Below are positions 1 to 63,254 of a stretch of 63,254 bases of DNA, piece after piece (the stretch's first letter is position 1; each line of letters opens with the position of its first letter). A model generated the notes under the pieces. It did not search any database and was not told the DNA's origin. It saw nothing but the letters and a program-made list of their open reading frames with translations. A program made the position numbers and the translations under genes. The stretch lies in the IMG/VR virus record IMGVR_UViG_3300049144_000047, positions 1 through 63,254 of that record, one strand, 5' to 3'. This stretch comes from a virus. Its lineage: Duplodnaviria; Caudoviricetes.

Positions 1-72
1 GACTTTGAGCGTGCGCCTGAGCTGTATTTTTTCGGCCCCTGGTGGGCCGGCCGAGGCCCCAGGAGGGTCGCC

Positions 73-432
73 ATGTCATCGAACCTTGATCCCCCTGCGG
101 GTCTCGGCGCCAAGGCCCTGGTGGTCTGGACTGAGATCTCCGAGGGCTACGACCTGCGGATTGACGAGCTGCGCGTGCTGGAGGACGCCTGCCGGGAGAT
201 CGATCTGATCGAGCGGCTTGAGGCCGAGCTGGAGCACGCAGACCTGATCGTCACCGGCAGCATGGGGCAGCCCGTCGCTTCCCCGCTCGTTCAGGAACTG
301 CGGCAGCATCGCGGCGTCCTGGCCCGCCTGCTTGGCTGGCTGAAGCTGCCGGACGAGGAAGCGCCGGCGAAGGGCAACGCGTCGGCGTCGGCACGCCAGG
401 CGGCTATGGCCCGTTGGGGCCGTGGCGCGTAG
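73..432 (+). CDS. Terminase small subunit (P27-like)
   Basis: GSMGQPVASPL motif, RBS aggagg, overlaps TerL. Confidence 0.85.
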   Translation: MSSNLDPPAGLGAKALVVWTEISEGYDLRIDELRVLEDACREIDLIERLEAELEHADLIVTGSMGQPVASPLVQELRQHRGVLARLLGWLKLPDEEAPAKGNASASARQAAMARWGRGA

Positions 433-2200
433 GCGGTCGGTCGAGCGTCAGGACGACGGGCATGAAGAGGTCATTGCCTGGTACCGCGATCGCCTTTCGG
501 ACGTGGCTCCGCGGCCGGAGTTGGAGTGGGAGCCGAAGCTCATCGGCCCGACTTGGCAGCGGAACCCGGACGGCACTTGGCTGCTGCCTGAGGCCACTTT
601 GGGCTGGGAGGTCCTCGGCTGGTGCGGCGTCTGGCTGCAGCATTCCCGCGGTGTCCCGTGGCGCTTCACCGACGAGCAGGCCCGCTTCTTCCTCTGGTGG
701 TTCGCCCTTGACGAGTCGGGCACTTTCGCTTATCGCGACGGGGTCCTTCAGCGACTGAAGGGCTGGGGCAAAGACCCGGCCGGAGCCTGCCTGTGCGCGG
801 TCGAGGCTCTCGGGCCTTCGCGCTTCGCGGGCTGGGCGTCGGACGGTACGCCGATCGCAACGGACAGCCCGGAGGCGTGGGTTCAGACGGCCGCCGTCAG
901 TCTCGAGCAGACGAAGAACACGATGCGGCTGTTCCCGTCGCTGTTTACGGCGGAGGCAAAGGAGCACTACCGGATCCAGGTTGGCAAGGAGACCGTCAAC
1001 GCGCTGGGCGACTCGCGCCTGATCCAGGCGGTGACGTCGTCGCCGTCGACGCTTGAGGGCGCTCGGGCGACATTCGTTCTGCTCAACGAGACGCACCACT
1101 GGGACTCGTCGAACTCGGGCCACGACATGGCGGCCGTAATTGAGCGCAACGCCACCAAGTCGGCAGACGGCGCGGCCCGCACGTTGCGAATCACGAACGC
1201 CTACGAGCCGGGCCAGGATTCCGTGGCAGAGCAGGACCGGGACGCCTGGGAGGCCGTCGACGCGGGTCGGGTCATGGATTCCGGTCTGCTGTACGACTCG
1301 ATTGAGGCGCCTGCACGGGCTCCGTTGACGGTCGAGGACGCGCCGGCGGTGATCCGGTCGATCCGCGGTGACGCGACGTGGTTGAACGTGGACCGGATTG
1401 TCAAGTCGATCGGCGACGTCCGTAACCCTCCGAGTAGGTCGCGGCGCTTTTGGTACAACCAGATCGTCGCTGCAGAGGATGCCTGGATGGCGCCCTACGA
1501 GTGGGATGCCTGCAAAGCGGATGGCCTCGAAGTCCTGGATGGCGAAGAGGTCGTCCTGTTCTTCGATGGCTCCAAGTCCGATGACGCCACCGCCCTGGCT
1601 GGCTGCAGGATGGCGGACGGGCATGTCATCACGTTCGGGGTGTGGCAGCGGCCCGCGAATTGGGATCTGGATGTCCCGTGGACGGTGCCGCGTGACGAGG
1701 TCGACGGTGTCGTGGAGCGGGCCTTCAACGCGTACAAGGTGCTGGCGTTCTTCTGCGACCCGGGATCGGGCAAGGATGACGACGGCGAACGCTACTGGGA
1801 TCCGTACCTCGACAAGTGGGGGCAAGCGCACGGCGCGAAACTGATCCTGCACGCCGTCACCGCCGGCCCGAAGCAGCACGCGGTCCGCTGGGACATGGGC
1901 GCTCCGCGTCACCAGGAGGAGTTCACCGATGCGGTGAAGCGCACGGGCGAGGACATCCTCGAGCGACGCCTCACGCACGACGGACACAAGGTGATGCGCA
2001 CGCACGTCGCGAACGCCCGGCGCCGCACTAACGCGTGGGGCATCACGATCGGCAAGGAGCACCGTGAATCCGCCCGGAAGATCGACCTTGCGGTGTGCAT
2101 GATCGGGGCGCGCATGCTTCGCCGGAAGCTCCTCAACAGCAAGCAGTACGGGAAGCGGCCGAAGTCGCGCGGCAAGGGACGGGTGGTGGTGCTGCGGTGA
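422..2200 (+). CDS. Terminase large subunit
   Basis: Walker A RLKGWGKD, Walker B LLNETHHW, nuclease FDGSKSDDAT and KIDLAV. Confidence 0.95.
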   Translation: MARRRSVERQDDGHEEVIAWYRDRLSDVAPRPELEWEPKLIGPTWQRNPDGTWLLPEATLGWEVLGWCGVWLQHSRGVPWRFTDEQARFFLWWFALDESGTFAYRDGVLQRLKGWGKDPAGACLCAVEALGPSRFAGWASDGTPIATDSPEAWVQTAAVSLEQTKNTMRLFPSLFTAEAKEHYRIQVGKETVNALGDSRLIQAVTSSPSTLEGARATFVLLNETHHWDSSNSGHDMAAVIERNATKSADGAARTLRITNAYEPGQDSVAEQDRDAWEAVDAGRVMDSGLLYDSIEAPARAPLTVEDAPAVIRSIRGDATWLNVDRIVKSIGDVRNPPSRSRRFWYNQIVAAEDAWMAPYEWDACKADGLEVLDGEEVVLFFDGSKSDDATALAGCRMADGHVITFGVWQRPANWDLDVPWTVPRDEVDGVVERAFNAYKVLAFFCDPGSGKDDDGERYWDPYLDKWGQAHGAKLILHAVTAGPKQHAVRWDMGAPRHQEEFTDAVKRTGEDILERRLTHDGHKVMRTHVANARRRTNAWGITIGKEHRESARKIDLAVCMIGARMLRRKLLNSKQYGKRPKSRGKGRVVVLR

Positions 2201-3663
2201 CCCTCTCGGTCCCTGAACTTCCGCTGGTATATCTGTCGGACGACGAGCTCGCGCTGATCAACATACTGCGTGCGGATATGCAGCGTGACCGGTGGGCTCT
2301 GCTCCTGCGGGATGCGTACTTCAACGGTGAGCAGCTGGTCCGAGACCTGGGCATCTCAATCCCGCCGCAGTTGAAGGGCCTGCACACGGTCATCGGCTGG
2401 CCCCGGGTGGGCGTCGAGTCCCTGGAGGAGCGCCTGGACCTGGAGGCGTTCCGTTGGGCGGACGGTTCGGATTCGTCGGACCTGGCTGAGATCGCCGATG
2501 CCAACGATCTGTTCGACGAGTCGTCCCTCGCGCACTTGGACTCCCTGGTGTACGGCCGCGAGTATCTGGCGGTCGGTTCGGGGGATTGCGGCACGGATGA
2601 CTGCCCGCCGTTGATCTCGGCCGAGTCGCCGCTGGATATGACGCTGATGTGGGATGCCCGCCTGCGGATGGGCACGGCGGCGCTGCGGGAGTGCCAGGCT
2701 GACGGATTCGTCGAGTCGGGCCCTGAGGAGCGGATGATCGTCCTCTATCTGCCGGATCAGACCATCACCGCTCTGCCGTCCCCGTCGGGCGGCTGGGAGG
2801 TCGTCGACCGGGACATCCACAACCTGGGTGTCGTTCCGGTGGTGCGGATGGCGAACCGGCAGCGCACCGCGGACCGTGTCGGCAAGAGTGAGATCACCCC
2901 GGAGGTCATGTCGATCACGGATGCGGCGTGTCGGCGTCTGATGGGCATGGAGGTTGCGGCCGAGTTCTTCGGGGCTCCGCAGCGTTACATTCTCGGCGCG
3001 TCCGAGTCCGCGTTCCAGGACGCTGAGGGCAACGCGAAGTCGGCGTGGGAGACGTACATCGGCCGCGTGCTCGCCCTGGAGCGGGACGAGGACGGCCAGG
3101 TTCCGACGGTCGGCCAGTTCGCCGCGCACGATCCGACGGCGATGACCCGGATCATCGACCTGTACGCGCGGATCATGTCGAGCCAGTTCGGGCTGCCACC
3201 GCACATGCTCGGCTACACCACGGACAACCCGGCGAGCGCCGATGCCATCCGGTCGACCGAGGCGAAACTGGTGAAGCGCTCTGAGCGGCGGATTCGCAGG
3301 TATGGGGCGGCGTGGCAGCAGGCTATGCGCCTGGCCCTGTGGGTGCGTGATGGGGAGCCGCCGGACAAGACTCGCCGGATCGAGACGGTGTGGCGGAACC
3401 CGGCGACACCGACGGTGGCCGCGCAGGCGGACGCCACGGTGAAACTGGTCCAGGCGGGCATCCTGCCGGCGGATTCCGACGTCACGCTGGAGATGGCGGG
3501 ACTGACCGAGGGGCAGCGGCAGCGTGTTCGGGCGGATCGCCGCCTGTCTGGTGCCGCGGCTACCGGTGGGCGCCTGTTGGACCGTTTGGCCGGGCTGGAC
3601 AGTCAGCGCGCCGCGCCACTGCCGGATGTGGTGGAGGTCGACGGTGGCGACGACGGTCTCTGA
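2197..3663 (+). CDS. Portal protein
   Basis: GTGA overlap with TerL; GWPRVGVESLEERL, PQRYILG, NPASADAI. Confidence 0.9.
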   Translation: MTLSVPELPLVYLSDDELALINILRADMQRDRWALLLRDAYFNGEQLVRDLGISIPPQLKGLHTVIGWPRVGVESLEERLDLEAFRWADGSDSSDLAEIADANDLFDESSLAHLDSLVYGREYLAVGSGDCGTDDCPPLISAESPLDMTLMWDARLRMGTAALRECQADGFVESGPEERMIVLYLPDQTITALPSPSGGWEVVDRDIHNLGVVPVVRMANRQRTADRVGKSEITPEVMSITDAACRRLMGMEVAAEFFGAPQRYILGASESAFQDAEGNAKSAWETYIGRVLALERDEDGQVPTVGQFAAHDPTAMTRIIDLYARIMSSQFGLPPHMLGYTTDNPASADAIRSTEAKLVKRSERRIRRYGAAWQQAMRLALWVRDGEPPDKTRRIETVWRNPATPTVAAQADATVKLVQAGILPADSDVTLEMAGLTEGQRQRVRADRRLSGAAATGGRLLDRLAGLDSQRAAPLPDVVEVDGGDDGL

Positions 3664-4393
3664 TGGTGGCCGTGATCCTGACCGGTATCGGGCTGCGCAG
3701 CGCGGCCTTTCGCGGTTGCTGTTGCGGGATGTGCGCGGGCTGCGGCGTCTGATCATCCCGTCCCGGTTGCGGTCTTCGATGCCGGATTGGTTCGCTGCCG
3801 TGCAGGCGGTGGTTGACCAGTACGCGCAGACGTCGGCCGCTTTGGGTGCCGAGTTCTACGACGCCCAGCGGGAGACTGCCGGGGTGACGGACTCGTTCAC
3901 TGTGCCGGTTGCCGATCCGCCGCCCGAGGAGCGCACGGAGGCGAGCCTGAGGTGGGCGACGAAGGACGTGTGGGAGCGAGATCCCGACGTTGCGACGCCC
4001 GCGCAGCTTGAGCCTCTCGATGTCCGGCTGGAGCAGGCGGAGAAAAAGGCCGAGTTGGTGGTGCAGAAGCTGGTCGCTGACACGGGCCGCGAGACGGTTC
4101 TCGAAGCGGTGCGCCAGGACCGGCAGGCGACCGCGTGGGCCCGTTCGGCAGCCCTGGGTGCCTGCGCCTTCTGCCGGATGCTCGCGATACGGGGCGCCGT
4201 CTATAAGCGGGACACGGTCGACTTCCGCGCCCACGATGGCTGCCACTGCATGACCATTCCCGTCTTCGCTGGGCAGCGGTTCGAGCTGTCCGACAAGGCC
4301 AAGGAGTGGGAGCGGCTGTACCGGGAGTACGCCGCGCCCTACTCGGGAGATCAGCTCCGCCGGTTCAGGCGGGCCATAGCCGAGCACGGCTGA
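3644..4393 (+). CDS. Capsid maturation / MuF-like minor head protein
   Basis: CAFCRMLA and HDGCHC motifs; follows portal. Confidence 0.75.
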   Translation: MATTVSDGGRDPDRYRAAQRGLSRLLLRDVRGLRRLIIPSRLRSSMPDWFAAVQAVVDQYAQTSAALGAEFYDAQRETAGVTDSFTVPVADPPPEERTEASLRWATKDVWERDPDVATPAQLEPLDVRLEQAEKKAELVVQKLVADTGRETVLEAVRQDRQATAWARSAALGACAFCRMLAIRGAVYKRDTVDFRAHDGCHCMTIPVFAGQRFELSDKAKEWERLYREYAAPYSGDQLRRFRRAIAEHG

Positions 4394-4472
4394 GAGCCGA
4401 GCTCACTGTTCAACGAGGTCGCCCTGGTGGTGGCCTTTCTCATTTCCACAGCCCCTGGAGGGCCGATTCGTC

Positions 4473-5108
4473 ATGCCCGAAGAGAACGAGCAGAGCACCG
4501 AGCAGCAGGACACCGGCACCGAGGAGACCGTCGATGAGACGGCGGCCGAGGAGAACGGCACCACGGCCGCGGATGACGCCCAGGAGGCGGACGCCGGCGG
4601 CGAGGGGAAGCCGTTCGACCGGAAGAAGTTCGAGGCCGAGCTGCGCAAGAAGAACAGTGAAGCCGCGAACCTCCGCAAGCGCCTGAAGGAGCTGGAGCCG
4701 GCGGCTGCCGAACTGCAGCGCATCAAGGACGCGGAGAAGACCGAGTCCGAGCGCCTCAACGACCAGCTGGAACGCGCTCGCGAGCAGGTGGCGAAGACGC
4801 GTCTGCGTCTGGCGCGCACGCAGGTGCAGGCCCTCGCGATGACGTCCTTCGCCGACCCGGAGGACGCGGTCGGCGCGCTGGACCTCGACTCGTACATCGA
4901 CTCTGACGGCGACATCGACGAGGCGGCCATTGAGGTCGACCTCCAGGCGCTTTTGGAGCGCAAGCCGCACTGGGCGAAATCCCAGCCCCAGGAGGGCCCG
5001 CGGCGTCCCGCACCGGACCGCACACAGGCGTCCGGCGCCAACAAGACAAGGCCCCCCGCCCCGGGCGACGAATTCGCCGGGTGGCTGACGCCGCAGCTCA
5101 AGCAGTAG
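4473..5108 (+). CDS. Scaffolding protein
   Basis: Acidic N-terminus, coiled coil, precedes capsid gene. Confidence 0.8.
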   Translation: MPEENEQSTEQQDTGTEETVDETAAEENGTTAADDAQEADAGGEGKPFDRKKFEAELRKKNSEAANLRKRLKELEPAAAELQRIKDAEKTESERLNDQLERAREQVAKTRLRLARTQVQALAMTSFADPEDAVGALDLDSYIDSDGDIDEAAIEVDLQALLERKPHWAKSQPQEGPRRPAPDRTQASGANKTRPPAPGDEFAGWLTPQLKQ

Positions 5109-5129
5109 TTGCGGAGAAGGAAGGACCCC

Positions 5130-6083
5130 ATGGCTACGGCCCCGATCAAGCTGTCCGATGTCAACGCTTCACTCCTCCCGCGAACCCTCGCGGGACCGAT
5201 CTTCGAGAAGTCGGTGGAGCAGTCGGCGGTGATGGCTCTGGCGCGCCGCGCCCCGCTGGCGATCGACGCCACCACGTCCGTGCCGATCCCGATGGACGTG
5301 CCGACCGCGGACTGGGTCGGGCAGGCGCAGAAGAAGCCGCTGTCGTCCGGCAGCGTCGGCGTGAAGGAGATGACGGCGAAGAAGCTCGCCGTCCTCATCC
5401 CGGTCGCCGAAGAGGTCGTCATGACCAACGCGGGCGGCCTGTGGACGCAGCTGCAGACCGACCTGCCGACGGCGTTCGCGCGGGCCTTCGACCACGCGGC
5501 GATCCACGGCAAGACGATGAAGGGCGCCACCGGGCCGTTCGCCGACTACATGGCGATGACCAGCAACGCGGTAGCGCTGGGCACGAAGACGCAGGCGCAG
5601 GGCGGCATCTGGGCCGACCTGGTGACCGGCATGGAGCTGGTCATCGACGATGACTGGGACTACACCGGCACGATCGCGGACCACCGCCTGAAGCCGAAGC
5701 TGCTGCTGGCGACGGACACGACGGGCCGGCCGATCCTCGTCGACACGACCACGCCGGGCACGAACATGGCGTCGGCGGGCACGCTGATCGGCGAGCCGCT
5801 GGCGTACTCCCGGTCGGTGTCGGGCAAGCAACGCCGCCAGTCGGCGTCGACGGACACGGGTCTGCGTGGGATCGGTGGGGACTTCTCGCAGGCGGCATTT
5901 GGCGTAGGTATGGACATTACGGTCCGTATCAGCAAGGAAGCCACCTACGTCGATGAGGACGGCAACGTCGTGTCGGCGTTCCAGAACAACCTGGTGCTGC
6001 TGCTGGCCGAGGCCTACTACGGCTACGTGCAGGGCGACCCGGACGCGTTCGTGAAGTTCACCGGCACCCCGAGCGGTTCCTGA
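5130..6083 (+). CDS. Major capsid protein (HK97 fold)
   Basis: KKLAVLIPV, GDFSQ, FQNNLV motifs. Confidence 0.92.
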   Translation: MATAPIKLSDVNASLLPRTLAGPIFEKSVEQSAVMALARRAPLAIDATTSVPIPMDVPTADWVGQAQKKPLSSGSVGVKEMTAKKLAVLIPVAEEVVMTNAGGLWTQLQTDLPTAFARAFDHAAIHGKTMKGATGPFADYMAMTSNAVALGTKTQAQGGIWADLVTGMELVIDDDWDYTGTIADHRLKPKLLLATDTTGRPILVDTTTPGTNMASAGTLIGEPLAYSRSVSGKQRRQSASTDTGLRGIGGDFSQAAFGVGMDITVRISKEATYVDEDGNVVSAFQNNLVLLLAEAYYGYVQGDPDAFVKFTGTPSGS

Positions 6084-7117
6084 TGGCGAGGGCTGTCCCG
6101 GCTTCCGCGCCGGGCGGGGCAGCCAAGCCGCTGTCCATCGTCGCCAGGGTTCACGCCATGCCGCCAGAGCACAATGCGGGCGCCGAGCACATGCTCGTAT
6201 CGATGCTCCGGCCGCTGGCGGAGCGCGGGCACGACGTGTCCGTGTGGCTGTCCCGCTACGGCAAGGCCCACAAGGAATACGAGTACCGCGGCATCAAGGT
6301 GGTGCCGTTGGAGTCGCGGCTGGACTTCCCGAACGCGGTGAAGCGCTCCGACGTGCTGCTCGCTCATCTGGAGACGGTGCCGTCGGCGGCGTCTCTGGCC
6401 CGCGGGTGGGGCAAGCCGCTGATCGTGGTCTGCCACAACACGCACCGGCCGACGTTCCGGGATGCTGCGGCGGGCGGGACTGCGCTGGCGGTCTACAACT
6501 CGCAGTGGATGGAGCGGGAGGCGGAACTCTTCTTCGCCGAGTATCCGAAGTCCATCCGCCCTGAGTCGTCGCTGATCGTGCGTCCGCCGGTGTTCGCCGA
6601 CGAGTACGCGACGAAACCCGGCAAGGCCATCACGCTGATCAACTGCAACCCAGAGAAGGGCGGCAAGGTCCTCGACGCGCTGGCCCGCCGCATGCCGGAT
6701 CAGCCGTTCCTTGCCGTGAAGGGCGCCTACGGCGAGCAAGTCCTCCCGGACCTGCCCAACGTGGAGATCGTCGAGCACGTTCGCGGCGAGGACATGCGGG
6801 AGCAGGTGTACGCCCGCACCCGCGTCCTGCTGATGCCGTCGTCCTACGAGTCCTGGGGTCGCGCCGGCGTTGAGGCGTTGGCGAGCGGCATCCCCGTCCT
6901 GGCCCACCCGACTCCGGGCCTCACCGAGTCGCTGGGCGAGGCAGGGATTTTCGTCGACCGGAACGACGTGGCCGGCTACGAGGCGGTGTTGCGAAAGCTC
7001 GCGGTGGCGGCCGAGTACCGGCTGGCGTCGAAGCGGGCGAAGGTCCGGTCTGCCGAACTCGATCCGGCCGCTGATCTGGCTGCCTGGTGCGATGCCGTGG
7101 AGTCGCTGGCTCGTTAG
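6083..7117 (+). CDS. Glycosyltransferase (GT-B fold, GT4-like)
   Basis: NAGAE N-terminal motif, EKGG, PSSYESWGRAGVEALASGIPV (E-x7-E). Confidence 0.88.
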   Translation: MARAVPASAPGGAAKPLSIVARVHAMPPEHNAGAEHMLVSMLRPLAERGHDVSVWLSRYGKAHKEYEYRGIKVVPLESRLDFPNAVKRSDVLLAHLETVPSAASLARGWGKPLIVVCHNTHRPTFRDAAAGGTALAVYNSQWMEREAELFFAEYPKSIRPESSLIVRPPVFADEYATKPGKAITLINCNPEKGGKVLDALARRMPDQPFLAVKGAYGEQVLPDLPNVEIVEHVRGEDMREQVYARTRVLLMPSSYESWGRAGVEALASGIPVLAHPTPGLTESLGEAGIFVDRNDVAGYEAVLRKLAVAAEYRLASKRAKVRSAELDPAADLAAWCDAVESLAR

Positions 7118-7125
7118 GAGGCGTT

Positions 7126-7539
7126 GTGGCTTTCGTCCCTCCGACCGCCGAACAGCTCGGCCTGTACCTGGGGCTCGACGAGATCCAGGGCAACCGTGCG
7201 GACCTGCTGATCACGACGGCGGTCGCCCTCTGCCAGACGGTGGTGAAGCCGCTCCCTGAGGGCGCGGAGGCTGTTGTCTTGTCGGTGGCGGGCCGCGCTT
7301 ACGTGAATCCGCAGCAGGTCAGTTACGAGACGATCGGCCCGATGTCGGTGCAGCGCCCCCAGGGTTCTGGTGGCCTGTACCTGACGAAGGCCGACAAGTC
7401 GGCACTCAAGTCGTTGGCGGGCCGCGGCGGGGCGTTCACGGTGGATCCGACGCCGTCGACTGCGGATCCGTCACCGACGTGGCCGATCGACGACGCCGGT
7501 TTCGCCGACGAGTTCGAGCCCGGCTGGGGCTACACCTGA
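7126..7539 (+). CDS. Head-to-tail adaptor
   Basis: NPQQVSYETIGP..GGLYLT; synteny. Confidence 0.75.
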   Translation: MAFVPPTAEQLGLYLGLDEIQGNRADLLITTAVALCQTVVKPLPEGAEAVVLSVAGRAYVNPQQVSYETIGPMSVQRPQGSGGLYLTKADKSALKSLAGRGGAFTVDPTPSTADPSPTWPIDDAGFADEFEPGWGYT

Positions 7540-7910
7540 TGCCGGCCCCGTACCCGTTCGGCGAGACGGTTCGGATCGTGCGTACCGGCCCGTCGCCGGG
7601 CCGGGATCCGCGCGGACAGCCGTTGCCGGGCCCGGATGAGTCGTTCGACATCGAGGGTTGTGTGGTGACGCCGCGGGCGGAGACGCCGCAGGTGGGCGGT
7701 AGTCAGCAGCAGGACCGGGACACGGTCATCGTCGGCTGGACGGTGTACGCCCCTGCCGACCATCCGGGGATGCCGCTGCGCACGACGGACGGGGCTGTGA
7801 TTCGCGGCGTGAGGTGTGAGATCACGGGCGAGCCGGGCGACTGGGGCCGGTCCCCGTTCACCGGCACCCGCGGCGTGGTCCAGTTCGCTGCCGACCGCGT
7901 CACTGGCTGA
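7539..7910 (+). CDS. Head-to-tail stopper/closure protein
   Basis: Synteny; GEPGDW..SPFTG. Confidence 0.7.
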   Translation: MPAPYPFGETVRIVRTGPSPGRDPRGQPLPGPDESFDIEGCVVTPRAETPQVGGSQQQDRDTVIVGWTVYAPADHPGMPLRTTDGAVIRGVRCEITGEPGDWGRSPFTGTRGVVQFAADRVTG

Positions 7911-7928
7911 ACAGGGAGGCGGTGGACG

Positions 7929-8258
7929 GTGCCTGCCAAGTTCAAGATGAAGCGCAAGGGCGTGGGCCAGCTACTGCGGTCGCCAGCGATGCAGGCGGAG
8001 ATGCTGCGGCGTGCCGAGGTCATCAAAGGCGTGGCGATCGGGATCTCGCCAGTCGACGAACACAGCCCCCGCCCGGGCCACTACAAGGAGTCGTGGGAGA
8101 CGGACAGCACGTCCCGAGGCGGGCGGAACAGGGACCGCGCCGTGGCGACGGTCCGCAACACCGCGTACTACGCCCGCTGGGTGGAGTACGGCACGGAGAA
8201 AGTGCACGCCCATCATGTGCTGCTTCGGGCAGCCCAGTTGGGCGGGCGGAACCAGTGA
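7929..8258 (+). CDS. HK97 gp10-like neck protein
   Basis: SPVD..PGHY, YARWVEYGT. Confidence 0.75.
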   Translation: MPAKFKMKRKGVGQLLRSPAMQAEMLRRAEVIKGVAIGISPVDEHSPRPGHYKESWETDSTSRGGRNRDRAVATVRNTAYYARWVEYGTEKVHAHHVLLRAAQLGGRNQ

Positions 8259-8647
8259 CCGCCATTGTCGACATTGAGCTGGAGCTCATTACCCGCGCCA
8301 CGGCGCGGTTCCCGGATGCGGTGGTGCGGGACGAGCTCGACAACAACCTGCTGAACGAGTTGCCGACGATCCAGATTCAGCAGATCCCTGGCGGCGGCGA
8401 TGACGGGCTGAGGCTCGGTCGGATGCTCGTCGACATCGACGTGTACGCCGCCACCAGGGCTGACGCCATCACACGGGCCCGCGAGGTTCACGACTGGGTG
8501 ACCCGCGAGCTTCGCGGCTCGACCAGCGACACCGCCGTCATCGGCCGCACAGGCGGCCTGACGCTGCCCGCACCTCGCCCCTATGACAACACCGCCCTGC
8601 GCCGCGTGGGGGCGACCTACGAAATCTTCTGCCACCCGGTCTCCTGA
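8255..8647 (+). CDS. Tail terminator
   Basis: VDIDVYA motif; precedes major tail gene. Confidence 0.7.
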   Translation: MTAIVDIELELITRATARFPDAVVRDELDNNLLNELPTIQIQQIPGGGDDGLRLGRMLVDIDVYAATRADAITRAREVHDWVTRELRGSTSDTAVIGRTGGLTLPAPRPYDNTALRRVGATYEIFCHPVS

Positions 8648-8719
8648 CCGACGGCTGGGCCCGCGCCGGACCCGTTTCTCCCGCCCGTGCGCGGGCTCTT
8701 CCATGTCTGGAGACATCTC

Positions 8720-9307
8720 ATGGTCAACATCACCCGCGCTGCGGATCTCGCCCTGGTGGGTGCAAATGGCGGCGTCTGGGTTGCGCCTGTCGGTACCGCG
8801 TCCGTGGCGTCGCCCCTCATTCAGCCGCAGGCCCCGTGGGAGCCCCTTGGGGCACTCAGCGACGACGGCCTCACCTACGGGTTCGACGAGGACAGCCAGG
8901 AGTTCACGCCGTGGGGGTTGAGCAGTCCCTTCCGCACCCAGATCACCAAGTCCGTGAGGACGTTCGGTTTCACGGTCTGGGAGACGAGCCGAGTGGTCGT
9001 GAACTCGCTCCAGTACCGCCTGGACACGGCAGATCTGGAGCCGGACGGCGACGGTCTGACCAAGTACGCGGAAACTGCCAGCCCGGTGCCGGACCGGCGT
9101 GCGTTCTGGTTCCTGGTGATCGACGGTGACGCCTACAAGGGCTTCTACGTGCCGCAGGGCGAGATCAACGACCGGTCCGACGTGACGTTCAAACAGGACG
9201 AGATGTCCGGCTACGAGTGGACGATCACCACCTACCCGGACGCCAGCGGAAACACCGTTTACCACATCGACAAGCTGCCCGCGACGCCTGCCTACAGCGG
9301 CTCCTGA
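8720..9307 (+). CDS. Major tail tube protein
   Basis: LGALSDDG, YEWTITTYPD. Confidence 0.85.
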   Translation: MVNITRAADLALVGANGGVWVAPVGTASVASPLIQPQAPWEPLGALSDDGLTYGFDEDSQEFTPWGLSSPFRTQITKSVRTFGFTVWETSRVVVNSLQYRLDTADLEPDGDGLTKYAETASPVPDRRAFWFLVIDGDAYKGFYVPQGEINDRSDVTFKQDEMSGYEWTITTYPDASGNTVYHIDKLPATPAYSGS

Positions 9308-9401
9308 GCTGGTGGGCGGGCTGGTATAGCCAGCCGGCGCGGGCCCGGCCCGCCCACCTCACTTTCCCTGTCCCGCGCCATCGCAGAAGGAGACCCGCGC
9401 C

Positions 9402-9836
9402 ATGGCCACAAGCCCCCGAAAGACCACCGCAAGCAGCAGGAAGCCGCGCACCGCCGCGAGGACCGCAGCCCGCCCGGCTGCGGCACGTCGCGACATCGAG
9501 CCGGAGGAGTACGACGAGCCGGACGTCACCGAGGCGGAAGCGCAGGAATCCGAGGCAGTCAACAAGTACGTGACCGGGGAACTGTGCGGCGAGGAAGTCC
9601 GAATCATCCCGCCCGGCGCCTGGCGCCAGTCCTGGCGGCGTCTGCTGATGGTCGGGCAGATCGACGACTTCGCCGAAATCGTCCTGCATCCTGACGACTA
9701 CGCCCTGTACGAGGAACTCGACCCGACGAACGACGAGTTCGGCGACCTCGTGAATACGGCGGCGGAGCGTGCCGGTGAGAGCCTGGGGAAATCGAGTGGA
9801 CCCGATCCGTCGTCGAGGCGCACGCGGAGGCGGTAG
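9402..9836 (+). CDS. Tail assembly chaperone (G)
   Basis: Between tail tube and tape measure; slippery site near 3' end. Confidence 0.8.
   Translation: MATSPRKTTASSRKPRTAARTAARPAAARRDIEPEEYDEPDVTEAEAQESEAVNKYVTGELCGEEVRIIPPGAWRQSWRRLLMVGQIDDFAEIVLHPDDYALYEELDPTNDEFGDLVNTAAERAGESLGKSSGPDPSSRRTRRR
9785..9791 (+). other. -1 programmed frameshift site GGGGAAA
   Basis: CTG GGG AAA; -1 frame is open from 9791 to 10252. Confidence 0.8.
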
Positions 9837-10252
9837 AGGGAGACCTCGCCTTCTACTACCCGCGGGACGCCGACCAGCTTGACGCCTACTACCGGGGCGA
9901 GATGGCGGCTCGGCGCCTGCGGGTGCTGATTCAGCGGCTGCCGCCGGAGTCGGCGACGTGGACCGCACTGCGGAACGCGATGTCCGACGAGGAGCTGGCG
10001 GAGCAGGCGGAGAAAGGCGAGCCGGAGAAGGCGTCCTGGTCGCAGGTTGAGCAACTGCTCGCCGTGATCGCCGACCGGGTGGCCCGCCTTGAGTACGTGC
10101 TGATCAGCGTCAACACCGAGAAGAAATCGCAGCGCCCGAAGGCACCGGAGCCGATCCGCCGCCCCGGCGCGAAGCCGGTGAAGGTAAAGCACAAACTCAC
10201 CGAAGATCAGGCTAGCCAGTTGTGGTCATGGCTCGGCGGAGGCGCCGCATAG
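9791..10252 (+). CDS. Tail assembly chaperone frameshift extension (G-T)
   Basis: IEWTRSVVEAH..RRLRVLIQRLPPES in -1 frame. Confidence 0.8.
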   Translation: MEWTRSVVEAHAEAVEGDLAFYYPRDADQLDAYYRGEMAARRLRVLIQRLPPESATWTALRNAMSDEELAEQAEKGEPEKASWSQVEQLLAVIADRVARLEYVLISVNTEKKSQRPKAPEPIRRPGAKPVKVKHKLTEDQASQLWSWLGGGAA

Positions 10253-10271
10253 CGCTGAGGGGAGGCCCTCA

Positions 10272-13200
10272 GTGCCCGCAATCTCCGTCGGCTCCGTCGA
10301 AGTCGATGTCGTCCCGAACACGCGAGGGATCCACCGCAAGCTGACCCAGGACCTGGTCGCTGCGGCGACAGCGGCCGGGGACGCGGCAGGCAATGCGGCG
10401 GGCGAGGCCTTCGGCCCGGCGATGACGTCGTCGATCTCGGACTCGATCGGCGAGCGGGTCGGCACGCAGATCGGGCAGCAGATCGCCACCCGTATCTCTG
10501 CCTCGATCCGCGACTCCATCGGCGACGGCGTGACCCGGGGCGGCCAGACGGCCCGGCCTGCAGCAACCCGGCAGGGCGAGGAGACGGGCGGCGCGTTCGC
10601 CCGCTCGCTGCGGGTCAAGCTGCAGGAAGCGTTCCGCAGCATGCCCAAGCTCAACGTTTCCCTTTCTGACACCGGCGTCGATGCGGATTTGGCCCGGCTG
10701 CGGGCCCGCATGGAAGCCCTGTCAGACAAGCGCATCGGCATCGACATCGATGCGGCGACAGCGCGGGCGCAGGCCGCAGACATCGAGGAACGGCTGCGCA
10801 GAATCGGCGCCGCGCATCCGAACGTCGCGGTACGGGCCGATACGGCGCGCGCGATCGCCCAACTGCAGGCGGTACAGGCGCAGATCGACGAGGTCACCGC
10901 CGACCCTGCCAGGATCCGGATCGAGACGGACGGCGGCCTGGGGGCCCGGCTGCGGGCTGCGGTGCAGCAGGCTGAAGCCTCGCTGCCGAACGTCAACATC
11001 GGCGCCGACACGACGCCGGCCCAGTTGGAGGTCGCCCGGCTTCGGGCACAGCTGGCTCAGTTGCGGGATGCCCGCATCGGCATCGATATCGATGCAGCGA
11101 CGGCTCTGGCGCGCATTACGGAGATCCAGGCCCGTCTGGCGCGGCTGTCGTCGCAGGACGCCGATGTCGCTGTCCGCGTTGACGCGGGCGCGGCGTCGGC
11201 CCAGTTGGCGGCGTTCCAGGCGCAGGTGAGCCGGCTGGACGGGCAGACCGCGCGGGTCGATGTGGATACGTCGTCGGCCCAGTCGAGCATGAGGCTGCTG
11301 GTCGCGTCGGCGATCGCATTCGGCCCGGCGATCATTCCGGCGCTGCCGGTCGTCGCTGCCGGGCTGGGTGCGATCGCGGCTGCCGGTGTGGCGGCTGCTG
11401 CCGGTATCGGCGCGGTCGCGTTGGTTGCGGCCCCTGCTTTCAAGGGGATCGCGAAGGCTCTGCAGGCGCAGAAGGCTGCCCAGGATGCGGCGGCGAACGC
11501 CACCTACAAGGGTGGCCAGGCTGCCGGTCAGGGCGCGTCGAAGGCTTTGCAGCTGGCTGGCGCTCAGCAGGCGCTGGCGTCGGCGCAACGGAACGCGGCC
11601 CGCCAGATCTCGGATGCGGAGCGGGGCGTGTCGGATGCGGTCCGGCAGGCCGCCCAGAACAACCAGCGTGCCGCGGAGCAGGTGAAGTCTGCCCGCCAGT
11701 CGTTGGCGGACGCGTACATGCAGGCCGCAGACCGGATGGAGCAGGCGAACACGGCGGTGTCGCGTGCCGAGCGGGATCTCGCGCAGGCGCAGAAGAGTGC
11801 ACGGCAGGCGCAGCTGGATCTGGTCGCCGCCCGCCGTGAGGCCGCGCAGCAGCTGGAGGACCTGAACAACCGTCTGACGGACAGCACCCTGTCGCAGCGG
11901 GACGCACAGATCGCCCTGACCGAAGCGACCGCCGAACGCGACAAGGTCCTCAGGTCGGAGACGTCGACCGAGCTCGACAAGCAGAAGGCGATCCTCGCCT
12001 ACGACCAGGCCGTGCAGCGGCTGAAAGAACAGACCAGCGAGACGAAGCGGTTGAAGAGCGAGACGACGGCCGCGAACAAGGCGGGTGTCGAGGGCTCGGC
12101 CACGGTCCGGTCGGCGCAAGAGCAGCTGGCGCAGGCCCAGCAGGACGTCACCGACAAGACGACGGCCCTGAAATCCGCGCAGCAGGACGTCACGAAGACG
12201 CAGATCGCGAACAGCAGGGCGATCGCTGAGGCCCAGTCGAAGCTCGCGGACGCGCAGCGGACTGTCGCGGAGACGCAGCGGCAGGGCGCTGAGACGATCG
12301 CCCGCGCCCAAGAGCGCGTGGTTCAGGCCCAGCAGGCTGGCGCGGACTCGATCGCGTCGGCACAGCGGCAGATCCAGTCGGCGTCGGTTTCGGCGGCCGG
12401 CGGCGTCGACCAGGCTGCGATCGCGCAGGCCAAGTACCGGGCCGAGTTGGCGAAGCTGACGCCGGCCGCCAGGGACACGATGCGCGCGTACACGGACCTG
12501 CGGGGCGCGTTCACGGAGTGGTCCAAGAGCCTTCAGCCGGCCGTGATGCCGATTTTCACGCGGGCGCTGGACGGGATCCGGCGCATGCTGCCGGGCTTGA
12601 CTCCGTTCGTGACCGCTGCTGCGGACGCCATCCAGACGCTGATGGACAAGATGTCGACCGAGGTGAAGTCTCCGTTCTGGCAGGGCTTCAAGGACGACCT
12701 GCAGAAGTCGGTGAAGCCGGCGATCGTCGGCCTGGGCGTGGCCTTCGGGAACGTCTTCAAGGGCATGGCGGGGGTGGTCGGCGCCTTCCTGCCCCACATG
12801 GATTCCATCTCGGCGCGGATGCAGCGCATCACGGCCCGGTTCGCGAACTGGGGGACGTCCCTGAAGGGGTCCCCGGCGTTCGAGCGGTTCCTGGCCTATT
12901 CGTCGGAGATGGCGCCGAAGCTGTGGGATGCGCTGAAGAAAGTCGCTTCTGCGGTGCTGTCGATCGCCCAGGCGATGTCTCCGCTGACGAGCATGGTGCT
13001 GGCGACTCTCGGCGGGTTCGCTTCCGGCGTGGACTGGCTGGCCACGCGGATGCCGTGGCTGGTGCAGGCCATTTACGGTGTCGTGCTCGCCACGACCGCG
13101 TGGCGGCTCGGTGTTCTGGCGTGGGCTGCAGCGCAGAGGGTGGCGAACGTGGCGTTGATCGCGTTCAACATCATTTCCAAGGCGGGCCCGTGGGGCTGGA

Positions 13201-14984
13201 TCATCCTCGCCATCGTGGCCGTGGTCGGCGCGGTGATCTACCTGTGGAAGAACTGCGAGTGGTTCCGCAACGCGGTCATGGCCGTCTGGGGCGCCATCAA
13301 GGGGGCCGCAGCAGCGGTACGGGACTGGTTCGCCGGCCCGTTCGCCCGGTTCTTCACGGAGACGATCCCGAACATTTTCTGGTCGGTACTGAACTGGGTG
13401 AAAGCGAATTGGCCGTGGATCCTAGGCGCTTTGACTGGCCCGATCGGGCTGGCCACGGTCTACATCATCAAGCACTGGGACAACATCAAGGCGGGCATTT
13501 CTGCCGCCTGGACGTGGATCAAGCGGAACGTCCTGTCGCCGATCAGGACGTTCTTCACGTCGACCGTGCCGGCATGGGCGGCGGTGTTGCGGGACAGGGT
13601 GGTCGCCCCGTGGAACGGGCTCCGGGCCGGCATTGCTGGCTCCTGGGACTGGATCAAGCGGAACGTCCTGTCGTCGATCGGCACGTTCTTCACGAAAACG
13701 ATCCCCGGCTGGGGAACGACGCTGAAGAACGCGATGGTCGGCGCGTTCGATGCGGCACGGAAGGGCATCAAAGCCGCGTGGGACGGGCTGAAGAGCGTCG
13801 CGAAGACGCCCGTCGCGTTCGTCGTGAACACCGTCTACAACAACGGCATCCGCAAGGTGTGGAATCTTGTCACCGACGCGTTCGGCGGCAAACACCTCGA
13901 CCCCATCAAGGGATTCGCCACCGGCGGCATCATGCCCGGCTACACCCCGGGCCGGGACGTACACCTCGTGCCGTCGACTGCTGGCCCTGTCGCGCTGTCC
14001 GGTGGTGAGGCCATCATGCGGCCGGAGTGGACGCGGGCGATGGGCGCTGGCTACGTCAACACGATGAACGCGGCGGCAAGGTCGGGCGGCGTGCAGGGTG
14101 TCCGGTCAGCGCTCGGCTTCAAGGACGGCGGCATCTTCTCCGGCATCGGCGACTTCGTCTCTGGCGCCTGGGACAAGGTGAAGGCGGGCGCGTCCTGGCT
14201 GAAGGACAGTTTCGGTGCGGCCGTGCGGGCGGGTGTGAAGACCGTCGTCAACCCGCTCATCGAGCGGATCCCCGGCGGGAGTATCGGATTCGTCGGGCTG
14301 CTGAAGTCTGTGGCGAAGGCTGCGGTTCAGCGGCTGATCTCCGGGGGCGGTGAGGGCGACAAGCGGGCCGCTCCCAGCGTGAAGTACTCGCCGACGAAGG
14401 GTGTCGAGCAGTGGCGGCCCGTGGTGCTGCAGTCGCTGAGGGAAGTCGGGCAGCCAGCCAGCCTCGCCAACGCGACGTTGCGCAGGATGCAGCAGGAATC
14501 GGGCGGTAACCCGACGATCGTCAACAAGTGGGATTCCAACTGGATCGCCGGGCATCCGTCTGTAGGTCTGATGCAGGTGATCGGTCCGACGTTCCGGTCT
14601 TATGCGGGCAAGTACAAGCGCAAGGGGCCGTTCTCCTACGGAGTGTCGGTGGATCCTCTGGCGAACGTGTACAGCTCCATGAAGTACGCGCTGGGCGCCT
14701 ACGGCAGCCTCTCCAAGGCGTACAACCGGGCAGGCGGCTACGACTCCGGGGGCTACCTGCAGCCGGGCCTGAACCTGGCCTACAACGGCACCGGGCGACC
14801 CGAGCCGGTGTTCACGACGGCGCAGGCCAACGCGCTCACTTCGCTGGCGGCACGGTCGGCATCGCAGCAGCTGGGCGACCTGTCGGTGTCGGTGTTCGTC
14901 GGCAACGAGCAGATCACCCATATCGCCCGCACCGAAGTACGCACAGCCCAGGGCGAGCTCATTCAGGTACTCAACGCGGGCTGA
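10272..14984 (+). CDS. Tape measure protein with C-terminal lytic transglycosylase (SLT) domain
   Basis: 1570 aa Ala-rich, Trp-periodic repeats, QQESGGNP..GLMQVI. Confidence 0.93.
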   Translation: MPAISVGSVEVDVVPNTRGIHRKLTQDLVAAATAAGDAAGNAAGEAFGPAMTSSISDSIGERVGTQIGQQIATRISASIRDSIGDGVTRGGQTARPAATRQGEETGGAFARSLRVKLQEAFRSMPKLNVSLSDTGVDADLARLRARMEALSDKRIGIDIDAATARAQAADIEERLRRIGAAHPNVAVRADTARAIAQLQAVQAQIDEVTADPARIRIETDGGLGARLRAAVQQAEASLPNVNIGADTTPAQLEVARLRAQLAQLRDARIGIDIDAATALARITEIQARLARLSSQDADVAVRVDAGAASAQLAAFQAQVSRLDGQTARVDVDTSSAQSSMRLLVASAIAFGPAIIPALPVVAAGLGAIAAAGVAAAAGIGAVALVAAPAFKGIAKALQAQKAAQDAAANATYKGGQAAGQGASKALQLAGAQQALASAQRNAARQISDAERGVSDAVRQAAQNNQRAAEQVKSARQSLADAYMQAADRMEQANTAVSRAERDLAQAQKSARQAQLDLVAARREAAQQLEDLNNRLTDSTLSQRDAQIALTEATAERDKVLRSETSTELDKQKAILAYDQAVQRLKEQTSETKRLKSETTAANKAGVEGSATVRSAQEQLAQAQQDVTDKTTALKSAQQDVTKTQIANSRAIAEAQSKLADAQRTVAETQRQGAETIARAQERVVQAQQAGADSIASAQRQIQSASVSAAGGVDQAAIAQAKYRAELAKLTPAARDTMRAYTDLRGAFTEWSKSLQPAVMPIFTRALDGIRRMLPGLTPFVTAAADAIQTLMDKMSTEVKSPFWQGFKDDLQKSVKPAIVGLGVAFGNVFKGMAGVVGAFLPHMDSISARMQRITARFANWGTSLKGSPAFERFLAYSSEMAPKLWDALKKVASAVLSIAQAMSPLTSMVLATLGGFASGVDWLATRMPWLVQAIYGVVLATTAWRLGVLAWAAAQRVANVALIAFNIISKAGPWGWIILAIVAVVGAVIYLWKNCEWFRNAVMAVWGAIKGAAAAVRDWFAGPFARFFTETIPNIFWSVLNWVKANWPWILGALTGPIGLATVYIIKHWDNIKAGISAAWTWIKRNVLSPIRTFFTSTVPAWAAVLRDRVVAPWNGLRAGIAGSWDWIKRNVLSSIGTFFTKTIPGWGTTLKNAMVGAFDAARKGIKAAWDGLKSVAKTPVAFVVNTVYNNGIRKVWNLVTDAFGGKHLDPIKGFATGGIMPGYTPGRDVHLVPSTAGPVALSGGEAIMRPEWTRAMGAGYVNTMNAAARSGGVQGVRSALGFKDGGIFSGIGDFVSGAWDKVKAGASWLKDSFGAAVRAGVKTVVNPLIERIPGGSIGFVGLLKSVAKAAVQRLISGGGEGDKRAAPSVKYSPTKGVEQWRPVVLQSLREVGQPASLANATLRRMQQESGGNPTIVNKWDSNWIAGHPSVGLMQVIGPTFRSYAGKYKRKGPFSYGVSVDPLANVYSSMKYALGAYGSLSKAYNRAGGYDSGGYLQPGLNLAYNGTGRPEPVFTTAQANALTSLAARSASQQLGDLSVSVFVGNEQITHIARTEVRTAQGELIQVLNAG

Positions 14985-14993
14985 GGAGGAATC

Positions 14994-17222
14994 TTGGCAA
15001 TCCCCGGAAACCTCCTCAGCCCGACCACCGAATCGGTAGACCCGAACACGTCTGGTTGGACCAGCAAACTCAACTGCACGATCAGCAAGGGCATCGGCGG
15101 CCGGAACGGGGACGGCTGCCTCGCCGTGAAATCGGTCGCCGCGGGCGAGATGCAGGTCCGCACCGTTTCCTCCTACCCGGTCACCGCAGGCACCGTCTAC
15201 TACGCGTTCGCCGATACCGCCGGGGTTGTGGGGGAGCGGATCGGGATCCGCTGGCTCAACGCCACGGGCGGCGAGGTCGGGGTTGCGTACTCGGCGACCA
15301 CGATGGCCGCCTCGTCGTCGTGGCACCGGGTCAGCACCGCCGGTGTCGCCCCGGCCGGGACAACGAAGGCGCAGGTCATCCTGTCGTCGACGGAGACCGG
15401 TGCGGCGGTCAACCACTTCTGGGAGAACGTCTACCTCGGCCTGCCGATCCGCGTGCTCGGCAACCTACTGCCGTTCAATACGGAGTCGACCGAGGTCGAC
15501 GCGTCCGGGTGGACACCGGTCGTCAACGCGACCATCAGCCGCCAGGTGCCGGTGATGAGCTGGGCCGTCACCAACTATCTGGCGGGGGGCCACACCCTGG
15601 CGATGACCGCGGTTGCCGCCGGGAACGCGTCGGTGCTGGCCGTGGACCGGCCGACCGTGACGCCGTTCACGGAGTACCTGGCCTACGCCTACCTGCAGCC
15701 CCCGACGATCGCCTCCACCGCGTGGATCGAACTCCGCTTCTACGACGCCAACGGCAACCAAGTCGGAGCCCAGCGCAGCACGTTGGCGCCGCCGACTCCG
15801 GCAACAGGCATGTACCGGCAGCGGGCATCCATGGTGGCGCCGGCTAACGCGGCTACCTGCAGCGTGGCGGCGGGCCTGGACTCGGCGTCGGCCGGGCAGG
15901 TGCTGCGGCTGGAGACCGTGGTCGTCACGGTCGCCCCGAAGTTGCAGGCAGGCAGCGTGCTGCCGTATGCGGACTCGTCGTTCGAGCAGGGTGTCGCCGG
16001 GTGGACGGTCGCCTCAGGCGTGGCGACCATCGCCCGCACCACACCGTGGGGACTCTCCTCGTTCGACGGCGCCTACTCGCTGGCGGTCACCTCGTCCACG
16101 GCAACCGCGTCCACAATCCGATCCGCGCGCTTCCCGGCATCCGAAGGGACGAACTGGCGGGCGCAGGTCATCGTCCATCCTGCGGCCGGCACGTGGGCGC
16201 CCACGACGGTCCGGGTCCGCTGGTACAACGCCGCCGGCACAGACCTGGGTGTGTCTACGGGGAACGCGTACACGATCCCCGGCTCGTCCTGGTATGCGAT
16301 GCCATCGGATGCGGTCGCCCCAGCTGGCGCGACGCAGGCGGCCATAGAGCTGGTGACCACGGCGTCCGCGACGGCCAGCGTCCTGCACGTCGACCAGGCC
16401 GTGCTGTGGGAAGTTCTGCCGCTCACAGCGGTGGAGGCGCACTCAGACGACGGCTACATCGAGCTGACGCTGCGGGAACTCATCCTCGACTACGAACTGT
16501 CCGTGTACCGGGAACTCGCGGACGGGTCGCGGACGCTGGTCCGGGGCCCGTATGGGCTGATCGACCATCAGGTCATCTCCTCTGACCTGATGGTCATCGA
16601 GGACCACGAGGCGCCGCTGAACGTGCCGGTGCGCTACTACATTCAGCAGTGGCCGCCCGACTCTCTGGCCATGACGTCCCGCACCACCGGCTACGTCACC
16701 GTCAGCCTCGACGACATTCAGCAGATCTGGCTGAAGGACCCTGGCAACCCGCAGCGCAACATGCGGGTGATGGTCGCGAAAGCTCCCGACTGGGACCGGC
16801 CCATCGACCAGGCGTCATTCGTGGTTCGAGGGCGCCGCAACAAGGTCACCTTGTCCGGGAAACGTCAGGGCCTGGAGGGCGAACTCGCGATCTGGACCCT
16901 GTCCGACCAGCAGCGCAAAGCCCTCCACCTGCTCCTCGACGACGGCAACACCCTGCTGTGGCAGGCCGTACCGGGGATGGGCGTCAACGACATGTACGTG
17001 TCCGTCGGCCAAGTCCCCGAAGCCCGCACGGGCGGACTCGCGCAGGAGCAGATGCGCGCCTGGACACTCCCCCTGGTCGAGGCGGACATGCCGGTCACCG
17101 TCGGCGTCGGCGGACCGGCAGGCCGCACCTGGCAAGACGTCGTCACAGAGTTCGCAACCTGCGCCGACCTGCTGCCCGTGTACGCCACCAGCGAGGATCT
17201 GCTGCTCGACCGAAGGCGGTGA
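14994..17222 (+). CDS. Minor tail protein with three carbohydrate-binding-like repeats
   Basis: Repeats NLLSPTTESVD / NLLPFNTESTE / SVLPYADSSFE; follows tape measure. Confidence 0.75.
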   Translation: MAIPGNLLSPTTESVDPNTSGWTSKLNCTISKGIGGRNGDGCLAVKSVAAGEMQVRTVSSYPVTAGTVYYAFADTAGVVGERIGIRWLNATGGEVGVAYSATTMAASSSWHRVSTAGVAPAGTTKAQVILSSTETGAAVNHFWENVYLGLPIRVLGNLLPFNTESTEVDASGWTPVVNATISRQVPVMSWAVTNYLAGGHTLAMTAVAAGNASVLAVDRPTVTPFTEYLAYAYLQPPTIASTAWIELRFYDANGNQVGAQRSTLAPPTPATGMYRQRASMVAPANAATCSVAAGLDSASAGQVLRLETVVVTVAPKLQAGSVLPYADSSFEQGVAGWTVASGVATIARTTPWGLSSFDGAYSLAVTSSTATASTIRSARFPASEGTNWRAQVIVHPAAGTWAPTTVRVRWYNAAGTDLGVSTGNAYTIPGSSWYAMPSDAVAPAGATQAAIELVTTASATASVLHVDQAVLWEVLPLTAVEAHSDDGYIELTLRELILDYELSVYRELADGSRTLVRGPYGLIDHQVISSDLMVIEDHEAPLNVPVRYYIQQWPPDSLAMTSRTTGYVTVSLDDIQQIWLKDPGNPQRNMRVMVAKAPDWDRPIDQASFVVRGRRNKVTLSGKRQGLEGELAIWTLSDQQRKALHLLLDDGNTLLWQAVPGMGVNDMYVSVGQVPEARTGGLAQEQMRAWTLPLVEADMPVTVGVGGPAGRTWQDVVTEFATCADLLPVYATSEDLLLDRRR

Positions 17223-18319
17223 GCGTGTACGCCGTATCCGACCGGTTCCTGAAGCGCCTCGCCGAGTCGCACACCCCGATCACGCTGGTGCAGTTGCTGC
17301 TCACGGACGGAAGCACCGTCGACCTGGAACACACCGGCGGGTCGGTGTCCGTGGACCGCGGGCAGGCCATCCGCCGCACCTGCACCGTCACCGTCGCCGA
17401 CCCCACCCTCATCCCCAGAACGCCAGCCGACCAACTCGCCACCTACGGCGCCCAGTTGCGGATCTCCCGGGGCGTCGAGTACGGCAACGCCTCCGATGTG
17501 GAGCTCGTGCCGCTTGGCGTGTTCCGCCTGGACTCCGTAGACGGCGACGTCAACGAAGGCCCCGTCACCCTGTCCGGGAAGGATTTGTCAGCGATCGTCG
17601 CCGACGACAAGCTCACCGCCCCCTACACGGCGACAGGCACTGTCGTCAGCGCCGTCACCGCGCTCGTCCAGCGCTCCATCCCGACCGCCGCCGTCATCAG
17701 CAGCATCACCGACCAGGGCATCGGGAAACGCACATTCGACGTCGAGGCGGATCCATGGGCCGCCTGCCAGGAGATCGCCTCCGGCGCCGGCGCCGAGGTG
17801 TACTGCAACCCCGACGGCGTCTTCGTCATCGCCACCCTCCCCGACCTCGCCACCGCAACCCCCGTCTGGGAGATCGAAGCCACCGAGGGCGGCGCCTACA
17901 TCAAAGCCAACCGCGGCATGTCCAGCAGCAACGTCTACAACGGCGTGCTGGCTCGCGGCGAGAACACCAGCGAGAACGTGGCCCCGGTCCAATATCTGGC
18001 GGTCGACGGCGACCCCAACAGCCCCACCTACTGGGGAGGCCCGTTCGGACGCAGGCCCGACTTCTTCACGTCCAGCACGCTGACGACAACCGCAGCCTGC
18101 CAGAACGCGGCCACGCTGAAACTCGCGCAGGCCAAGGCGCCGAACGCGACAGGCGACATCAGCTCCCTCCCGAATCCGGCCCTGGAGGCGGGCGATGTGC
18201 TGCGGGTGCAGCACGAGGACGGGAGCCGCGAACTCCACCAGGCCGCCAGCTTCTCGGTGCCCCTCGACCTCGGCGGGGACTTCCCGATCAGCACGATCTC
18301 GGCGAAGGAGGACGCGTGA
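17219..18319 (+). CDS. Minor tail / baseplate hub protein (DUF5047-like)
   Basis: GGSVSVDR..IRRTC, PLGVF, PNPALEAGD. Confidence 0.75.
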   Translation: MSVYAVSDRFLKRLAESHTPITLVQLLLTDGSTVDLEHTGGSVSVDRGQAIRRTCTVTVADPTLIPRTPADQLATYGAQLRISRGVEYGNASDVELVPLGVFRLDSVDGDVNEGPVTLSGKDLSAIVADDKLTAPYTATGTVVSAVTALVQRSIPTAAVISSITDQGIGKRTFDVEADPWAACQEIASGAGAEVYCNPDGVFVIATLPDLATATPVWEIEATEGGAYIKANRGMSSSNVYNGVLARGENTSENVAPVQYLAVDGDPNSPTYWGGPFGRRPDFFTSSTLTTTAACQNAATLKLAQAKAPNATGDISSLPNPALEAGDVLRVQHEDGSRELHQAASFSVPLDLGGDFPISTISAKEDA

Positions 18320-18915
18320 AATCGACGCACGCCTCCACCCGCGACCTCAAGTGGGCGATCCAGCAGGCAGCGAAACGCACTGGGGAGCAGGCCCCGTCGG
18401 TGCGGGGATCGGACTGGCGGCTCGCCACGGTCACCGCCGAGAACGGCGACGGCACCATCGACGCCGACGGCATCCCCACCATCCGCTGCATGGAGTCCTA
18501 CACCCAGCCTGCCGTCGGCGACGTCATCGTCATCACCCAGTCGTCCAGCGGGAACTGGCTCGCCTGGGGCCGCACCACCACCGCCGATCCGGACTGGCTG
18601 AACCTGACCCTGGCGTCCGGGTTCCAGAACCCCGGCCACGGCTACAACGCCGCCTATCTGCGGGAGGGGCGCCGGATCTGGCTGCGGGGCCGCATCGGGC
18701 CGACGTCCGGAACGATCGCCGACGGCGCCACCATCCTGACCCTGCCCGCGGCGATCCAGCCCGCCCAGGCGATGGCGTGGGCGGTCACCCGGGACGCGTC
18801 GGTGGCGCCTGCCGTGTGCCGTTTGGAGATCGTCGTACCCGGCGTGATCCGCACGTTCCAGTCCACGAACCTGCCGACGTGGGTTTCCCTCGACGGCATC
18901 AGCTACACGATCTAG
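18316..18915 (+). CDS. Minor tail protein
   Basis: Synteny; YTQPAVGD, WVSLDGISY. Confidence 0.65.
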   Translation: MKSTHASTRDLKWAIQQAAKRTGEQAPSVRGSDWRLATVTAENGDGTIDADGIPTIRCMESYTQPAVGDVIVITQSSSGNWLAWGRTTTADPDWLNLTLASGFQNPGHGYNAAYLREGRRIWLRGRIGPTSGTIADGATILTLPAAIQPAQAMAWAVTRDASVAPAVCRLEIVVPGVIRTFQSTNLPTWVSLDGISYTI

Positions 18916-18923
18916 GAGGCCCT

Positions 18924-19568
18924 GTGCCGGAGCCCGATGACTGGGGCCAGGGCATTGATCTCTGGCAGCTCACCGACGCGCCCAGCATTCCCGCCGCGAT
19001 TGAAGCCCTCGCTGTCGGGTTGATCCCGCGCAGCAACCTGAGGTACGCCTCGGCCGCCGCCCGCAACGCAGCGGTCGACAGCCCTGAGGAGGGCATGCAG
19101 GCGTGGCTGATCGCCGAGGGGCGGCTGGAGATCTACCGCAACGGGTCCTGGCTGCCGTGGCCGCCGATCCCTGTGCAGACGTTTCAGGCGTCGGACGCGC
19201 CGTACAACGTCACGCAGACGACCGTCGACTACAGCAACTCGGCGTGGCCGAGGCCGACGTTCGTGGCACCGCCGTCCGGGCGGGCCTACGTCACGATCAG
19301 TGCCGCAATCTCCAACTACACCACCGACACCAGCACCATCTGGGCGGCCTGGCGGGCCACCGGCAGCATGGGCTACAGCTACTCCGACCTCAACAAATCG
19401 GGCCTGTCCGCGCAGGGCGTCCGCGTCGTCGGCTCCAAACGCCTCATGCTCACCGGCATGACCCCTGGCGAGACCATCACGATCATCCCGCAGTGGAACA
19501 TCTCCTCCGGGTCAGCCTCCAAGGCGGAGACCAGCGCCGGCGCCCTCCTCGTCGAACCCGCCCCCTGA
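18924..19568 (+). CDS. Minor tail / fibre-like protein
   Basis: YASAAARNAA..PEEGMQAW; RBS ggagg. Confidence 0.6.
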   Translation: MPEPDDWGQGIDLWQLTDAPSIPAAIEALAVGLIPRSNLRYASAAARNAAVDSPEEGMQAWLIAEGRLEIYRNGSWLPWPPIPVQTFQASDAPYNVTQTTVDYSNSAWPRPTFVAPPSGRAYVTISAAISNYTTDTSTIWAAWRATGSMGYSYSDLNKSGLSAQGVRVVGSKRLMLTGMTPGETITIIPQWNISSGSASKAETSAGALLVEPAP

Positions 19569-19584
19569 GCACCGCACCCCCCTT

Positions 19585-19612
19585 GCCCCGAGCCGCCGGC
19601 CGGGGCCTTTTT
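19585..19612 (+). terminator. Intrinsic terminator
   Basis: gccccg..cggggc stem plus T-run. Confidence 0.55.
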
Positions 19613-19634
19613 CACGCCCGGAAAGGGGCCCGCC

Positions 19635-20624
19635 TTGGCCGCACCGATGACGTCCACGCAGGTCGTCACCCAGCTGAAGAAGTGGGGCATCAAGTATGTC
19701 GAGATCCCCGGCTGGGCCACCCACAACCGCAACAGCAAGGGCGCCTGGGGGCCGATCAACGGCTTCATCTGGCACCACACCGGGGCCGCCGTAAGCTCCG
19801 CCAACGCCCGGTCCTACGCGGCCAGCACCCTCTACAACGGGCTCGCCGATCTGCCCGGCCCGCTCTGCCAGTTCTCCATCGGCCTCGACGGCATCGTCTA
19901 CCTCGTCGGCTGGGGCCGCGCCAACCACGCAGGCGGCGGCGACCCGGCCGTATTGCAGCACGTCATCAACGAGGACTACAGCGGCCAGCTCAAGCCGACC
20001 TGCGGCAACAGCAACGGCGTCGACGGGAACGCCCACTTCTACGGCGTCGAGATCCAGTACTCCGGCAGCAAGCCGATGGCCGCCGCGCAGTACAGGGCCG
20101 CGCTTCGCCTTTCGGCCGCGATCTGCGACTGGCACGACTGGACGGAGCGGTCCGTCATCGCGCACGGCGAGTGGTCCTCCGACAAGTGGGATCCCGGCTA
20201 CGCCCCCAGCAAGATCATGGCCATGCCCGGCGTGCGCGCCGACGTGAAGGCCACCCTCACCGCAGGACCCGACCCGGAGGACGACGTGGCGCTCACCGCC
20301 GACGACAAGAAGTGGATCGCGGACACGGTGAAGGCGCAGTCCTTCACCGGCGTGTGGAAGACCGACGGGATCACCGCACCGCCCGACGCCGCGGACGTGA
20401 AGACGAACCCGAACTGGGCGGCGCAGTCCGTCCTCCGCGACATTCAGGCCCGAGTACGCGCGAATAGTGCCGCCGAAGCCGCGCAGACGGCGGCGATCTC
20501 CGCGTTGGCCAAGCTCGTTGGCTCCGGCGTCGACACGGCTGCCGTCGTCGCTGCGGTCCGCGAGGAGATCCGAGACGCCGTCGTCAAGGTGTCCGTCGAC
20601 GTGAACGGCCCGGCCGCCACGTGA
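19635..20624 (+). CDS. Endolysin, N-acetylmuramoyl-L-alanine amidase (Amidase_2)
   Basis: WHHTG, GRANHAG, YGVEI, HGEW..KWDPG. Confidence 0.88.
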   Translation: MAAPMTSTQVVTQLKKWGIKYVEIPGWATHNRNSKGAWGPINGFIWHHTGAAVSSANARSYAASTLYNGLADLPGPLCQFSIGLDGIVYLVGWGRANHAGGGDPAVLQHVINEDYSGQLKPTCGNSNGVDGNAHFYGVEIQYSGSKPMAAAQYRAALRLSAAICDWHDWTERSVIAHGEWSSDKWDPGYAPSKIMAMPGVRADVKATLTAGPDPEDDVALTADDKKWIADTVKAQSFTGVWKTDGITAPPDAADVKTNPNWAAQSVLRDIQARVRANSAAEAAQTAAISALAKLVGSGVDTAAVVAAVREEIRDAVVKVSVDVNGPAAT

Positions 20625-21187
20625 CAGACGTCGACTACGACCTGGAGTTCATCGAGTACCGAACTGGCTGGCTCCGGAAGCGGTACACGATCGACCTGAT
20701 CTCCATCGCGCTCGTATCTGATGACGGCCGCACCTACTACGCCGTCAACCGCGACATGCCCGTCCGCCGCATCCGCAAGCACAAGTGGCTGATGGAGAAC
20801 GTCGTTCCAAGCCTGCCGAAAGGGCACGGGGACCGGCGCAATCACGTGCCGAAGTCCTGGCTGTTCGACTACGCCGACCCGGTCGTGAAGCCTCAAACGC
20901 AGATCGCCCGCGAGGTGGCTGCGTTCATCCAGACCACCAACGACGTCGCCCTGTGGGCCAACTACGGCGCATACGACCACGTCCGCCTGTGCTGGCTGTG
21001 GGGCCTCATGGTTGACCTGCCGCCCGGCGTGCCGATGTTCACCAACGACATCCAGCAGGAAGCCCGCCGCCAGGGGCTCGGCTGGGACGAACTCCCCAAG
21101 CAAGAGTCCAGCGAGCACAACGCGCTCGCCGACGCCCGACACAACCAGACCGTCCGGCGATGGCTCGTCGAACAGGCAGTCCGATGA
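20621..21187 (+). CDS. 3'-5' exoribonuclease (RNase AS/Rv2179c-like DEDDh)
   Basis: DLEF, LISIALV, YGAYDHV, HNALADA. Confidence 0.8.
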   Translation: MTDVDYDLEFIEYRTGWLRKRYTIDLISIALVSDDGRTYYAVNRDMPVRRIRKHKWLMENVVPSLPKGHGDRRNHVPKSWLFDYADPVVKPQTQIAREVAAFIQTTNDVALWANYGAYDHVRLCWLWGLMVDLPPGVPMFTNDIQQEARRQGLGWDELPKQESSEHNALADARHNQTVRRWLVEQAVR

Positions 21188-21384
21188 GCCGCCCGTTCAC
21201 CCCGCGCCGGGTGGCAATGGTGCATTACGCGCTGGCCGGGGTGTGGGCGCTCCTGCTGATCCCGACGCTCGTCCTCTGGAAGCAGAGCGTCCTCTGGGTC
21301 GCCGCGATGTCGCTCTACGCCAACCTCGTCGGGCACCTCTCCGCAGCCAAGGCATCCCGAGCCGAGCAGGAAGCCGAGGACTGA
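21184..21384 (+). CDS. Small two-TM membrane protein
   Basis: Two hydrophobic segments; ATGA overlap. Confidence 0.6.
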   Translation: MSRPFTPRRVAMVHYALAGVWALLLIPTLVLWKQSVLWVAAMSLYANLVGHLSAAKASRAEQEAED

Positions 21385-21738
21385 ATGATCGTGAACCTGA
21401 CGCCGCACCCGATCCGGATCTACGCCGACGACCGGCCCGACGGCATCGACGACCTCGAACCCAGCCTCCGCCTCGTCATCGAGCCAGAGGACACGCCCGC
21501 CCGGCTCAGCATGGTGCCGCTCAGCAGTGACAACCTGGACGGCATCACGGTCGAGGTCGTCGAATACGGGCGCGCCGTCGGCATCCCGCCCGAGCGGGCG
21601 GGCGTGTGGTGCGTCGTCTCCCTGCCCGTCGCCCTGGCCCTCACGCCGAAGCGCAGCGACCTGCTCGTCCCCTACCGCGAAGTCCGCAACGCCTCCGGAA
21701 CCGCCATCGGCTGCCGCCAACTCGCCCAGCCCATCTGA
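21385..21738 (+). CDS. Hypothetical protein
   Basis: IVNLTPHPI..RSDLLVP..GC, a motif pattern common in phage proteins. Confidence 0.6.
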   Translation: MIVNLTPHPIRIYADDRPDGIDDLEPSLRLVIEPEDTPARLSMVPLSSDNLDGITVEVVEYGRAVGIPPERAGVWCVVSLPVALALTPKRSDLLVPYREVRNASGTAIGCRQLAQPI

Positions 21739-21752
21739 GAAACGAGACACCC

Positions 21753-22136
21753 ATGCGCATATTCGGCAGAGAGCCCGTCTACATCCTGGCCGCGATCGCG
21801 ATCGCCCTGAAGCTGGCAGCGGCCTACGGGCTGGACGTCAGCGGCGACCAGCAGGCACTCATCAACACCGTGCTGTCCTGCATCGTCGCCGTCGCCTCCG
21901 CGATCGTCCTGCGCAACGGTGCGCTCGGCGCGGCGGTCCTGCAGCTCGCATCGGCCGGGCTGGCCCTGTTCGTCGGCTTCGGCCTCGACCTGTCCGCAGA
22001 GCAGCAGGCCGGGTGGATGTCCCTCGTCGCCGCGATCCTCGCGCTCTTCGAGCATCGCGAGGTCACCGCCCCCGTACCGGCAGTGCGGCTCGAACAGTCC
22101 AGCCCCGTCAAGGCATCACCCGTCCAGGGCGTCTGA
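21753..22136 (+). CDS. Holin
   Basis: MRIFGREP start, four TM segments, lysis cassette. Confidence 0.75.
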   Translation: MRIFGREPVYILAAIAIALKLAAAYGLDVSGDQQALINTVLSCIVAVASAIVLRNGALGAAVLQLASAGLALFVGFGLDLSAEQQAGWMSLVAAILALFEHREVTAPVPAVRLEQSSPVKASPVQGV

Positions 22137-22148
22137 TCGGAGCAGCGC

Positions 22149-22496
22149 GTGGCCGACGAGCCAACACTCGGGGAGGTCGCCAGACGCCTTGAGGCCATCC
22201 ACGCCGACCTCAAGGAAGACCTCCGCGAGTACGGCGCCCGGCTGGAGAAAAAGGTCAGCGTCGAACGGTACGAGCTGGAACGGCGCGGCGCCGACGACGT
22301 ACACCGGCAGGTCATAGAGCGGGTGGCGGCCATCGAGGTGGAGCGCGCGCAGGAGAAACGAGACGCCGAACAGGAACGACGCAAGGCTGAGGACCAGCGA
22401 CGCGCCGACAAGCGGCTCATCCTCACCGGGCTGATCGTGCCGGTACTCCTCGTGCTGCTGCAGGTTTACCTCTCGGCGAGGGGAGCGGGCGCGTGA
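22149..22496 (+). CDS. Coiled-coil membrane protein
   Basis: Coiled coil with C-terminal TM. Confidence 0.7.
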
Positions 22497-23158
22497 GTGC
22501 TCACAGCTCCCCAGCAAAGGCACGCCGCCGCGCCGACGTCTGGTTCGTGCTCGCTTCAATGTTCGCGCTCGCCGTACTGTCGTGGATCGTCATCACCATG
22601 CAGCAGATGTCCCACGACCTGCGCACAGCCAACGAAGCACGCGACGCTCTGGCCTCGCAAGTACAGCGCCTCGGCGGCAAGCCGGTAGCCGGCCCGCCGG
22701 GTAGCCGCGGCGAGTCCATCGTCGGCCCCCGCGGCCCCAAAGGTGATCAGGGCGAGCCTGGACCCTCCGGCCCGCCCGGACCTCCTGGACCATCAGGTTC
22801 GCCTGGCAAGGCCGGCGCGGCTGGCGAGAACGGCAGCGACGGCGCAGCAGGCTCGACCGGCGAACCTGGCGACGTGGGCGCCACCGGCCCGGCGGGGCCT
22901 GCCGGACCCGCTGGTCCTCAAGGACCGCAGGGCGAACCCGGCCCGGCCGGACCGCAAGGCGACCCGGGACCCGCCGGCCAGGACGGCAAAGACGGGACCG
23001 ACGGGCAGACCTGCCCCGACGGCTACTCGCTGCAGGCTCCGTCCTACGATCCGGACGCTCTCGTCTGCCGCAAGGACGGCGCCCCCGACCCTCAGCCCGG
23101 CAACGGCTCCGGGAACCCGGCCGGCGCCCTCGACCCGCAACGCCGCCAGTACCAATAG
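22493..23158 (+). CDS. Membrane-anchored collagen-like protein
   Basis: N-terminal TM, long Gly-X-Y tract, CPDGY..DALVC. Confidence 0.8.
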
Positions 23159-23166
23159 GAGAACGC

Positions 23167-23460
23167 ATGCCTGAAGCCGTGCAGCGGGAGCCGCGCCGCG
23201 ACGACAGCGCGGCCGACGCGAAAAGCCTGGAACGGATGGGCCGCATCGAGGAACAGCCGATCCCGGCAGCCCCCGCCGAACTCGCGGCGGAACCCTCAGC
23301 GGAGGACACAGCCGAGCTGCAGGAAGCACTCGTAGGCGCCGGCGTCACCGCAACCGCAGCGGACCACGCTGCGATGCAGGCCCTCGGGCAACTCGACGCC
23401 GCCACGCTCGAAACCGTCACCCGCTGGGTCCAGTCGAAGCCCGGCAAGGCCAGCAAGTAG
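23167..23460 (+). CDS. Hypothetical protein
   Basis: RBS aggaga, high GC3. Confidence 0.6.
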   Translation: MPEAVQREPRRDDSAADAKSLERMGRIEEQPIPAAPAELAAEPSAEDTAELQEALVGAGVTATAADHAAMQALGQLDAATLETVTRWVQSKPGKASK

Positions 23461-23470
23461 GAGACGCCCT

Positions 23471-23575
23471 GTGCCCGAAGAGACCCCCGAGACGGCGACA
23501 CCGTTCTGGCTGTCGCCGCGCCCGTTCCTCGAACCGCCACCCATGCCGCCAGCCGAAGAGCCAGCCGCCGAGTGA
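23471..23575 (+). CDS. 34-aa proline-rich peptide
   Basis: RBS aggaga, GTG start, ends before terminator hairpin. Confidence 0.45.
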   Translation: MPEETPETATPFWLSPRPFLEPPPMPPAEEPAAE

Positions 23576-23578
23576 GGA

Positions 23579-23608
23579 CGCCCCTCCTGCCTTCGGGCGG
23601 GAGGGGCG
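23579..23608. terminator. Hairpin terminator ending late operon
   Basis: cgcccctcctgcc-ttcg-ggcgggaggggcg. Confidence 0.65.
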
Positions 23609-23682
23609 CTTCGTCGTGTAATCGCCACCGCCCCCGCCACCTCGCCGCAACGGCGGGGGAGCGGGGGCGGACTGTTGTGGTG

Positions 23683-23943
23683 TCAGGCTGGCGGCATCCC
23701 GCTGCCCAGGAAGGTCACGCCTCCGCCGGCGTCTTTGCCAGGAACGATGCTGCCTTCCTTGCCATCCGAGAGTCGTAGTACTGCACGGTTCCCGTTGACG
23801 AGCTTGAAGCGGAGGGCGGGATCCTCGGAGTCGAGCGTGCCAGCCCACCGCTTGGCGATGCTGTCGACGGTGAATCGTGCGTATGCGGGGATCTCCTCGC
23901 CGTCGATGACGACCAAGGCCTCGCTCTCGAAGTTCTGAGCCAT
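23683..23943 (-). CDS. Hypothetical protein (DUF4873-like)
   Basis: WAGTL..AVLRLSDGKEG; promoter motif just upstream. Confidence 0.55.
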   Translation of the reverse strand: MAQNFESEALVVIDGEEIPAYARFTVDSIAKRWAGTLDSEDPALRFKLVNGNRAVLRLSDGKEGSIVPGKDAGGGVTFLGSGMPPA

Positions 23944-23949
23944 GGGGCA

Positions 23950-23971
23950 AGTCTGCCGGTCGCCACTGACA
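23950..23971 (-). promoter_or_regulatory. RecA-independent (RecA-NDp/PafBC-type) DNA-damage promoter, near match
   Basis: TGTCAG-N10-CAGACT, 6 nt before ATG. Confidence 0.55.
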
Positions 23972-23994
23972 GTTGGGGGGCCGTCCGATTGAAG

Positions 23995-24021
23995 TAGCGC
24001 ATAACGTTCCCTTATGCGCTA
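23995..24021. repeat. dif/lox-like inverted repeat, candidate recombinase site
   Basis: TAGCGCATAA-cgttccc-TTATGCGCTA. Confidence 0.6.
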
Positions 24022-24031
24022 GAATTTGACT

Positions 24032-24472
24032 ATGCCTCAGCCCCTTGGAGACGCCGCCAAGCAGGCGTCAGATATAGCTCCGGTCGAGTTCCTGTACGGC
24101 ATCGAAGCCGGGCACGAGGAACTCAACGACTGGGTGCCCACACGGGTCGTTCGTTTCCGCGTGACCAAGAAGACTGCGAAGCGGGTCTACTACCTGCCGG
24201 AAGGTCGACCCGAGCGATCCCAGACGCAGCGCTTCGTGGACAGGGCCATCCTCGAACGGAATGGCCAGGTCACCCGAAGGTCGGCTGGCTGGTGGGAGGC
24301 CGACCTGACGGTGTACCTCGATCCGCCCGTCATCGAGCAGGCGCGGCGCCCCGACCTCACCGAGCTGAAGGCAGCCATGGCCGCAGCGCACCCCGACCGT
24401 GGCGGAACTGATGAAGCGTTCATCGCCGCGCGCCAGCGTTACGAGCGGGCCCAGATGGCGGCGAGCGCGTGA
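24032..24472 (+). CDS. Hypothetical protein with C-terminal truncated J-domain
   Basis: HPDRGGTDEAF..Y. Confidence 0.6.
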   Translation: MPQPLGDAAKQASDIAPVEFLYGIEAGHEELNDWVPTRVVRFRVTKKTAKRVYYLPEGRPERSQTQRFVDRAILERNGQVTRRSAGWWEADLTVYLDPPVIEQARRPDLTELKAAMAAAHPDRGGTDEAFIAARQRYERAQMAASA

Positions 24473-24744
24473 CCGAGCCCTACGACCCGATGCCGGATCT
24501 CATCGACCGGGCGGAGAAGCGCATCGACGGTGTCAGTCAGTTGAAGGATGTCGCCCGCCTTGCCCTCCGCTGGCACCGACCGGTGCTGACGTGGGTAACC
24601 GACGGCGTCACCAAGGATCCCGAGACCGGAGAAATGCTTTACAAGGCGGCCACAGTGTGCGCCTGCGGCATCGGCGAGTTCCCCTGCGGCTACCGGCAGC
24701 AGCTCACCGCCGTCTTCGGCGTGGTGGAGGAGTACCAACCGTGA
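24469..24744 (+). CDS. Hypothetical protein
   Basis: GTGA coupling at both ends; CAC..FPC. Confidence 0.6.
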   Translation: MTEPYDPMPDLIDRAEKRIDGVSQLKDVARLALRWHRPVLTWVTDGVTKDPETGEMLYKAATVCACGIGEFPCGYRQQLTAVFGVVEEYQP

Positions 24745-25892
24745 CCGACTACCTCCCCACCCAGGCGACCGGGCAGTCGATCGCGCTGCCCGGCTCGGAC
24801 CTGTTCGAGGAAGTCCGCCGCAAGCTCGTAGACGACCTCGGCATGGTGCAGGTCGACCGGCGCGGGCAGGAGCGCATCTACCGGCCCCGCGCCGAACTGC
24901 TCGCTGAAGCCGTCACCCCCGAGACGTTCGTCATGGTCATGGACTGGCTGTCTTCCACCCGGCGCGGCAGCCTCCAGACCAAGCGGAACTACGTCGACGA
25001 CATCCGCCGCGTCTGGGGCGCCTACGCGCAGGAGCTCGGCCACGAGCGGTTCGCTCTCGGGTGCTTCACCGCCGACCACATCCGCGCCTGGCGTCTGCGC
25101 ATGGAGGGCCGCGACGCTCCGCCGACGACGATCTCCCGCTACCTCAACGCGCTCTCCTCGCTCCACACCTACGCAGCCGAGAAGATCGACCTCCCCAAGA
25201 ACCCCGTCACCCAAGACGACCGGCCCAAAGTCGACAAGGGCAACACCTCCCGCAGCACGCCTGTACTGGAGGTCGAGGAGATCCAGACCGTCGCCAACGC
25301 CGCAGAGAACGAGTTCGACGCCCTCGTCGTCCTCCTCCTCTACACCCTCGCCGGACGCGTCACCGAAATGGTCGCCGCCGACGTCACCGACCGCATCGAA
25401 CGCGGGCGCCGTTCCTACCTCGACGTCACCCGCAAGGAACACAAGGAACGCATCCTCCCGCTACCCGTCACCGTCGCCGAACTCCTCGACGCCCACACCG
25501 CGGGCCGCACCGAAGGGCCGCTCCTCCTCGACGCCGACGGCCGCCGGCTCGACCGACACGACGTCGCCCGGCTCCTCACCCGCCTCGGACGCAAAGCCCG
25601 CGTCCTCACCTGCGGCAAGGTCGACGGCCCGGACAAGCACACCTTCACCAAGTGCAAGGTCTGCCGCAAGCTCACCCCTCACGTCCTCCGCGCATCCCGC
25701 ATCACCCACATGCTCGACGCCGGCGAACCCCTCGCCGAAGTCCAAGCCTTCGCCGACCACGACAACCCCGCCACCACCGTCGGCTACTGGAACCGCCGCA
25801 ACAAGGGTCAACGCAACGCCGCCCACGTCGACGCAGCCGAGGCGCTCTTTGAGGGGATCGCTGGCCGATTCCGGAAGGAAGGAACCTCGTGA
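24741..25892 (+). CDS. Xer-like tyrosine recombinase
   Basis: AGRVTE, HVLR, ADH, TTVGY catalytic residues; SAM-like N-domain. Confidence 0.88.
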   Translation: MTDYLPTQATGQSIALPGSDLFEEVRRKLVDDLGMVQVDRRGQERIYRPRAELLAEAVTPETFVMVMDWLSSTRRGSLQTKRNYVDDIRRVWGAYAQELGHERFALGCFTADHIRAWRLRMEGRDAPPTTISRYLNALSSLHTYAAEKIDLPKNPVTQDDRPKVDKGNTSRSTPVLEVEEIQTVANAAENEFDALVVLLLYTLAGRVTEMVAADVTDRIERGRRSYLDVTRKEHKERILPLPVTVAELLDAHTAGRTEGPLLLDADGRRLDRHDVARLLTRLGRKARVLTCGKVDGPDKHTFTKCKVCRKLTPHVLRASRITHMLDAGEPLAEVQAFADHDNPATTVGYWNRRNKGQRNAAHVDAAEALFEGIAGRFRKEGTS

Positions 25893-26224
25893 CCCTGGAG
25901 ATCCGCCCCACCGAAGACCCGAACCTCTTCCACCTCTACGACGACGTCACTGGCGAGGAGATCGGCGAACTCGTCAACCCGCCCGACGACGATGACGACG
26001 CCCCGGAGGACGACCCGCCGTACTGGACTGCCGAGATCTGGAGCCAGATGGGCACCGGCAAGACGTGGGACGCAAGCAGCGAAAGCTTCGACGAGATCAA
26101 GCAGTACGCGCGCGAGATATACGAGGAGTTCGCTGCCGAGCGGCGCGAGCTGAGCAAGGGCTCCCGCATCTGGACGACGGGCAGTGTCCCGATGGGCGGA
26201 AAGCCTGGGTGGCGCCGCCGCTAG
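25889..26224 (+). CDS. Hypothetical acidic protein
   Basis: Coupled to recombinase gene. Confidence 0.6.
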   Translation: MTLEIRPTEDPNLFHLYDDVTGEEIGELVNPPDDDDDAPEDDPPYWTAEIWSQMGTGKTWDASSESFDEIKQYAREIYEEFAAERRELSKGSRIWTTGSVPMGGKPGWRRR

Positions 26225-26305
26225 ATGCCGCTCGTGCCACACTGTCCGCAGGCCCCGCCGGGCTCCCCCGTCTCGGCGGGGCTTCTGCTTGGGGTGGAGG
26301 GTTGC

Positions 26306-26674
26306 ATGGCTGACGCGTTGCGGGAGCTGTTGAAGGCGCGGCGGGGGGAACTGGGCTTGTCGTACCAGTCGCTTGCCGCAGCCTGCTCAGGCGCCGGGTC
26401 GGGCGCCTCGGTATCGACGGGCTGGCTGCACCGATTGGAGACCGGGGCTCCGGTCGTTGCGCCGAGCGCTGAGGTTCTGACGGCCTTGGCGGCCGGCCTG
26501 CGGCTGGAGACGGTGCGGCTACGGGAGGCCGCTGCCGCGCAGTTCTTCGGTCTCCGCTTGCCGTGGGCAGCGTCGGGGGAGGCAGCTGAGCTGCTGGAGC
26601 AGGTGGCGGTCTTGCCGGAGGACCAGCGGCGTGCACTGCTTGATCTGATTCAGGTGATGGCGAAGAACCGGTGA
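26306..26674 (+). CDS. XRE-family HTH regulator
   Basis: RRGELGLSYQSLA..WLHRLETG. Confidence 0.75.
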   Translation: MADALRELLKARRGELGLSYQSLAAACSGAGSGASVSTGWLHRLETGAPVVAPSAEVLTALAAGLRLETVRLREAAAAQFFGLRLPWAASGEAAELLEQVAVLPEDQRRALLDLIQVMAKNR

Positions 26675-26768
26675 CGGGACGCCTGCCTCGCATCCCCCGT
26701 CGAGGCAGGCGCTTGCTGCGTCAGCTGCTGATGCGCTTCCAGTAGGCGGTGGCGCCGGCGCCGAGCTG

Positions 26769-27050
26769 TCAGCCGCCTTGGCGTTCCTGCGTCTTCTCTA
26801 TCCAGAGGTCGCGGACGCTGGTGGTGAGGGTGCCTTCTTGCTGCTCGTAGTGGGAGAGGGCGAGGCCGAGGAATGTGGGCGCCCATTCGCCGACGAAGAT
26901 GCCCCACCGGTCGGCGCGGGCGAGGCCGCCGATGGGTTCGGCTTTGAGGCTGGTGCCCCAGGTGGCGACGGAGAGGCCGATGGAGGTTACGCCTGCGAGG
27001 TAGGCGTGTTCGCTGCGGATGCCCATTTCGTGAAGTCTCTTGATGATCAT
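26769..27050 (-). CDS. Small membrane-associated hypothetical protein
   Basis: RADRWGIFVGEWAPTF; RBS ggag. Confidence 0.6.
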   Translation of the reverse strand: MIIKRLHEMGIRSEHAYLAGVTSIGLSVATWGTSLKAEPIGGLARADRWGIFVGEWAPTFLGLALSHYEQQEGTLTTSVRDLWIEKTQERQGG

Positions 27051-27190
27051 TGCGGCTCCGTTGGGGTGAGGGGCTATGTGTGGCCGTGTTCCTCATCCCG
27101 CCCCGCCTATTCGCACCATTCGCCCCGGTATGAGCGTTTGCGGGTCGCGGCATAGGCTGATGCTGCTCGGGGCTCACGCGGAGGTCAGCC

Positions 27191-28048
27191 ATGCCCCGAA
27201 CCATCTGGAGCGGAGCCATCTCGTTTGGCCTGGTCACGGTGCCTATCCACGTCCAGTCCGCCACCGAGAACCACTCGATCCAGTTCCACCAGTACCACCT
27301 GGAGGACATGGGCCGGGTGCGGGTGAAGAAGGTGTGCGAGATCGAGGACCGCGAGATCGCCCAGTCGGAGATCGGCAAAGGCTACGAGTACGCCAAAGAC
27401 AAGGTCGTGGCCATCAGCGACGCGGAGTTGCGCGACCTGCCGCTGCCGACGGCGAAGGCCATCGAGATCGAGGCGTTCGTGCCCCTCGACTCCATCGACC
27501 CGATCCAGATCGGTGACGGCTACTACCTCGCCCCCGACGGCCAGGTCGCCGCGAAGCCCTACAAGCTGCTCGTCCAGGCGCTCGGCCGCTCGTCGAAGGT
27601 GGCCATCGCCAAGTAGGCCTGGTCGGGCCGAGAACGCCTCGGCCTGCTGAGGGTGCGGGACAACGTGATCGTGCTGCACGCCATGCACTGGCCGGACGAG
27701 ATCCGCGACCCCGCCTCACTCCTCCCGCCACCCACCGAAGTGTCCGAGGAGGAGATCGAGCGGGCAGTCGCCCTCATGGAGATGATGGCCCGCGACGACC
27801 TCGAAGGCCCCGAGTTCGAAGACGCCTACACCGACGCCATCGCCAAAATCATCGAAGCGAAGCGGGAGGACCGTGAGCTGCCGGAGGTGCGGGAGCCTGA
27901 GCGGCCGGCGGAAGTACTCGACCTGATGGCCGCCCTGCAGGAGTCCGTGTCGAAGGCCAAGGCCTCCCGCGGCGAGGACACCAGCGCACACGAGCCGCCG
28001 AAGAAGACCGCGGCTAAGGAGACGGCCCGGAAGTCGCGGTCCGCCTAG
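27191..28048 (+). pseudogene. ku: Ku (NHEJ end-binding) gene with in-frame TAG at 27614-27616
   Basis: IWSGAISFGLV start, YYLAPD, DLMAALQES; same frame on both sides of the TAG. Confidence 0.85.
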
Positions 28049-28371
28049 TCCTTCACGATCCCGAGCACCTTGTCGGGCCGGCAGTGCTCGCAGGGGTGCT
28101 GGAAGCCGGGGTCTTTGATCAGCGCGTACTGGGCCTTCGTGGCGTCGAGCGTGGTGACCGGTTTGCTGATCTTGGGGCAGTGGGCGGTGTGGATGGTGAC
28201 CCCGACGGCCGAGCCGGCCTTGCGCTCCTGCTCGGTGACGTAGCCGCCCGTCGCCCGGGTCTGCCGCTCGACCTGCTCGATCCGGTGCCTGGTTTGGCGC
28301 AGCTGCCAGTCGAGCCACTCCTCCACAGCGCGGAGCTTGGCGAGACGCTCAACAGGCGACAGGTCGGACAT
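28045..28371 (-). CDS. DUF6233-like Zn-binding protein
   Basis: IHTAHC..CEHCRPD. Confidence 0.7.
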   Translation of the reverse strand: MSDLSPVERLAKLRAVEEWLDWQLRQTRHRIEQVERQTRATGGYVTEQERKAGSAVGVTIHTAHCPKISKPVTTLDATKAQYALIKDPGFQHPCEHCRPDKVLGIVKD

Positions 28372-28379
28372 GTGTTCGA
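28364..28379. promoter_or_regulatory. LexA (SOS) box
   Basis: TCGGAC-ATGT-GTTCGA, one mismatch to actinobacterial TCGAAC-N4-GTTCGA; overlaps start codon. Confidence 0.7.
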
Positions 28380-28428
28380 TGGTAGGGGGTAGGCTGCACG
28401 CCAGCACACCGGGGGCAGGGAGGACGAC

Positions 28429-28626
28429 GTGAACGACGAGCGCTACCACCTCACCCTCACCGCCGCAGGCCGGCCGATGATGCAAGGCTGGTGGGGGAAC
28501 GAGGAGACGCCGCGCGGCATGATCCCCGTCTGGGTCGGCAGCTGGGGCGACCTCCCGGACGCCCGAGTCACCCTCTTCGACGAGGAGACCGGCGAGACGT
28601 TGACGACCTGGCCGGGCGAGGCCTGA
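28429..28626 (+). CDS. Hypothetical protein
   Basis: RBS ggagg; MQGWW..TTWP. Confidence 0.6.
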   Translation: MNDERYHLTLTAAGRPMMQGWWGNEETPRGMIPVWVGSWGDLPDARVTLFDEETGETLTTWPGEA

Positions 28627-28765
28627 CTGTCTGGGATCCTGGCGTCATGAGCGACGAGACGGATACGGCCACGCTGCAGGACGACGACGGCTTCGAGGAT
28701 GTCCTAGGTGAAGAGGTAGACGCCCCGCTCGTTGACGAGTACCGCCTGTCGACGCGCCCCGGCGT

Positions 28766-28787
28766 TGTCAGTGGCGGCGGCTAGGCT
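28766..28787 (+). promoter_or_regulatory. RecA-NDp/PafBC-type DNA-damage promoter
   Basis: TGTCAGTG-N8-TAGGCT. Confidence 0.65.
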
Positions 28788-28825
28788 GGCCATGTTCATA
28801 TCAGCAGCAGCTGGCGCTAACGCTG

Positions 28826-28859
28826 AAGCCCCGCCCGGGACAGCGACCGGGCGGGGCTT
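28826..28859. terminator. Hairpin terminator, probably bidirectional
   Basis: aagccccgcccgg..ccgggcggggctt. Confidence 0.65.
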
Positions 28860-28866
28860 GCTGCTG

Positions 28867-29073
28867 TCACGCCTCGGCAGGCTCCGTGTGCCGCACCTTC
28901 TTCTTCAAGGCCATCTCCGCCGTGTACCGGTCGATGCCCGCCTCTGCCGCGAACGCGGTGACCCGCTCCTGCACGGTCTGCGCCGTCTCGACGGTGAGCC
29001 GCCCGGCCTGGATCTCCGCCCAGGCGGTCGTCTCCAGCGCGATCAGATCCTCGGGGAAGTCGATGTCAGCCAC
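28867..29073 (-). CDS. Hypothetical protein
   Basis: High-GC3 ORF downstream of 29083-29271. Confidence 0.6.
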   Translation of the reverse strand: MADIDFPEDLIALETTAWAEIQAGRLTVETAQTVQERVTAFAAEAGIDRYTAEMALKKKVRHTEPAEA

Positions 29074-29082
29074 CGCAGGATC

Positions 29083-29271
29083 TTAAGCCGCTTCGACGAT
29101 GCTCTCGCGCAGGCGTTCGGCCGCGTCGGCGAGCATCCACTCCGCGACCAGCTGCTCGTACCGCTCCCGCGAGGGCCCGTACAGCCAGCCGCCGCACGCC
29201 AGGACGAGCGCCCGGATCTCCTCATTCACCACAGCCGCAGGCCTGCCGCGGGGGAGAGGGGTGGGGATCAT
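29083..29271 (-). CDS. Hypothetical protein, probably leaderless
   Basis: VNEEIRALV..YEQLVAEW. Confidence 0.6.
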   Translation of the reverse strand: MIPTPLPRGRPAAVVNEEIRALVLACGGWLYGPSRERYEQLVAEWMLADAAERLRESIVEAA

Positions 29272-29278
29272 GCCGCCG

Positions 29279-29300
29279 ATTCTAGAGCGCAGGTCTGACA
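29279..29300 (-). promoter_or_regulatory. RecA-NDp/PafBC-type DNA-damage promoter
   Basis: TGTCAG-N10-TAGAAT, 7 nt before ATG. Confidence 0.65.
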
Positions 29301-29305
29301 GGGGG

Positions 29306-29707
29306 CTACGAGGCGGCGCCGCCCAGCCGCTGCCGCTGACCGCCCAGCCGGAACCCGTGAATGCTCACACCGGACCGTCGGGCAACCCAGGCGGCGTCAT
29401 CCTTCGACAGCGGACTGCCCGTCGGTGAAACGAACAGCGGGCCCGCGTCGCGGTCTCCGATCAGCTCCCGCAGCATCCCGGCTGCCTGCTCACTGAAAGG
29501 CACGGTGCGAGGCTCGCGCTCGCGCTTCGGGAAGTCCACCGGTGCTGTACGCGCCGCCAGGTCAACGTCTCGGACGTCCAGAGACAGCAGATCCCCCAGC
29601 CGCAGTTCGCCCTCTCGCAGCAGTGCCCACAGGGCGCGATGGCGGAGCGGGATCGACTCGTCGGCGATGAGGTGACGGTAGTTCTCTTTGTTGATGGCGT
29701 CAGGCAT
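29306..29707 (-). CDS. Truncated tyrosine-recombinase catalytic-domain protein
   Basis: ELRLGDLLSLDVRD, GPLF, SIHGFR; no catalytic Tyr segment. Confidence 0.7.
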   Translation of the reverse strand: MPDAINKENYRHLIADESIPLRHRALWALLREGELRLGDLLSLDVRDVDLAARTAPVDFPKREREPRTVPFSEQAAGMLRELIGDRDAGPLFVSPTGSPLSKDDAAWVARRSGVSIHGFRLGGQRQRLGGAAS

Positions 29708-29734
29708 GGGGCCAGTCTGCCCGAGCAGGGCGCG

Positions 29735-30370
29735 CTACGGGGCGGACTCCGGCGGCTGCCCGACGTAGGTTCCGCGCCCCTGGACCTTCCACACGACCTG
29801 CTCCTCGACGAGGACGTCAAGCGCACGCCGCACGGTCGATCTAGCGATCTTGTAGTGCTGCACCAACTGAGGCTCGGACGGAATCGGCTGGCCCAGCCCC
29901 CACTCTCCGCGCTCTATTCGGGCTTTCAGGATGTCGGCCAGCTGCCGGAACGGGGTGACAGGACCATCGTCGATCTGCTCGGATTTTGGCTTGGCTGGGC
30001 GGCGCGGCATAGAGGGCACCGGCCCGGCCGGCAGGGGCACGTAGGGCAGCGTGTCGGCGAACGCCACCACGTCCTTGAAGTGGATGCCAGTGAAGTACTC
30101 ACCCTTACGTACCTGCTCTGCTCGGGCGCGGCAGAAGCTGAGAAGCAGGCGCTCGTTGTCCTCCGCCTGCCCATGCGGCTCGGAGAACCATAGATCGGCG
30201 ATCGTGATCCCAAACGGGGACAGGCTGGACCGGTACCTTCCGATCCGGTCAGTCGGCTTTCTCGTGAAGCCGACCTTTATCACTCCGACGTTGAAGCCCA
30301 CTACGTAGACGTATGGCCCGAGTGGCGACGAGCGCGGCAACTTGCTCAGGGTAGGCTGACGCCCAGCCAT
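29735..30370 (-). CDS. GIY-YIG/T5orf172-like domain fused to GntR wHTH
   Basis: YVYVVGF..IKVGFT..R, GEYF; C-terminal IPSEPQLVQHYKIARSTVRRAL..GRGTYV. Confidence 0.7.
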   Translation of the reverse strand: MAGRQPTLSKLPRSSPLGPYVYVVGFNVGVIKVGFTRKPTDRIGRYRSSLSPFGITIADLWFSEPHGQAEDNERLLLSFCRARAEQVRKGEYFTGIHFKDVVAFADTLPYVPLPAGPVPSMPRRPAKPKSEQIDDGPVTPFRQLADILKARIERGEWGLGQPIPSEPQLVQHYKIARSTVRRALDVLVEEQVVWKVQGRGTYVGQPPESAP

Positions 30371-30483
30371 GAGGACCACCATTCCTCTGGTCAGGCCCTC
30401 GTTCGGTGTTGGTAGCACCTGCGGGGGCCGCTCTTTTTTGCGCCCATCCTATCGTCGGCTTTAGGTGGCGCCTGGGAGATCTG

Positions 30484-30729
30484 CTACCGCTTTCCCGGCT
30501 GCGGCAGTTCCGTGACGAAGGTTCCGATGCCCGGCTGCATCTCAGCGAGCCCCGCCTGGCGCAGCTCCTTCAGCACCCGCTTCGCGGTCACCTGGCTGAT
30601 CCCGAATTCATCGCAGATCGCCATCGCGGAGGGGAGTCGACCGCCCGGCTCATAGGTGCCGTCGACGATCCGCTCAGACATCACGGCGTACACCTGCCGC
30701 CACCGAGGAATCTCCGGCTCCCACTTCAT
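30484..30729 (-). CDS. Small GntR-family regulator
   Basis: GTYEPGGRLPS..PGIGTFV. Confidence 0.85.
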   Translation of the reverse strand: MKWEPEIPRWRQVYAVMSERIVDGTYEPGGRLPSAMAICDEFGISQVTAKRVLKELRQAGLAEMQPGIGTFVTELPQPGKR

Positions 30730-30858
30730 GATCTCGAAGCTAGGTGGACCAAGCCGGACGCGCGAGATCAGACGACCTATACGGGCTACACCACCTATAC
30801 CGCAGGGGTAGCCTGCAATTGCACGGACCCCCGCGACCGCCGTCAACGGCCCGGGGGC

Positions 30859-31113
30859 ATGGCCGACGAACGGAGCGTCGACGTGGATGAGCCTAGAGAC
30901 CCGCCACCCGCAGCCGAAAGCCCGCAGCCCGCAATCTCCGCCGGCACGAGGCTGAGCCCCGTCCAGGAGGCCTACGGCGACTACACCGGCCACGCCATCC
31001 GATGCCCCAAGTGTCGGGACATCGACCGCGACCGCTGCACTGACGGCGAACGGCTGTGGCACGTCTACCAGCAGATGAGCGACCAGGCGTACAGGCGGCT
31101 ACAGGGCAGGTAA
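30859..31113 (+). CDS. Hypothetical Cys/His protein
   Basis: HAIRCPKC..CTDGERLW. Confidence 0.55.
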   Translation: MADERSVDVDEPRDPPPAAESPQPAISAGTRLSPVQEAYGDYTGHAIRCPKCRDIDRDRCTDGERLWHVYQQMSDQAYRRLQGR

Positions 31114-31346
31114 CCGGGGTGACCGGTCGGTTCAGATCAAGCCACCTCATTTCGGGCCTGCGGCCACTCCGGGCCGCTGACCTGGGGCAATGCAGAAACG
31201 TTTGGCCAACGCTCCACCTGCAGTTACGTAAACACACAGGGTATGAACAGAAAGTTGCAAAGAATGCTGAGGAAACCTTCACGTTAGGCTGAAACTGGGC
31301 TTTACTCGTGACCCCAGGCGCCCCCCAACGCCCGGCCCGAAAGCGC

Positions 31347-31976
31347 TCACTGCATCCGCGTGGGCGCCAACCGAATCAACCAACGATCCATCGGTAAGAT
31401 CAGATCGGCAGTCTCCAGGGGGCGGCCTTGAACGTCGAAGCGAGTGCGCACCACACGGTAGGCCAGCGTGTCCACCAGCAGCCCCAAAGCGTGCGCCTGC
31501 TCCTCAGCCAGCGACACCACCCCCAACTCCGCCGCATAGGACGCATGCGGCCGGCGCTGGCCACGCCACCACGACGAGATGAGCATCGCCGACCTGCCGC
31601 CCGGGTCGAGGCATTCGACGGTCTCATGCTTCAGGGACGCGCCTTCATGGACGCCAAGCCGCTCCGCCAACTCCACCGTGGCGGCGCGCGGGCGGGTGTC
31701 GGTGGTCTCGGAGGACCAAGGCCAATCAGCGTCCGCATCCGTGAGAGTGCGCATAGCAGGAGGATGCGCCACATACACGGCCCGGCGCTCCTCGCCCTCC
31801 AGCACGCCGGCCCGGCGCAGGAGAACGTAGGCGAGGCGAACCGTTTGTGGATGCACGCCGAGTTCGGCAGCTAGCTCGGCGCGCGAGGGAAGATCCTGGC
31901 CCGGCCGCCACTCACCGGCGGCGATACGGCGACGGATGTCAGCAGCGATACGCCTATGGCGCGCACCCTCTGGCAT
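31347..31976 (-). CDS. GntR-family regulator with UTRA-like C-terminus
   Basis: GEWRPGQDLPS; RTRFDVQGRPLE. Confidence 0.8.
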   Translation of the reverse strand: MPEGARHRRIAADIRRRIAAGEWRPGQDLPSRAELAAELGVHPQTVRLAYVLLRRAGVLEGEERRAVYVAHPPAMRTLTDADADWPWSSETTDTRPRAATVELAERLGVHEGASLKHETVECLDPGGRSAMLISSWWRGQRRPHASYAAELGVVSLAEEQAHALGLLVDTLAYRVVRTRFDVQGRPLETADLILPMDRWLIRLAPTRMQ

Positions 31977-32370
31977 CGGAACCCCCGCCGACGATCATGA
32001 CGTGAGGTCCCGAAGCTAGGCGCACCATCCGAGACTGGATATATCCAGGGTCGCGGCAAGCGCCTTCGGCAACTGCACAGAGAGGCTTCGGCATCGCGGG
32101 AACCTGAAGCCCGCGGCGCCGAGTGGTCCACCAACCAGCCGTGTACCCCCTACGGCGGCTGCGCGGTGAACCAGATGGGGTACCCGACACCGCTCGTCGT
32201 GTACCCACCCCAACGGGTGAACCGTTCCCGCACCGGTTGCGGGAAGGTGCTCGTTGCACAGGAAGCCGGAGCCGGAGTCGATCCACAACCCCCAAGGTAT
32301 GCAAGACGACTCCGGCTCCGGTCCCTCTATTACGCCCCAGGCCGTCTGCCAGGTTCACGGAATCTGAGAT

Positions 32371-32593
32371 ATGGGAGACAGATGGGAGATGATCAATGGG
32401 AGCAGACGCATGAATCTGCTAGAACACGCTAGAAATTGCTACCTCACAGAACACGCCTCGCAGGTCAAACCGCTGATCAGCAGGTAGGAGACCTGAAACC
32501 CGCCCGGCAGGCGGCATCGACATGATGCTCACGCTTCAAGCCTGATCAGGCTCTGACCTCGGCATTCAACCGCCGTCCGCCTCAGATGGGAGA
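32371..32593. other. Putative attP region
   Basis: ATGGGAG repeats at 32371, 32382, 32396, 32586 flank a non-coding core at the integrase 3' end. Confidence 0.6.
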
Positions 32594-33900
32594 CTACTGG
32601 GAAACGGCGGAGCCCACCAGACACCCCGCCCCCAGAAGCTTTCCCACCGCTCCTGAAGACTCTGAGCGATCGCCGCCTCCATCCGCGGCGTCAGATTCGA
32701 GTACAACCCCTCAACGCCGGCCACCTCGTGCCCCATCCGCGTCTCAATCGCCGTCCGCGAGTGCCCGTCCTCGTCGAGCCACTCCCGATGCCCGTGCCGC
32801 AGCAGATAGAACCGCTTCCCGGCCATCTCGGGCACGGCGGGAACCGCCGGGCGCACGAAGTCCTTGCGGCCCACCCTCTCCGGCCAACCATCCCGCATCG
32901 GCACCCAGTAGCTGTCGTACCAGCTGCGCGGCATCTCCCCGCCCTGAATCCCAGGGAACACCCACTCGCTGTCGTGCGACGCCAGCAGCACCGTATGCAG
33001 CTCATGAAGGAACGGCGGCAGCACCAGCGTGCGGTGGCTGTCGTACTTCGGATCCACGAGGATCCTCGACCCGTCAACGTACTGCTGCTGCCACTGCACC
33101 CGCAGCGCCGGCATCGCATCGGCCCCGTAGCGGCCCGCGGCCTCGGCCCGGCGGTCAGGGTCGGGATCGCTGGCCGGCCAGGTGGGGGAGGCGAACTCCC
33201 GCCGCAAACCCCACGTTTCACCAGGCGGCCTCATGCCGGTGAAGGCGACGGTCCACACGCACACCCAGCCGGTGAAGCCCCAGATGGTGTACGCGTTGCA
33301 CGCCAGGGCGTGCAGGACTTCCATCTCCATCGGCCGCTTGGTCTCACGCTTGGCCTTGGTGTACCTGCCGCGCCTGCCGTGCTTGATGACGGGGGATTCG
33401 GCACGCAGCTTGTACTTGACCACGGCGTCGGTCATCAGCAGGTTGAACAGGCTCAGCAGCTGGTTGACGTAGTGGTGGGAGATCTCGCCTGCCGCGGCAG
33501 CCTTCGTCAGGCTCTTCTTCCAGGCGTCGTACTCCCAGGCGGTGATGTCCCCGATGGGCCGCTCACCCCAGAAGGGCACGATGCGGGCGCGCAGCCGGGA
33601 CTTGTAGCGGTCCATCGACATGGGGCGCAGATCCTGAGCCTCCCACCACATCCAGCAGTAGTCCCGCATCAGCGTCTTGGAGTTGGCCCGACGGATGTGG
33701 GTGCCGTGGCGGACTTCGTGCTCGCGGTCGAGACCGTAGTTGTAGGCCTCTTCCTCGTCTTCGAACGGGATCCCTGGCTCAGGCCCGCTGGCGGACTCGT
33801 ACTTCTTCCGTCGCGTTGCATTGCCGTCGGCGTCGAGTTTGTACTCGCCAGCCCACCACTTCACGCGGATGCTGTTGCCGCGGACCTCCACGTAAGGCAT
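32566..33900 (-). CDS. int: Tyrosine integrase
   Basis: TGMR, YLLRH, MGH, GLY; N-terminal arm-binding region. Confidence 0.9.
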   Translation of the reverse strand: MPYVEVRGNSIRVKWWAGEYKLDADGNATRRKKYESASGPEPGIPFEDEEEAYNYGLDREHEVRHGTHIRRANSKTLMRDYCWMWWEAQDLRPMSMDRYKSRLRARIVPFWGERPIGDITAWEYDAWKKSLTKAAAAGEISHHYVNQLLSLFNLLMTDAVVKYKLRAESPVIKHGRRGRYTKAKRETKRPMEMEVLHALACNAYTIWGFTGWVCVWTVAFTGMRPPGETWGLRREFASPTWPASDPDPDRRAEAAGRYGADAMPALRVQWQQQYVDGSRILVDPKYDSHRTLVLPPFLHELHTVLLASHDSEWVFPGIQGGEMPRSWYDSYWVPMRDGWPERVGRKDFVRPAVPAVPEMAGKRFYLLRHGHREWLDEDGHSRTAIETRMGHEVAGVEGLYSNLTPRMEAAIAQSLQERWESFWGRGVWWAPPFPSSLPSEADGG

Positions 33901-33975
33901 GGGACCCCCTTGGGTGGATCTCGGACGCGGCAGTCCGGCAGGTACCCCTACCGCCGGGACTCCGCGGCCGTTTGC

Positions 33976-34173
33976 TCAGGTGCCGAGCCAGCAGCCCCGA
34001 CACCCTTCGCAGTCTCCTCCTACGCGCTTCACGATCTCTCGCATCGAGCGTCTGGCGTCTTCGCTCGTCTCGATCTCGGGAGGCGCCACACAGATCATTC
34101 TCCCATCTGCCGGGCCGGCCCATCCTGCGAACTCAGGGCCGACGTCGACTATGGACAGAGTGCTCCGCACAAC
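33976..34173 (-). CDS. Small Cys-rich protein (start uncertain)
   Basis: CEGCRGC; between repressor and integrase. Confidence 0.45.
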   Translation of the reverse strand, partial: VVRSTLSIVDVGPEFAGWAGPADGRMICVAPPEIETSEDARRSMREIVKRVGGDCEGCRGCWLGT

Positions 34174-34333
34174 TGGTTCCCCCTTCCGGGTGCTAACGGG
34201 GAACCCCCAAGGCTTGTCACGACTCTGCCATGTTACGAGCCTGTTGGGACCGTGTGGGACCAAAGTGGTCTGCGGAGAAGGTGCAGCAAGACCGTGAAAG
34301 AAAATGGTTGTACTACTTTCTGCTGAAGTTCAG

Positions 34334-34750
34334 TTAGATCACCCCGCGCTCCCGGAGTTCCTTCAGGACCCGCTCGTTCAGCGCGAGGATCTCATCACCC
34401 GTCAGTGAGCCCTTGGTGGCGATGGCTGCGGACGTGACGGCGTCGCCCACAGCTCGCTCAAGGACTGACTTCGGGATTTGCGCAATGTGCGCATCGGAGC
34501 CTGGGTTGACCGGTTCGTTGATGATCGGCTCTTCGCCGTCGAGGATGCGCTGGCAGCTGCCGACTGCCCATTGGAGGGCGGTCTCGATTCCGGTGTACGA
34601 GGTCGCCCTGACGTTCAGGCCGGCCTCGACGCGCTTCCAGGTGTCCTTGCTCATCTCGGCAAGTTTGGCGGCCGGCTCGATGCCGAGCCGGAGCTGTTTG
34701 CGGCGCAGCGTTACATGCTCCGCCAGGCGATCAAGGTCAGGTGTGGCCAT
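34334..34750 (-). CDS. Immunity repressor (XRE HTH)
   Basis: HTH, divergent from cro-like gene. Confidence 0.8.
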   Translation of the reverse strand: MATPDLDRLAEHVTLRRKQLRLGIEPAAKLAEMSKDTWKRVEAGLNVRATSYTGIETALQWAVGSCQRILDGEEPIINEPVNPGSDAHIAQIPKSVLERAVGDAVTSAAIATKGSLTGDEILALNERVLKELRERGVI

Positions 34751-34760
34751 GAGGGCATCT

Positions 34761-34940
34761 TGCCAGGACCAGCTAGGACCAGCCAGGAGTGGGCCGAATG
34801 AGTCCGGAACGCAGCGGGTTGATTGCGGAATGTGACCGATAGTTAGCGGCTAGCTCACCCATGGCCACGCGTTCACTCAGCGAAATCACGCGAGAACCTG
34901 CTAGAAGCTGCTAGACAGGACCGCTAACTCCCGCTAGGTT
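34761..34940. promoter_or_regulatory. Immunity operator region with phased GCTAG/GCCAG direct repeats
   Basis: tgccaggacc-agctaggacc-agccaggagt and tgctagaagc-tgctagac..cgctaactcc-cgctagg. Confidence 0.6.
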
Positions 34941-34946
34941 CAGTGC

Positions 34947-35201
34947 ATGGAACAACCCCCTCCCACCTACCAGGTGAAAGGGGCGGAAATCCGCAAGCTC
35001 CGCATGCAGGCAGGGCTGAGCACCGCAGAGATGGCACGAAGAGCGCAGATAAGCAGGCGCTACCTCGGCCACCTCGAAACCGGATACCGCACCCGCATGA
35101 GACCAGGTCCCTACCAGCGGCTCCGCACAGCGCTCGGCCTGCCGGCCGACTCCCAGCAAATCCTTCGAACTCCCCCGCAAGACCCCCCAGAGAAGAGGTG
35201 A
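34947..35201 (+). CDS. Cro-like XRE regulator
   Basis: AGLSTAEMARRAQISRRYLGHLETG. Confidence 0.85.
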   Translation: MEQPPPTYQVKGAEIRKLRMQAGLSTAEMARRAQISRRYLGHLETGYRTRMRPGPYQRLRTALGLPADSQQILRTPPQDPPEKR

Positions 35202-35202
35202 C

Positions 35203-35550
35203 ATGTCTCCCCGCAAGCCCACCCCCACCAAGCAGCTTGAGGGCTTCCACAACGTCAAGCAGGCCACCGTCAAGCTTGGCCTGGCTACGGAAGACGAGAA
35301 GGACACCCGAGGCCAGCGCTGGCTGCGGGATGGCTGCAACCGCAAGCCGGAAGACGGTAAGGGTAAGCCGTTCCCCCACAGCCGCCTGAACGGACAGTTG
35401 GTCTTCAGCGACTCCGACCTTGCCGAGATCTACGCCATGCACCGCAGCGCCCCGACCCGGCGCGGCCGGCCGAGGCGCACCCGCCCGGCATCGCAGCCCA
35501 CGGACATGCAGCGGACCGCCGGCCAGGACGAGCTGCAGCACGCCGCCTAG
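35203..35550 (+). CDS. Excisionase-like DNA-binding protein
   Basis: FPHSRL..LVFSDSDL; follows cro. Confidence 0.55.
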   Translation: MSPRKPTPTKQLEGFHNVKQATVKLGLATEDEKDTRGQRWLRDGCNRKPEDGKGKPFPHSRLNGQLVFSDSDLAEIYAMHRSAPTRRGRPRRTRPASQPTDMQRTAGQDELQHAA

Positions 35551-35653
35551 CACCAAACAGCCCCCACTACCGGGCTTCCACACACCGGCAGCAGGGGCGT
35601 CGCGGCCAAAGCCGCGCGATCCACCCCAAGAACCGTGAGAACAGGAGTGAACC

Positions 35654-36031
35654 GTGAGTTCATCATCCCACCCCATGACCGATCGGCGTTTCGCCGAGAT
35701 CCAGAATCGTCGCCTCGATGAGGTCACGCCCGGCCCTTGGCTGGTGAGCGATGACCAGGACGGGAAGGCGGTCGTGTACGTCGAGCGCCAGTCTCCCGAG
35801 GGCAAGACCTACGCGAGCGTTCTGCTCGTCTCGGACTGGGCCACCGAAGCGGACGTCCAGTTCGTGGCCAGCGCCAGGCGCTCCGTTCCTGAGCTGATCG
35901 ACGAGGTTCAGCGCCTCCGCAAGCTGGTCGCCGACCTGGAGCAGGACTCCGCCACGCTGGCGGCGCTTGAGGCGGCTGGTGTGGACAACTGGGAGGGCTA
36001 CTCCGACGCCATGCAGGCGGTGGAGTCATGA
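35654..36031 (+). CDS. Hypothetical protein
   Basis: TPGPW, AAGVDNWEGY. Confidence 0.65.
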   Translation: MSSSSHPMTDRRFAEIQNRRLDEVTPGPWLVSDDQDGKAVVYVERQSPEGKTYASVLLVSDWATEADVQFVASARRSVPELIDEVQRLRKLVADLEQDSATLAALEAAGVDNWEGYSDAMQAVES

Positions 36032-36780
36032 CCGACTACCCGGAGATCGCTGCCCGGTTCGCCCGGGACACGGCCGCCCACACGATGGCGGTCCTGCACG
36101 ACGACGGCCTCTACCGGCACCTCAAGTTCATGAACCCGGAGCACGGCAGCTTCGGCGCCTTCCAGCTCATCACCTGGCCGTACAACCTCGTCGTGAAGAC
36201 GGGCTGGACCTTCCACTTCGACATCGACGCGACCGAGGACATGTTCGACCTGTTCCGCCGCACCGCCTTCAGCGGGCGGATCAACCCCGGCTACTGGTCG
36301 GAGAAGGTCCGCGCCGGGCGCGACGAGGTCGAGGGCTTCACCCCGGACCTCCTGAAGGCGGAGATCGCGAGCACCATCGCACAGTGGATGCGCGACGACC
36401 TCGACATCCGCGTCGAGAAGTGGGCCAAGGAGATGGGCTTCACTCAGGAGGATCTGCGACAGCCCGGCATCCGCAAGGAGCTGGCCCGACAGGTCCGGTC
36501 CGACTGGCGTGCCGCCAACCGACAGCTCCGCAAGGCGGTCCACGAGCACTTCTTCAGCGACATGGCCGACTACAACGTCGAGTACGAGTCCGAGGCCCAC
36601 CGGGCCCTGCACGACTTCACCTTCCGGCCCGAGGGCGACGACAGCGAGTACCCGTACTACTTCGCCGACTGGCACAAGTGGCGGCTGAAGGACTTCACGC
36701 CGGGCTTCCTGCACTCCTGCTACGCGATCCGCCACGGCATCGACGTGTGGGACGCCGCCCGGAAGGCGGTGGCGGCATGA
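36028..36780 (+). CDS. Hypothetical phage protein
   Basis: DDGLYRHL, INPGYWSEK. Confidence 0.7.
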   Translation: MTDYPEIAARFARDTAAHTMAVLHDDGLYRHLKFMNPEHGSFGAFQLITWPYNLVVKTGWTFHFDIDATEDMFDLFRRTAFSGRINPGYWSEKVRAGRDEVEGFTPDLLKAEIASTIAQWMRDDLDIRVEKWAKEMGFTQEDLRQPGIRKELARQVRSDWRAANRQLRKAVHEHFFSDMADYNVEYESEAHRALHDFTFRPEGDDSEYPYYFADWHKWRLKDFTPGFLHSCYAIRHGIDVWDAARKAVAA

Positions 36781-36907
36781 GCGAGCAGCGTAAGCAGCAG
36801 TCGGCCCCGACGGATCCGCGTGTGGGCCTGAACCCGACGGGGCGTCCGCGCCGGTCGTCGGCCCCCAGCCGCAGGAAGCACGCCCGCCGCGCACAGGGAG
36901 GTGCCGC

Positions 36908-37477
36908 GTGAACGCCGAGACCTTCAACGCCCTGTACGAGGTCGGTATCCCGGTGTTCGCCTACCCGGGCGCCCGCCCGGAGGACGACGCGAACGATGAG
37001 CGTCTCGTGACGAGGACCCGCAGCCGGGCATCGGTGCTCGGCGGCCACACCGACGTCGTCTGGGTCGAGGACCACAGCGCCTGCATCGCCCTCAGCCACA
37101 TCGACGTGGTCACGGAGGACGAATGGGAGGCCGCGAAGGTGGACGCCGCTGAGGCCGCCCAGGGCGCCCTGCCGATGCCCGTCGGACCGGAGGCGCTGGA
37201 CGACACCCGGCTCGCGGAGATCCGGAGCCTGCTGCGGTACGAGACGTCGATCTCCTTCCACAGCGCCCGCGCCAAGCAGTCGATGCTCCTGCTGCTGGCC
37301 GAGGTTGAACGCCTCAACTCAGAACTGGCTGGAGCTCGGACGGCGGCGCTGAACGAGGCCGCCGACTGGTTCGAGCAGCGCGCCGCCACCGAGCCGGACC
37401 AGAGCTACCGCGCTCGCGTCATGCGAGGAGCCGCTAACGACGTGCGGCGACTCGCCACCGAGGCGGCGGCGTCATGA
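36908..37477 (+). CDS. Hypothetical protein
   Basis: Coupled ORF, high GC3. Confidence 0.65.
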   Translation: MNAETFNALYEVGIPVFAYPGARPEDDANDERLVTRTRSRASVLGGHTDVVWVEDHSACIALSHIDVVTEDEWEAAKVDAAEAAQGALPMPVGPEALDDTRLAEIRSLLRYETSISFHSARAKQSMLLLLAEVERLNSELAGARTAALNEAADWFEQRAATEPDQSYRARVMRGAANDVRRLATEAAAS

Positions 37478-37640
37478 CCCGCCCGATCGCCCACGTCGAC
37501 GTCCCTCTGCCGGTGCTGACGCTGCAGGTGGCTGCCGCTCACACCGCGTCCGAGTCGGACCGTCTCGCCTACGCCGACTACCCCGCATGGGCCGCTGCGC
37601 TGGCCGCCCAACCCACCTACTTCCGCCCGCAGGAGGCGAA

Positions 37641-38114
37641 GTGAGCGGCCTCGACCACTACAACGAAGCGGTACGGCTGCTCGCCGAGTCCCGCACGATC
37701 CTCCGCAACAACGATGAGACGTGCCCCGAAGCCGACCGAATGATTGCCGAAGCCCACGTCCACGCGCTGCTCGCCGCCGTAAGCCGCCCGAAGTCGGGAG
37801 AGTTGGCCGAGGCCAACGGACAGACGGTCTCCCGTGTGAGTAGCGGAGACAAGGCCATGGCCCTGACGGCGTCACCTGACGCTTGGTCGCGGCTCGGGCA
37901 AAGCCTGCGAGAGCGACGCGAGGCCCTCGGTCTCAGCCGCCGCGCCCTCGCCGAGAAGGCGGACGTGTCCGAGAAGTCCATCCAGATCGCCGAGGAGGGG
38001 CGTGTGCCTACGCGCTGGCCGCTGACCATCGGCCCCATCACTCGTGCCCTCGGTTGGGAGCCCGCCACTGCTTTGCAAATCGTCCTCACCGAATACGCCG
38101 AGGAGGCGTCATGA
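37641..38114 (+). CDS. HTH DNA-binding protein
   Basis: GLSRRALAEKADVSEKSI. Confidence 0.7.
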   Translation: MSGLDHYNEAVRLLAESRTILRNNDETCPEADRMIAEAHVHALLAAVSRPKSGELAEANGQTVSRVSSGDKAMALTASPDAWSRLGQSLRERREALGLSRRALAEKADVSEKSIQIAEEGRVPTRWPLTIGPITRALGWEPATALQIVLTEYAEEAS

Positions 38115-38428
38115 CGACCCTTGCTGACCTGTCCCGCCCGATGGCCCTCATGCGTCTCCTCGCCGTCGACCACCCGCACCTCCCCGCCCCGCACGTCGGG
38201 GTGTCCCCGCACTATCCGCACTCCCTGGCCCTGTCGGTGCACGGCGACCTCGGAGCGTTCGAGGCGTGGCGGGAGGCGCTCGGCATCGACCCGGAGGCGG
38301 TTCGCCGCAACACGCAGTCCGGCGGCACGACGCTCGTCCTCAGCGCTGCCGCGACCATCGCGGACGCCCACGTCGAACTCGTCGGCTACAGCCCCAACGT
38401 GGCCCTCGTCGTTGAGGCGGTGGCGTGA
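38111..38428 (+). CDS. Hypothetical protein
   Basis: ATGA coupling, RBS ggagg. Confidence 0.6.
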   Translation: MTTLADLSRPMALMRLLAVDHPHLPAPHVGVSPHYPHSLALSVHGDLGAFEAWREALGIDPEAVRRNTQSGGTTLVLSAAATIADAHVELVGYSPNVALVVEAVA

Positions 38429-38628
38429 TGGCGACCGCAGCCGAGCCCCGCCCGCTGGCCGACCTGGAACAGGACGCGATCGCAGCCATCGAGGACGAGA
38501 TGGCACGCCGCGCCAAGGGCGTGAAGCCGTGGACCACCACCGAATACGTCGAGCAGGTCTGCCGCGTCCACGCCCGCTACGAACACCGCCGCCGCTGGCT
38601 CCGCCAGCACGAGCAGGAGGCCGCGTGA
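38428..38628 (+). CDS. Hypothetical protein
   Basis: TGATG coupling. Confidence 0.6.
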   Translation: MATAAEPRPLADLEQDAIAAIEDEMARRAKGVKPWTTTEYVEQVCRVHARYEHRRRWLRQHEQEAA

Positions 38629-38825
38629 TGACCGCCGTCGACTCCCTCGACTCGATCCTCGAAGCCGCCAGCGAGACAGGCGCCGTGGTCGCCGTCCCCG
38701 GCCTCCTCAACTGGCTCGGCCGCAAGCCCCACACCGTAGACCCCGACTTCAAGAAGTCGATCGACGGCGGGTTCACCGAGTCGTTCGAGGACTACTGCCA
38801 GCGCATCAGCAAGGAGAAGCCGTGA
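38628..38825 (+). CDS. Hypothetical protein
   Basis: TGATG coupling, RBS. Confidence 0.55.
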   Translation: MTAVDSLDSILEAASETGAVVAVPGLLNWLGRKPHTVDPDFKKSIDGGFTESFEDYCQRISKEKP

Positions 38826-39262
38826 GCCTGTACCTGATCCCCAAGCTCAAGGGCAACGGCGGCCGGCGCGCGGTCGACAAGGTCGCCGAGTTGCGGGCCG
38901 AGAACCGCAAGCTCCTCACCCGGCAGATGGCCGCCGACGACTTCTTCGCCCTCCTCGCCAACGACGTCGCCGACGCCAACTCGGCCTGGGCGCACGAGAA
39001 GGAGCGGCGCCGGCTCGCCGAAACGGAACTGGCGCAGGCCGAAGCCGCCGTCCGGCTGCGAGACAAGGTCATCGCCGACCTGAAGCGCAAGGTCGACGTC
39101 GGCGTCAAGGCCGAGCACGTCATCGCCAAGACGCAGGAGATCGACCCCGAGCAGGTCCGCCGCTACTGCGTCAAGCCCCTGCACCAGTCGCCGCTCGCCG
39201 TGACCGACCCCGGCCGTGTGCCGCCGTCGTGGGCCGCAACCGACGAACCGGCCGCCACCTGA
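38822..39262 (+). CDS. Coiled-coil hypothetical protein
   Basis: GTGA coupling. Confidence 0.6.
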   Translation: MSLYLIPKLKGNGGRRAVDKVAELRAENRKLLTRQMAADDFFALLANDVADANSAWAHEKERRRLAETELAQAEAAVRLRDKVIADLKRKVDVGVKAEHVIAKTQEIDPEQVRRYCVKPLHQSPLAVTDPGRVPPSWAATDEPAAT

Positions 39263-39365
39263 TCTCGCCGCCGCGCCGGATGAGACCGGCCGGCGCAGCG
39301 GCGGCCAAGAAGAAACCCCCGGATGTCTGTAGCACCCGGGGATTCGCCACCGAGTATCCCAGGAG

Positions 39366-40424
39366 ATGACCTTGTCCGTCACCATCAACGCCCACCAGCT
39401 CGGTCGACTCATCGACAAGACGATCGGCCACATGGGCTCCGAGTACGTCGAGCCGCTGCACGGCATCCGCCTCGACGCCGACGCCAAGTACCTGTACGCG
39501 GTCGCATCCGACCGGTACACGATCGCCGTCGCCCGCTACCAGCTCAACCACGGCGACCAGCAGCAGGAACCGTGGGCGCGCACCATCCCCGCCGAATACC
39601 TGCGATCGATCCGCGAGTGGATCCAGAGCATGAAGGGCGCCGGGCTCATCACCATCAGCACCGCCAAGGAACGCCTCGTCTTCGAGGGCCCGCAGACCGA
39701 CCTCAGCATCGCCGTCAGCACGAGCCTGGAGTTCCCGGACTGGCGGGGCCTGCTCCGCGGCATGCTGGAGAACACCACCGAGGGCGAGCTGTTCCCCTGT
39801 CTCAACTCCGGCTACCTGTCCCGGTTCAACACCGGAGACATCCTCCGTGTCCGGTTCACCGCCGACCAGAAGCCCGCCCTCGTCTTCTCTGAGGACTTCA
39901 TCGGCGCCCTGATGCCCGCCCGCCACTCCGGGATCTACCCGTGCAAGGAGGAGTCGTTCGAGGGCGCCCACAAGTCGTGGCTGTGGACTCTCGCCGCCGG
40001 GGCCAAGGACGCCAGCCTGGACGGCGCCGCCTACGAGGAAGATCGGCCCCTCTACGACGTCACCGCCGACATCCGCGAGACCGGCGAGAGCCTGCTCCAG
40101 CAGACGCTGCGCTCGGGCTGGGACATGCGCGGCAAGTCGAAGGAGAAGCCGGACGAGTTCCTGGCTCACTGCCTGGCTGCGGTCAACGGATGGATGTCCT
40201 TCCGCTACCTCGACGCTCTGTACAACGTCGACCCGCGCGCGGCGGCCAGCATCGTCGCGGAGGTCGCCGACGAGCTCGACTCGGGCGAGATCGGCGAGTT
40301 CGCGGGGGACGCCGCCAAGGCCGCCGGCTTCGACCCGGACAAGTGGCACGACGAGTACGAGGCCCACAAGAAGAAGCTCGCCGAGAAGCAGAAGTCCGCC
40401 GAGCCGGCCGACGCCACCGCCTGA
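39366..40424 (+). CDS. DNA polymerase III beta-clamp-like protein with C-terminal extension
   Basis: AVASDRYTIAV, FPDWRGLL, GALMP. Confidence 0.6.
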   Translation: MTLSVTINAHQLGRLIDKTIGHMGSEYVEPLHGIRLDADAKYLYAVASDRYTIAVARYQLNHGDQQQEPWARTIPAEYLRSIREWIQSMKGAGLITISTAKERLVFEGPQTDLSIAVSTSLEFPDWRGLLRGMLENTTEGELFPCLNSGYLSRFNTGDILRVRFTADQKPALVFSEDFIGALMPARHSGIYPCKEESFEGAHKSWLWTLAAGAKDASLDGAAYEEDRPLYDVTADIRETGESLLQQTLRSGWDMRGKSKEKPDEFLAHCLAAVNGWMSFRYLDALYNVDPRAAASIVAEVADELDSGEIGEFAGDAAKAAGFDPDKWHDEYEAHKKKLAEKQKSAEPADATA

Positions 40425-40587
40425 CCAACACCCCACAGCCCGCCGCATGGCGCCTTCCCCCCTCGCGCCGCGGCTTCCGAAGGGTCCCGCTCCCCGACCC
40501 TCCCCCAAGCCGGGGAGCGGGACCTGCCACCCAGCACACCCATTTCGCGCACAACACGCAGCTCAGAAGCGAACAGGAGCACCACCA

Positions 40588-41721
40588 GTGAGCACCGAAC
40601 TCGTCAAGGCCGAGCCGGCCGCCACACCTCAGCGCGGGGGCGCGCTGTCCCTCGCCCACATGTCGCCGCAAGAAGCCTGGCGCTTCTCCGAGGCCCTCGC
40701 CGGCGCCTCGCTCCTCCCGCAGGAGTACCGCAACAACGCCAGCTCCGTCCTGTGGGCCATGGAGTACGGCCGGGCCCTCGGCCTGGACGTCGTCACCACC
40801 ATCACCACCATCCACGTCATCAAGGGCAAACCCACCCAGTCCGCCGACCTGATGCTGTCCCGCACCCGCGAAGCCGGACACAAGGTCCGCATCCGGCAGG
40901 AGCCCGGAAGCTGCACCGTCAGCATCTGGCGGCACGACGACCCGGACTTCGAGAACGTCATCACCTGGACCTACGACGACGCCGTCACCGCCGGACTGTG
41001 CGAGATGCGCAACAACCGGCCCTACTCCCGCAGCTCGAAGGGCGAGAAGCAGAACTGGGAGAAGTACCCGCGGGCCATGCTGCGGGCCCGCGCCATCTCC
41101 GAGTGCGTGCGCTCCGCGTGCCCCGAGGTGCTGCACGGAGCCATCTACACGGCCGAGGAACTCGGCGCCCGCGTCGACGACGCCGGTATCCCGCTCGAGG
41201 CCGAGGTGCAGCAGCTGCGCCGTGTCGAGCCCGGACAGGCAGACCAGTGGACAACCCCGTCTCCGGAGACGCCCGCCGCGCAGTGGGTCGAAGACGCAGT
41301 GCGCATCAGCACGGACGCGGAGAAGGCCACCGACCCGGCAAAGATCCGCGACCTGTACCGCGAGGCCAACGGGCTCGGCCTCCTCGCGGCCACCGTGCTG
41401 GCGAAGCTCGGCGGCGCAGAGAAGTCGATGGAGCTGGGCGCCTTCCTGGTCGCCCGAGGCGAAGAGCTCGCGGCCAAGCCGACTACCACAAGCGGCGAGG
41501 AGACGACTCCCGGCGAGGACAACGAGGTGGTCGACGCAACGATCGTCGACGCGCCCGAGGACGAGCACGCCGCCGCGGTCAACGAACTCCGCGCCGCAGC
41601 AGAAGCAGCCCGCCTCGAGGACTTCGAGAACGGCGCCGCTATGGCCCTTGGAATGCCCATCGAGCAGGCCAGCGCCGACGCCATCCGCACCCTCGCCGCC
41701 CAGATCCGCCCTGCCGCATAA
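40588..41721 (+). CDS. RecT-like ssDNA annealing recombinase
   Basis: IHVIKGKP, NWEKYPRAMLRARA..PEVLHGAIY. Confidence 0.75.
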   Translation: MSTELVKAEPAATPQRGGALSLAHMSPQEAWRFSEALAGASLLPQEYRNNASSVLWAMEYGRALGLDVVTTITTIHVIKGKPTQSADLMLSRTREAGHKVRIRQEPGSCTVSIWRHDDPDFENVITWTYDDAVTAGLCEMRNNRPYSRSSKGEKQNWEKYPRAMLRARAISECVRSACPEVLHGAIYTAEELGARVDDAGIPLEAEVQQLRRVEPGQADQWTTPSPETPAAQWVEDAVRISTDAEKATDPAKIRDLYREANGLGLLAATVLAKLGGAEKSMELGAFLVARGEELAAKPTTTSGEETTPGEDNEVVDATIVDAPEDEHAAAVNELRAAAEAARLEDFENGAAMALGMPIEQASADAIRTLAAQIRPAA

Positions 41722-41790
41722 CCCGCACACGCAACGGGCCGCCCGCGGGCAGTGCGGGCGGCCCACCCACCAGCAAACCACGGAGAACCG

Positions 41791-42309
41791 ATGGACATCG
41801 CACAACTCGCGCTCGAGGAGGCCGCCCTCAAGGCCCTCGCCGACACCGTCAACGACCGCCTGAAGGAGGTGAAGAACGCCATGCAGGAACAGCTCGTCGG
41901 CAACGGCATCTCCAAGGTCACCGCCTCCCTACCGGACGGAACGAAGGTCGCCACCATCAGCCGCTCCGACGCCAAGCCTGCCGCGGTCGTCATCGACGAC
42001 GAAGCCTTCCTCGCCTTCGTCCGCAGCATCGCCCCCGGCGAGGTGAGCACCCGCCTCGTCACCGAAGTCCGGCCCGCCTACCGCACCACGCTCCTCGCCC
42101 AGATGACTGCGGCCGGCGTCGCCCGCATCGTCGACACCGAGACCGGCGAACTCCACGACGTCCCCGGCGTCGAGGTCAAGGCCACCCGGGCGCTCACCCA
42201 CTCCGTGCGGCCCATCACGGGCGGCAAGGAAGCCATCGCCGAAGCCTGGCGTACCGGCCAGCTCGCCCACCTCAACCTCCTCCAGATCGAGGCCGGTGAG
42301 GCGTCGTGA
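41791..42309 (+). CDS. Hypothetical protein (possible Gam/Gp157-like)
   Basis: DTETGELHDVPGV; between recombinase and exonuclease. Confidence 0.5.
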   Translation: MDIAQLALEEAALKALADTVNDRLKEVKNAMQEQLVGNGISKVTASLPDGTKVATISRSDAKPAAVVIDDEAFLAFVRSIAPGEVSTRLVTEVRPAYRTTLLAQMTAAGVARIVDTETGELHDVPGVEVKATRALTHSVRPITGGKEAIAEAWRTGQLAHLNLLQIEAGEAS

Positions 42310-43250
42310 GCTGGCACACCGAACCCCTCCTCGGCTTCGATCTGGAGACGACGGGCGTCAACGTCGAGACCGCGCGCATCGTCACCGCCGCCGCCGTCGA
42401 CTACAAGCCGGGAGACAGCCTCGACACCCTCCCGGACCGGGCCCGCCTGTGGCTGGCCAACCCGGGCGTCCGCATCCCCGACGAAGCCACCGCCGTCCAC
42501 GGCGTCACCACCGAGCAGGCCCGCGCCAACGGCCGGCCCGCCGCGCAGGTAGCCGACGAGATCGCCGACGTCCTCGCCGCAGCCCTCTCCACCGGCATCC
42601 CCGTCGTCGCCATGAACGGCCGCTACGACTTCACCGTCCTCGACCGCGAGCTCCGCCGCTACGAACTGCGCACCCTGCAGCAGCGGCTCGACAGCGAGAC
42701 GTCGCCCGGCCCGGTCATCGACCCGTTCATCCTCGACAAGCAGGCCGACAAGTACCGGCGTGGCTCCCGCAAGCTCGATGCCCTCGCCGTCCACTACGGC
42801 GTCACCCTGGCCGCCGCGCACCGCGCGGACGCCGACGCGCTCGCCGCCGTCGAGGTGGCCGTCGCCATCGGCGAGAAGTTCCCGCAGCTCCAAGTGCACC
42901 CGCAGCAGCTGCACGTGTGGCAGATCCGGTGGGCGGCCGAGCAAGCGGCCGGCTTTCAGCAGTACCTGCGGAAGACGGACCCCTACGCGGTGATCGACGG
43001 CGAGTGGCCACTTGTGCCGCTGACCGAGGAGCGGAGGCTTCGGGCGGCCATCGCCGATCTCGCCGAGCGCTGGGCTCCGCTGGGTCTCTGCTCCGACGAC
43101 GCGCCCGCAATGGCGCACGGCCGCGCCCACGCGTACCGCAAGGCCGCCGCCGACGTCCGCGAAGTCCTCTGCACCGGCCGACTGCCCCACGACCTGATGA
43201 CCGACGCCGAACTGCAGCAGCACGGCACGCCCGAGGAGGCGGCCCGATGA
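42306..43250 (+). CDS. DnaQ-like 3'-5' exonuclease (DEDDh)
   Basis: FDLETTG, NGRYD, AHRADADA. Confidence 0.88.
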   Translation: MSWHTEPLLGFDLETTGVNVETARIVTAAAVDYKPGDSLDTLPDRARLWLANPGVRIPDEATAVHGVTTEQARANGRPAAQVADEIADVLAAALSTGIPVVAMNGRYDFTVLDRELRRYELRTLQQRLDSETSPGPVIDPFILDKQADKYRRGSRKLDALAVHYGVTLAAAHRADADALAAVEVAVAIGEKFPQLQVHPQQLHVWQIRWAAEQAAGFQQYLRKTDPYAVIDGEWPLVPLTEERRLRAAIADLAERWAPLGLCSDDAPAMAHGRAHAYRKAAADVREVLCTGRLPHDLMTDAELQQHGTPEEAAR

Positions 43251-43726
43251 GCGCCTCGTACACCGAAGACGACCTTCGTCGTGAGGCCGCCCGGCAGTAC
43301 GCCGAAGCCCTCCGCAGCCCCGACCTCCTTGAGGTCGGCGACGAAATGCGGGACACCCCGATCCCGTCCGCCGCCGTCGAGCAGGAGTCCGAGACCGGCC
43401 TCACCTGGGGCCACCTCTCCTACGACGACTTCCAGGACGCCCGCAACGAAGTCCAGGAACTCCTCGACAGCGCCGTCGACATGTCGGCCTGGTCCGTGAA
43501 CCTCGGCGCCCGCTACCTCAAGACGACCACCGAGCTCGCCTGGGGGCGCGGCGGAGACGCCTGGGATCTCGCCGTCCAGATCGCCCACCGGCCCGGCCTC
43601 TCGACGGAACTCCGCGACGCGCTCACCGAGGCCATCCGAGGCTCCGTGAACCTCGTCCTCGACAACCGCGGCATCAACGACACCCACCTCCTGCGCCAAG
43701 CCACCACCGAGGAGGCCGCCCGATGA
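43247..43726 (+). CDS. Hypothetical protein
   Basis: Coupled ORF. Confidence 0.6.
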   Translation: MSASYTEDDLRREAARQYAEALRSPDLLEVGDEMRDTPIPSAAVEQESETGLTWGHLSYDDFQDARNEVQELLDSAVDMSAWSVNLGARYLKTTTELAWGRGGDAWDLAVQIAHRPGLSTELRDALTEAIRGSVNLVLDNRGINDTHLLRQATTEEAAR

Positions 43727-44121
43727 AGGCACTCACCGTGCGCCAGCCGTGGGCGGGCGCGATCGCCCACCAGACGAAGCGCGTCGAGAACCGCTCCTGG
43801 AAGCTCCCCGCGAAGCATGAGGGTGCCCGCATCCTCATCCACGCCGGCGCCCAGCCCGACCGCGACGCGCAGGTGTATGGGGACCGCCTCGACGTGTACT
43901 CCGCGGTCGTCGCCGTCGCCACCCTGGCCGGCTGCCACTTCGACAACGGCAACCAGGTCTGCTGCAGCTACTGGGCCCAGCCGGGCTTCTACCACTGGGA
44001 GCTCGCCGACGTCGTCGCCCTGCCCGAGCCGGTCGCCGCCAAGGGCGCGCTCGGTTTCTGGACGCCCGACGAGGAGACCGTCAACGCCGCGCTCCGGCAG
44101 GACACGGGGGTGGCGTGGTGA
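43723..44121 (+). CDS. ASCH domain protein
   Basis: ALTVRQPWA..KRVENRSW..IHAG. Confidence 0.85.
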   Translation: MKALTVRQPWAGAIAHQTKRVENRSWKLPAKHEGARILIHAGAQPDRDAQVYGDRLDVYSAVVAVATLAGCHFDNGNQVCCSYWAQPGFYHWELADVVALPEPVAAKGALGFWTPDEETVNAALRQDTGVAW

Positions 44122-44507
44122 GTCCGGTCCGTATCCAGCGCCGCCGCACCAAGGGGTGGCGTGCGCCCGAGCACGCCGTCTACGTCGGACGGCCCACCCG
44201 CTTCGGCAACCCCGCCCGCATCCTCCCCGCCGGAGACCACCGCAACGGCCTCATCGTCCAGTGGGGCACCAACGGTGGCGTCGTCGGGACCTGGCCCGCC
44301 GACGGACTCGACGCCCGCCGCTACGCCACCGAGCTCTACCAGTCGTGGATCAACCAGCCCGAACAGGCCGACACTCTGCGCCTGTTCCGCGCACTCCTCC
44401 ACGGCCGCGACCTCACCTGCTGGTGCCCGCTCCCCGCCCCCGGGCAGCCCGACCACTGCCACGCCGCCGTCCTGCTGAAGCTCGCGAACGAGGAGTCCGC
44501 CTCATGA
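44118..44507 (+). CDS. DUF4326 family protein
   Basis: VYVGRPTRFGNP, LTCWC..CHAAVL. Confidence 0.8.
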   Translation: MSPVRIQRRRTKGWRAPEHAVYVGRPTRFGNPARILPAGDHRNGLIVQWGTNGGVVGTWPADGLDARRYATELYQSWINQPEQADTLRLFRALLHGRDLTCWCPLPAPGQPDHCHAAVLLKLANEESAS

Positions 44508-44833
44508 CCGCGACTGTGCAGCCCGCCCTCGACGGCAGCGTGCCCATGTCCCGCACTCAGCAGCGCATCGACGACTACGAGACCTGGGTCGAACTGGTCC
44601 GCCCCACGTTCGTCGAGGTCGCCAAGACGGGTCAGCCGTTCCTGTTCTGGAAGGTCGCCCGCGAACACGAACTCCCCGACCCCCCGGATAGGGACCACGA
44701 CTGGGGGCGGTTCGCCGCCAGCCTCCACAAAGACGGCGTGATCCGCACCAACGGCTACGGCCATACCCGCGACAAGTCCTCCGTCCGCCGCTGGCGCGGC
44801 ACTGTCGCCGCGATGAAGGGGCTGGTCGCGTGA
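44504..44833 (+). CDS. Hypothetical protein
   Basis: Coupled ORF. Confidence 0.6.
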   Translation: MTATVQPALDGSVPMSRTQQRIDDYETWVELVRPTFVEVAKTGQPFLFWKVAREHELPDPPDRDHDWGRFAASLHKDGVIRTNGYGHTRDKSSVRRWRGTVAAMKGLVA

Positions 44834-44933
44834 TGGACCACTCCGCCGCCCTGTTCCTCCTCGTCGTCGCAGGGCTCACCGGTGTCGCCGCCGTCGTGTT
44901 CGCGCTCATCGTCCGGCCCGCGAGGAGGCGGAC

Positions 44934-45164
44934 GTGAACGCCTTCACCAACTGGTGCACCAACCAGCTCGCCACCTACGGCTGGGGCCCCATCCTCGCCG
45001 TGCTGGCCGCCGCGACCGCCGCCTTCGCCCACGGACTCGCCGCCGCCATCGACTGGATCGACGACCAGCACCAGGCCCGGCTCGAACTCCGCAACGGCAT
45101 CCGCGCCGCCGAACGCCACGCCAACCACCCCGCCAACCGGCAGCACCGGAAGGAGAAGCCGTGA
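44934..45164 (+). CDS. Small membrane protein
   Basis: One TM; RBS ggagg. Confidence 0.55.
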   Translation: MNAFTNWCTNQLATYGWGPILAVLAAATAAFAHGLAAAIDWIDDQHQARLELRNGIRAAERHANHPANRQHRKEKP

Positions 45165-45967
45165 CCACCGCCGTCCACGCACCGTCCCGCAACTGCTACC
45201 TCCAAGGCTGCGACAGCCCCGAGTGCGAGCAGGCCAACTACCGGTACATGAGCGCCCTCCGCCTCGACCACAGCCGTGGCATCCGCCGGCTCCGCGACGC
45301 CACACCTGTCCTCGAACACGTGCAGCGGCTCACCGCCAACGGCTGGATCGTCCGGCAGATCTCGGAAGCCAGCGGCGTATCCATGTCCGCGATCCGCTAC
45401 GTCCTCGACGGGCAGCCCACCATCAGCCGGGACCGGGCCCACGCCATCCTCAACATCCCCATCGGACCCCCGCCCGCCGACCCGAACGTCACGGATGTCA
45501 CCGGAACAGTCCGACGCCTGCGCGCGCTCGCCTGCCTCGGCCACACCCTCGACAGCATCGGCGCCGAAATCAACATCAGCCGGTGGCGGCTCGGCCGCAT
45601 CATCACCGGCCACTTCATCGAGATCGACGCCCAGACCGCAGAGAAGATCGCCCAGGTCTACCGGCGCCTGTCGACATTCCGCGCCGACAACCCGCACACC
45701 GTCCGCCGGGCCCGCAACCAGGGCTGGCACGGCCCGCTCGCCTGGGACGACATCGACGATCCGGCCTGCGAGCCCGAGACCCTCACCGCCAGCGTCAACG
45801 TCAGCAAGTCCAGCCGGAAGCCGAAGGTGTACGCCGACCCGGCCCGCGTCGCCCGCCTCACTGCGGAAGGACTCTCCGCCGAGCAGATCGCCCAACGGAT
45901 CGGCTGCCACAAGCGGACCGTCGTCCGCGCCCGCGGCCGGGCCACAGACATGGTGGTCGCCGCATGA
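45161..45967 (+). CDS. Multi-HTH DNA-binding protein
   Basis: N-terminal Cys motif, GTVRRLRALA, PLAWDDIDDP, C-terminal HTH. Confidence 0.7.
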   Translation: MTTAVHAPSRNCYLQGCDSPECEQANYRYMSALRLDHSRGIRRLRDATPVLEHVQRLTANGWIVRQISEASGVSMSAIRYVLDGQPTISRDRAHAILNIPIGPPPADPNVTDVTGTVRRLRALACLGHTLDSIGAEINISRWRLGRIITGHFIEIDAQTAEKIAQVYRRLSTFRADNPHTVRRARNQGWHGPLAWDDIDDPACEPETLTASVNVSKSSRKPKVYADPARVARLTAEGLSAEQIAQRIGCHKRTVVRARGRATDMVVAA

Positions 45968-46221
45968 CCGCCGACCGCTACGCGTGGATGGACGCCGCCC
46001 TGTGCGCCCAAGCCGACCCCGACGCCTGGCACCCCGACGGCAAAGGCGCCAAATACGGGCCCGCCAAAACCATCTGCGGACACTGCCCCGTCCAGGCCGA
46101 CTGCGACGCCCACGCCGACAACCTGCACGCCTACGACGGCCTCGCCATGAACGGCATGTGGGCCGGACACAGCAAGAAACAACGCGAAGACCAGCGACGC
46201 GAGATGGGAGAAGCCGCGTGA
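45964..46221 (+). CDS. WhiB-family transcription factor
   Basis: C..AKTICGHCPV..C..GMWAG. Confidence 0.88.
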   Translation: MTADRYAWMDAALCAQADPDAWHPDGKGAKYGPAKTICGHCPVQADCDAHADNLHAYDGLAMNGMWAGHSKKQREDQRREMGEAA

Positions 46222-47576
46222 GCCTCCGCATCGGCTCCCTCTTCACCGGCACTGGTGCCCTCGACCTGGCCGTCATGGACGTCTACGACGCCGAAGTTGT
46301 CTGGCACTCCCAGTACGAACCGCCAGACAAGAACGGCAAGGAAGACAAGAACCAGTACGCCGCCCGCATCCTCGCCCGGCACTGGCCCGACGTGCCGAAC
46401 CTCGGCGACATCACCAAAGTCGACTGGCACGTCGTCATCGAGGAGCACGGGCCGATCGACATCCTCACCGGCGGCTTCCCCTGCCAGGACGTGTCCTCCG
46501 CGGGCCGTCGGGTCGGCCTTGCGCCCGACTCCCGCTCCGGGCTGTGGACCCACATGGCCCGTGCCGTCGCCATCCTCAAACCCCGATTGGTGATCATCGA
46601 AAATGTCGAAGGGCTCCTCTCAGCGCCGGCTGCCAGCGACATGGAACCCTGCCCGTACTGCGTGGGAGACCGACACTCTGGGCCTCTACTGCGGGCATGC
46701 GGAGCCGTACTTGGCGACCTGGCCACCCTCGGGCTCGATGCGGAATGGGGTCGCTACGGAGCGGACGAAGTCGGTGCCCCGCACCGCCGCCGCCGCATCA
46801 TCATCCGAGCCTGGCCGACTCATGCCGACCCCGCGGACCTCGGACACGAACGGGGCTGGGACGCACGGCGACGGGGGCATGGATTTGCGGACGGCGGTGT
46901 CGCTGCTGCCGACTCCGATGGCTGGCGATTCGAAGGGCACCAGGAACGCGACGGCGAGCCGGAAGCGGGAGAACCCGAACGTGAACGCGGGCTGGACCCT
47001 GTCGGACGTGATCTACGACGGGCGGCTGTCGAACCCGCCTGCCCCACCTGCGGATGCGGCGAGTGGATGCACGACGCCGGAGGATTCTGCGCCGGATGCC
47101 GCAACTGCACCGACCCCGAACTCGGACGGCCCGATGAAGCTGATGCCGACACCTCGGGCGACCGAAGGCACGAAGGGCGGCCCGAACCAGCGAGGCAGCA
47201 AGGGCGACCTGATGCTGCCGAGCCTGGCGGCGCAACTCCTGCCCACACCGACAGCGTCGGATGCCGAACGGACGTCCTCGACCTACGGCCGGGGCAACCC
47301 GACCTTGACTGGGGCGATTACGGACCCGCCATCCGTCGGTGGGAACGCATCCTCGGACGACCAGCCCCCTGGCCCACCGACGCTCTGGGACGACTGAGCG
47401 CCGTCTTCACCGAATGGCTCATGGGCCTCCCCGACGGCTGGGTCACCGACACCCCAGGCCTCACCCGGGCCGCCATGCTCCGCGCCCTCGGCAACGGCGT
47501 CGTCCGCCAGCAGGCCGCCCACGCCATCCGCGACCTGCACCAGCGAACGGCAGCCAGCCAACGAGCCGCCGCGTGA
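46218..47576 (+). CDS. DNA (cytosine-5) methyltransferase
   Basis: SLFTGTG (I), GGFPCQD (IV), ENV (VI), HRRRR (VIII), EWLMG..LGNGV (IX/X). Confidence 0.9.
   Translation: MSLRIGSLFTGTGALDLAVMDVYDAEVVWHSQYEPPDKNGKEDKNQYAARILARHWPDVPNLGDITKVDWHVVIEEHGPIDILTGGFPCQDVSSAGRRVGLAPDSRSGLWTHMARAVAILKPRLVIIENVEGLLSAPAASDMEPCPYCVGDRHSGPLLRACGAVLGDLATLGLDAEWGRYGADEVGAPHRRRRIIIRAWPTHADPADLGHERGWDARRRGHGFADGGVAAADSDGWRFEGHQERDGEPEAGEPERERGLDPVGRDLRRAAVEPACPTCGCGEWMHDAGGFCAGCRNCTDPELGRPDEADADTSGDRRHEGRPEPARQQGRPDAAEPGGATPAHTDSVGCRTDVLDLRPGQPDLDWGDYGPAIRRWERILGRPAPWPTDALGRLSAVFTEWLMGLPDGWVTDTPGLTRAAMLRALGNGVVRQQAAHAIRDLHQRTAASQRAAA
46603..47397 (+). CDS. Nested +1-frame LPTP-repeat protein inside the methyltransferase
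   Basis: 264-aa ORF, four L(L/M)PTP repeats, GC3-rich codons in this frame. Confidence 0.65.
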   Translation: MSKGSSQRRLPATWNPARTAWETDTLGLYCGHAEPYLATWPPSGSMRNGVATERTKSVPRTAAAASSSEPGRLMPTPRTSDTNGAGTHGDGGMDLRTAVSLLPTPMAGDSKGTRNATASRKRENPNVNAGWTLSDVIYDGRLSNPPAPPADAASGCTTPEDSAPDAATAPTPNSDGPMKLMPTPRATEGTKGGPNQRGSKGDLMLPSLAAQLLPTPTASDAERTSSTYGRGNPTLTGAITDPPSVGGNASSDDQPPGPPTLWDD

Positions 47577-47705
47577 GCACCCCAGCCAGCCGGCCGCGCG
47601 CCGGACCGGACACGGGATTTGCGCACGCCGCAGCGACCCGCAAACGCCCTGTCACATCCCACGACAGGCACTGACCAGCCGAAACGCTAACCCGCACACG
47701 ACAAA

Positions 47706-47725
47706 GCCCCGCCGAAAGGCGGGGC
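47706..47725. terminator. Hairpin terminator
   Basis: gccccgcc-gaaa-ggcggggc. Confidence 0.6.
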
Positions 47726-47752
47726 CCGGAAGACGAAGGAGGAGAGATGAGT

Positions 47753-48004
47753 TCAGCCGCCGTGGTTCCGCAGCGCAGCGGTCATGTCCGTGTAGATGTC
47801 CGGCCAGTTCGCGCGTATGTAGGCGACGAGCTCGCGGTCGCTTTTCGCCTGCTCGTACCGCTTCACCGAGATGAGTACGGCCTGGGGCTTGTCGCGGCGG
47901 GTGAGCACAAAGTCGACGTCGAGCAGCCGCGCTTCGGAGATCACGTCGGTCATGTTGGCGCGGGCGTCGGAGACGCCGAGCTCGCGAACCTTCCTCTCAT
48001 CCAT
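47753..48004 (-). CDS. Orphan Phd/YefM-family antitoxin-like protein
   Basis: LGVSDARANMTDVI..LTRRDKPQAVLIS. Confidence 0.8.
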   Translation of the reverse strand: MDERKVRELGVSDARANMTDVISEARLLDVDFVLTRRDKPQAVLISVKRYEQAKSDRELVAYIRANWPDIYTDMTAALRNHGG

Positions 48005-48161
48005 GCGACCAGGATACACATGAGCCCTGTTGTAATCTCCGTCGCGTTGTACAATTCAGATGCGAGCGAACCCCCAGCACCACGGGCCACGCCGCCCCCA
48101 TGAGGGCTGCCTCAAAACAGCAACTGACCAGCAGAGACACCCTCCTGAGAGAAGAGATCAC

Positions 48162-49055
48162 GTGAGCATCGACGCCATGTACTGGGTCTGGCTCCACTCC
48201 CAATCCAAGGGAGCCGGACGCCACGTGATGCTGGCCATCGCCAACCGAATCACGGGCAACGACGGTCAGGCGCGCGTCAGTACGTCCGAGCTTGTGCGGT
48301 TCAGCAATGCCGCCCGCTCGTCCGTCATCACGGCCATCGATGCCCTAGTGAAGTCCGGCGAACTGAACCTGCTCGAGGAGGGGCGCGGCACCAGGCCGGC
48401 GCTCTACAAGATCCCCGGAACCGTCGGTTATGTACGGCCCGACTACGGCTCTAGGGGTCCGGCTACCGGACCTCTAGACGATGACCAGAGGTCCGGAAAT
48501 CAGACCTCTAGCACTCAGCAGGGGTCCGAAAACCGGACCCCTGCTGAAAACCCTAGGGGTCCGGCTACCGGACCCCAGGGGTCCGAAAACCGGACCTCTA
48601 GGGGTCCGGCTACCGGACCCCATAACCACAACCATCTGAACCACGTAGAAGAAGCTGCTTCCGTCTCCGTGGCTCGCGAGTTCAGCGACGAGGAGATGAA
48701 GGAGTACGGCAACTTCTGGTTGCTGCACCCGAAGAGCAAGAACCCGAACGACACGCTCGAACTCTGGAAGGCCGCCGTGGCGAACGGCGAAGACCCGAAG
48801 GAGATCACTGCCGCCGCTGTGGCCTACGCCAAGGAGAAGGCAGGCGAGCCGTTCCGCTTCATCAAGCAGTCCGACAACTGGCTTCGTGAGCGCCGCTACA
48901 AGGACAAATTCGAGCCGGAGCCGAGCCCCGGACGCCCCGGCCACCTCCGCTCCGTGCCGACCGGATGGCAGGGCGCCAACCGCCCCCATCCCGCCACCGG
49001 CGCCGCCGCGCCCACGCCGACCGCCGACGACTACAAGAACGCGAGGCCCTTCTGA
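48162..49055 (+). CDS. Replication initiator (N-terminal HTH, internal iterons)
   Basis: HTH, FWLLHPK..NWLRERRY; upstream of DnaC/DnaB. Confidence 0.8.
   Translation: MSIDAMYWVWLHSQSKGAGRHVMLAIANRITGNDGQARVSTSELVRFSNAARSSVITAIDALVKSGELNLLEEGRGTRPALYKIPGTVGYVRPDYGSRGPATGPLDDDQRSGNQTSSTQQGSENRTPAENPRGPATGPQGSENRTSRGPATGPHNHNHLNHVEEAASVSVAREFSDEEMKEYGNFWLLHPKSKNPNDTLELWKAAVANGEDPKEITAAAVAYAKEKAGEPFRFIKQSDNWLRERRYKDKFEPEPSPGRPGHLRSVPTGWQGANRPHPATGAAAPTPTADDYKNARPF
48453..48621. repeat. Six palindromic iterons, putative origin
   Basis: AGRGGTCCG-N4-CCGGACCYC at about 48453, 48487 (degenerate), 48520, 48555, 48577, 48600. Confidence 0.8.
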
Positions 49056-49639
49056 TGAGCACTCCGGAAGAGCGGCGCGCCCGCCACGACGCGATGCAGG
49101 CCGCGGCCCGCGCCGAGATCCGCGGCCAGACCCTCGACCGCTACCTGGCCCGCCGCCCGAAATCCTTCGCCCAGGACCATCCGGTCCGCCCCGAAATCGA
49201 GAAGTGGATCAGCGACTTCCTGGCCGGCTCGCACGCCTCGCTGCTGCTCCTCGGAGAACCCGGCACCGGCAAGACCTGGCACCTGTGGAAGATCGGCGAA
49301 CTGCTGATCCGCCGCGGCTGGTTCGGCCGCTACTACCTGGTCTCCGACTTCGAGTTCAAGGCCGCCGCCGACCGGCCTGTCGACCGTGAACGCCTGGCGA
49401 CGTGGGCCGAGGCGCCCCTGATCGCTCTCGACGACTTGGGCGCCACCCAGCTGTACCCGTGGACGGTCGACGCGATCGCCCAACTGATCGACGCCCGCTG
49501 GCAGAACCAGCTGCCCACGCTCATCTCCACCAACCTGCCCACGCTCGAGCCGCTCGGCCCGCGCACCCAATCCCGCTTCGCTGACGGCGGATCCACATTC
49601 GCCGCCTTCACCGGAACCGACTTCAGGAAGAGTTCATGA
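49055..49639 (+). CDS. DnaC/IstB-like helicase loader ATPase
   Basis: GEPGTGKT, LDDLG, STN, FTGTDFR. Confidence 0.88.
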   Translation: MSTPEERRARHDAMQAAARAEIRGQTLDRYLARRPKSFAQDHPVRPEIEKWISDFLAGSHASLLLLGEPGTGKTWHLWKIGELLIRRGWFGRYYLVSDFEFKAAADRPVDRERLATWAEAPLIALDDLGATQLYPWTVDAIAQLIDARWQNQLPTLISTNLPTLEPLGPRTQSRFADGGSTFAAFTGTDFRKSS

Positions 49640-51000
49640 CCAACGACGCCCACGACTACGACGAGCCGGCCAACTCCGCGAAGCTGCCTCCGTTCGACCT
49701 GGAAGCCGAGAAGGCCGTCCTCGGCTCGATGATCCTGTCCGGCCGGGCCGCCGAGGAGATCATCGAAATCCTCGAGCCCGCCGACTTCTACCGGCCCGCC
49801 CACGAAACGATCTACCGAGCCCTCGTAGCCCTGCACGCCGACGGCAAAGCCCACGACCAGATCGCCCTCACCAACCAGCTCGAGAAGGACGGTGACCTCA
49901 CCCGCTGCGGCGGCGCCGGATACCCGATCGACCTGATGCGCGCCGTGCCCAGCGCCAGCCACGGCGAGTGGTACGCCGGCATCGTCCGCGAGAAGTCGGT
50001 TCTGCGCCGGGTGCTCAAGGCCGCCAACGGCATGGCCGACAGCGTCCACGGCCGCGAACACAGCCCCGACGAGATCATCCAGGACGCCTACGACGCCCTC
50101 GAAGGACTCGCCGGCCTGACCGACACGGGCGACGAGGACTTGTCGATCGGCGTCGACATCATGGACACCGTCGCCGAGGTCGTCGACATCCGCGAGAACG
50201 GCCCCAAGATCGGCCTGCTCACCGGGTTCATGGACTTCGACGCCCTCACCGGCGGCCTGCAGCCCGGCCAGTTCGTCCTCATCGCCGCCCGCCCCGCCAT
50301 GGGCAAGTCCGTCCTGGCCGGCGACTTCGCCCGCTACACGGCGATCCGCAACGACATCCCGACGCTGTTCTTCTCGCTCGAGATGGGCCGCAAGGAACTC
50401 GAGAAGCGGTTCCTGTCCGCGCAGGCCACCTACCCGCTGCACTGGATGAAAGCCAAGGGCCCGCTCGACGATGGCAAGGTCATGAAACTGATCGAGGCCG
50501 GCAAGGACATGCAGTCGTCGCCGCTGTCCATCGTCCCGGACACCGGAATCACCCTCGCCAAGATCCGCTCCCACTGTCGGCGAGTCCAGCGCCAGCACGG
50601 TCTCGGTCTAGTCGTCGTCGACTACCTGCAACTGATGGGCGGCGAATCCCAGGGCCGCAACGACAACCGGCAGCAGGAAGTCTCGAGGATCAGCCGCGGC
50701 TTGAAGACCCTCGCCATGGACCTCGGCATCCCGGTGATCGCCCTCTCGCAGTTGAACCGCGGGCCGGAGCAGCGGCAGGACAAGAAGCCGATGCTGTCCG
50801 ACCTTCGCGAGTCGGGGTCGCTCGAGCAGGACGCGGACATCGTGATCCTCCTGCACCGCGAGGACGCCTACGAGAAGGACTCCCCGCGCGCCGGCGAAGC
50901 CGACCTGATCGTCGCCAAGCACCGCAACGGACCCACCGCCACCATCACCGTCGCCTTCCAAGGGCATTACGCCCGATTCGTCGACATGGCCCAGACCTGA
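49636..51000 (+). CDS. dnaB: Replicative DNA helicase
   Basis: AARPAMGKS, DYLQL, SQLNR, DLRESGSLEQDAD, KHRNG. Confidence 0.97.
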   Translation: MTNDAHDYDEPANSAKLPPFDLEAEKAVLGSMILSGRAAEEIIEILEPADFYRPAHETIYRALVALHADGKAHDQIALTNQLEKDGDLTRCGGAGYPIDLMRAVPSASHGEWYAGIVREKSVLRRVLKAANGMADSVHGREHSPDEIIQDAYDALEGLAGLTDTGDEDLSIGVDIMDTVAEVVDIRENGPKIGLLTGFMDFDALTGGLQPGQFVLIAARPAMGKSVLAGDFARYTAIRNDIPTLFFSLEMGRKELEKRFLSAQATYPLHWMKAKGPLDDGKVMKLIEAGKDMQSSPLSIVPDTGITLAKIRSHCRRVQRQHGLGLVVVDYLQLMGGESQGRNDNRQQEVSRISRGLKTLAMDLGIPVIALSQLNRGPEQRQDKKPMLSDLRESGSLEQDADIVILLHREDAYEKDSPRAGEADLIVAKHRNGPTATITVAFQGHYARFVDMAQT

Positions 51001-51018
51001 CCCGAAAGGAGAACCACC

Positions 51019-51192
51019 GTGCCCTACCTCGACACCTGCAACCGATGCCTCACCGAAAACAGCCCCGCCATACCGCCGATCAAGGTCACACCCAGCGGCC
51101 CCGGCGCTGTCCAAGCGACCTATCGATGCCCGTCCTGCGGCGACGTCTGGACGACCGGATGGGCCGCCCAGTTCGACGAGGACGCCGCATGA
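51019..51192 (+). CDS. Small Zn-ribbon protein
   Basis: CNRC..CPSC; RBS aggag. Confidence 0.55.
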   Translation: MPYLDTCNRCLTENSPAIPPIKVTPSGPGAVQATYRCPSCGDVWTTGWAAQFDEDAA

Positions 51193-51413
51193 GCCGCCGC
51201 GAGCCCACCGTCCGCGTCCACCACAACCCCTCCGGCTGGGTGCTGCCCGACTTCACCGACCTGGCGGACTGCACCACCAACCACCTCCCCGGCAACACCG
51301 AGCCGTGCACCGCCCCCGCCGTGTGGAAGGTCGTTGAGGACCACGGCCTTCATCTGACGATCGGCTTCTGGTGCGACACCGACCTGCCCGCCAAGCACCG
51401 CGCCGCCGCCTGA
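51189..51413 (+). CDS. Hypothetical protein
   Basis: ATGA coupling. Confidence 0.5.
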   Translation: MSRREPTVRVHHNPSGWVLPDFTDLADCTTNHLPGNTEPCTAPAVWKVVEDHGLHLTIGFWCDTDLPAKHRAAA

Positions 51414-51546
51414 CCGCCGCACGTTGACCGTCGACCGCCCCCGGCCGGCCGCGCGACAGCCGCCCGCGGGGGACCGGTCACCGCCGACAGCACCCGCCCC
51501 ACACCACACCCCACCCACGAAAGAACAGGCCCCCGAAGGAGCAGCC

Positions 51547-51936
51547 ATGTCGTACCCGAACCTGCACACCCCGGAAGAGAAACTCGCCGACGCGAAGGAG
51601 CGCCTCAACATCCCCACCGTCGTCGCCATCTGCGGATCGACCCGCTTCATGGCGGAGATGACGGAGGTCGACGTCCGCGAGACGGCCGCCGGGCGGATCG
51701 TCGTCAAGCCGGGCTGTGACATGAAGCAGCCGCACGCCCTGTGGGCGGACCCGGCAGAGGCCGAGGCCTTGAAGGCCCGGCTGGACGATCTGCACCGGGC
51801 GAAGATCCGCCTCGCCGATGAGGTCCTCGTCGTCGGCGACTACATCGGCTCGTCGACCACCGCCGAGATCGCCTACGCCCGGTCGCTGGGCAAGCCCGTC
51901 CGGTTCACGCACCCGCACGTCGACCCGTCCGCCTGA
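51547..51936 (+). CDS. Nucleoside 2-deoxyribosyltransferase-like protein
   Basis: ICGSTRF..KIRLADEVLVV..YIGSST.AEI.YA..GKPV. Confidence 0.55.
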   Translation: MSYPNLHTPEEKLADAKERLNIPTVVAICGSTRFMAEMTEVDVRETAAGRIVVKPGCDMKQPHALWADPAEAEALKARLDDLHRAKIRLADEVLVVGDYIGSSTTAEIAYARSLGKPVRFTHPHVDPSA

Positions 51937-51987
51937 CTCCTGCCGCCGCCGGCATCACACCCCACCCCGGAAAGGACCACCACCGAC

Positions 51988-52626
51988 ATGACCAGCAGCC
52001 CGCTCACCGAGCAGCAGCTCGCCGAAATCGACGCCCGCCAGAAGGCCGCCACCGAGGGCCCGTGGACGGTGTCGGAGGACTACTCCGACGTCCTCGGCCC
52101 GGACGGCGAGCAGCTCGCCAGCTACTGGGACCCGACCAGCGAGACCCGTAACGGCGAGTTCATCGCCCACGCCCCGGAGGACGTGCCCGCGCTGCTCGCC
52201 GAGGTCCGCCGCCTGCGCGCCCGCGTCACGGAGCTGGAGGGCCCCGCCGTCGAGGCCCGCGCCGCGCTGGCCGCGCTCTGCTACGACCTCGAAGACCCCG
52301 GAAGCAACGCGCTCGGAGCTCTGTACCTGATCTCGCGGGCCACCGTCGGCGTCGAGGCCCCGAAGGACGACGCGGCTGCCGCCCTGGCCCGGCACGAGGC
52401 GCAGGTGATGCGCCGCTGCGCCGAGTTCGTCCGCGACACCTACGCAGGCGACTGGGCGGACGACGCGGCGGCCACGTTGGAGCGCGACGCCGGCATCGCC
52501 GAGCGCGGTTGTCCCGGCTTCGAGAAGGAGTACATGGGCGTCAGCGACGCCAAGAGGCGACTCGCCAACTGCAAGCACTGCGGCAAGCCTCGTGCCGCCC
52601 ACGCCGCCGCCGTCCCGTCTGCGTGA
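51988..52626 (+). CDS. Hypothetical protein
   Basis: TEGPW..FIAHAPEDVPALLAEV. Confidence 0.6.
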   Translation: MTSSPLTEQQLAEIDARQKAATEGPWTVSEDYSDVLGPDGEQLASYWDPTSETRNGEFIAHAPEDVPALLAEVRRLRARVTELEGPAVEARAALAALCYDLEDPGSNALGALYLISRATVGVEAPKDDAAAALARHEAQVMRRCAEFVRDTYAGDWADDAAATLERDAGIAERGCPGFEKEYMGVSDAKRRLANCKHCGKPRAAHAAAVPSA

Positions 52627-52635
52627 GGAGCCGAC

Positions 52636-52974
52636 ATGCCCACACCATCGCCCGCCGACGAGCTCGACCAGGCGCTGCGCCTCGTCGCCGCCCGCAAGCT
52701 GGCCGCCGCCAGTGCCCTCCAACGGTGGATGCACATCACCTTCGCCCGCGCCAACGCACTCCTCAACGAGCTGGAGCAGCAGGGCCACGTCGGTCCCGCC
52801 GACGGCAGCAGGGCCCGCGAGGTCTACGTCCGCTACTGCGAGCAGTGCGGCCGGATCGGCAGGCGCGGCTACCGGACGCTCGCCGACGACGCGCACGGCA
52901 TCGCGATCACGGAGTGCTCGAACCGGCAGGCGTGCCGCAAGCGCTGGCCCAAGCCGGTCCGGGACGACGAGTGA
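52636..52974 (+). CDS. Stand-alone FtsK gamma domain plus Cys-rich tail
   Basis: ASALQRWMHITFARANALLNELEQQGHVGPADGSRAREV. Confidence 0.75.
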   Translation: MPTPSPADELDQALRLVAARKLAAASALQRWMHITFARANALLNELEQQGHVGPADGSRAREVYVRYCEQCGRIGRRGYRTLADDAHGIAITECSNRQACRKRWPKPVRDDE

Positions 52975-53023
52975 CCGCCGCAACCACAACCGCCGCCGCC
53001 CGTACCGCGACCTGAGGAGCACC

Positions 53024-53290
53024 ATGACCACCAACGAGATGGCCGCCAGCCTGAAGCGCGACGGCTTCGCCCCTGACGAGATCGCCAACATGGTCGGCCC
53101 CGACATCGAGATGCAGCCCGTCCAACTCCGCTGGGGCCTCGACGACGTCCAGTGGGGCGACGACGACAGCGTGACCGTGATGCTGTCCGGCCCGGACGGT
53201 GAGCCGTACTGGCTGGAGCTCGACCCCGAGCGTGCCGCCGTGCTGCGGCAGGGCCTGGCCGGCCCGGACGGCGACTTGGCCACCCTGTGA
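53024..53290 (+). CDS. Hypothetical protein
   Basis: RBS gagga. Confidence 0.55.
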   Translation: MTTNEMAASLKRDGFAPDEIANMVGPDIEMQPVQLRWGLDDVQWGDDDSVTVMLSGPDGEPYWLELDPERAAVLRQGLAGPDGDLATL

Positions 53291-53499
53291 CCGTCTACTC
53301 CCTCGGCGTCGAGGTCTCCTGCGACGGCCCCGCCCCAGGGACTGACTGCCCGGACAGTGCCGCGATCCCGATCCGCTTCGGGTCGGTGACGGCTCGGCAG
53401 GTGCGTGCCGACGGCCGCGAGGACGGGTGGACCGTTCGGCGCGTCCAAGGGCGCCTCGTCGACGTCTGCCCGGCATGCCAGACCTGCGGCGCCACATGA
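53287..53499 (+). CDS. Small Cys-rich protein
   Basis: CDG..GW..DVCPAC. Confidence 0.55.
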
Positions 53500-53573
53500 C
53501 CACGCAAGACCGGCCCGGGCGTGTCGTTACCACGCCCGGGCCTGATCGCAGCAAATCACGAAAGGAGGCACCG

Positions 53574-54095
53574 ATGATCGAGACGTTGAGCCAGGAGTCC
53601 ATCAAGCGCTTCTGGTCGAAGGTCGACAAGACCGGCGAGTGCTGGATGTGGACCGGCGCCAAGTCCAAGGGCGGGTACGGCAGTTTCTATACCCAGGGAA
53701 GACGAATCGTCGCCCACCGCTTGTCGTACCAACTAACCCATGGCGACATACCCAGCGGGCTGCTAGTGGATCACCTCTGCCATGGGTGGGACGAGAACTG
53801 CAAGGCGGTTGGCAACTGGTGCGCACACCGTCAATGCGTCAACCCTGACCACCTCGAAGCGGTAACTGCGCAGGTGAATCAGCTTCGCGGGCGGACGATA
53901 AGCGCCGAGGCGGCAAGGCGCACCCATTGCCCTCAGGGCCACCCGTATGACGAGGAAAACACCTACATGTACGGCCGCAAGCGCGGGTGCCGCGCTTGTA
54001 GCAGGGCGAAGGACAGCAAGCGCGTCCGAGTCAGCCGCCCGAGGGGCACTCTTCCGGCGTCGGTCAATCCTGCCCCCACCAAACCCTCCGCCTGA
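53574..54095 (+). CDS. HNH endonuclease
   Basis: [38 protein letters not shown]; lower GC. Confidence 0.88.
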
Positions 54096-54160
54096 TCACC
54101 TGCCCGGGCCGGCCGCACGACGGCGGCCCGCCCGCCGGGCACGACCGAAAGAAGCCTCCG

Positions 54161-54673
54161 ATGACCACCCACCCGACCGCCATCTACGACGCGATCGACG
54201 CGTTCCAGCGCACGCACCGACTGCCCGGGTTGCAGCACGCACAGATCCGGGGCCTGCTCGCCGAGCACCTGGCCCGCGTGCTACCTGCCGTGTCTGCCGT
54301 GGCGCCCGCCACCGACCAGACCGCGCTCCGCGACCGGATCCGGCGGGTCCTCTGCGAGCGTGACGGCCAAGCCGCCCTGTGGGGCACGGACATGCTGGAG
54401 CCCGACGAGTACGGCGCGGACGCCGACGCGGTGTTGGCCGTGCTGCCCGCGAGCGTCGACCGGGACACCGTGCTGCGGGACGTCTTCGACGCCCTGGCGA
54501 CCGGGGCCGTCGCCTACGACCCCGACGCCCTACAGACAGCCCTGGACGCGGGCGGCGCTGAGGGGGTGGCCGTGTACGTCCAGACCACGATCGGCGCGCA
54601 CGTCCGCCACATGGCTACCGAGACGCAGCAGCCCGCCGCTGGGGCGCAGCAGCCGAAGGAGACCCGGCCGTGA
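54161..54673 (+). CDS. Hypothetical protein
   Basis: High-GC3 ORF. Confidence 0.55.
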   Translation: MTTHPTAIYDAIDAFQRTHRLPGLQHAQIRGLLAEHLARVLPAVSAVAPATDQTALRDRIRRVLCERDGQAALWGTDMLEPDEYGADADAVLAVLPASVDRDTVLRDVFDALATGAVAYDPDALQTALDAGGAEGVAVYVQTTIGAHVRHMATETQQPAAGAQQPKETRP

Positions 54674-54845
54674 CGAGCCTCGCCGACCGCCGTACCGCCG
54701 CCCTCACCGCACTCGCCCAACGAACCCAGCGCGATCAGCAGCGCTACCTCGGAGAGACCCAGCCGTCCGGCGACCTGCCGGACGACCCGTGGCAGGCGGC
54801 GGCCTACCTCGCTGCGACCCGCTGGCTGGGCGACAAGGAGCCGTC

Positions 54846-55127
54846 GTGACGCCGCTGCTGCTCGCCGCCGCCCTGGCCGTGGGGTACGCCCTCGGCCGGG
54901 CCCGGCTTGGACGCCGCGCTTCCCAGTGGGCCGCCTGGCAGCTGGTCGGCAAGCGCCCCACCGGCCCGCGCTGGTGGCTCGGCTACACCGTGCGGTCCGC
55001 CGAGGACATCGGCTGGCTGATCGCCCACCCCGTGCAGGGCGTGCACGCGTGGCAGCACCGCAACGACCCGCCGCCACCCCGCAGTCCGGCCCTGGAGATC
55101 CGCCGCTTCGACGAGGACCCGTCGTGA
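54846..55127 (+). CDS. Hypothetical membrane-associated protein
   Basis: Hydrophobic N-terminus; coupled. Confidence 0.5.
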   Translation: MTPLLLAAALAVGYALGRARLGRRASQWAAWQLVGKRPTGPRWWLGYTVRSAEDIGWLIAHPVQGVHAWQHRNDPPPPRSPALEIRRFDEDPS

Positions 55128-55390
55128 TCGCCGAGGCTGTCGACACCGTGTGGACGCTCGGCTGGGCGCTCCTCGTGTGGATCGTGCTGCTCGCCGCGAC
55201 CGCCACCCTCGCCCTGTGGACGGTCTTCGTCACCGTCGCGTGGGCGTGCCGGGGGCTGTGGCGGTGCGTGGTGGCGGTCAGGAGCTCCGTACAGCGCTCT
55301 GCGGTCCCCGAGTCGCCCCACGCCTCTCCCGTAGCCCCACAGGCCCCGCAACGGCCCTCGTGGGCCCAACCCGACAAGGAAGCCGCCTGA
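55124..55390 (+). CDS. Membrane protein
   Basis: Long hydrophobic stretch; coupled. Confidence 0.5.
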   Translation: MIAEAVDTVWTLGWALLVWIVLLAATATLALWTVFVTVAWACRGLWRCVVAVRSSVQRSAVPESPHASPVAPQAPQRPSWAQPDKEAA

Positions 55391-55722
55391 TGCCACCCCG
55401 CCTCGCCCAAGACCTCCCCACCTCCCGCATCGTCGGTGCCCACATCCACGCCCTCCGCACCGCACGCGGCTGGTCCCTCCGCGAAGTCGCACGGCAGACC
55501 GAGGCCGCAGGCAAACCGATCGGCTACGCCACCATCGGCCGCCTCGAACACGGACGTGACCCACAAGAGCCAGCCGTAGCCGTCATCGTCGACGACCTCG
55601 TCGCCCTCGCCGCCGTGTTCGGACTCCGGCCCGAGCAACTCCTCGCCGCGCCTGGCTGCTTCGTCTGCATGGACAACCCGCCTGCCGGGTTCGCCTGCCG
55701 CACCTGCGGCGCCGAAGCCTGA
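55390..55722 (+). CDS. XRE HTH protein with Cys-rich tail
   Basis: RGWSLREVAR..IGRLEHG; CFVC..CRTC. Confidence 0.75.
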   Translation: MPPRLAQDLPTSRIVGAHIHALRTARGWSLREVARQTEAAGKPIGYATIGRLEHGRDPQEPAVAVIVDDLVALAAVFGLRPEQLLAAPGCFVCMDNPPAGFACRTCGAEA

Positions 55723-55787
55723 CCCCACCCGCGGCGCCGGGTCCCGCCACCCAGCCCGGCGCCCCCAGCCAGCAAGGAACCAGACCC

Positions 55788-56213
55788 GTGGCCGACAAGC
55801 CCTACCGCATCCTCGTCACCGGCAGCCGCGACTGGCCCGACGAGGAATTCATCCGCCACCAGCTCACCCGCGCATGGCTCACCGTCGAAGGCCCATTCGT
55901 CGTCGTCCACGGCGCGTGCCCCACCGGCGCCGACGACGTGGCCTCCGACTGGGTCGCCAACATGCAGGAAGCCGAGATGGGCGACGTCCGCGAGGAACCA
56001 CACAGGGCCGAGGACTTCGGCCCCTGGCCAGCCTGCGGGCCGTTCCGGAACAAGCACATGGTCAGCCTCGGGGCGGACGCGTGCTTGGCCTTCATCGGCC
56101 CCTGCACCAGGCCGCGTTGCCGCCGCACCGACCCGCACCCCAGCCACGGGGCGAGCCACTGCGCCCACCTCGCCGAGAAGGCCGGGATCCCGACGAGGCG
56201 GTGGACCGCGTGA
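55788..56213 (+). CDS. SLOG-family (DUF2493/YspA-like) protein
   Basis: ILVTGSRDW, VVHGACPTGAD, GPFRN. Confidence 0.8.
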   Translation: MADKPYRILVTGSRDWPDEEFIRHQLTRAWLTVEGPFVVVHGACPTGADDVASDWVANMQEAEMGDVREEPHRAEDFGPWPACGPFRNKHMVSLGADACLAFIGPCTRPRCRRTDPHPSHGASHCAHLAEKAGIPTRRWTA

Positions 56214-56443
56214 CCGACCGCCCCGCCGAGGAGCAGCTCCGCACCCACATCCGCGCCGCACTCCAAGCCGCCGGCCTCTCCCAAGCCGAAACCGCCCGCC
56301 AACTCGGCCTGTCCACCAAGCACCTCAACATGATGCTCACCGGCAAGAGCCCGCTCAGCCTCACCTGGGCCGAAGGCATCCTCGGCCTCTGCGGCCACAA
56401 CCTCGTCATCGGCACACGACCCGACGAACCGGAGCAGCGATGA
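56210..56443 (+). CDS. XRE HTH protein
   Basis: GLSQAETARQLGLSTKHL. Confidence 0.75.
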   Translation: MTDRPAEEQLRTHIRAALQAAGLSQAETARQLGLSTKHLNMMLTGKSPLSLTWAEGILGLCGHNLVIGTRPDEPEQR

Positions 56444-56555
56444 CCGGCCTCGCCCCCGCACACGCCCGCCCGTGGCGTTGCCGCTGCGGACACCGCCACG
56501 ACCCCCACGCCACCATCTGCCGCTGGACCAACATCCCCCGGGAGCACCTGTGACC

Positions 56556-56738
56556 ATGAGCAAGCCGCGACGCCCGATAGCCCGCGAACTCCTTACGGCC
56601 ACGTCGGAACGGATCCTCGCCACCCGCTACCCCGGCCAAGTCCGCGCTGTCGTCATCGAACGCGCCCTGATGCGCATGGCCGCCGCGGACCAGCGACGCG
56701 AACGCGCAGCCGGCCGGCGGGAACGGTGGGTGCCGTGA
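56556..56738 (+). CDS. Hypothetical protein
   Basis: Coupled to next ORF. Confidence 0.45.
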   Translation: MSKPRRPIARELLTATSERILATRYPGQVRAVVIERALMRMAAADQRRERAAGRRERWVP

Positions 56739-57037
56739 CCACCAGCCGTCAACCCAGAGCCCGCGCCCCCAAGCCGAACCAGCACGACCGCGCCGCCCGT
56801 CAGGCCACCATCGACGCGCTTCTGCAGCGCGCCCTCCGCGGCGTCCTCACCATCCCGGAGGCCGCGGTCCTCGCCGAGTACTGGCGGGCCGAGCAGCGGC
56901 TCGCGGAGAAGACGCGCCGCAGCCTCGCCGACACCACCCGGGCGCTCCAACGCCACCGCGAAGCCGCCGACGCCGAGATCCGGCGACTCGAAAACCAGAT
57001 CAAGGAACTCGCCAAGCTCCTTACTGATGGCGAATGA
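56735..57037 (+). CDS. Coiled-coil hypothetical protein
   Basis: Ends at hairpin. Confidence 0.55.
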   Translation: MTTSRQPRARAPKPNQHDRAARQATIDALLQRALRGVLTIPEAAVLAEYWRAEQRLAEKTRRSLADTTRALQRHREAADAEIRRLENQIKELAKLLTDGE

Positions 57038-57039
57038 CA

Positions 57040-57074
57040 GAAGCCCCCGCCCGGGCGATCCGGGCGGGGGCTTC
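57040..57074. terminator. Bidirectional hairpin terminator
   Basis: gaagcccccgcccgg..ccgggcgggggcttc between convergent genes. Confidence 0.7.
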
Positions 57075-57086
57075 ACGCCTGTCCGC

Positions 57087-57332
57087 CTACGCAGCCTCCT
57101 CGATCACCGGCGGCTTCTTCCCGGCGAGCACTTGCCGCACCCATCCCTCCGACAGCCTCAGCCGCGCCGCGAGTTCCGGCACGGGCACGCCCCGCCGGTA
57201 CGCCGCCCGCAGTGTGACGTTCCGCCGCTGCTGCCACCGCTCTCGCGCCGTCCCGCCCGCCACCGTCCGGTGCAGTACCACCGCCAGCCGTAGCAGCAGT
57301 CGGCCCGCCGTGTCGTTCCACCTACGTTGCAC
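57087..57332 (-). CDS. Small HTH protein
   Basis: GVPVPELAARLRLSEGWVRQVL. Confidence 0.55.
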   Translation of the reverse strand: MQRRWNDTAGRLLLRLAVVLHRTVAGGTARERWQQRRNVTLRAAYRRGVPVPELAARLRLSEGWVRQVLAGKKPPVIEEAA

Positions 57333-57424
57333 GTAAGCCCCCTGTCGTGGTTGCGACACCCCGCTGACAGCCCACGGTCAGGGGAATGCGGCTCGGCCAC
57401 AAGGGCGCGAACCGGGCACACGAA

Positions 57425-57455
57425 AGCGCCCCCAGCCTCGATGGCTGGGGGCGCT
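57425..57455 (-). terminator. Hairpin terminator after ASCH gene
   Basis: agcgcccccagcc..ggctgggggcgct then T-run on minus strand. Confidence 0.65.
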
Positions 57456-57466
57456 GCAGCAAGCCG

Positions 57467-57820
57467 TCAGGCGGCGAGGAGCTTGATCTCGATCGCAAGC
57501 GCCCCGAGCGCCTCCTTCTCCGGCGGATAGATCCCGCGGATGTTCGCGAGCTGCTGCTCGCGCGTGCTGGCCGGGTTGACGTTCGCCGGTCCCTCGCCGT
57601 CGAGGAGCGCCTCGAAGTTCGGGTACTCCGTCACCCGCAGCACCCGGACGTCGCACGTCTCCCCGGTGCCCTTGATCCGGAACCGGATCGTGTCGCCAGC
57701 AGTCATGTCGGCGAGGTGCGGATACTTCACCCGGACCTCGATCGACTTGCGGCCAGCCGCGACCAGATCGAAGTACTGGCGGTACAGGTTGAGTTCGTGC
57801 CGGCGAGCGGTGGTCGGCAT
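57467..57820 (-). CDS. ASCH domain protein (second type)
   Basis: YFDLVAAGRKSIEVR..GDTIRF..IYPPEKEALG. Confidence 0.82.
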   Translation of the reverse strand: MPTTARRHELNLYRQYFDLVAAGRKSIEVRVKYPHLADMTAGDTIRFRIKGTGETCDVRVLRVTEYPNFEALLDGEGPANVNPASTREQQLANIRGIYPPEKEALGALAIEIKLLAA

Positions 57821-58000
57821 CGGTTTCTGCTCCCCAGGCATCGCAGCCCCCCTCGATTGACTGGCGGACACGCTAGAGCGCCCCACGCTATCGATACTGG
57901 GGGCGTGAGCTGTGCGTTCAGGCGCGCGACACGGCAAGCGGCGCCGGCACCGGCGGGCGCCATAAACACCGCTGCTCGCAGGTGCTGCAGCTGCCGCCAG

Positions 58001-59632
58001 TCAGGCGTCTGGTTGTACGACTACTCCCTGAATGGGTCGGGCGTCGGCGGCGGCGGCGGAGACATGGGGGTGCCGATCACTCCTTGCTCGGGTAGGACAC
58101 TTACTGACCTGCAGTGTGGCCAGTTCGTCGCGACCGGACGGTTGGAGTGCCAGCGGATCACTCCGCTGGGGTGGCACGGCCTTGACGGCCGTGTCTTCCC
58201 GCTTCACCGCCCCCTGCCGACCGCCCCGAAGGACGGTCGGTCTTATGGAAGCTCCACGGGCGTTTTTATCGTCGGTCTCCCGGCTATCGCAGGCGACCGG
58301 TGCATCAACAAGAACTGCATGGCGTGCGATGTTCCGGGCCGCGTTGAAGTCCCGGTCCATCGCAGACTTGCAGTTCCCACAGTGGAACGTCCGATCCGAG
58401 AGCGTCAGGCTTGGATTTCGCCATCCGCAGTTCGAACAGGTTTTACTCGACGGGAACCAGCGGTCCAGGACTGCCAGCTTCGACCCGTACCAGGCTGTTT
58501 TGTACGTGAGCTGTCGGCGGAACTCGCCCAGTGACGCATCAAGGAGGCTACGGTTCAGCCCCGCCTTCTGGCGCACCTGCTTACCTGGCGTCGCCACGGT
58601 TCCGCGAGATGAGCGGGTCATTCCTGCGATGTTGAGGTCTTCTACCGCCACGACAGCGAAGCCGACTGCCAGACGCTTGGTCACCTGATGCAAAGCAGTT
58701 ACTCGGCGCGTCGCAACCTCGTGACGCAGGCGACCGACCCGCCGCTTCGCCTTCTCGCGCCGGCCCGAGCCTTTCGCTGTCCGCGACAAGGATTGCTGCG
58801 CTTTCAACAAACGCTTATTTGCTTGTCGCAGGTGTCGAGGGTTCTCTACGAAACGGGCCGCCGGATCGTCACCGATCAGGGGCTGAGACAGTGCGGCGAG
58901 GTACTTCACTCCCAGATCGACGCCGACCGTGCCGCGCTCACGCTGGCGGCGAGACGGTCGATCCGGAAACTCAACGGCGACCCTGCAAAGCACCGATGCG
59001 TACCAGCGGTGCCCACCTCGGGATACTGTCACAGACTGCACTTGCGCCCGGCCATTACTGATCAGTTTGGCGAGACGCTTCGCCGACTCATGCAGCCGGA
59101 CTTCACCGAGCGTCGGCAAGCGGAGCCGTCGATATCCGGCGAACCGGATCGACGGATGCTTTACGTTGTGATGTAGCCGAAACGCATCGCGCGAATGCCT
59201 CTTCTTCTTGAGCTTCGGGTAGCCGATCCGGCGCCCAGCCCGCTTGCCGGACAGAGAGTCCAGCCAATTCTTCCAAGCTCGATCCGCATCAATAAAGGCC
59301 GACTGGAACGCGTAGGTATTCACTTCATGCCACCAGGGGCACGAGCCGTCAACGCCGGTACGGGAGTCGCCCTTGGTTTCGTTCAGCGCCTTCTGGATTG
59401 ACGGCTTCGTCGGGATCGCCACCCGCACTTGCTTGCGGGCACCGTCCTCCGGAACTCCCTGCTCAACCAGGTTGGCGACCCGGGCGCGCCAATCCTCGTG
59501 CGCTGCGACCTTCACCGCGATTGCATGGTTGAACGCCCACCGTGCCGCACCCGCATGCCGAGCCAGCGCTTCCAGTTGCGCCGTGGTCGGATCCAAGGCG
59601 AACCGGTACGCGCGCAGGATTTCGGTCTGCAC
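58001..59632 (-). CDS. tnpB: RNA-guided endonuclease TnpB
   Basis: RAYRFALDPT HTH; RuvC GVDLG, VEDL, DRDFNAA; CSNC/CGNC Zn finger. Confidence 0.92.
   Translation of the reverse strand: MQTEILRAYRFALDPTTAQLEALARHAGAARWAFNHAIAVKVAAHEDWRARVANLVEQGVPEDGARKQVRVAIPTKPSIQKALNETKGDSRTGVDGSCPWWHEVNTYAFQSAFIDADRAWKNWLDSLSGKRAGRRIGYPKLKKKRHSRDAFRLHHNVKHPSIRFAGYRRLRLPTLGEVRLHESAKRLAKLISNGRAQVQSVTVSRGGHRWYASVLCRVAVEFPDRPSRRQRERGTVGVDLGVKYLAALSQPLIGDDPAARFVENPRHLRQANKRLLKAQQSLSRTAKGSGRREKAKRRVGRLRHEVATRRVTALHQVTKRLAVGFAVVAVEDLNIAGMTRSSRGTVATPGKQVRQKAGLNRSLLDASLGEFRRQLTYKTAWYGSKLAVLDRWFPSSKTCSNCGWRNPSLTLSDRTFHCGNCKSAMDRDFNAARNIARHAVLVDAPVACDSRETDDKNARGASIRPTVLRGGRQGAVKREDTAVKAVPPQRSDPLALQPSGRDELATLQVSKCPTRARSDRHPHVSAAAADARPIQGVVVQPDA
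58148..58300 (-). ncRNA. Putative omegaRNA scaffold overlapping the tnpB 3' end (limits approximate)
   Basis: AACGCCCGTGGAG..GTGAAGCGGGAA segments and stacked hairpins ending ccagcgga-gtga-tccgctgg. Confidence 0.55.
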
Positions 59633-59661
59633 GGAGCCTCCTCTCAGGGGCGGCACGGTGG

Positions 59662-59683
59662 ACGATATAGGCAGGGACTGACA
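59662..59683 (-). promoter_or_regulatory. RecA-NDp/PafBC-type DNA-damage promoter upstream of tnpB
   Basis: TGTCAG-N10-TATCGT, then RBS gaggagg. Confidence 0.6.
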
Positions 59684-59713
59684 GTGCTACTTGATGTCGT
59701 GCGGAAGAACTCC

Positions 59714-59895
59714 GGCCCAGGTACTCCTGCGTGGGCTCGAACAGCCTGCAGGGCAGGTACTTGGGGATCTCGTCGAGCGTGACCCAGGCGACCGCATCGA
59801 GCTCGAGGCGTCCGCGACGTGGGCCTCCCCGCCTATGACCTGGCAGGCGGTGTAGCTCATCTCCCGGCCGGTCTTCGGGTGGACGCGCTGGCCGT
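59714..59895 (-). pseudogene. NUDIX hydrolase C-terminal remnant with frameshift
   Basis: QRVHPKTGREMSYTACQV..AHVADA / ELDAVAWV..EIPKY..LFEPTQEYL. Confidence 0.6.
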
Positions 59896-61382
59896 CACTT
59901 GCCCCCCTGGCCGTAGCTCCACCCGCTGCCGGTGCCGCGGTACTCCGAGACGGGGATGGGGTTGACGCCTTCCCGCATCCGCTGCCGGTACAGCGCGCCG
60001 TGTAGGTGGTCGACCTCGTGGGCCACGAGTCGGGCCATGCCGCGCTCGAAGATGGTGATCCGTTCGGTGCCGTCGATGTCGACGTGCTCGACGCTGATGG
60101 CGAGCGGCCTGGGGACCTTGCCGCGCACGTCGAAGAAGCTCAGGCAGCCCTCGTACTGCTCGTCCGTCTCAGGCGACTCCTCGACGATGCGCGGGTTGAA
60201 CAGGGTGATCGCTTCGCCGTCGGGGGAGCGGACGATCGCAGCTGCCCGGTCGATGCCGATCTGCGGGGCGGCGACGCCCATGCCCTTGCCGAAGACGTGC
60301 ACAGTGGAAGCCCGTTCGGCTGCCGAGATCAGCTCGGCGACGACCCGGCGGGCGTCTTCAGCCTCATCGGGGAGGGCGAACGGGCGCGCGGTCTTCGTCA
60401 GGATCGGGTCGCCCTCTTGGACGATGCCGACGGCGCGCATCCGCTCGCTCGCGGTCGCTTCGGGCTCCAGTACGTGCAATGCATCCTCCTGATTTGGGCG
60501 GGTTCGGAACTTCCATTCAAGCCGATAGCGGGCGTGCAGCGGGGGGTCTTCGGTGGACCAGGAGAAGACGCGCCGGCCGTCCTCTTCGGTGCGGCGGATC
60601 GCGGTGCGGAACGGCATCGCCTCGGCGGTCATGCTCGTCTCGGTGCCCCATGTCACCGGGTCGAGCTCGGCCGGGAAGTCTAGGCGGACGCTCATGCGCT
60701 GCGTCGGCAGACGGACCGCCCGCTGGAACCACGATCCCCACTTGTCGTCGCCGACGGTGTAGCTGTACTCCAGCCACACGGACTCGCCGGGGTAGAGCGG
60801 GTACTGACCGAAGATCAGCCACAACTCCTTGAAGGCGTCCCGGTCGTGTTTGACCCGCCACGTCAGCGGCTCGCCGTCGATGGAGGCAGACAGTCCGATC
60901 TCGTCCCACGTCAGTGGATTGTCGCGGTAGTGCTGGTTCGACCGCTCCGGGTCGCCCGGGTAGCGGTCGACGGAGATCCGAATGAGGTACCGGGTGACCG
61001 GGTCGGGGGAGTCGTTGTAGAGCTTGCGCCGCTGGGTGGCGCGGTAGGTGTGGCCGTTGTAGTAGAGCGTGGTGTCCTCGTGTTCGACGATCAGGCTCGT
61101 CGTGTGCGACTCGTCGCCGTTCGGTGCCGGATGAGGCGCGGCCGGCGGCCTGCCGGTGGCCTCCAGGTCGCGGAAGGCGCGGCGCAGTGCTCCACCAGCG
61201 CGAAGGACGTCGTCGGCCTGGGTGGCGAATCCCTTGGACGGCGCCAGCTGGCCGCCCTCGACCTTAGAGACGTAGGACGGCGTGTATCCGACCTTGCTGG
61301 CGAGCGCTGACTGCGAGAGTCCCCGCACATCGCGCCAGTACTTGAGCTCGGCGACGAACGCCTCGGCTGCTTGCTCGGGCAT
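59895..61382 (-). CDS. XRE-HTH / beta-rich domain / peptide deformylase fusion
   Basis: HTH RGLSQSALASKVGYTPSYVSKVEGG; PDF motifs GMGVAAPQIG, EGCLS, HEVDH. Confidence 0.88.
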   Translation of the reverse strand: MPEQAAEAFVAELKYWRDVRGLSQSALASKVGYTPSYVSKVEGGQLAPSKGFATQADDVLRAGGALRRAFRDLEATGRPPAAPHPAPNGDESHTTSLIVEHEDTTLYYNGHTYRATQRRKLYNDSPDPVTRYLIRISVDRYPGDPERSNQHYRDNPLTWDEIGLSASIDGEPLTWRVKHDRDAFKELWLIFGQYPLYPGESVWLEYSYTVGDDKWGSWFQRAVRLPTQRMSVRLDFPAELDPVTWGTETSMTAEAMPFRTAIRRTEEDGRRVFSWSTEDPPLHARYRLEWKFRTRPNQEDALHVLEPEATASERMRAVGIVQEGDPILTKTARPFALPDEAEDARRVVAELISAAERASTVHVFGKGMGVAAPQIGIDRAAAIVRSPDGEAITLFNPRIVEESPETDEQYEGCLSFFDVRGKVPRPLAISVEHVDIDGTERITIFERGMARLVAHEVDHLHGALYRQRMREGVNPIPVSEYRGTGSGWSYGQGGK

Positions 61383-61518
61383 GGCTCCCCTGCCTGTGCC
61401 TGTGATTGAGCTGTGAGTGATCGACTCTCGGGCTGTCGTCACACCGGCATGGCGCGGTGTCCTGCTGTCACAAGCCGAGGAGACCTCGGCTCACAACCGC
61501 AGGAGGCCGCCGATGTTG

Positions 61519-61752
61519 CTAGTCGCTTGCCGAGTCCCTGGACGCCGGCTTCGACCATGGTCCAGCGGCCGGGCGCTCGGGCAGCTTTGACCCTGGCCGC
61601 CGCATGTACCAGCGCATGAACTCGCGCAGCACTTGTCCCCGAGGGCTTCGCCCAGTGGGATGCACAGCCCGCGCCGCCTCTTCGAACGATTCCCATTCGT
61701 CATCCGACGCCCGGAAGCGTCTGGGCGTGTCGTAGTCGGCGTCGGGGCTCAT
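61519..61752 (-). CDS. Ribbon-helix-helix-like regulator
   Basis: RRFRASDDEW..VLREFMRWY. Confidence 0.65.
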   Translation of the reverse strand: MSPDADYDTPRRFRASDDEWESFEEAARAVHPTGRSPRGQVLREFMRWYMRRPGSKLPERPAAGPWSKPASRDSASD

Positions 61753-61771
61753 AGGCAGAGGTTAAACGCTC

Positions 61772-61872
61772 GTGGCTACGAACAGCAACAATCAGGCAGG
61801 CGTTCGTGGCCACAAAAATCTTCACGCACCTGCTTGCTTTGTAGCCACAAGCCGGTCTAGGTTTGTAGCCAC
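61772..61872. promoter_or_regulatory. Four GTRGCYAC palindromic operators
   Basis: gtggctac 61772, gtggccac 61806, gtagccac 61841 and 61865. Confidence 0.7.
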
Positions 61873-61964
61873 AAGGTCAGCCCCGGAAACGGGGCGGCCC
61901 CGCAAGGTGCGTCAACACCAAACGGGGCCTCAGTCCGACCTTTCCCTACCAAGGAGACCGAACC

Positions 61965-62429
61965 GTGAGCACTACGGTACCTCCCACCAACGTCCACCCG
62001 TTCCCGGCGATCAAGCCGGGTCACCGCCTGGTCCCCGCGAAGGTGGGCCGCACGAACGACACCAGCATGATCGCCTACGTCGAGTGCCCGATCTTCTGCA
62101 TCGAGGACCACGTCGACGAGCCGGTCCGCAACATCGAGGACATCGTGCACCGTGGTGACACGGTCAGCGTGCTCGTCCCGACGTTCGGGTACGGCGCCTA
62201 CCCGATCCAGATGCACGCGACGGTCGAAAGCGACCCGGTGGCGGCGGACGGGCAGTTCCGGGCGGCGCACATCACCGTCCAGGACGCCGGCGGAAGCGAG
62301 TACTCCCACCTCACGCCCGAGATGGCCGAGCGCCTGGCCGATGAGGCTGTGGCCTTCGCCGCGAAGATCCGCGAGGCTGCCCGCACGGCTCGCCTGCACA
62401 ACCAGCACGTGGCGGAGGTGGCGGCATGA
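61965..62429 (+). CDS. DUF6907-like protein
   Basis: CPIFCIEDH..H; LTPEMAERLAD. Confidence 0.6.
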   Translation: MSTTVPPTNVHPFPAIKPGHRLVPAKVGRTNDTSMIAYVECPIFCIEDHVDEPVRNIEDIVHRGDTVSVLVPTFGYGAYPIQMHATVESDPVAADGQFRAAHITVQDAGGSEYSHLTPEMAERLADEAVAFAAKIREAARTARLHNQHVAEVAA

Positions 62430-62668
62430 GTGAGACCTCGTTCCCGATCACGCTGCTGGCGCCGGTGGCTGAGGCGCTGGAGTCGTCCGACTCGCAGGTG
62501 CGGGCCGAAGCGTTCGCCCGCATGGCGGTGGAGGCGCTGGAGCTGGCGAAGCAGTCGACCACGACGGAGCTGTTCCAGTTCTGGGGCGGCCTGCACGAGG
62601 ACTTCCACGCAGAGGCCTGCGCGCTGCTGGCCCCGGCTCAGCCGAAGAAGCGGCGGTGGTTCCGATGA
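62426..62668 (+). CDS. Hypothetical protein
   Basis: ATGA coupling. Confidence 0.55.
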   Translation: MSETSFPITLLAPVAEALESSDSQVRAEAFARMAVEALELAKQSTTTELFQFWGGLHEDFHAEACALLAPAQPKKRRWFR

Positions 62669-62910
62669 GCACCCCCACCATCTCCGCCGCCGACCGTGCC
62701 GCGCACATCGCCGCGCAGGGCCCGGTTCGTACCACTCCGCCCCCGAAGCCGGCCCACCATGTTCTGGAGCGTTTCCCGGCTGGTGCCCCGCGCGGTTCCT
62801 GGCCGGCGGAGGAGTTCGCCGCGGACCGTCGCCGTGAGGGCATCCCCGCCCAGGTCGTGATGGACCTGGCCGGTGACGCGTTCCTCGTGATCGTCGAGGA
62901 GTCCAGGTGA
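62665..62910 (+). CDS. Hypothetical protein
   Basis: ATGA coupling. Confidence 0.55.
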   Translation: MSTPTISAADRAAHIAAQGPVRTTPPPKPAHHVLERFPAGAPRGSWPAEEFAADRRREGIPAQVVMDLAGDAFLVIVEESR

Positions 62911-63113
62911 CCGGCGACGAGCGTGCCCGTCTGGCAGCGGCGCAGGCGAAGGCCGACGAGATCGCCGCAACAGTCGGTGAGGTTCCCGACGGGCCGCTGC
63001 TGCGAGTGGCGATCACCGACGTCGAGACGAACACCCGCCTCAGGACCTGCTTCGCCACCTACCAGCCCGACGAGGGCGCCCCGCCGCTTCGGCTGGTTGG
63101 GGAGGGGTCGTGA
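62907..63113 (+). CDS. Hypothetical protein
   Basis: GTGA coupling. Confidence 0.5.
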   Translation: MTGDERARLAAAQAKADEIAATVGEVPDGPLLRVAITDVETNTRLRTCFATYQPDEGAPPLRLVGEGS

Positions 63114-63254
63114 CCGACTCCGAGCGCGCTGAGCTGTCCCGCAAGCTCGCCGAGGCCAACCGCCGTAGCGAGAGCCGGCCCCGCTAGCCCGTAGACCGCC
63201 GCGTCGGCGGAGAAATCCGACCCCCACGGCACCCGCCGGCGCGGTGTCCCACCC

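Follow-up and report, generated by a model that had tools for sequence, protein, structure and literature searches.

The TRDs of the Bacillus phage methyltransferases M.SPRI, M.Phi3TI and M.H2I are small and independent. These enzymes are phage-borne single chains, which carry multiple short modules in tandem in the variable region, according to titles in the reference list of PMC8936443. M.AquI and M.EcoHK31I are the only two-polypeptide C5 methyltransferases named in a passage of PMC3404938. In M.AquI, the alpha polypeptide contains motifs I–VIII together with a portion of the variable region, and the beta polypeptide contains the remainder and motifs IX–X (PMC3404938, same passage). In M.EcoHK31I, the alpha polypeptide contains motifs I–VIII, motif X and the TRD, and the beta polypeptide contains motif IX (passages of PMC2836561 and PMC3404938). 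In work on M.EcoHK31I, obtaining alpha alone required that in-frame starts downstream of the beta start be silenced too (PMC2836561). Full-text literature searches find no account of the layout described below in actinobacterial or phage methyltransferases.

The gene analyzed here is located in the window, which is the whole stretch of 63,254 nucleotides of a Caudoviricetes virus (IMG/VR record IMGVR_UViG_3300049144_000047). It resembles the M.EcoHK31I gene, because a beta ORF (46603-47397) is wholly nested in another frame within an alpha ORF (46218-47576). The initial annotation cited M.EcoHK31I as a precedent and stated correctly that its second polypeptide is encoded in an alternative frame, but the content of beta differs. 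When the two systems are compared by description, alpha of the window contains motifs I–VIII, IX and X, and beta contains a putative docking module and LLPTP cassettes, so that motif IX is supplied by frame 0 and not by beta. The division of M.AquI, with alpha ending after motif VIII and motifs IX–X in beta, is found in split relatives. In phage Noelle, gp77 (motifs I–VIII) and gp76 (N-module, cassettes and motifs IX–X in the +1 frame) are two annotated methyltransferase genes that overlap by 182 nt. By reading of the sequences, L061, ByChance and TaylorSipht have the same division. In contrast, motifs IX–X of the window lie in the alpha frame, so that beta stops before them and is nested wholly. 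The locus shares with the Bacillus phage enzymes a phage-borne gene and multiple short tandem modules in the variable region, but these enzymes are single chains and no sequence likeness to them is found; the matches listed for the +1 product are all from actinobacterial phages. Single-frame actinobacterial proteins annotated as 'DNA cytosine methyltransferase' (P0112 and its relatives, for example from Actinoplanes and Micromonospora) share with the window the core, the cassette types (A, B and C-like) and an end made of WGxYxPAIxRWE and motifs IX–X, but contain every part in one frame and show a shorter spacing between motifs VI and VII.

The alpha ORF (46218..47576; all features are on the plus strand) encodes 452 aa in frame 0, from GTG at 46218 to TGA at 47576, without internal stops. 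Its start codon shares GTGA with the stop codon of the upstream WhiB gene. The catalytic part (46236..46814) matches PF00145 (aa 4-198, E 1.6e-23) and the M.HhaI profile, and contains in order motif I (FxGxG, 46236-46265), motif IV (GGFPCQDVS with PCQ, 46470-46496), motif VI (IIENV with ENV, 46593-46619), the motif VII region (46686-46748) and motif VIII (46773-46814), as is characteristic of C5 methyltransferases. TIGR00675 matches alpha with an E of 1.3e-22, but at 80.9 bits, which is under its cut-off of 100.65. The C-terminal part (47310..47576) contains WGDYGPAIRRWE (47310-47345), followed by motif IX (47391-47450), which includes RLSAVFTEWLMGLPDGW, and motif X (LGNGVV with GNxV, 47487-47504), both in frame 0 behind the variable region. 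The profile of a related alignment (A4) matches M.HhaI residues 12-178, and its columns equivalent to RLSAVFTEWLMGLPDGW and LGNGVV align weakly with M.HhaI 271-310. The phrog_363 profile spans alpha aa 2-446. The main frame thus holds all catalytic motifs and stays open, as had been claimed. The catalytic part is modelled confidently by AlphaFold2. A folded TRD between motifs VIII and IX of the same chain is not found in alpha: this linker of ~165 residues is predicted to be disordered (pLDDT ~30 for frame-0 residues 213-361), and substitutions in it follow the +1 frame.

The beta ORF (46603..47397) encodes 264 aa in the +1 frame, from ATG at 46603 to TGA at 47397, fully inside alpha. Its ATG is created by the codons GAA AAT GTC of the ENV motif, as noticed in the initial annotation. 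The proposed internal initiation site (46589..46605) consists of GGTGATC (46589-46595), which we take to be complementary to the 3' end of 16S rRNA, a 7-nt spacer and ATG (46603-46605). Of 18 non-duplicate loci, 15 use the AAT codon at ENV (AAC:AAT background 86:5), as do 26 of 29 further loci (background 162:10). In each of the six non-Streptomyces phage loci (L001, L003, L004, L021, L022 and L023), a purine-rich, Shine-Dalgarno-like AGR GGR precedes a GTG start; this GTG is part of GAG TGC in L021, whereas the other five derive it from a Ser AGT codon. Conservation of the internal start is shown by comparison of these loci.

The N-module of beta (WNPARTAW...TWPPSGSMRNG, 46642..46749) is encoded by bases common to alpha motifs VI–VIII, and the residues W14, W21, T39, W40, P41, S43, G44, R47 and G49 are invariant in alignment A1. 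The conserved TWPxSG of the +1 frame is partly automatic, as LGDLAxLG of alpha in GC-rich codons yields part of it. Four cassettes with heads of the type L(L/M)PTPxxx(D/E), all in the +1 frame, account for the modules originally reported: cassette B (LMPTPRTSD..., 46819-46902), cassette D (LLPTPMAGD..., 46903-47028), cassette A (LMPTPRATEGTKGGPNQRGSKGDLMLPS..., 47140-47235) and cassette C (LLPTPTASD...GNPTLTGAI, 47236-47319). Across cassettes B and D (46819..47028), the alpha frame encodes an Asp/Gly/Arg/Glu-rich linker. Over 46812-47282, third positions of the +1 frame have a GC content of 0.82, with 47028-47117 as the exception. This exception falls on the Cys module of alpha (CPTCGCGEWMHDAGGFCAGCRNCTDPELGRP, 47040..47132), which is read in frame 0, where the +1 frame encodes a Pro/Ala/Ser/Thr linker; the frame-0 GC3 over 47028-47117 is 0.83 versus 0.60 for +1. 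The Cys module is an optional cassette, present in 8 and absent from 6 of 14 non-duplicate Streptomyces-type loci, and L010 carries a second, diverged copy in which the Cys residues are retained. It matches Pfam Phage_zn_bind_2 with an E of only 0.23, and its AlphaFold2 pLDDT is ~50. The remaining beta tail (47320..47397) has no sign of +1 selection, and its substitutions track frame 0. Beta matches no family in Pfam or NCBIfam. A profile search of the PDB detects no solved relative (best E 0.8), and a search of the ESM Atlas detects nothing but unnamed 'hypothetical protein' clusters.

Openness of the single +1 ORF was discarded as evidence by itself, because nested open stretches are common in the window. 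Nested +1 open stretches reach 231 codons (median 112) among 20 of the window's ordinary ORFs, the comparable frame is open in 16 of 41 control segments, and of 96 ordinary segments of 72 codons, 20 are open. Permutation within the region is a weak test of the open +1 frame in the overlap (per-locus P(open) 0.09-1.0), and the empirical control of 20 in 96 segments is more informative. The signals from comparison of relatives, in contrast, exceed chance by far. Across relatives, the alpha frame contains no stop in 6875 cassette-region codons of 45 loci; the stop rate measured in ordinary genes of the same phage would give 27.1 stops in the 171 non-redundant tiles of 20 codons. A permutation null inflates stops by about one quarter (in ordinary genes, 50 are observed and 66.5 expected). 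The beta frame contains no cassette-region stop in 44 of the 45 loci. Homologs with stops in the +1 frame had been named as evidence against the proposal, and one such locus is found (L005 = L016, with a TAG within beta and alpha still open). The contigs of a second sample show no differing letter and no gap over 46147-47700, so an assembly indel does not account for the frame layout.

The frame under selection is distinguished by the codon position at which relatives differ. The mismatch rates at frame-0 codon positions 1/2/3 are 0.115/0.109/0.301 in the alpha-only part and 0.258/0.198/0.176 in cassettes B and D, where the +1 third position has the highest rate. Cassettes A and C give 0.327/0.123/0.126, the Cys module 0.064/0.129/0.175 and the beta tail (R4) 0.070/0.063/0.220. 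The same phase switches are detected in an independent set of 18 non-redundant loci, in which the alpha-frame third-position diversity is 0.06-0.11 in the overlap versus 0.26-0.44 elsewhere, and the N-module region shows low diversity in both frames. In six close relatives, frame-0 third positions mismatch at 63/420 in the overlap versus 222/768 upstream (Fisher p 5.5e-8, with rows that are not independent). When all 14 relatives are pooled, alpha-synonymous change is only slightly lower in the overlap (0.278 vs 0.301); this drop is clear only in the close relatives and the 18-locus set. Codon use changes in 21 of 21 loci, with mean frame-0 GC3 falling from 0.87 to 0.66 and +1 GC3 rising from 0.67 to 0.81 between the rest and the overlap; frame-0 GC3 is also reduced in the N-module region of all 21. 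Third-position changes thus track the +1 frame in the cassettes and frame 0 elsewhere, including the Cys module, in two sets. By this comparison, selection is shown to act on both frames, alternating along the gene. The claim of the initial annotation that the main frame regains the Cys cluster agrees with both GC3 and substitutions.

The layout appears to recur in many Streptomyces genomes and actinobacterial phages. In the window and in 20 of 20 loci, motifs I–VIII and IX–X share one frame and beta occupies +1, the same alpha/beta layout is found in 29 of 29 further loci of one genus, and nesting of beta in alpha is kept in 45 of 45 loci. The phages concerned span four host genera, Gordonia, Streptomyces, Arthrobacter and Mycobacterium. 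The +1 product matches 162 phage records, and 27 of the 30 matches listed lie under genes annotated as DNA methylase. The beta N-module profile matches 7778 cluster representatives at E <= 0.001, and 76 of the 301 genomes sampled from one genus contain a match. The beta-like phrog_1008 profile of a phage 'DNA methyltransferase', which contains the N-module, cassettes and motifs IX–X in one frame, is matched across two frames in the window: by the +1 product at profile positions 71-215 (E 1.2e-25) and by the frame-0 C-terminus at positions 222-328. At least 18 recurrent types of LLPTP cassette occur in varied sets and orders over 23 loci, with four cassettes in the window and 2-7 in relatives, a tandem arrangement characteristic of multispecific C5 methyltransferases. 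Cassette shuffling among relatives, suspected from the window, is shown by comparison of these sets. In L063, a short +1 ORF with TWPRSG and one cassette is present in addition to the cassettes in frame. A single-frame fusion of the N-module to the back of motif VIII is not found among the four matches read in which the module is internal: P0149 and P0162 are LAGLIDADG fusions, P0155 has an upstream extension in the +1 frame and P0134 is an odd fusion of ENV to the N-module. In a related subfamily, 23 of 29 loci conserve within motif IV the sequence CAA AGA C, a candidate site for a +1 shift, so that recoding may occur in the family.

The initial annotation proposed co-folding of the two chains as a check, and alpha and beta pass it. 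Their ipSAE is 0.92 (0.91, 0.93 and 0.92 in the individual runs), whereas the best of three controls reaches 0.00; this score is the model's own confidence and not a measurement. Of 80 solved complexes, 58 attain this ipSAE mark, as do 2 of 110 mismatched pairs; these counts hold only roughly because our own alignments were used. The contacts agree to >=91% between runs, and the partner pLDDT is >=66. The predicted interface is formed by alpha 133-201 and 363-447 and by beta 14-105. Alpha and beta are thus predicted to bind each other, and the N-module of beta is predicted to be a docking element on alpha. For the single-frame protein P0112, AlphaFold2 gives a pLDDT of <50 in the cassette region (residues 182-330), which falls outside the Pfam coverage; the models of P0112 and alpha are usable neither for the cassette region nor for the Cys module.

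The dual-frame elements reported in the initial annotation are confirmed. We consider it likely that one stretch of DNA, read in two frames, encodes both polypeptides of a C5 DNA methyltransferase, with beta as the likely specificity subunit. The production of two polypeptides is backed by frame-specific selection, the conserved internal start, the open alpha frame, the split annotated relatives and the co-folding result. Initiation at GTG 46218 would produce alpha, with motifs I–VIII, a disordered linker with the optional Cys module, and motifs IX–X, and initiation at ATG 46603 within the ENV codons would produce beta. The N-module of beta would dock on the motif VI–VIII face and the C-terminal part of alpha, with the four LLPTP cassettes trailing behind, and the ordered modules of either chain would be low-complexity linker in the other frame. 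Beta is most likely a detachable variable-region (specificity) subunit, because in single-frame relatives, such as P0112 and L063, the cassettes are in frame between motifs VIII and IX, which is the place of the TRD. This position is the sole basis on which the cassettes are suggested to be putative TRDs. We infer that beta is necessary for activity and sets specificity.

A more elaborate version of this reading is possible but doubtful. The gene may be interleaved, the alpha core being followed by the docking module and first cassettes of beta, the Cys module of alpha, the remaining beta cassettes and the alpha end, with the cassettes as recombining mini-TRDs that would give multi-specific protective methyltransferases to (pro)phages of Streptomyces and related hosts, and with a programmed +1 frameshift (CAA AGA C) in motif IV added in a sister subfamily. 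If so, each exchanged cassette would have to remain stop-free in the second frame.

Alternatively, beta could be a separately translated, alpha-binding protein with another role, such as a regulator, a chaperone, an inhibitor or an overprinted protein of, for example, counter-defence. The cassette region has neither a confident fold nor a relative in Pfam or the PDB, the part of beta placed against alpha is limited to residues 14-105, and the occurrence of cassettes A and B in 15 and 13 of 23 loci, respectively, is more like that of a structural core than of a specificity element. We consider this role rather improbable, as the single-frame and early-rejoin relatives (P0112, L001, L004 and L063) hold the cassettes in the methyltransferase chain itself, from motif VIII to motif IX, and beta of the split relatives carries motifs IX–X as well.

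The existence of single-frame relatives and of the candidate shift site in the related subfamily (CAA AGA C, 23/29 loci) would also fit a single polypeptide produced by programmed frameshifts, from frame 0 to +1 after motif VIII and back to frame 0 before WGxY. This explanation is very unlikely. The N-module lies on the bases of motifs VI–VIII, and WGDY (47310-47321) shares bases with the end of cassette C (47293-47319), so that one chain cannot contain both members of either pair. Furthermore, the Cys module raises the number of required shifts to four, no common slippery site is found at the junctions by reading of the sequences, and frameshifting needs neither an alpha frame open through all cassettes nor a conserved start of beta's own.

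That the +1 ORF is unexpressed, its similarity being a relic of frameshift mutations in an ordinary or decaying methyltransferase gene in GC-rich DNA, where stops in other frames are rare, is consistent with the 16 of 41 open controls and with the beta stop in one relative, but is already disfavoured and least probable of all, given the third-position pattern that tracks +1 in the cassettes in two independent sets, beta and alpha open in 44/45 and 45/45 loci, the conserved rare codon that creates the start, and a layout common to phages of four host genera.

If the preferred reading of a two-polypeptide enzyme holds, C5 methyltransferases of this kind, which are regarded as rare exceptions, include a very large family marked by the alpha/beta overlap. 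In public records, its beta is unannotated, as in Darolandstone, where gp38 is annotated as a single 'DNA methylase' CDS, or is annotated as 'hypothetical protein', as in P0030, P0037 and others, and therefore methyltransferase annotation and specificity prediction are systematically incomplete for these genes. The locus is a clean natural example of dual coding over a long distance (795 nt), with selection that switches frames, and is useful for tests of overlapping-gene evolution and recombination. If the cassettes set specificity, the family would constitute a modular DNA methylation system, and the protection of phages against particular host restriction systems would become readable.

The C5 methyltransferase ORF of the window (alpha) runs in frame 0 from GTG at 46218 to TGA at 47576 and encodes 452 residues, of which Pfam DNA_methylase covers residues 4-198 only (E 1.6e-23), and motifs I, IV, VI, VIII, IX and X are all located in this frame. 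The nested +1 ORF (beta) is open from ATG at 46603 to TGA at 47397 and encodes 264 residues, for which no family match is found in Pfam or NCBIfam. The initial annotation had proposed that the ENV codons of alpha create the beta ATG and that beta carries four L(L/M)PTPxxx(D/E) modules in GC3-rich codons. GAA AAT GTC indeed supplies the ATG at 46603, four such heads are found in the +1 frame (cassettes B, 46819-46902; D, 46903-47028; A, 47140-47235; C, 47236-47319), and the third-position G+C content of the +1 frame is 0.82 over 46812-47282, excepting 47028-47117. The excepted stretch reads CPTCGCGEWMHDAGGFCAGCRNC with a GC3 of 0.83 in frame 0 versus 0.60 in +1, in agreement with the proposed return of a Cys cluster to frame 0 (Cys module, 47040-47132). 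Contigs from a second sample, which belongs to another study, span 46147-47700 without a differing letter or a gap, and assembly indels are therefore excluded. The openness of the +1 ORF on its own is weak evidence; nested +1 open stretches of up to 231 codons occur in 20 ordinary ORFs of the window.

Mismatch rates between the window and 14 relatives were determined at frame-0 codon positions 1/2/3, position 1 coinciding with the third position of +1 codons. These rates are 0.115/0.109/0.301 at 46218-46602 (alpha only), 0.172/0.148/0.278 at 46603-46811 (overlap), 0.258/0.198/0.176 at 46812-47027 (cassettes B and D), 0.064/0.129/0.175 at 47028-47120 (Cys module), 0.327/0.123/0.126 at 47121-47282 (cassettes A and C), 0.070/0.063/0.220 at 47283-47397 (beta tail) and 0.146/0.105/0.220 at 47398-47576 (alpha only). 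These rates show that substitution follows +1 codons in the cassettes and frame-0 codons in the Cys module and at both ends, in line with the dual coding initially proposed, and that the final 26 beta codons are a free rider. The pooled fall in alpha-synonymous change over 46603-46811 is small when the window is compared with the 14 relatives; for the six closest relatives, alpha-synonymous (frame-0 third-position) mismatches are 63/420 in the overlap versus 222/768 upstream. The phase switches recur when 18 non-redundant loci (of 23) of a second set are aligned independently; diversity in this set is low at every position of the overlap (0.08/0.06/0.14 and 0.03/0.11/0.12), and alpha third-position diversity is 0.26-0.44 outside it. 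In the overlap, mean GC3 falls from 0.87 to 0.66 in frame 0 and rises from 0.67 to 0.81 in +1 (21/21 loci, split phages included). The conserved +1 motif is partly automatic, because alpha LGDLAxLG in GC-rich codons reads as TWPxSG in +1, but the rare alpha codons from which Met and Asn of SGSMRNG arise (GAT and GAA in the window; TAT and CAA in Phinally) are not. The evidence for dual coding under selection is good, and we regard it as very highly probable.

When synonymous +1 codons are permuted, 0.39-4.85 frame-0 stops are predicted for the cassette region of each locus, while none is observed at any of 16 loci; for the second set, 38.6 are predicted in total and none is observed. Because permutation overstates stops (50 observed versus 66.5 expected in ordinary genes), stops were instead taken to occur at an empirical rate of 0.0079 per codon, which predicts 27.1 frame-0 stops in 171 non-redundant 20-codon tiles (of 317, from 45 loci), where again none is observed. 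Frame 0 is stop-free across the cassettes, and therefore alpha must be translated through them to reach motifs IX-X. This layout is conserved. In all 20 fetched loci, of which three are duplicates, and in the window, motifs I-VIII and IX-X lie in one frame that is fully open, with cassette homology in +1. The beta N-module (46642-46749) is matched at E <= 1e-5 in 76 of 301 sampled Streptomyces genomes, and 29/29 loci fetched from these genomes have the identical layout, with frame 0 open from motif VIII to IX and the cassette region of +1 stop-free in every case. Stops in the +1 frame of homologs, named in the initial annotation as evidence against its proposal, are found inside beta at just one of 45 non-duplicate loci. 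At that locus (L005, identical to L016 and L026), TAG replaces a Tyr codon of cassette H, alpha is open, and the cassettes downstream of TAG are intact in +1; beta may have been knocked out there recently, or it may be made in two pieces.

AAT encodes the ENV Asn in 15 of 18 non-duplicate loci and, among further loci, in 26 of 29, against an AAC:AAT background of 86:5 in the parts that are frame 0 only and of 162:10 for ordinary ORFs. GGTGATC is located 4-7 nt 5' of the beta ATG; it is not independent evidence for the start, because it also encodes Val-Ile. In the six phage loci that are not of the Streptomyces type, ENV is encoded with AAC GTN, and a purine-rich AGR GGR stretch is followed by a +1 GTG in 6/6; the GTG arises from AGT, a rare Ser codon, in five loci and from GAG TGC in L021. 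This GTG is the annotated start of Noelle gp76. These codon choices suggest that beta has its own start.

The position of the cassettes varies among relatives. In the split type, Noelle gp77 contains motifs I-VIII and gp76 (+1), which overlaps it by 182 nt, contains the N-module, cassettes and motifs IX-X; ByChance, TaylorSipht and L061 have a gp76-like +1 ORF, extending upstream of the annotated start where annotated. In the early-rejoining type (Phinally, prophi104-2, L063), beta consists of the N-module and 1-2 cassettes, and the other cassettes are in the alpha frame. In the late-rejoining type (the window, Darolandstone, MidnightRain and all Streptomyces loci), all cassettes are in beta. 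P0112 represents the single-frame type together with 3080 relatives (E <= 1e-10, 8000 scored), whose name in Actinoplanes, Micromonospora and others is DNA cytosine methyltransferase. The place of the cassettes is therefore the variable region that separates motif VIII from IX, on either chain. We infer solely from this position that they may set target specificity; the enzyme may further be multi-specific and serve in anti-restriction, as initially proposed. When beta was cut at LLPTP-like heads and the pieces were clustered for 23 loci, at least 18 cassette types recurred in two or more loci, with 2-7 cassettes per locus. Sets and orders vary (B-D-A-C in the window, B-R-D-C in L020, Q-T-D-C in L011, J-E-H-D-A-C in L005, B-R-F-G-A-L-C in L006), which bears out the proposal that the cassettes are swappable. 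The Cys module is present in eight and absent in six of 14 non-duplicate Streptomyces-type loci, and L010 has two, with the Cys residues kept in the diverged copy; it thus behaves as an alpha-frame cassette. Multispecific C5 enzymes of Bacillus phages contain several short variable modules in tandem, which the window cassettes recall, but no sequence likeness between them is found.

The +1 product matches 162 of 50,697 phage records by tblastn (hosts Mycobacterium, Arthrobacter, Gordonia, Propionibacterium and Streptomyces), and 27 of the 30 matches listed lie under genes with a DNA methylase or methyltransferase annotation. Positions 71-215 of phrog_1008 ('DNA methyltransferase', 329 positions) match the +1 product (E 1.2e-25) and positions 222-328 match the frame-0 C-terminus of the window gene, indicating that a phage family with both parts in one frame exists. 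W(N/D)P..W...TxPTSGxxxNG followed by LLPTP modules is found in +1 of four annotated phage genes (Phinally gp5, Darolandstone gp38, MidnightRain gp84, prophi104-2 gp17). A protein search with beta gives 1954 matches at E <= 0.001 among 8000 scored, mostly 'hypothetical protein' without Pfam and some of them NCBI-called proteins of Streptomyces genomes. A profile of the beta N-terminus matches 7778 cluster representatives at E <= 0.001, mostly starting at residues 1-3 of the matched protein.

The co-folding check initially proposed is passed: alpha and beta give ipSAE values of 0.91, 0.93 and 0.92, versus 0.00 for the best of three controls, with a contact agreement of at least 91% and a partner pLDDT of at least 66. 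The mark used is reached by 58/80 solved complexes and 2/110 mismatched pairs, counts that are approximate because the alignments were our own. The pass is unlikely to reflect memory of a known complex, because a PDB profile search finds no solved relative of beta. In the predicted interface, beta 14-105 contacts residues 133-201 and 363-447 of alpha, and the closest predicted pairs lie between alpha 161-179 and beta 39-49 (TWPPSGSMRNG), both encoded by the same bases. The prediction supports binding of alpha to beta. In the AlphaFold2 model of alpha alone, the core is confident, the linker 213-361 has a pLDDT of ~30 and the Cys module ~50; the cassette region of P0112 is below 50. The findings are best explained by a two-chain enzyme, which is reasonably probable.

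Several variants occur among relatives. In 23 of the 29 Streptomyces loci (L033-L035, L038-L057), the nested gene has motifs I-IV one base off frame from VI-VIII, with a conserved junction TTC CCN TGY CAA AGA YGT (L033 ~1344-1351; FPCQ, +1 step, DVS). The Arg codon AGA is rare, the downstream frame has TGA eight codons upstream in 23/23, and third-position diversity changes phase exactly at the junction, which is a candidate programmed +1 frameshift within catalytic motif IV; the window gene has no such shift. P0149 and P0162 have a LAGLIDADG-like domain fused in frame ahead of the beta N-module, and Gordonia phages Hans and Inspectinfecti have an annotated endonuclease gene within the span of the methyltransferase match; the alpha/beta junction seems to be a target of homing endonucleases. 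The insertion of alpha that separates motif VI from VII (46635-46661), overlapped by the beta N-terminus, contains EPCPYCVGD, with a CxxC pair, in some relatives and is Cys-free and acidic (LGLDAEALEEE) in others, and the two variants pair with two distinct beta N-termini (window; L003, L013, L023). In Darolandstone gp38 (L002), ~70 additional residues (~105-175 of the annotated protein), among them a Cys/His-rich stretch, are inserted between motif IV and the TRSGLW region of alpha.

The window (63,254 bp, ~68% G+C, 100% complete by CheckV) carries the methyltransferase gene within a replication and recombination block, in the Pfam order weak clamp-like match, RecT, RNase_T-type exonuclease, DUF4326, WhiB, methyltransferase, Phd/YefM-like ORF on the opposite strand and DnaB helicase. 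The stop of the WhiB-family gene (45970-46221, E 5.4e-13) overlaps the alpha GTG as GTGA, which suggests that the two genes are translationally coupled. The Phd/YefM antitoxin-like ORF (47753-48019, minus strand, E 3.2e-8) is directly downstream of the methyltransferase gene and faces it, with no obvious toxin partner on its downstream side. None of nine neighbouring ORFs matches a restriction-endonuclease family in Pfam, and the methyltransferase is therefore read as an orphan phage enzyme.

The initially suggested parallel with M.EcoHK31I holds for topology, since its beta is also nested wholly inside alpha in a different frame, but not for the division of labour: according to published accounts, its beta supplies motif IX and its alpha the TRD (PMC2836561, PMC3404938), whereas motif IX is in alpha here. 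The split relatives match M.AquI, as described in PMC3404938. A full-text literature search finds no published account of the nested alpha/beta layout in actinobacterial or phage methyltransferases. The window gene is of a kind that is known but rare, and that is here unexpectedly widespread and poorly annotated.
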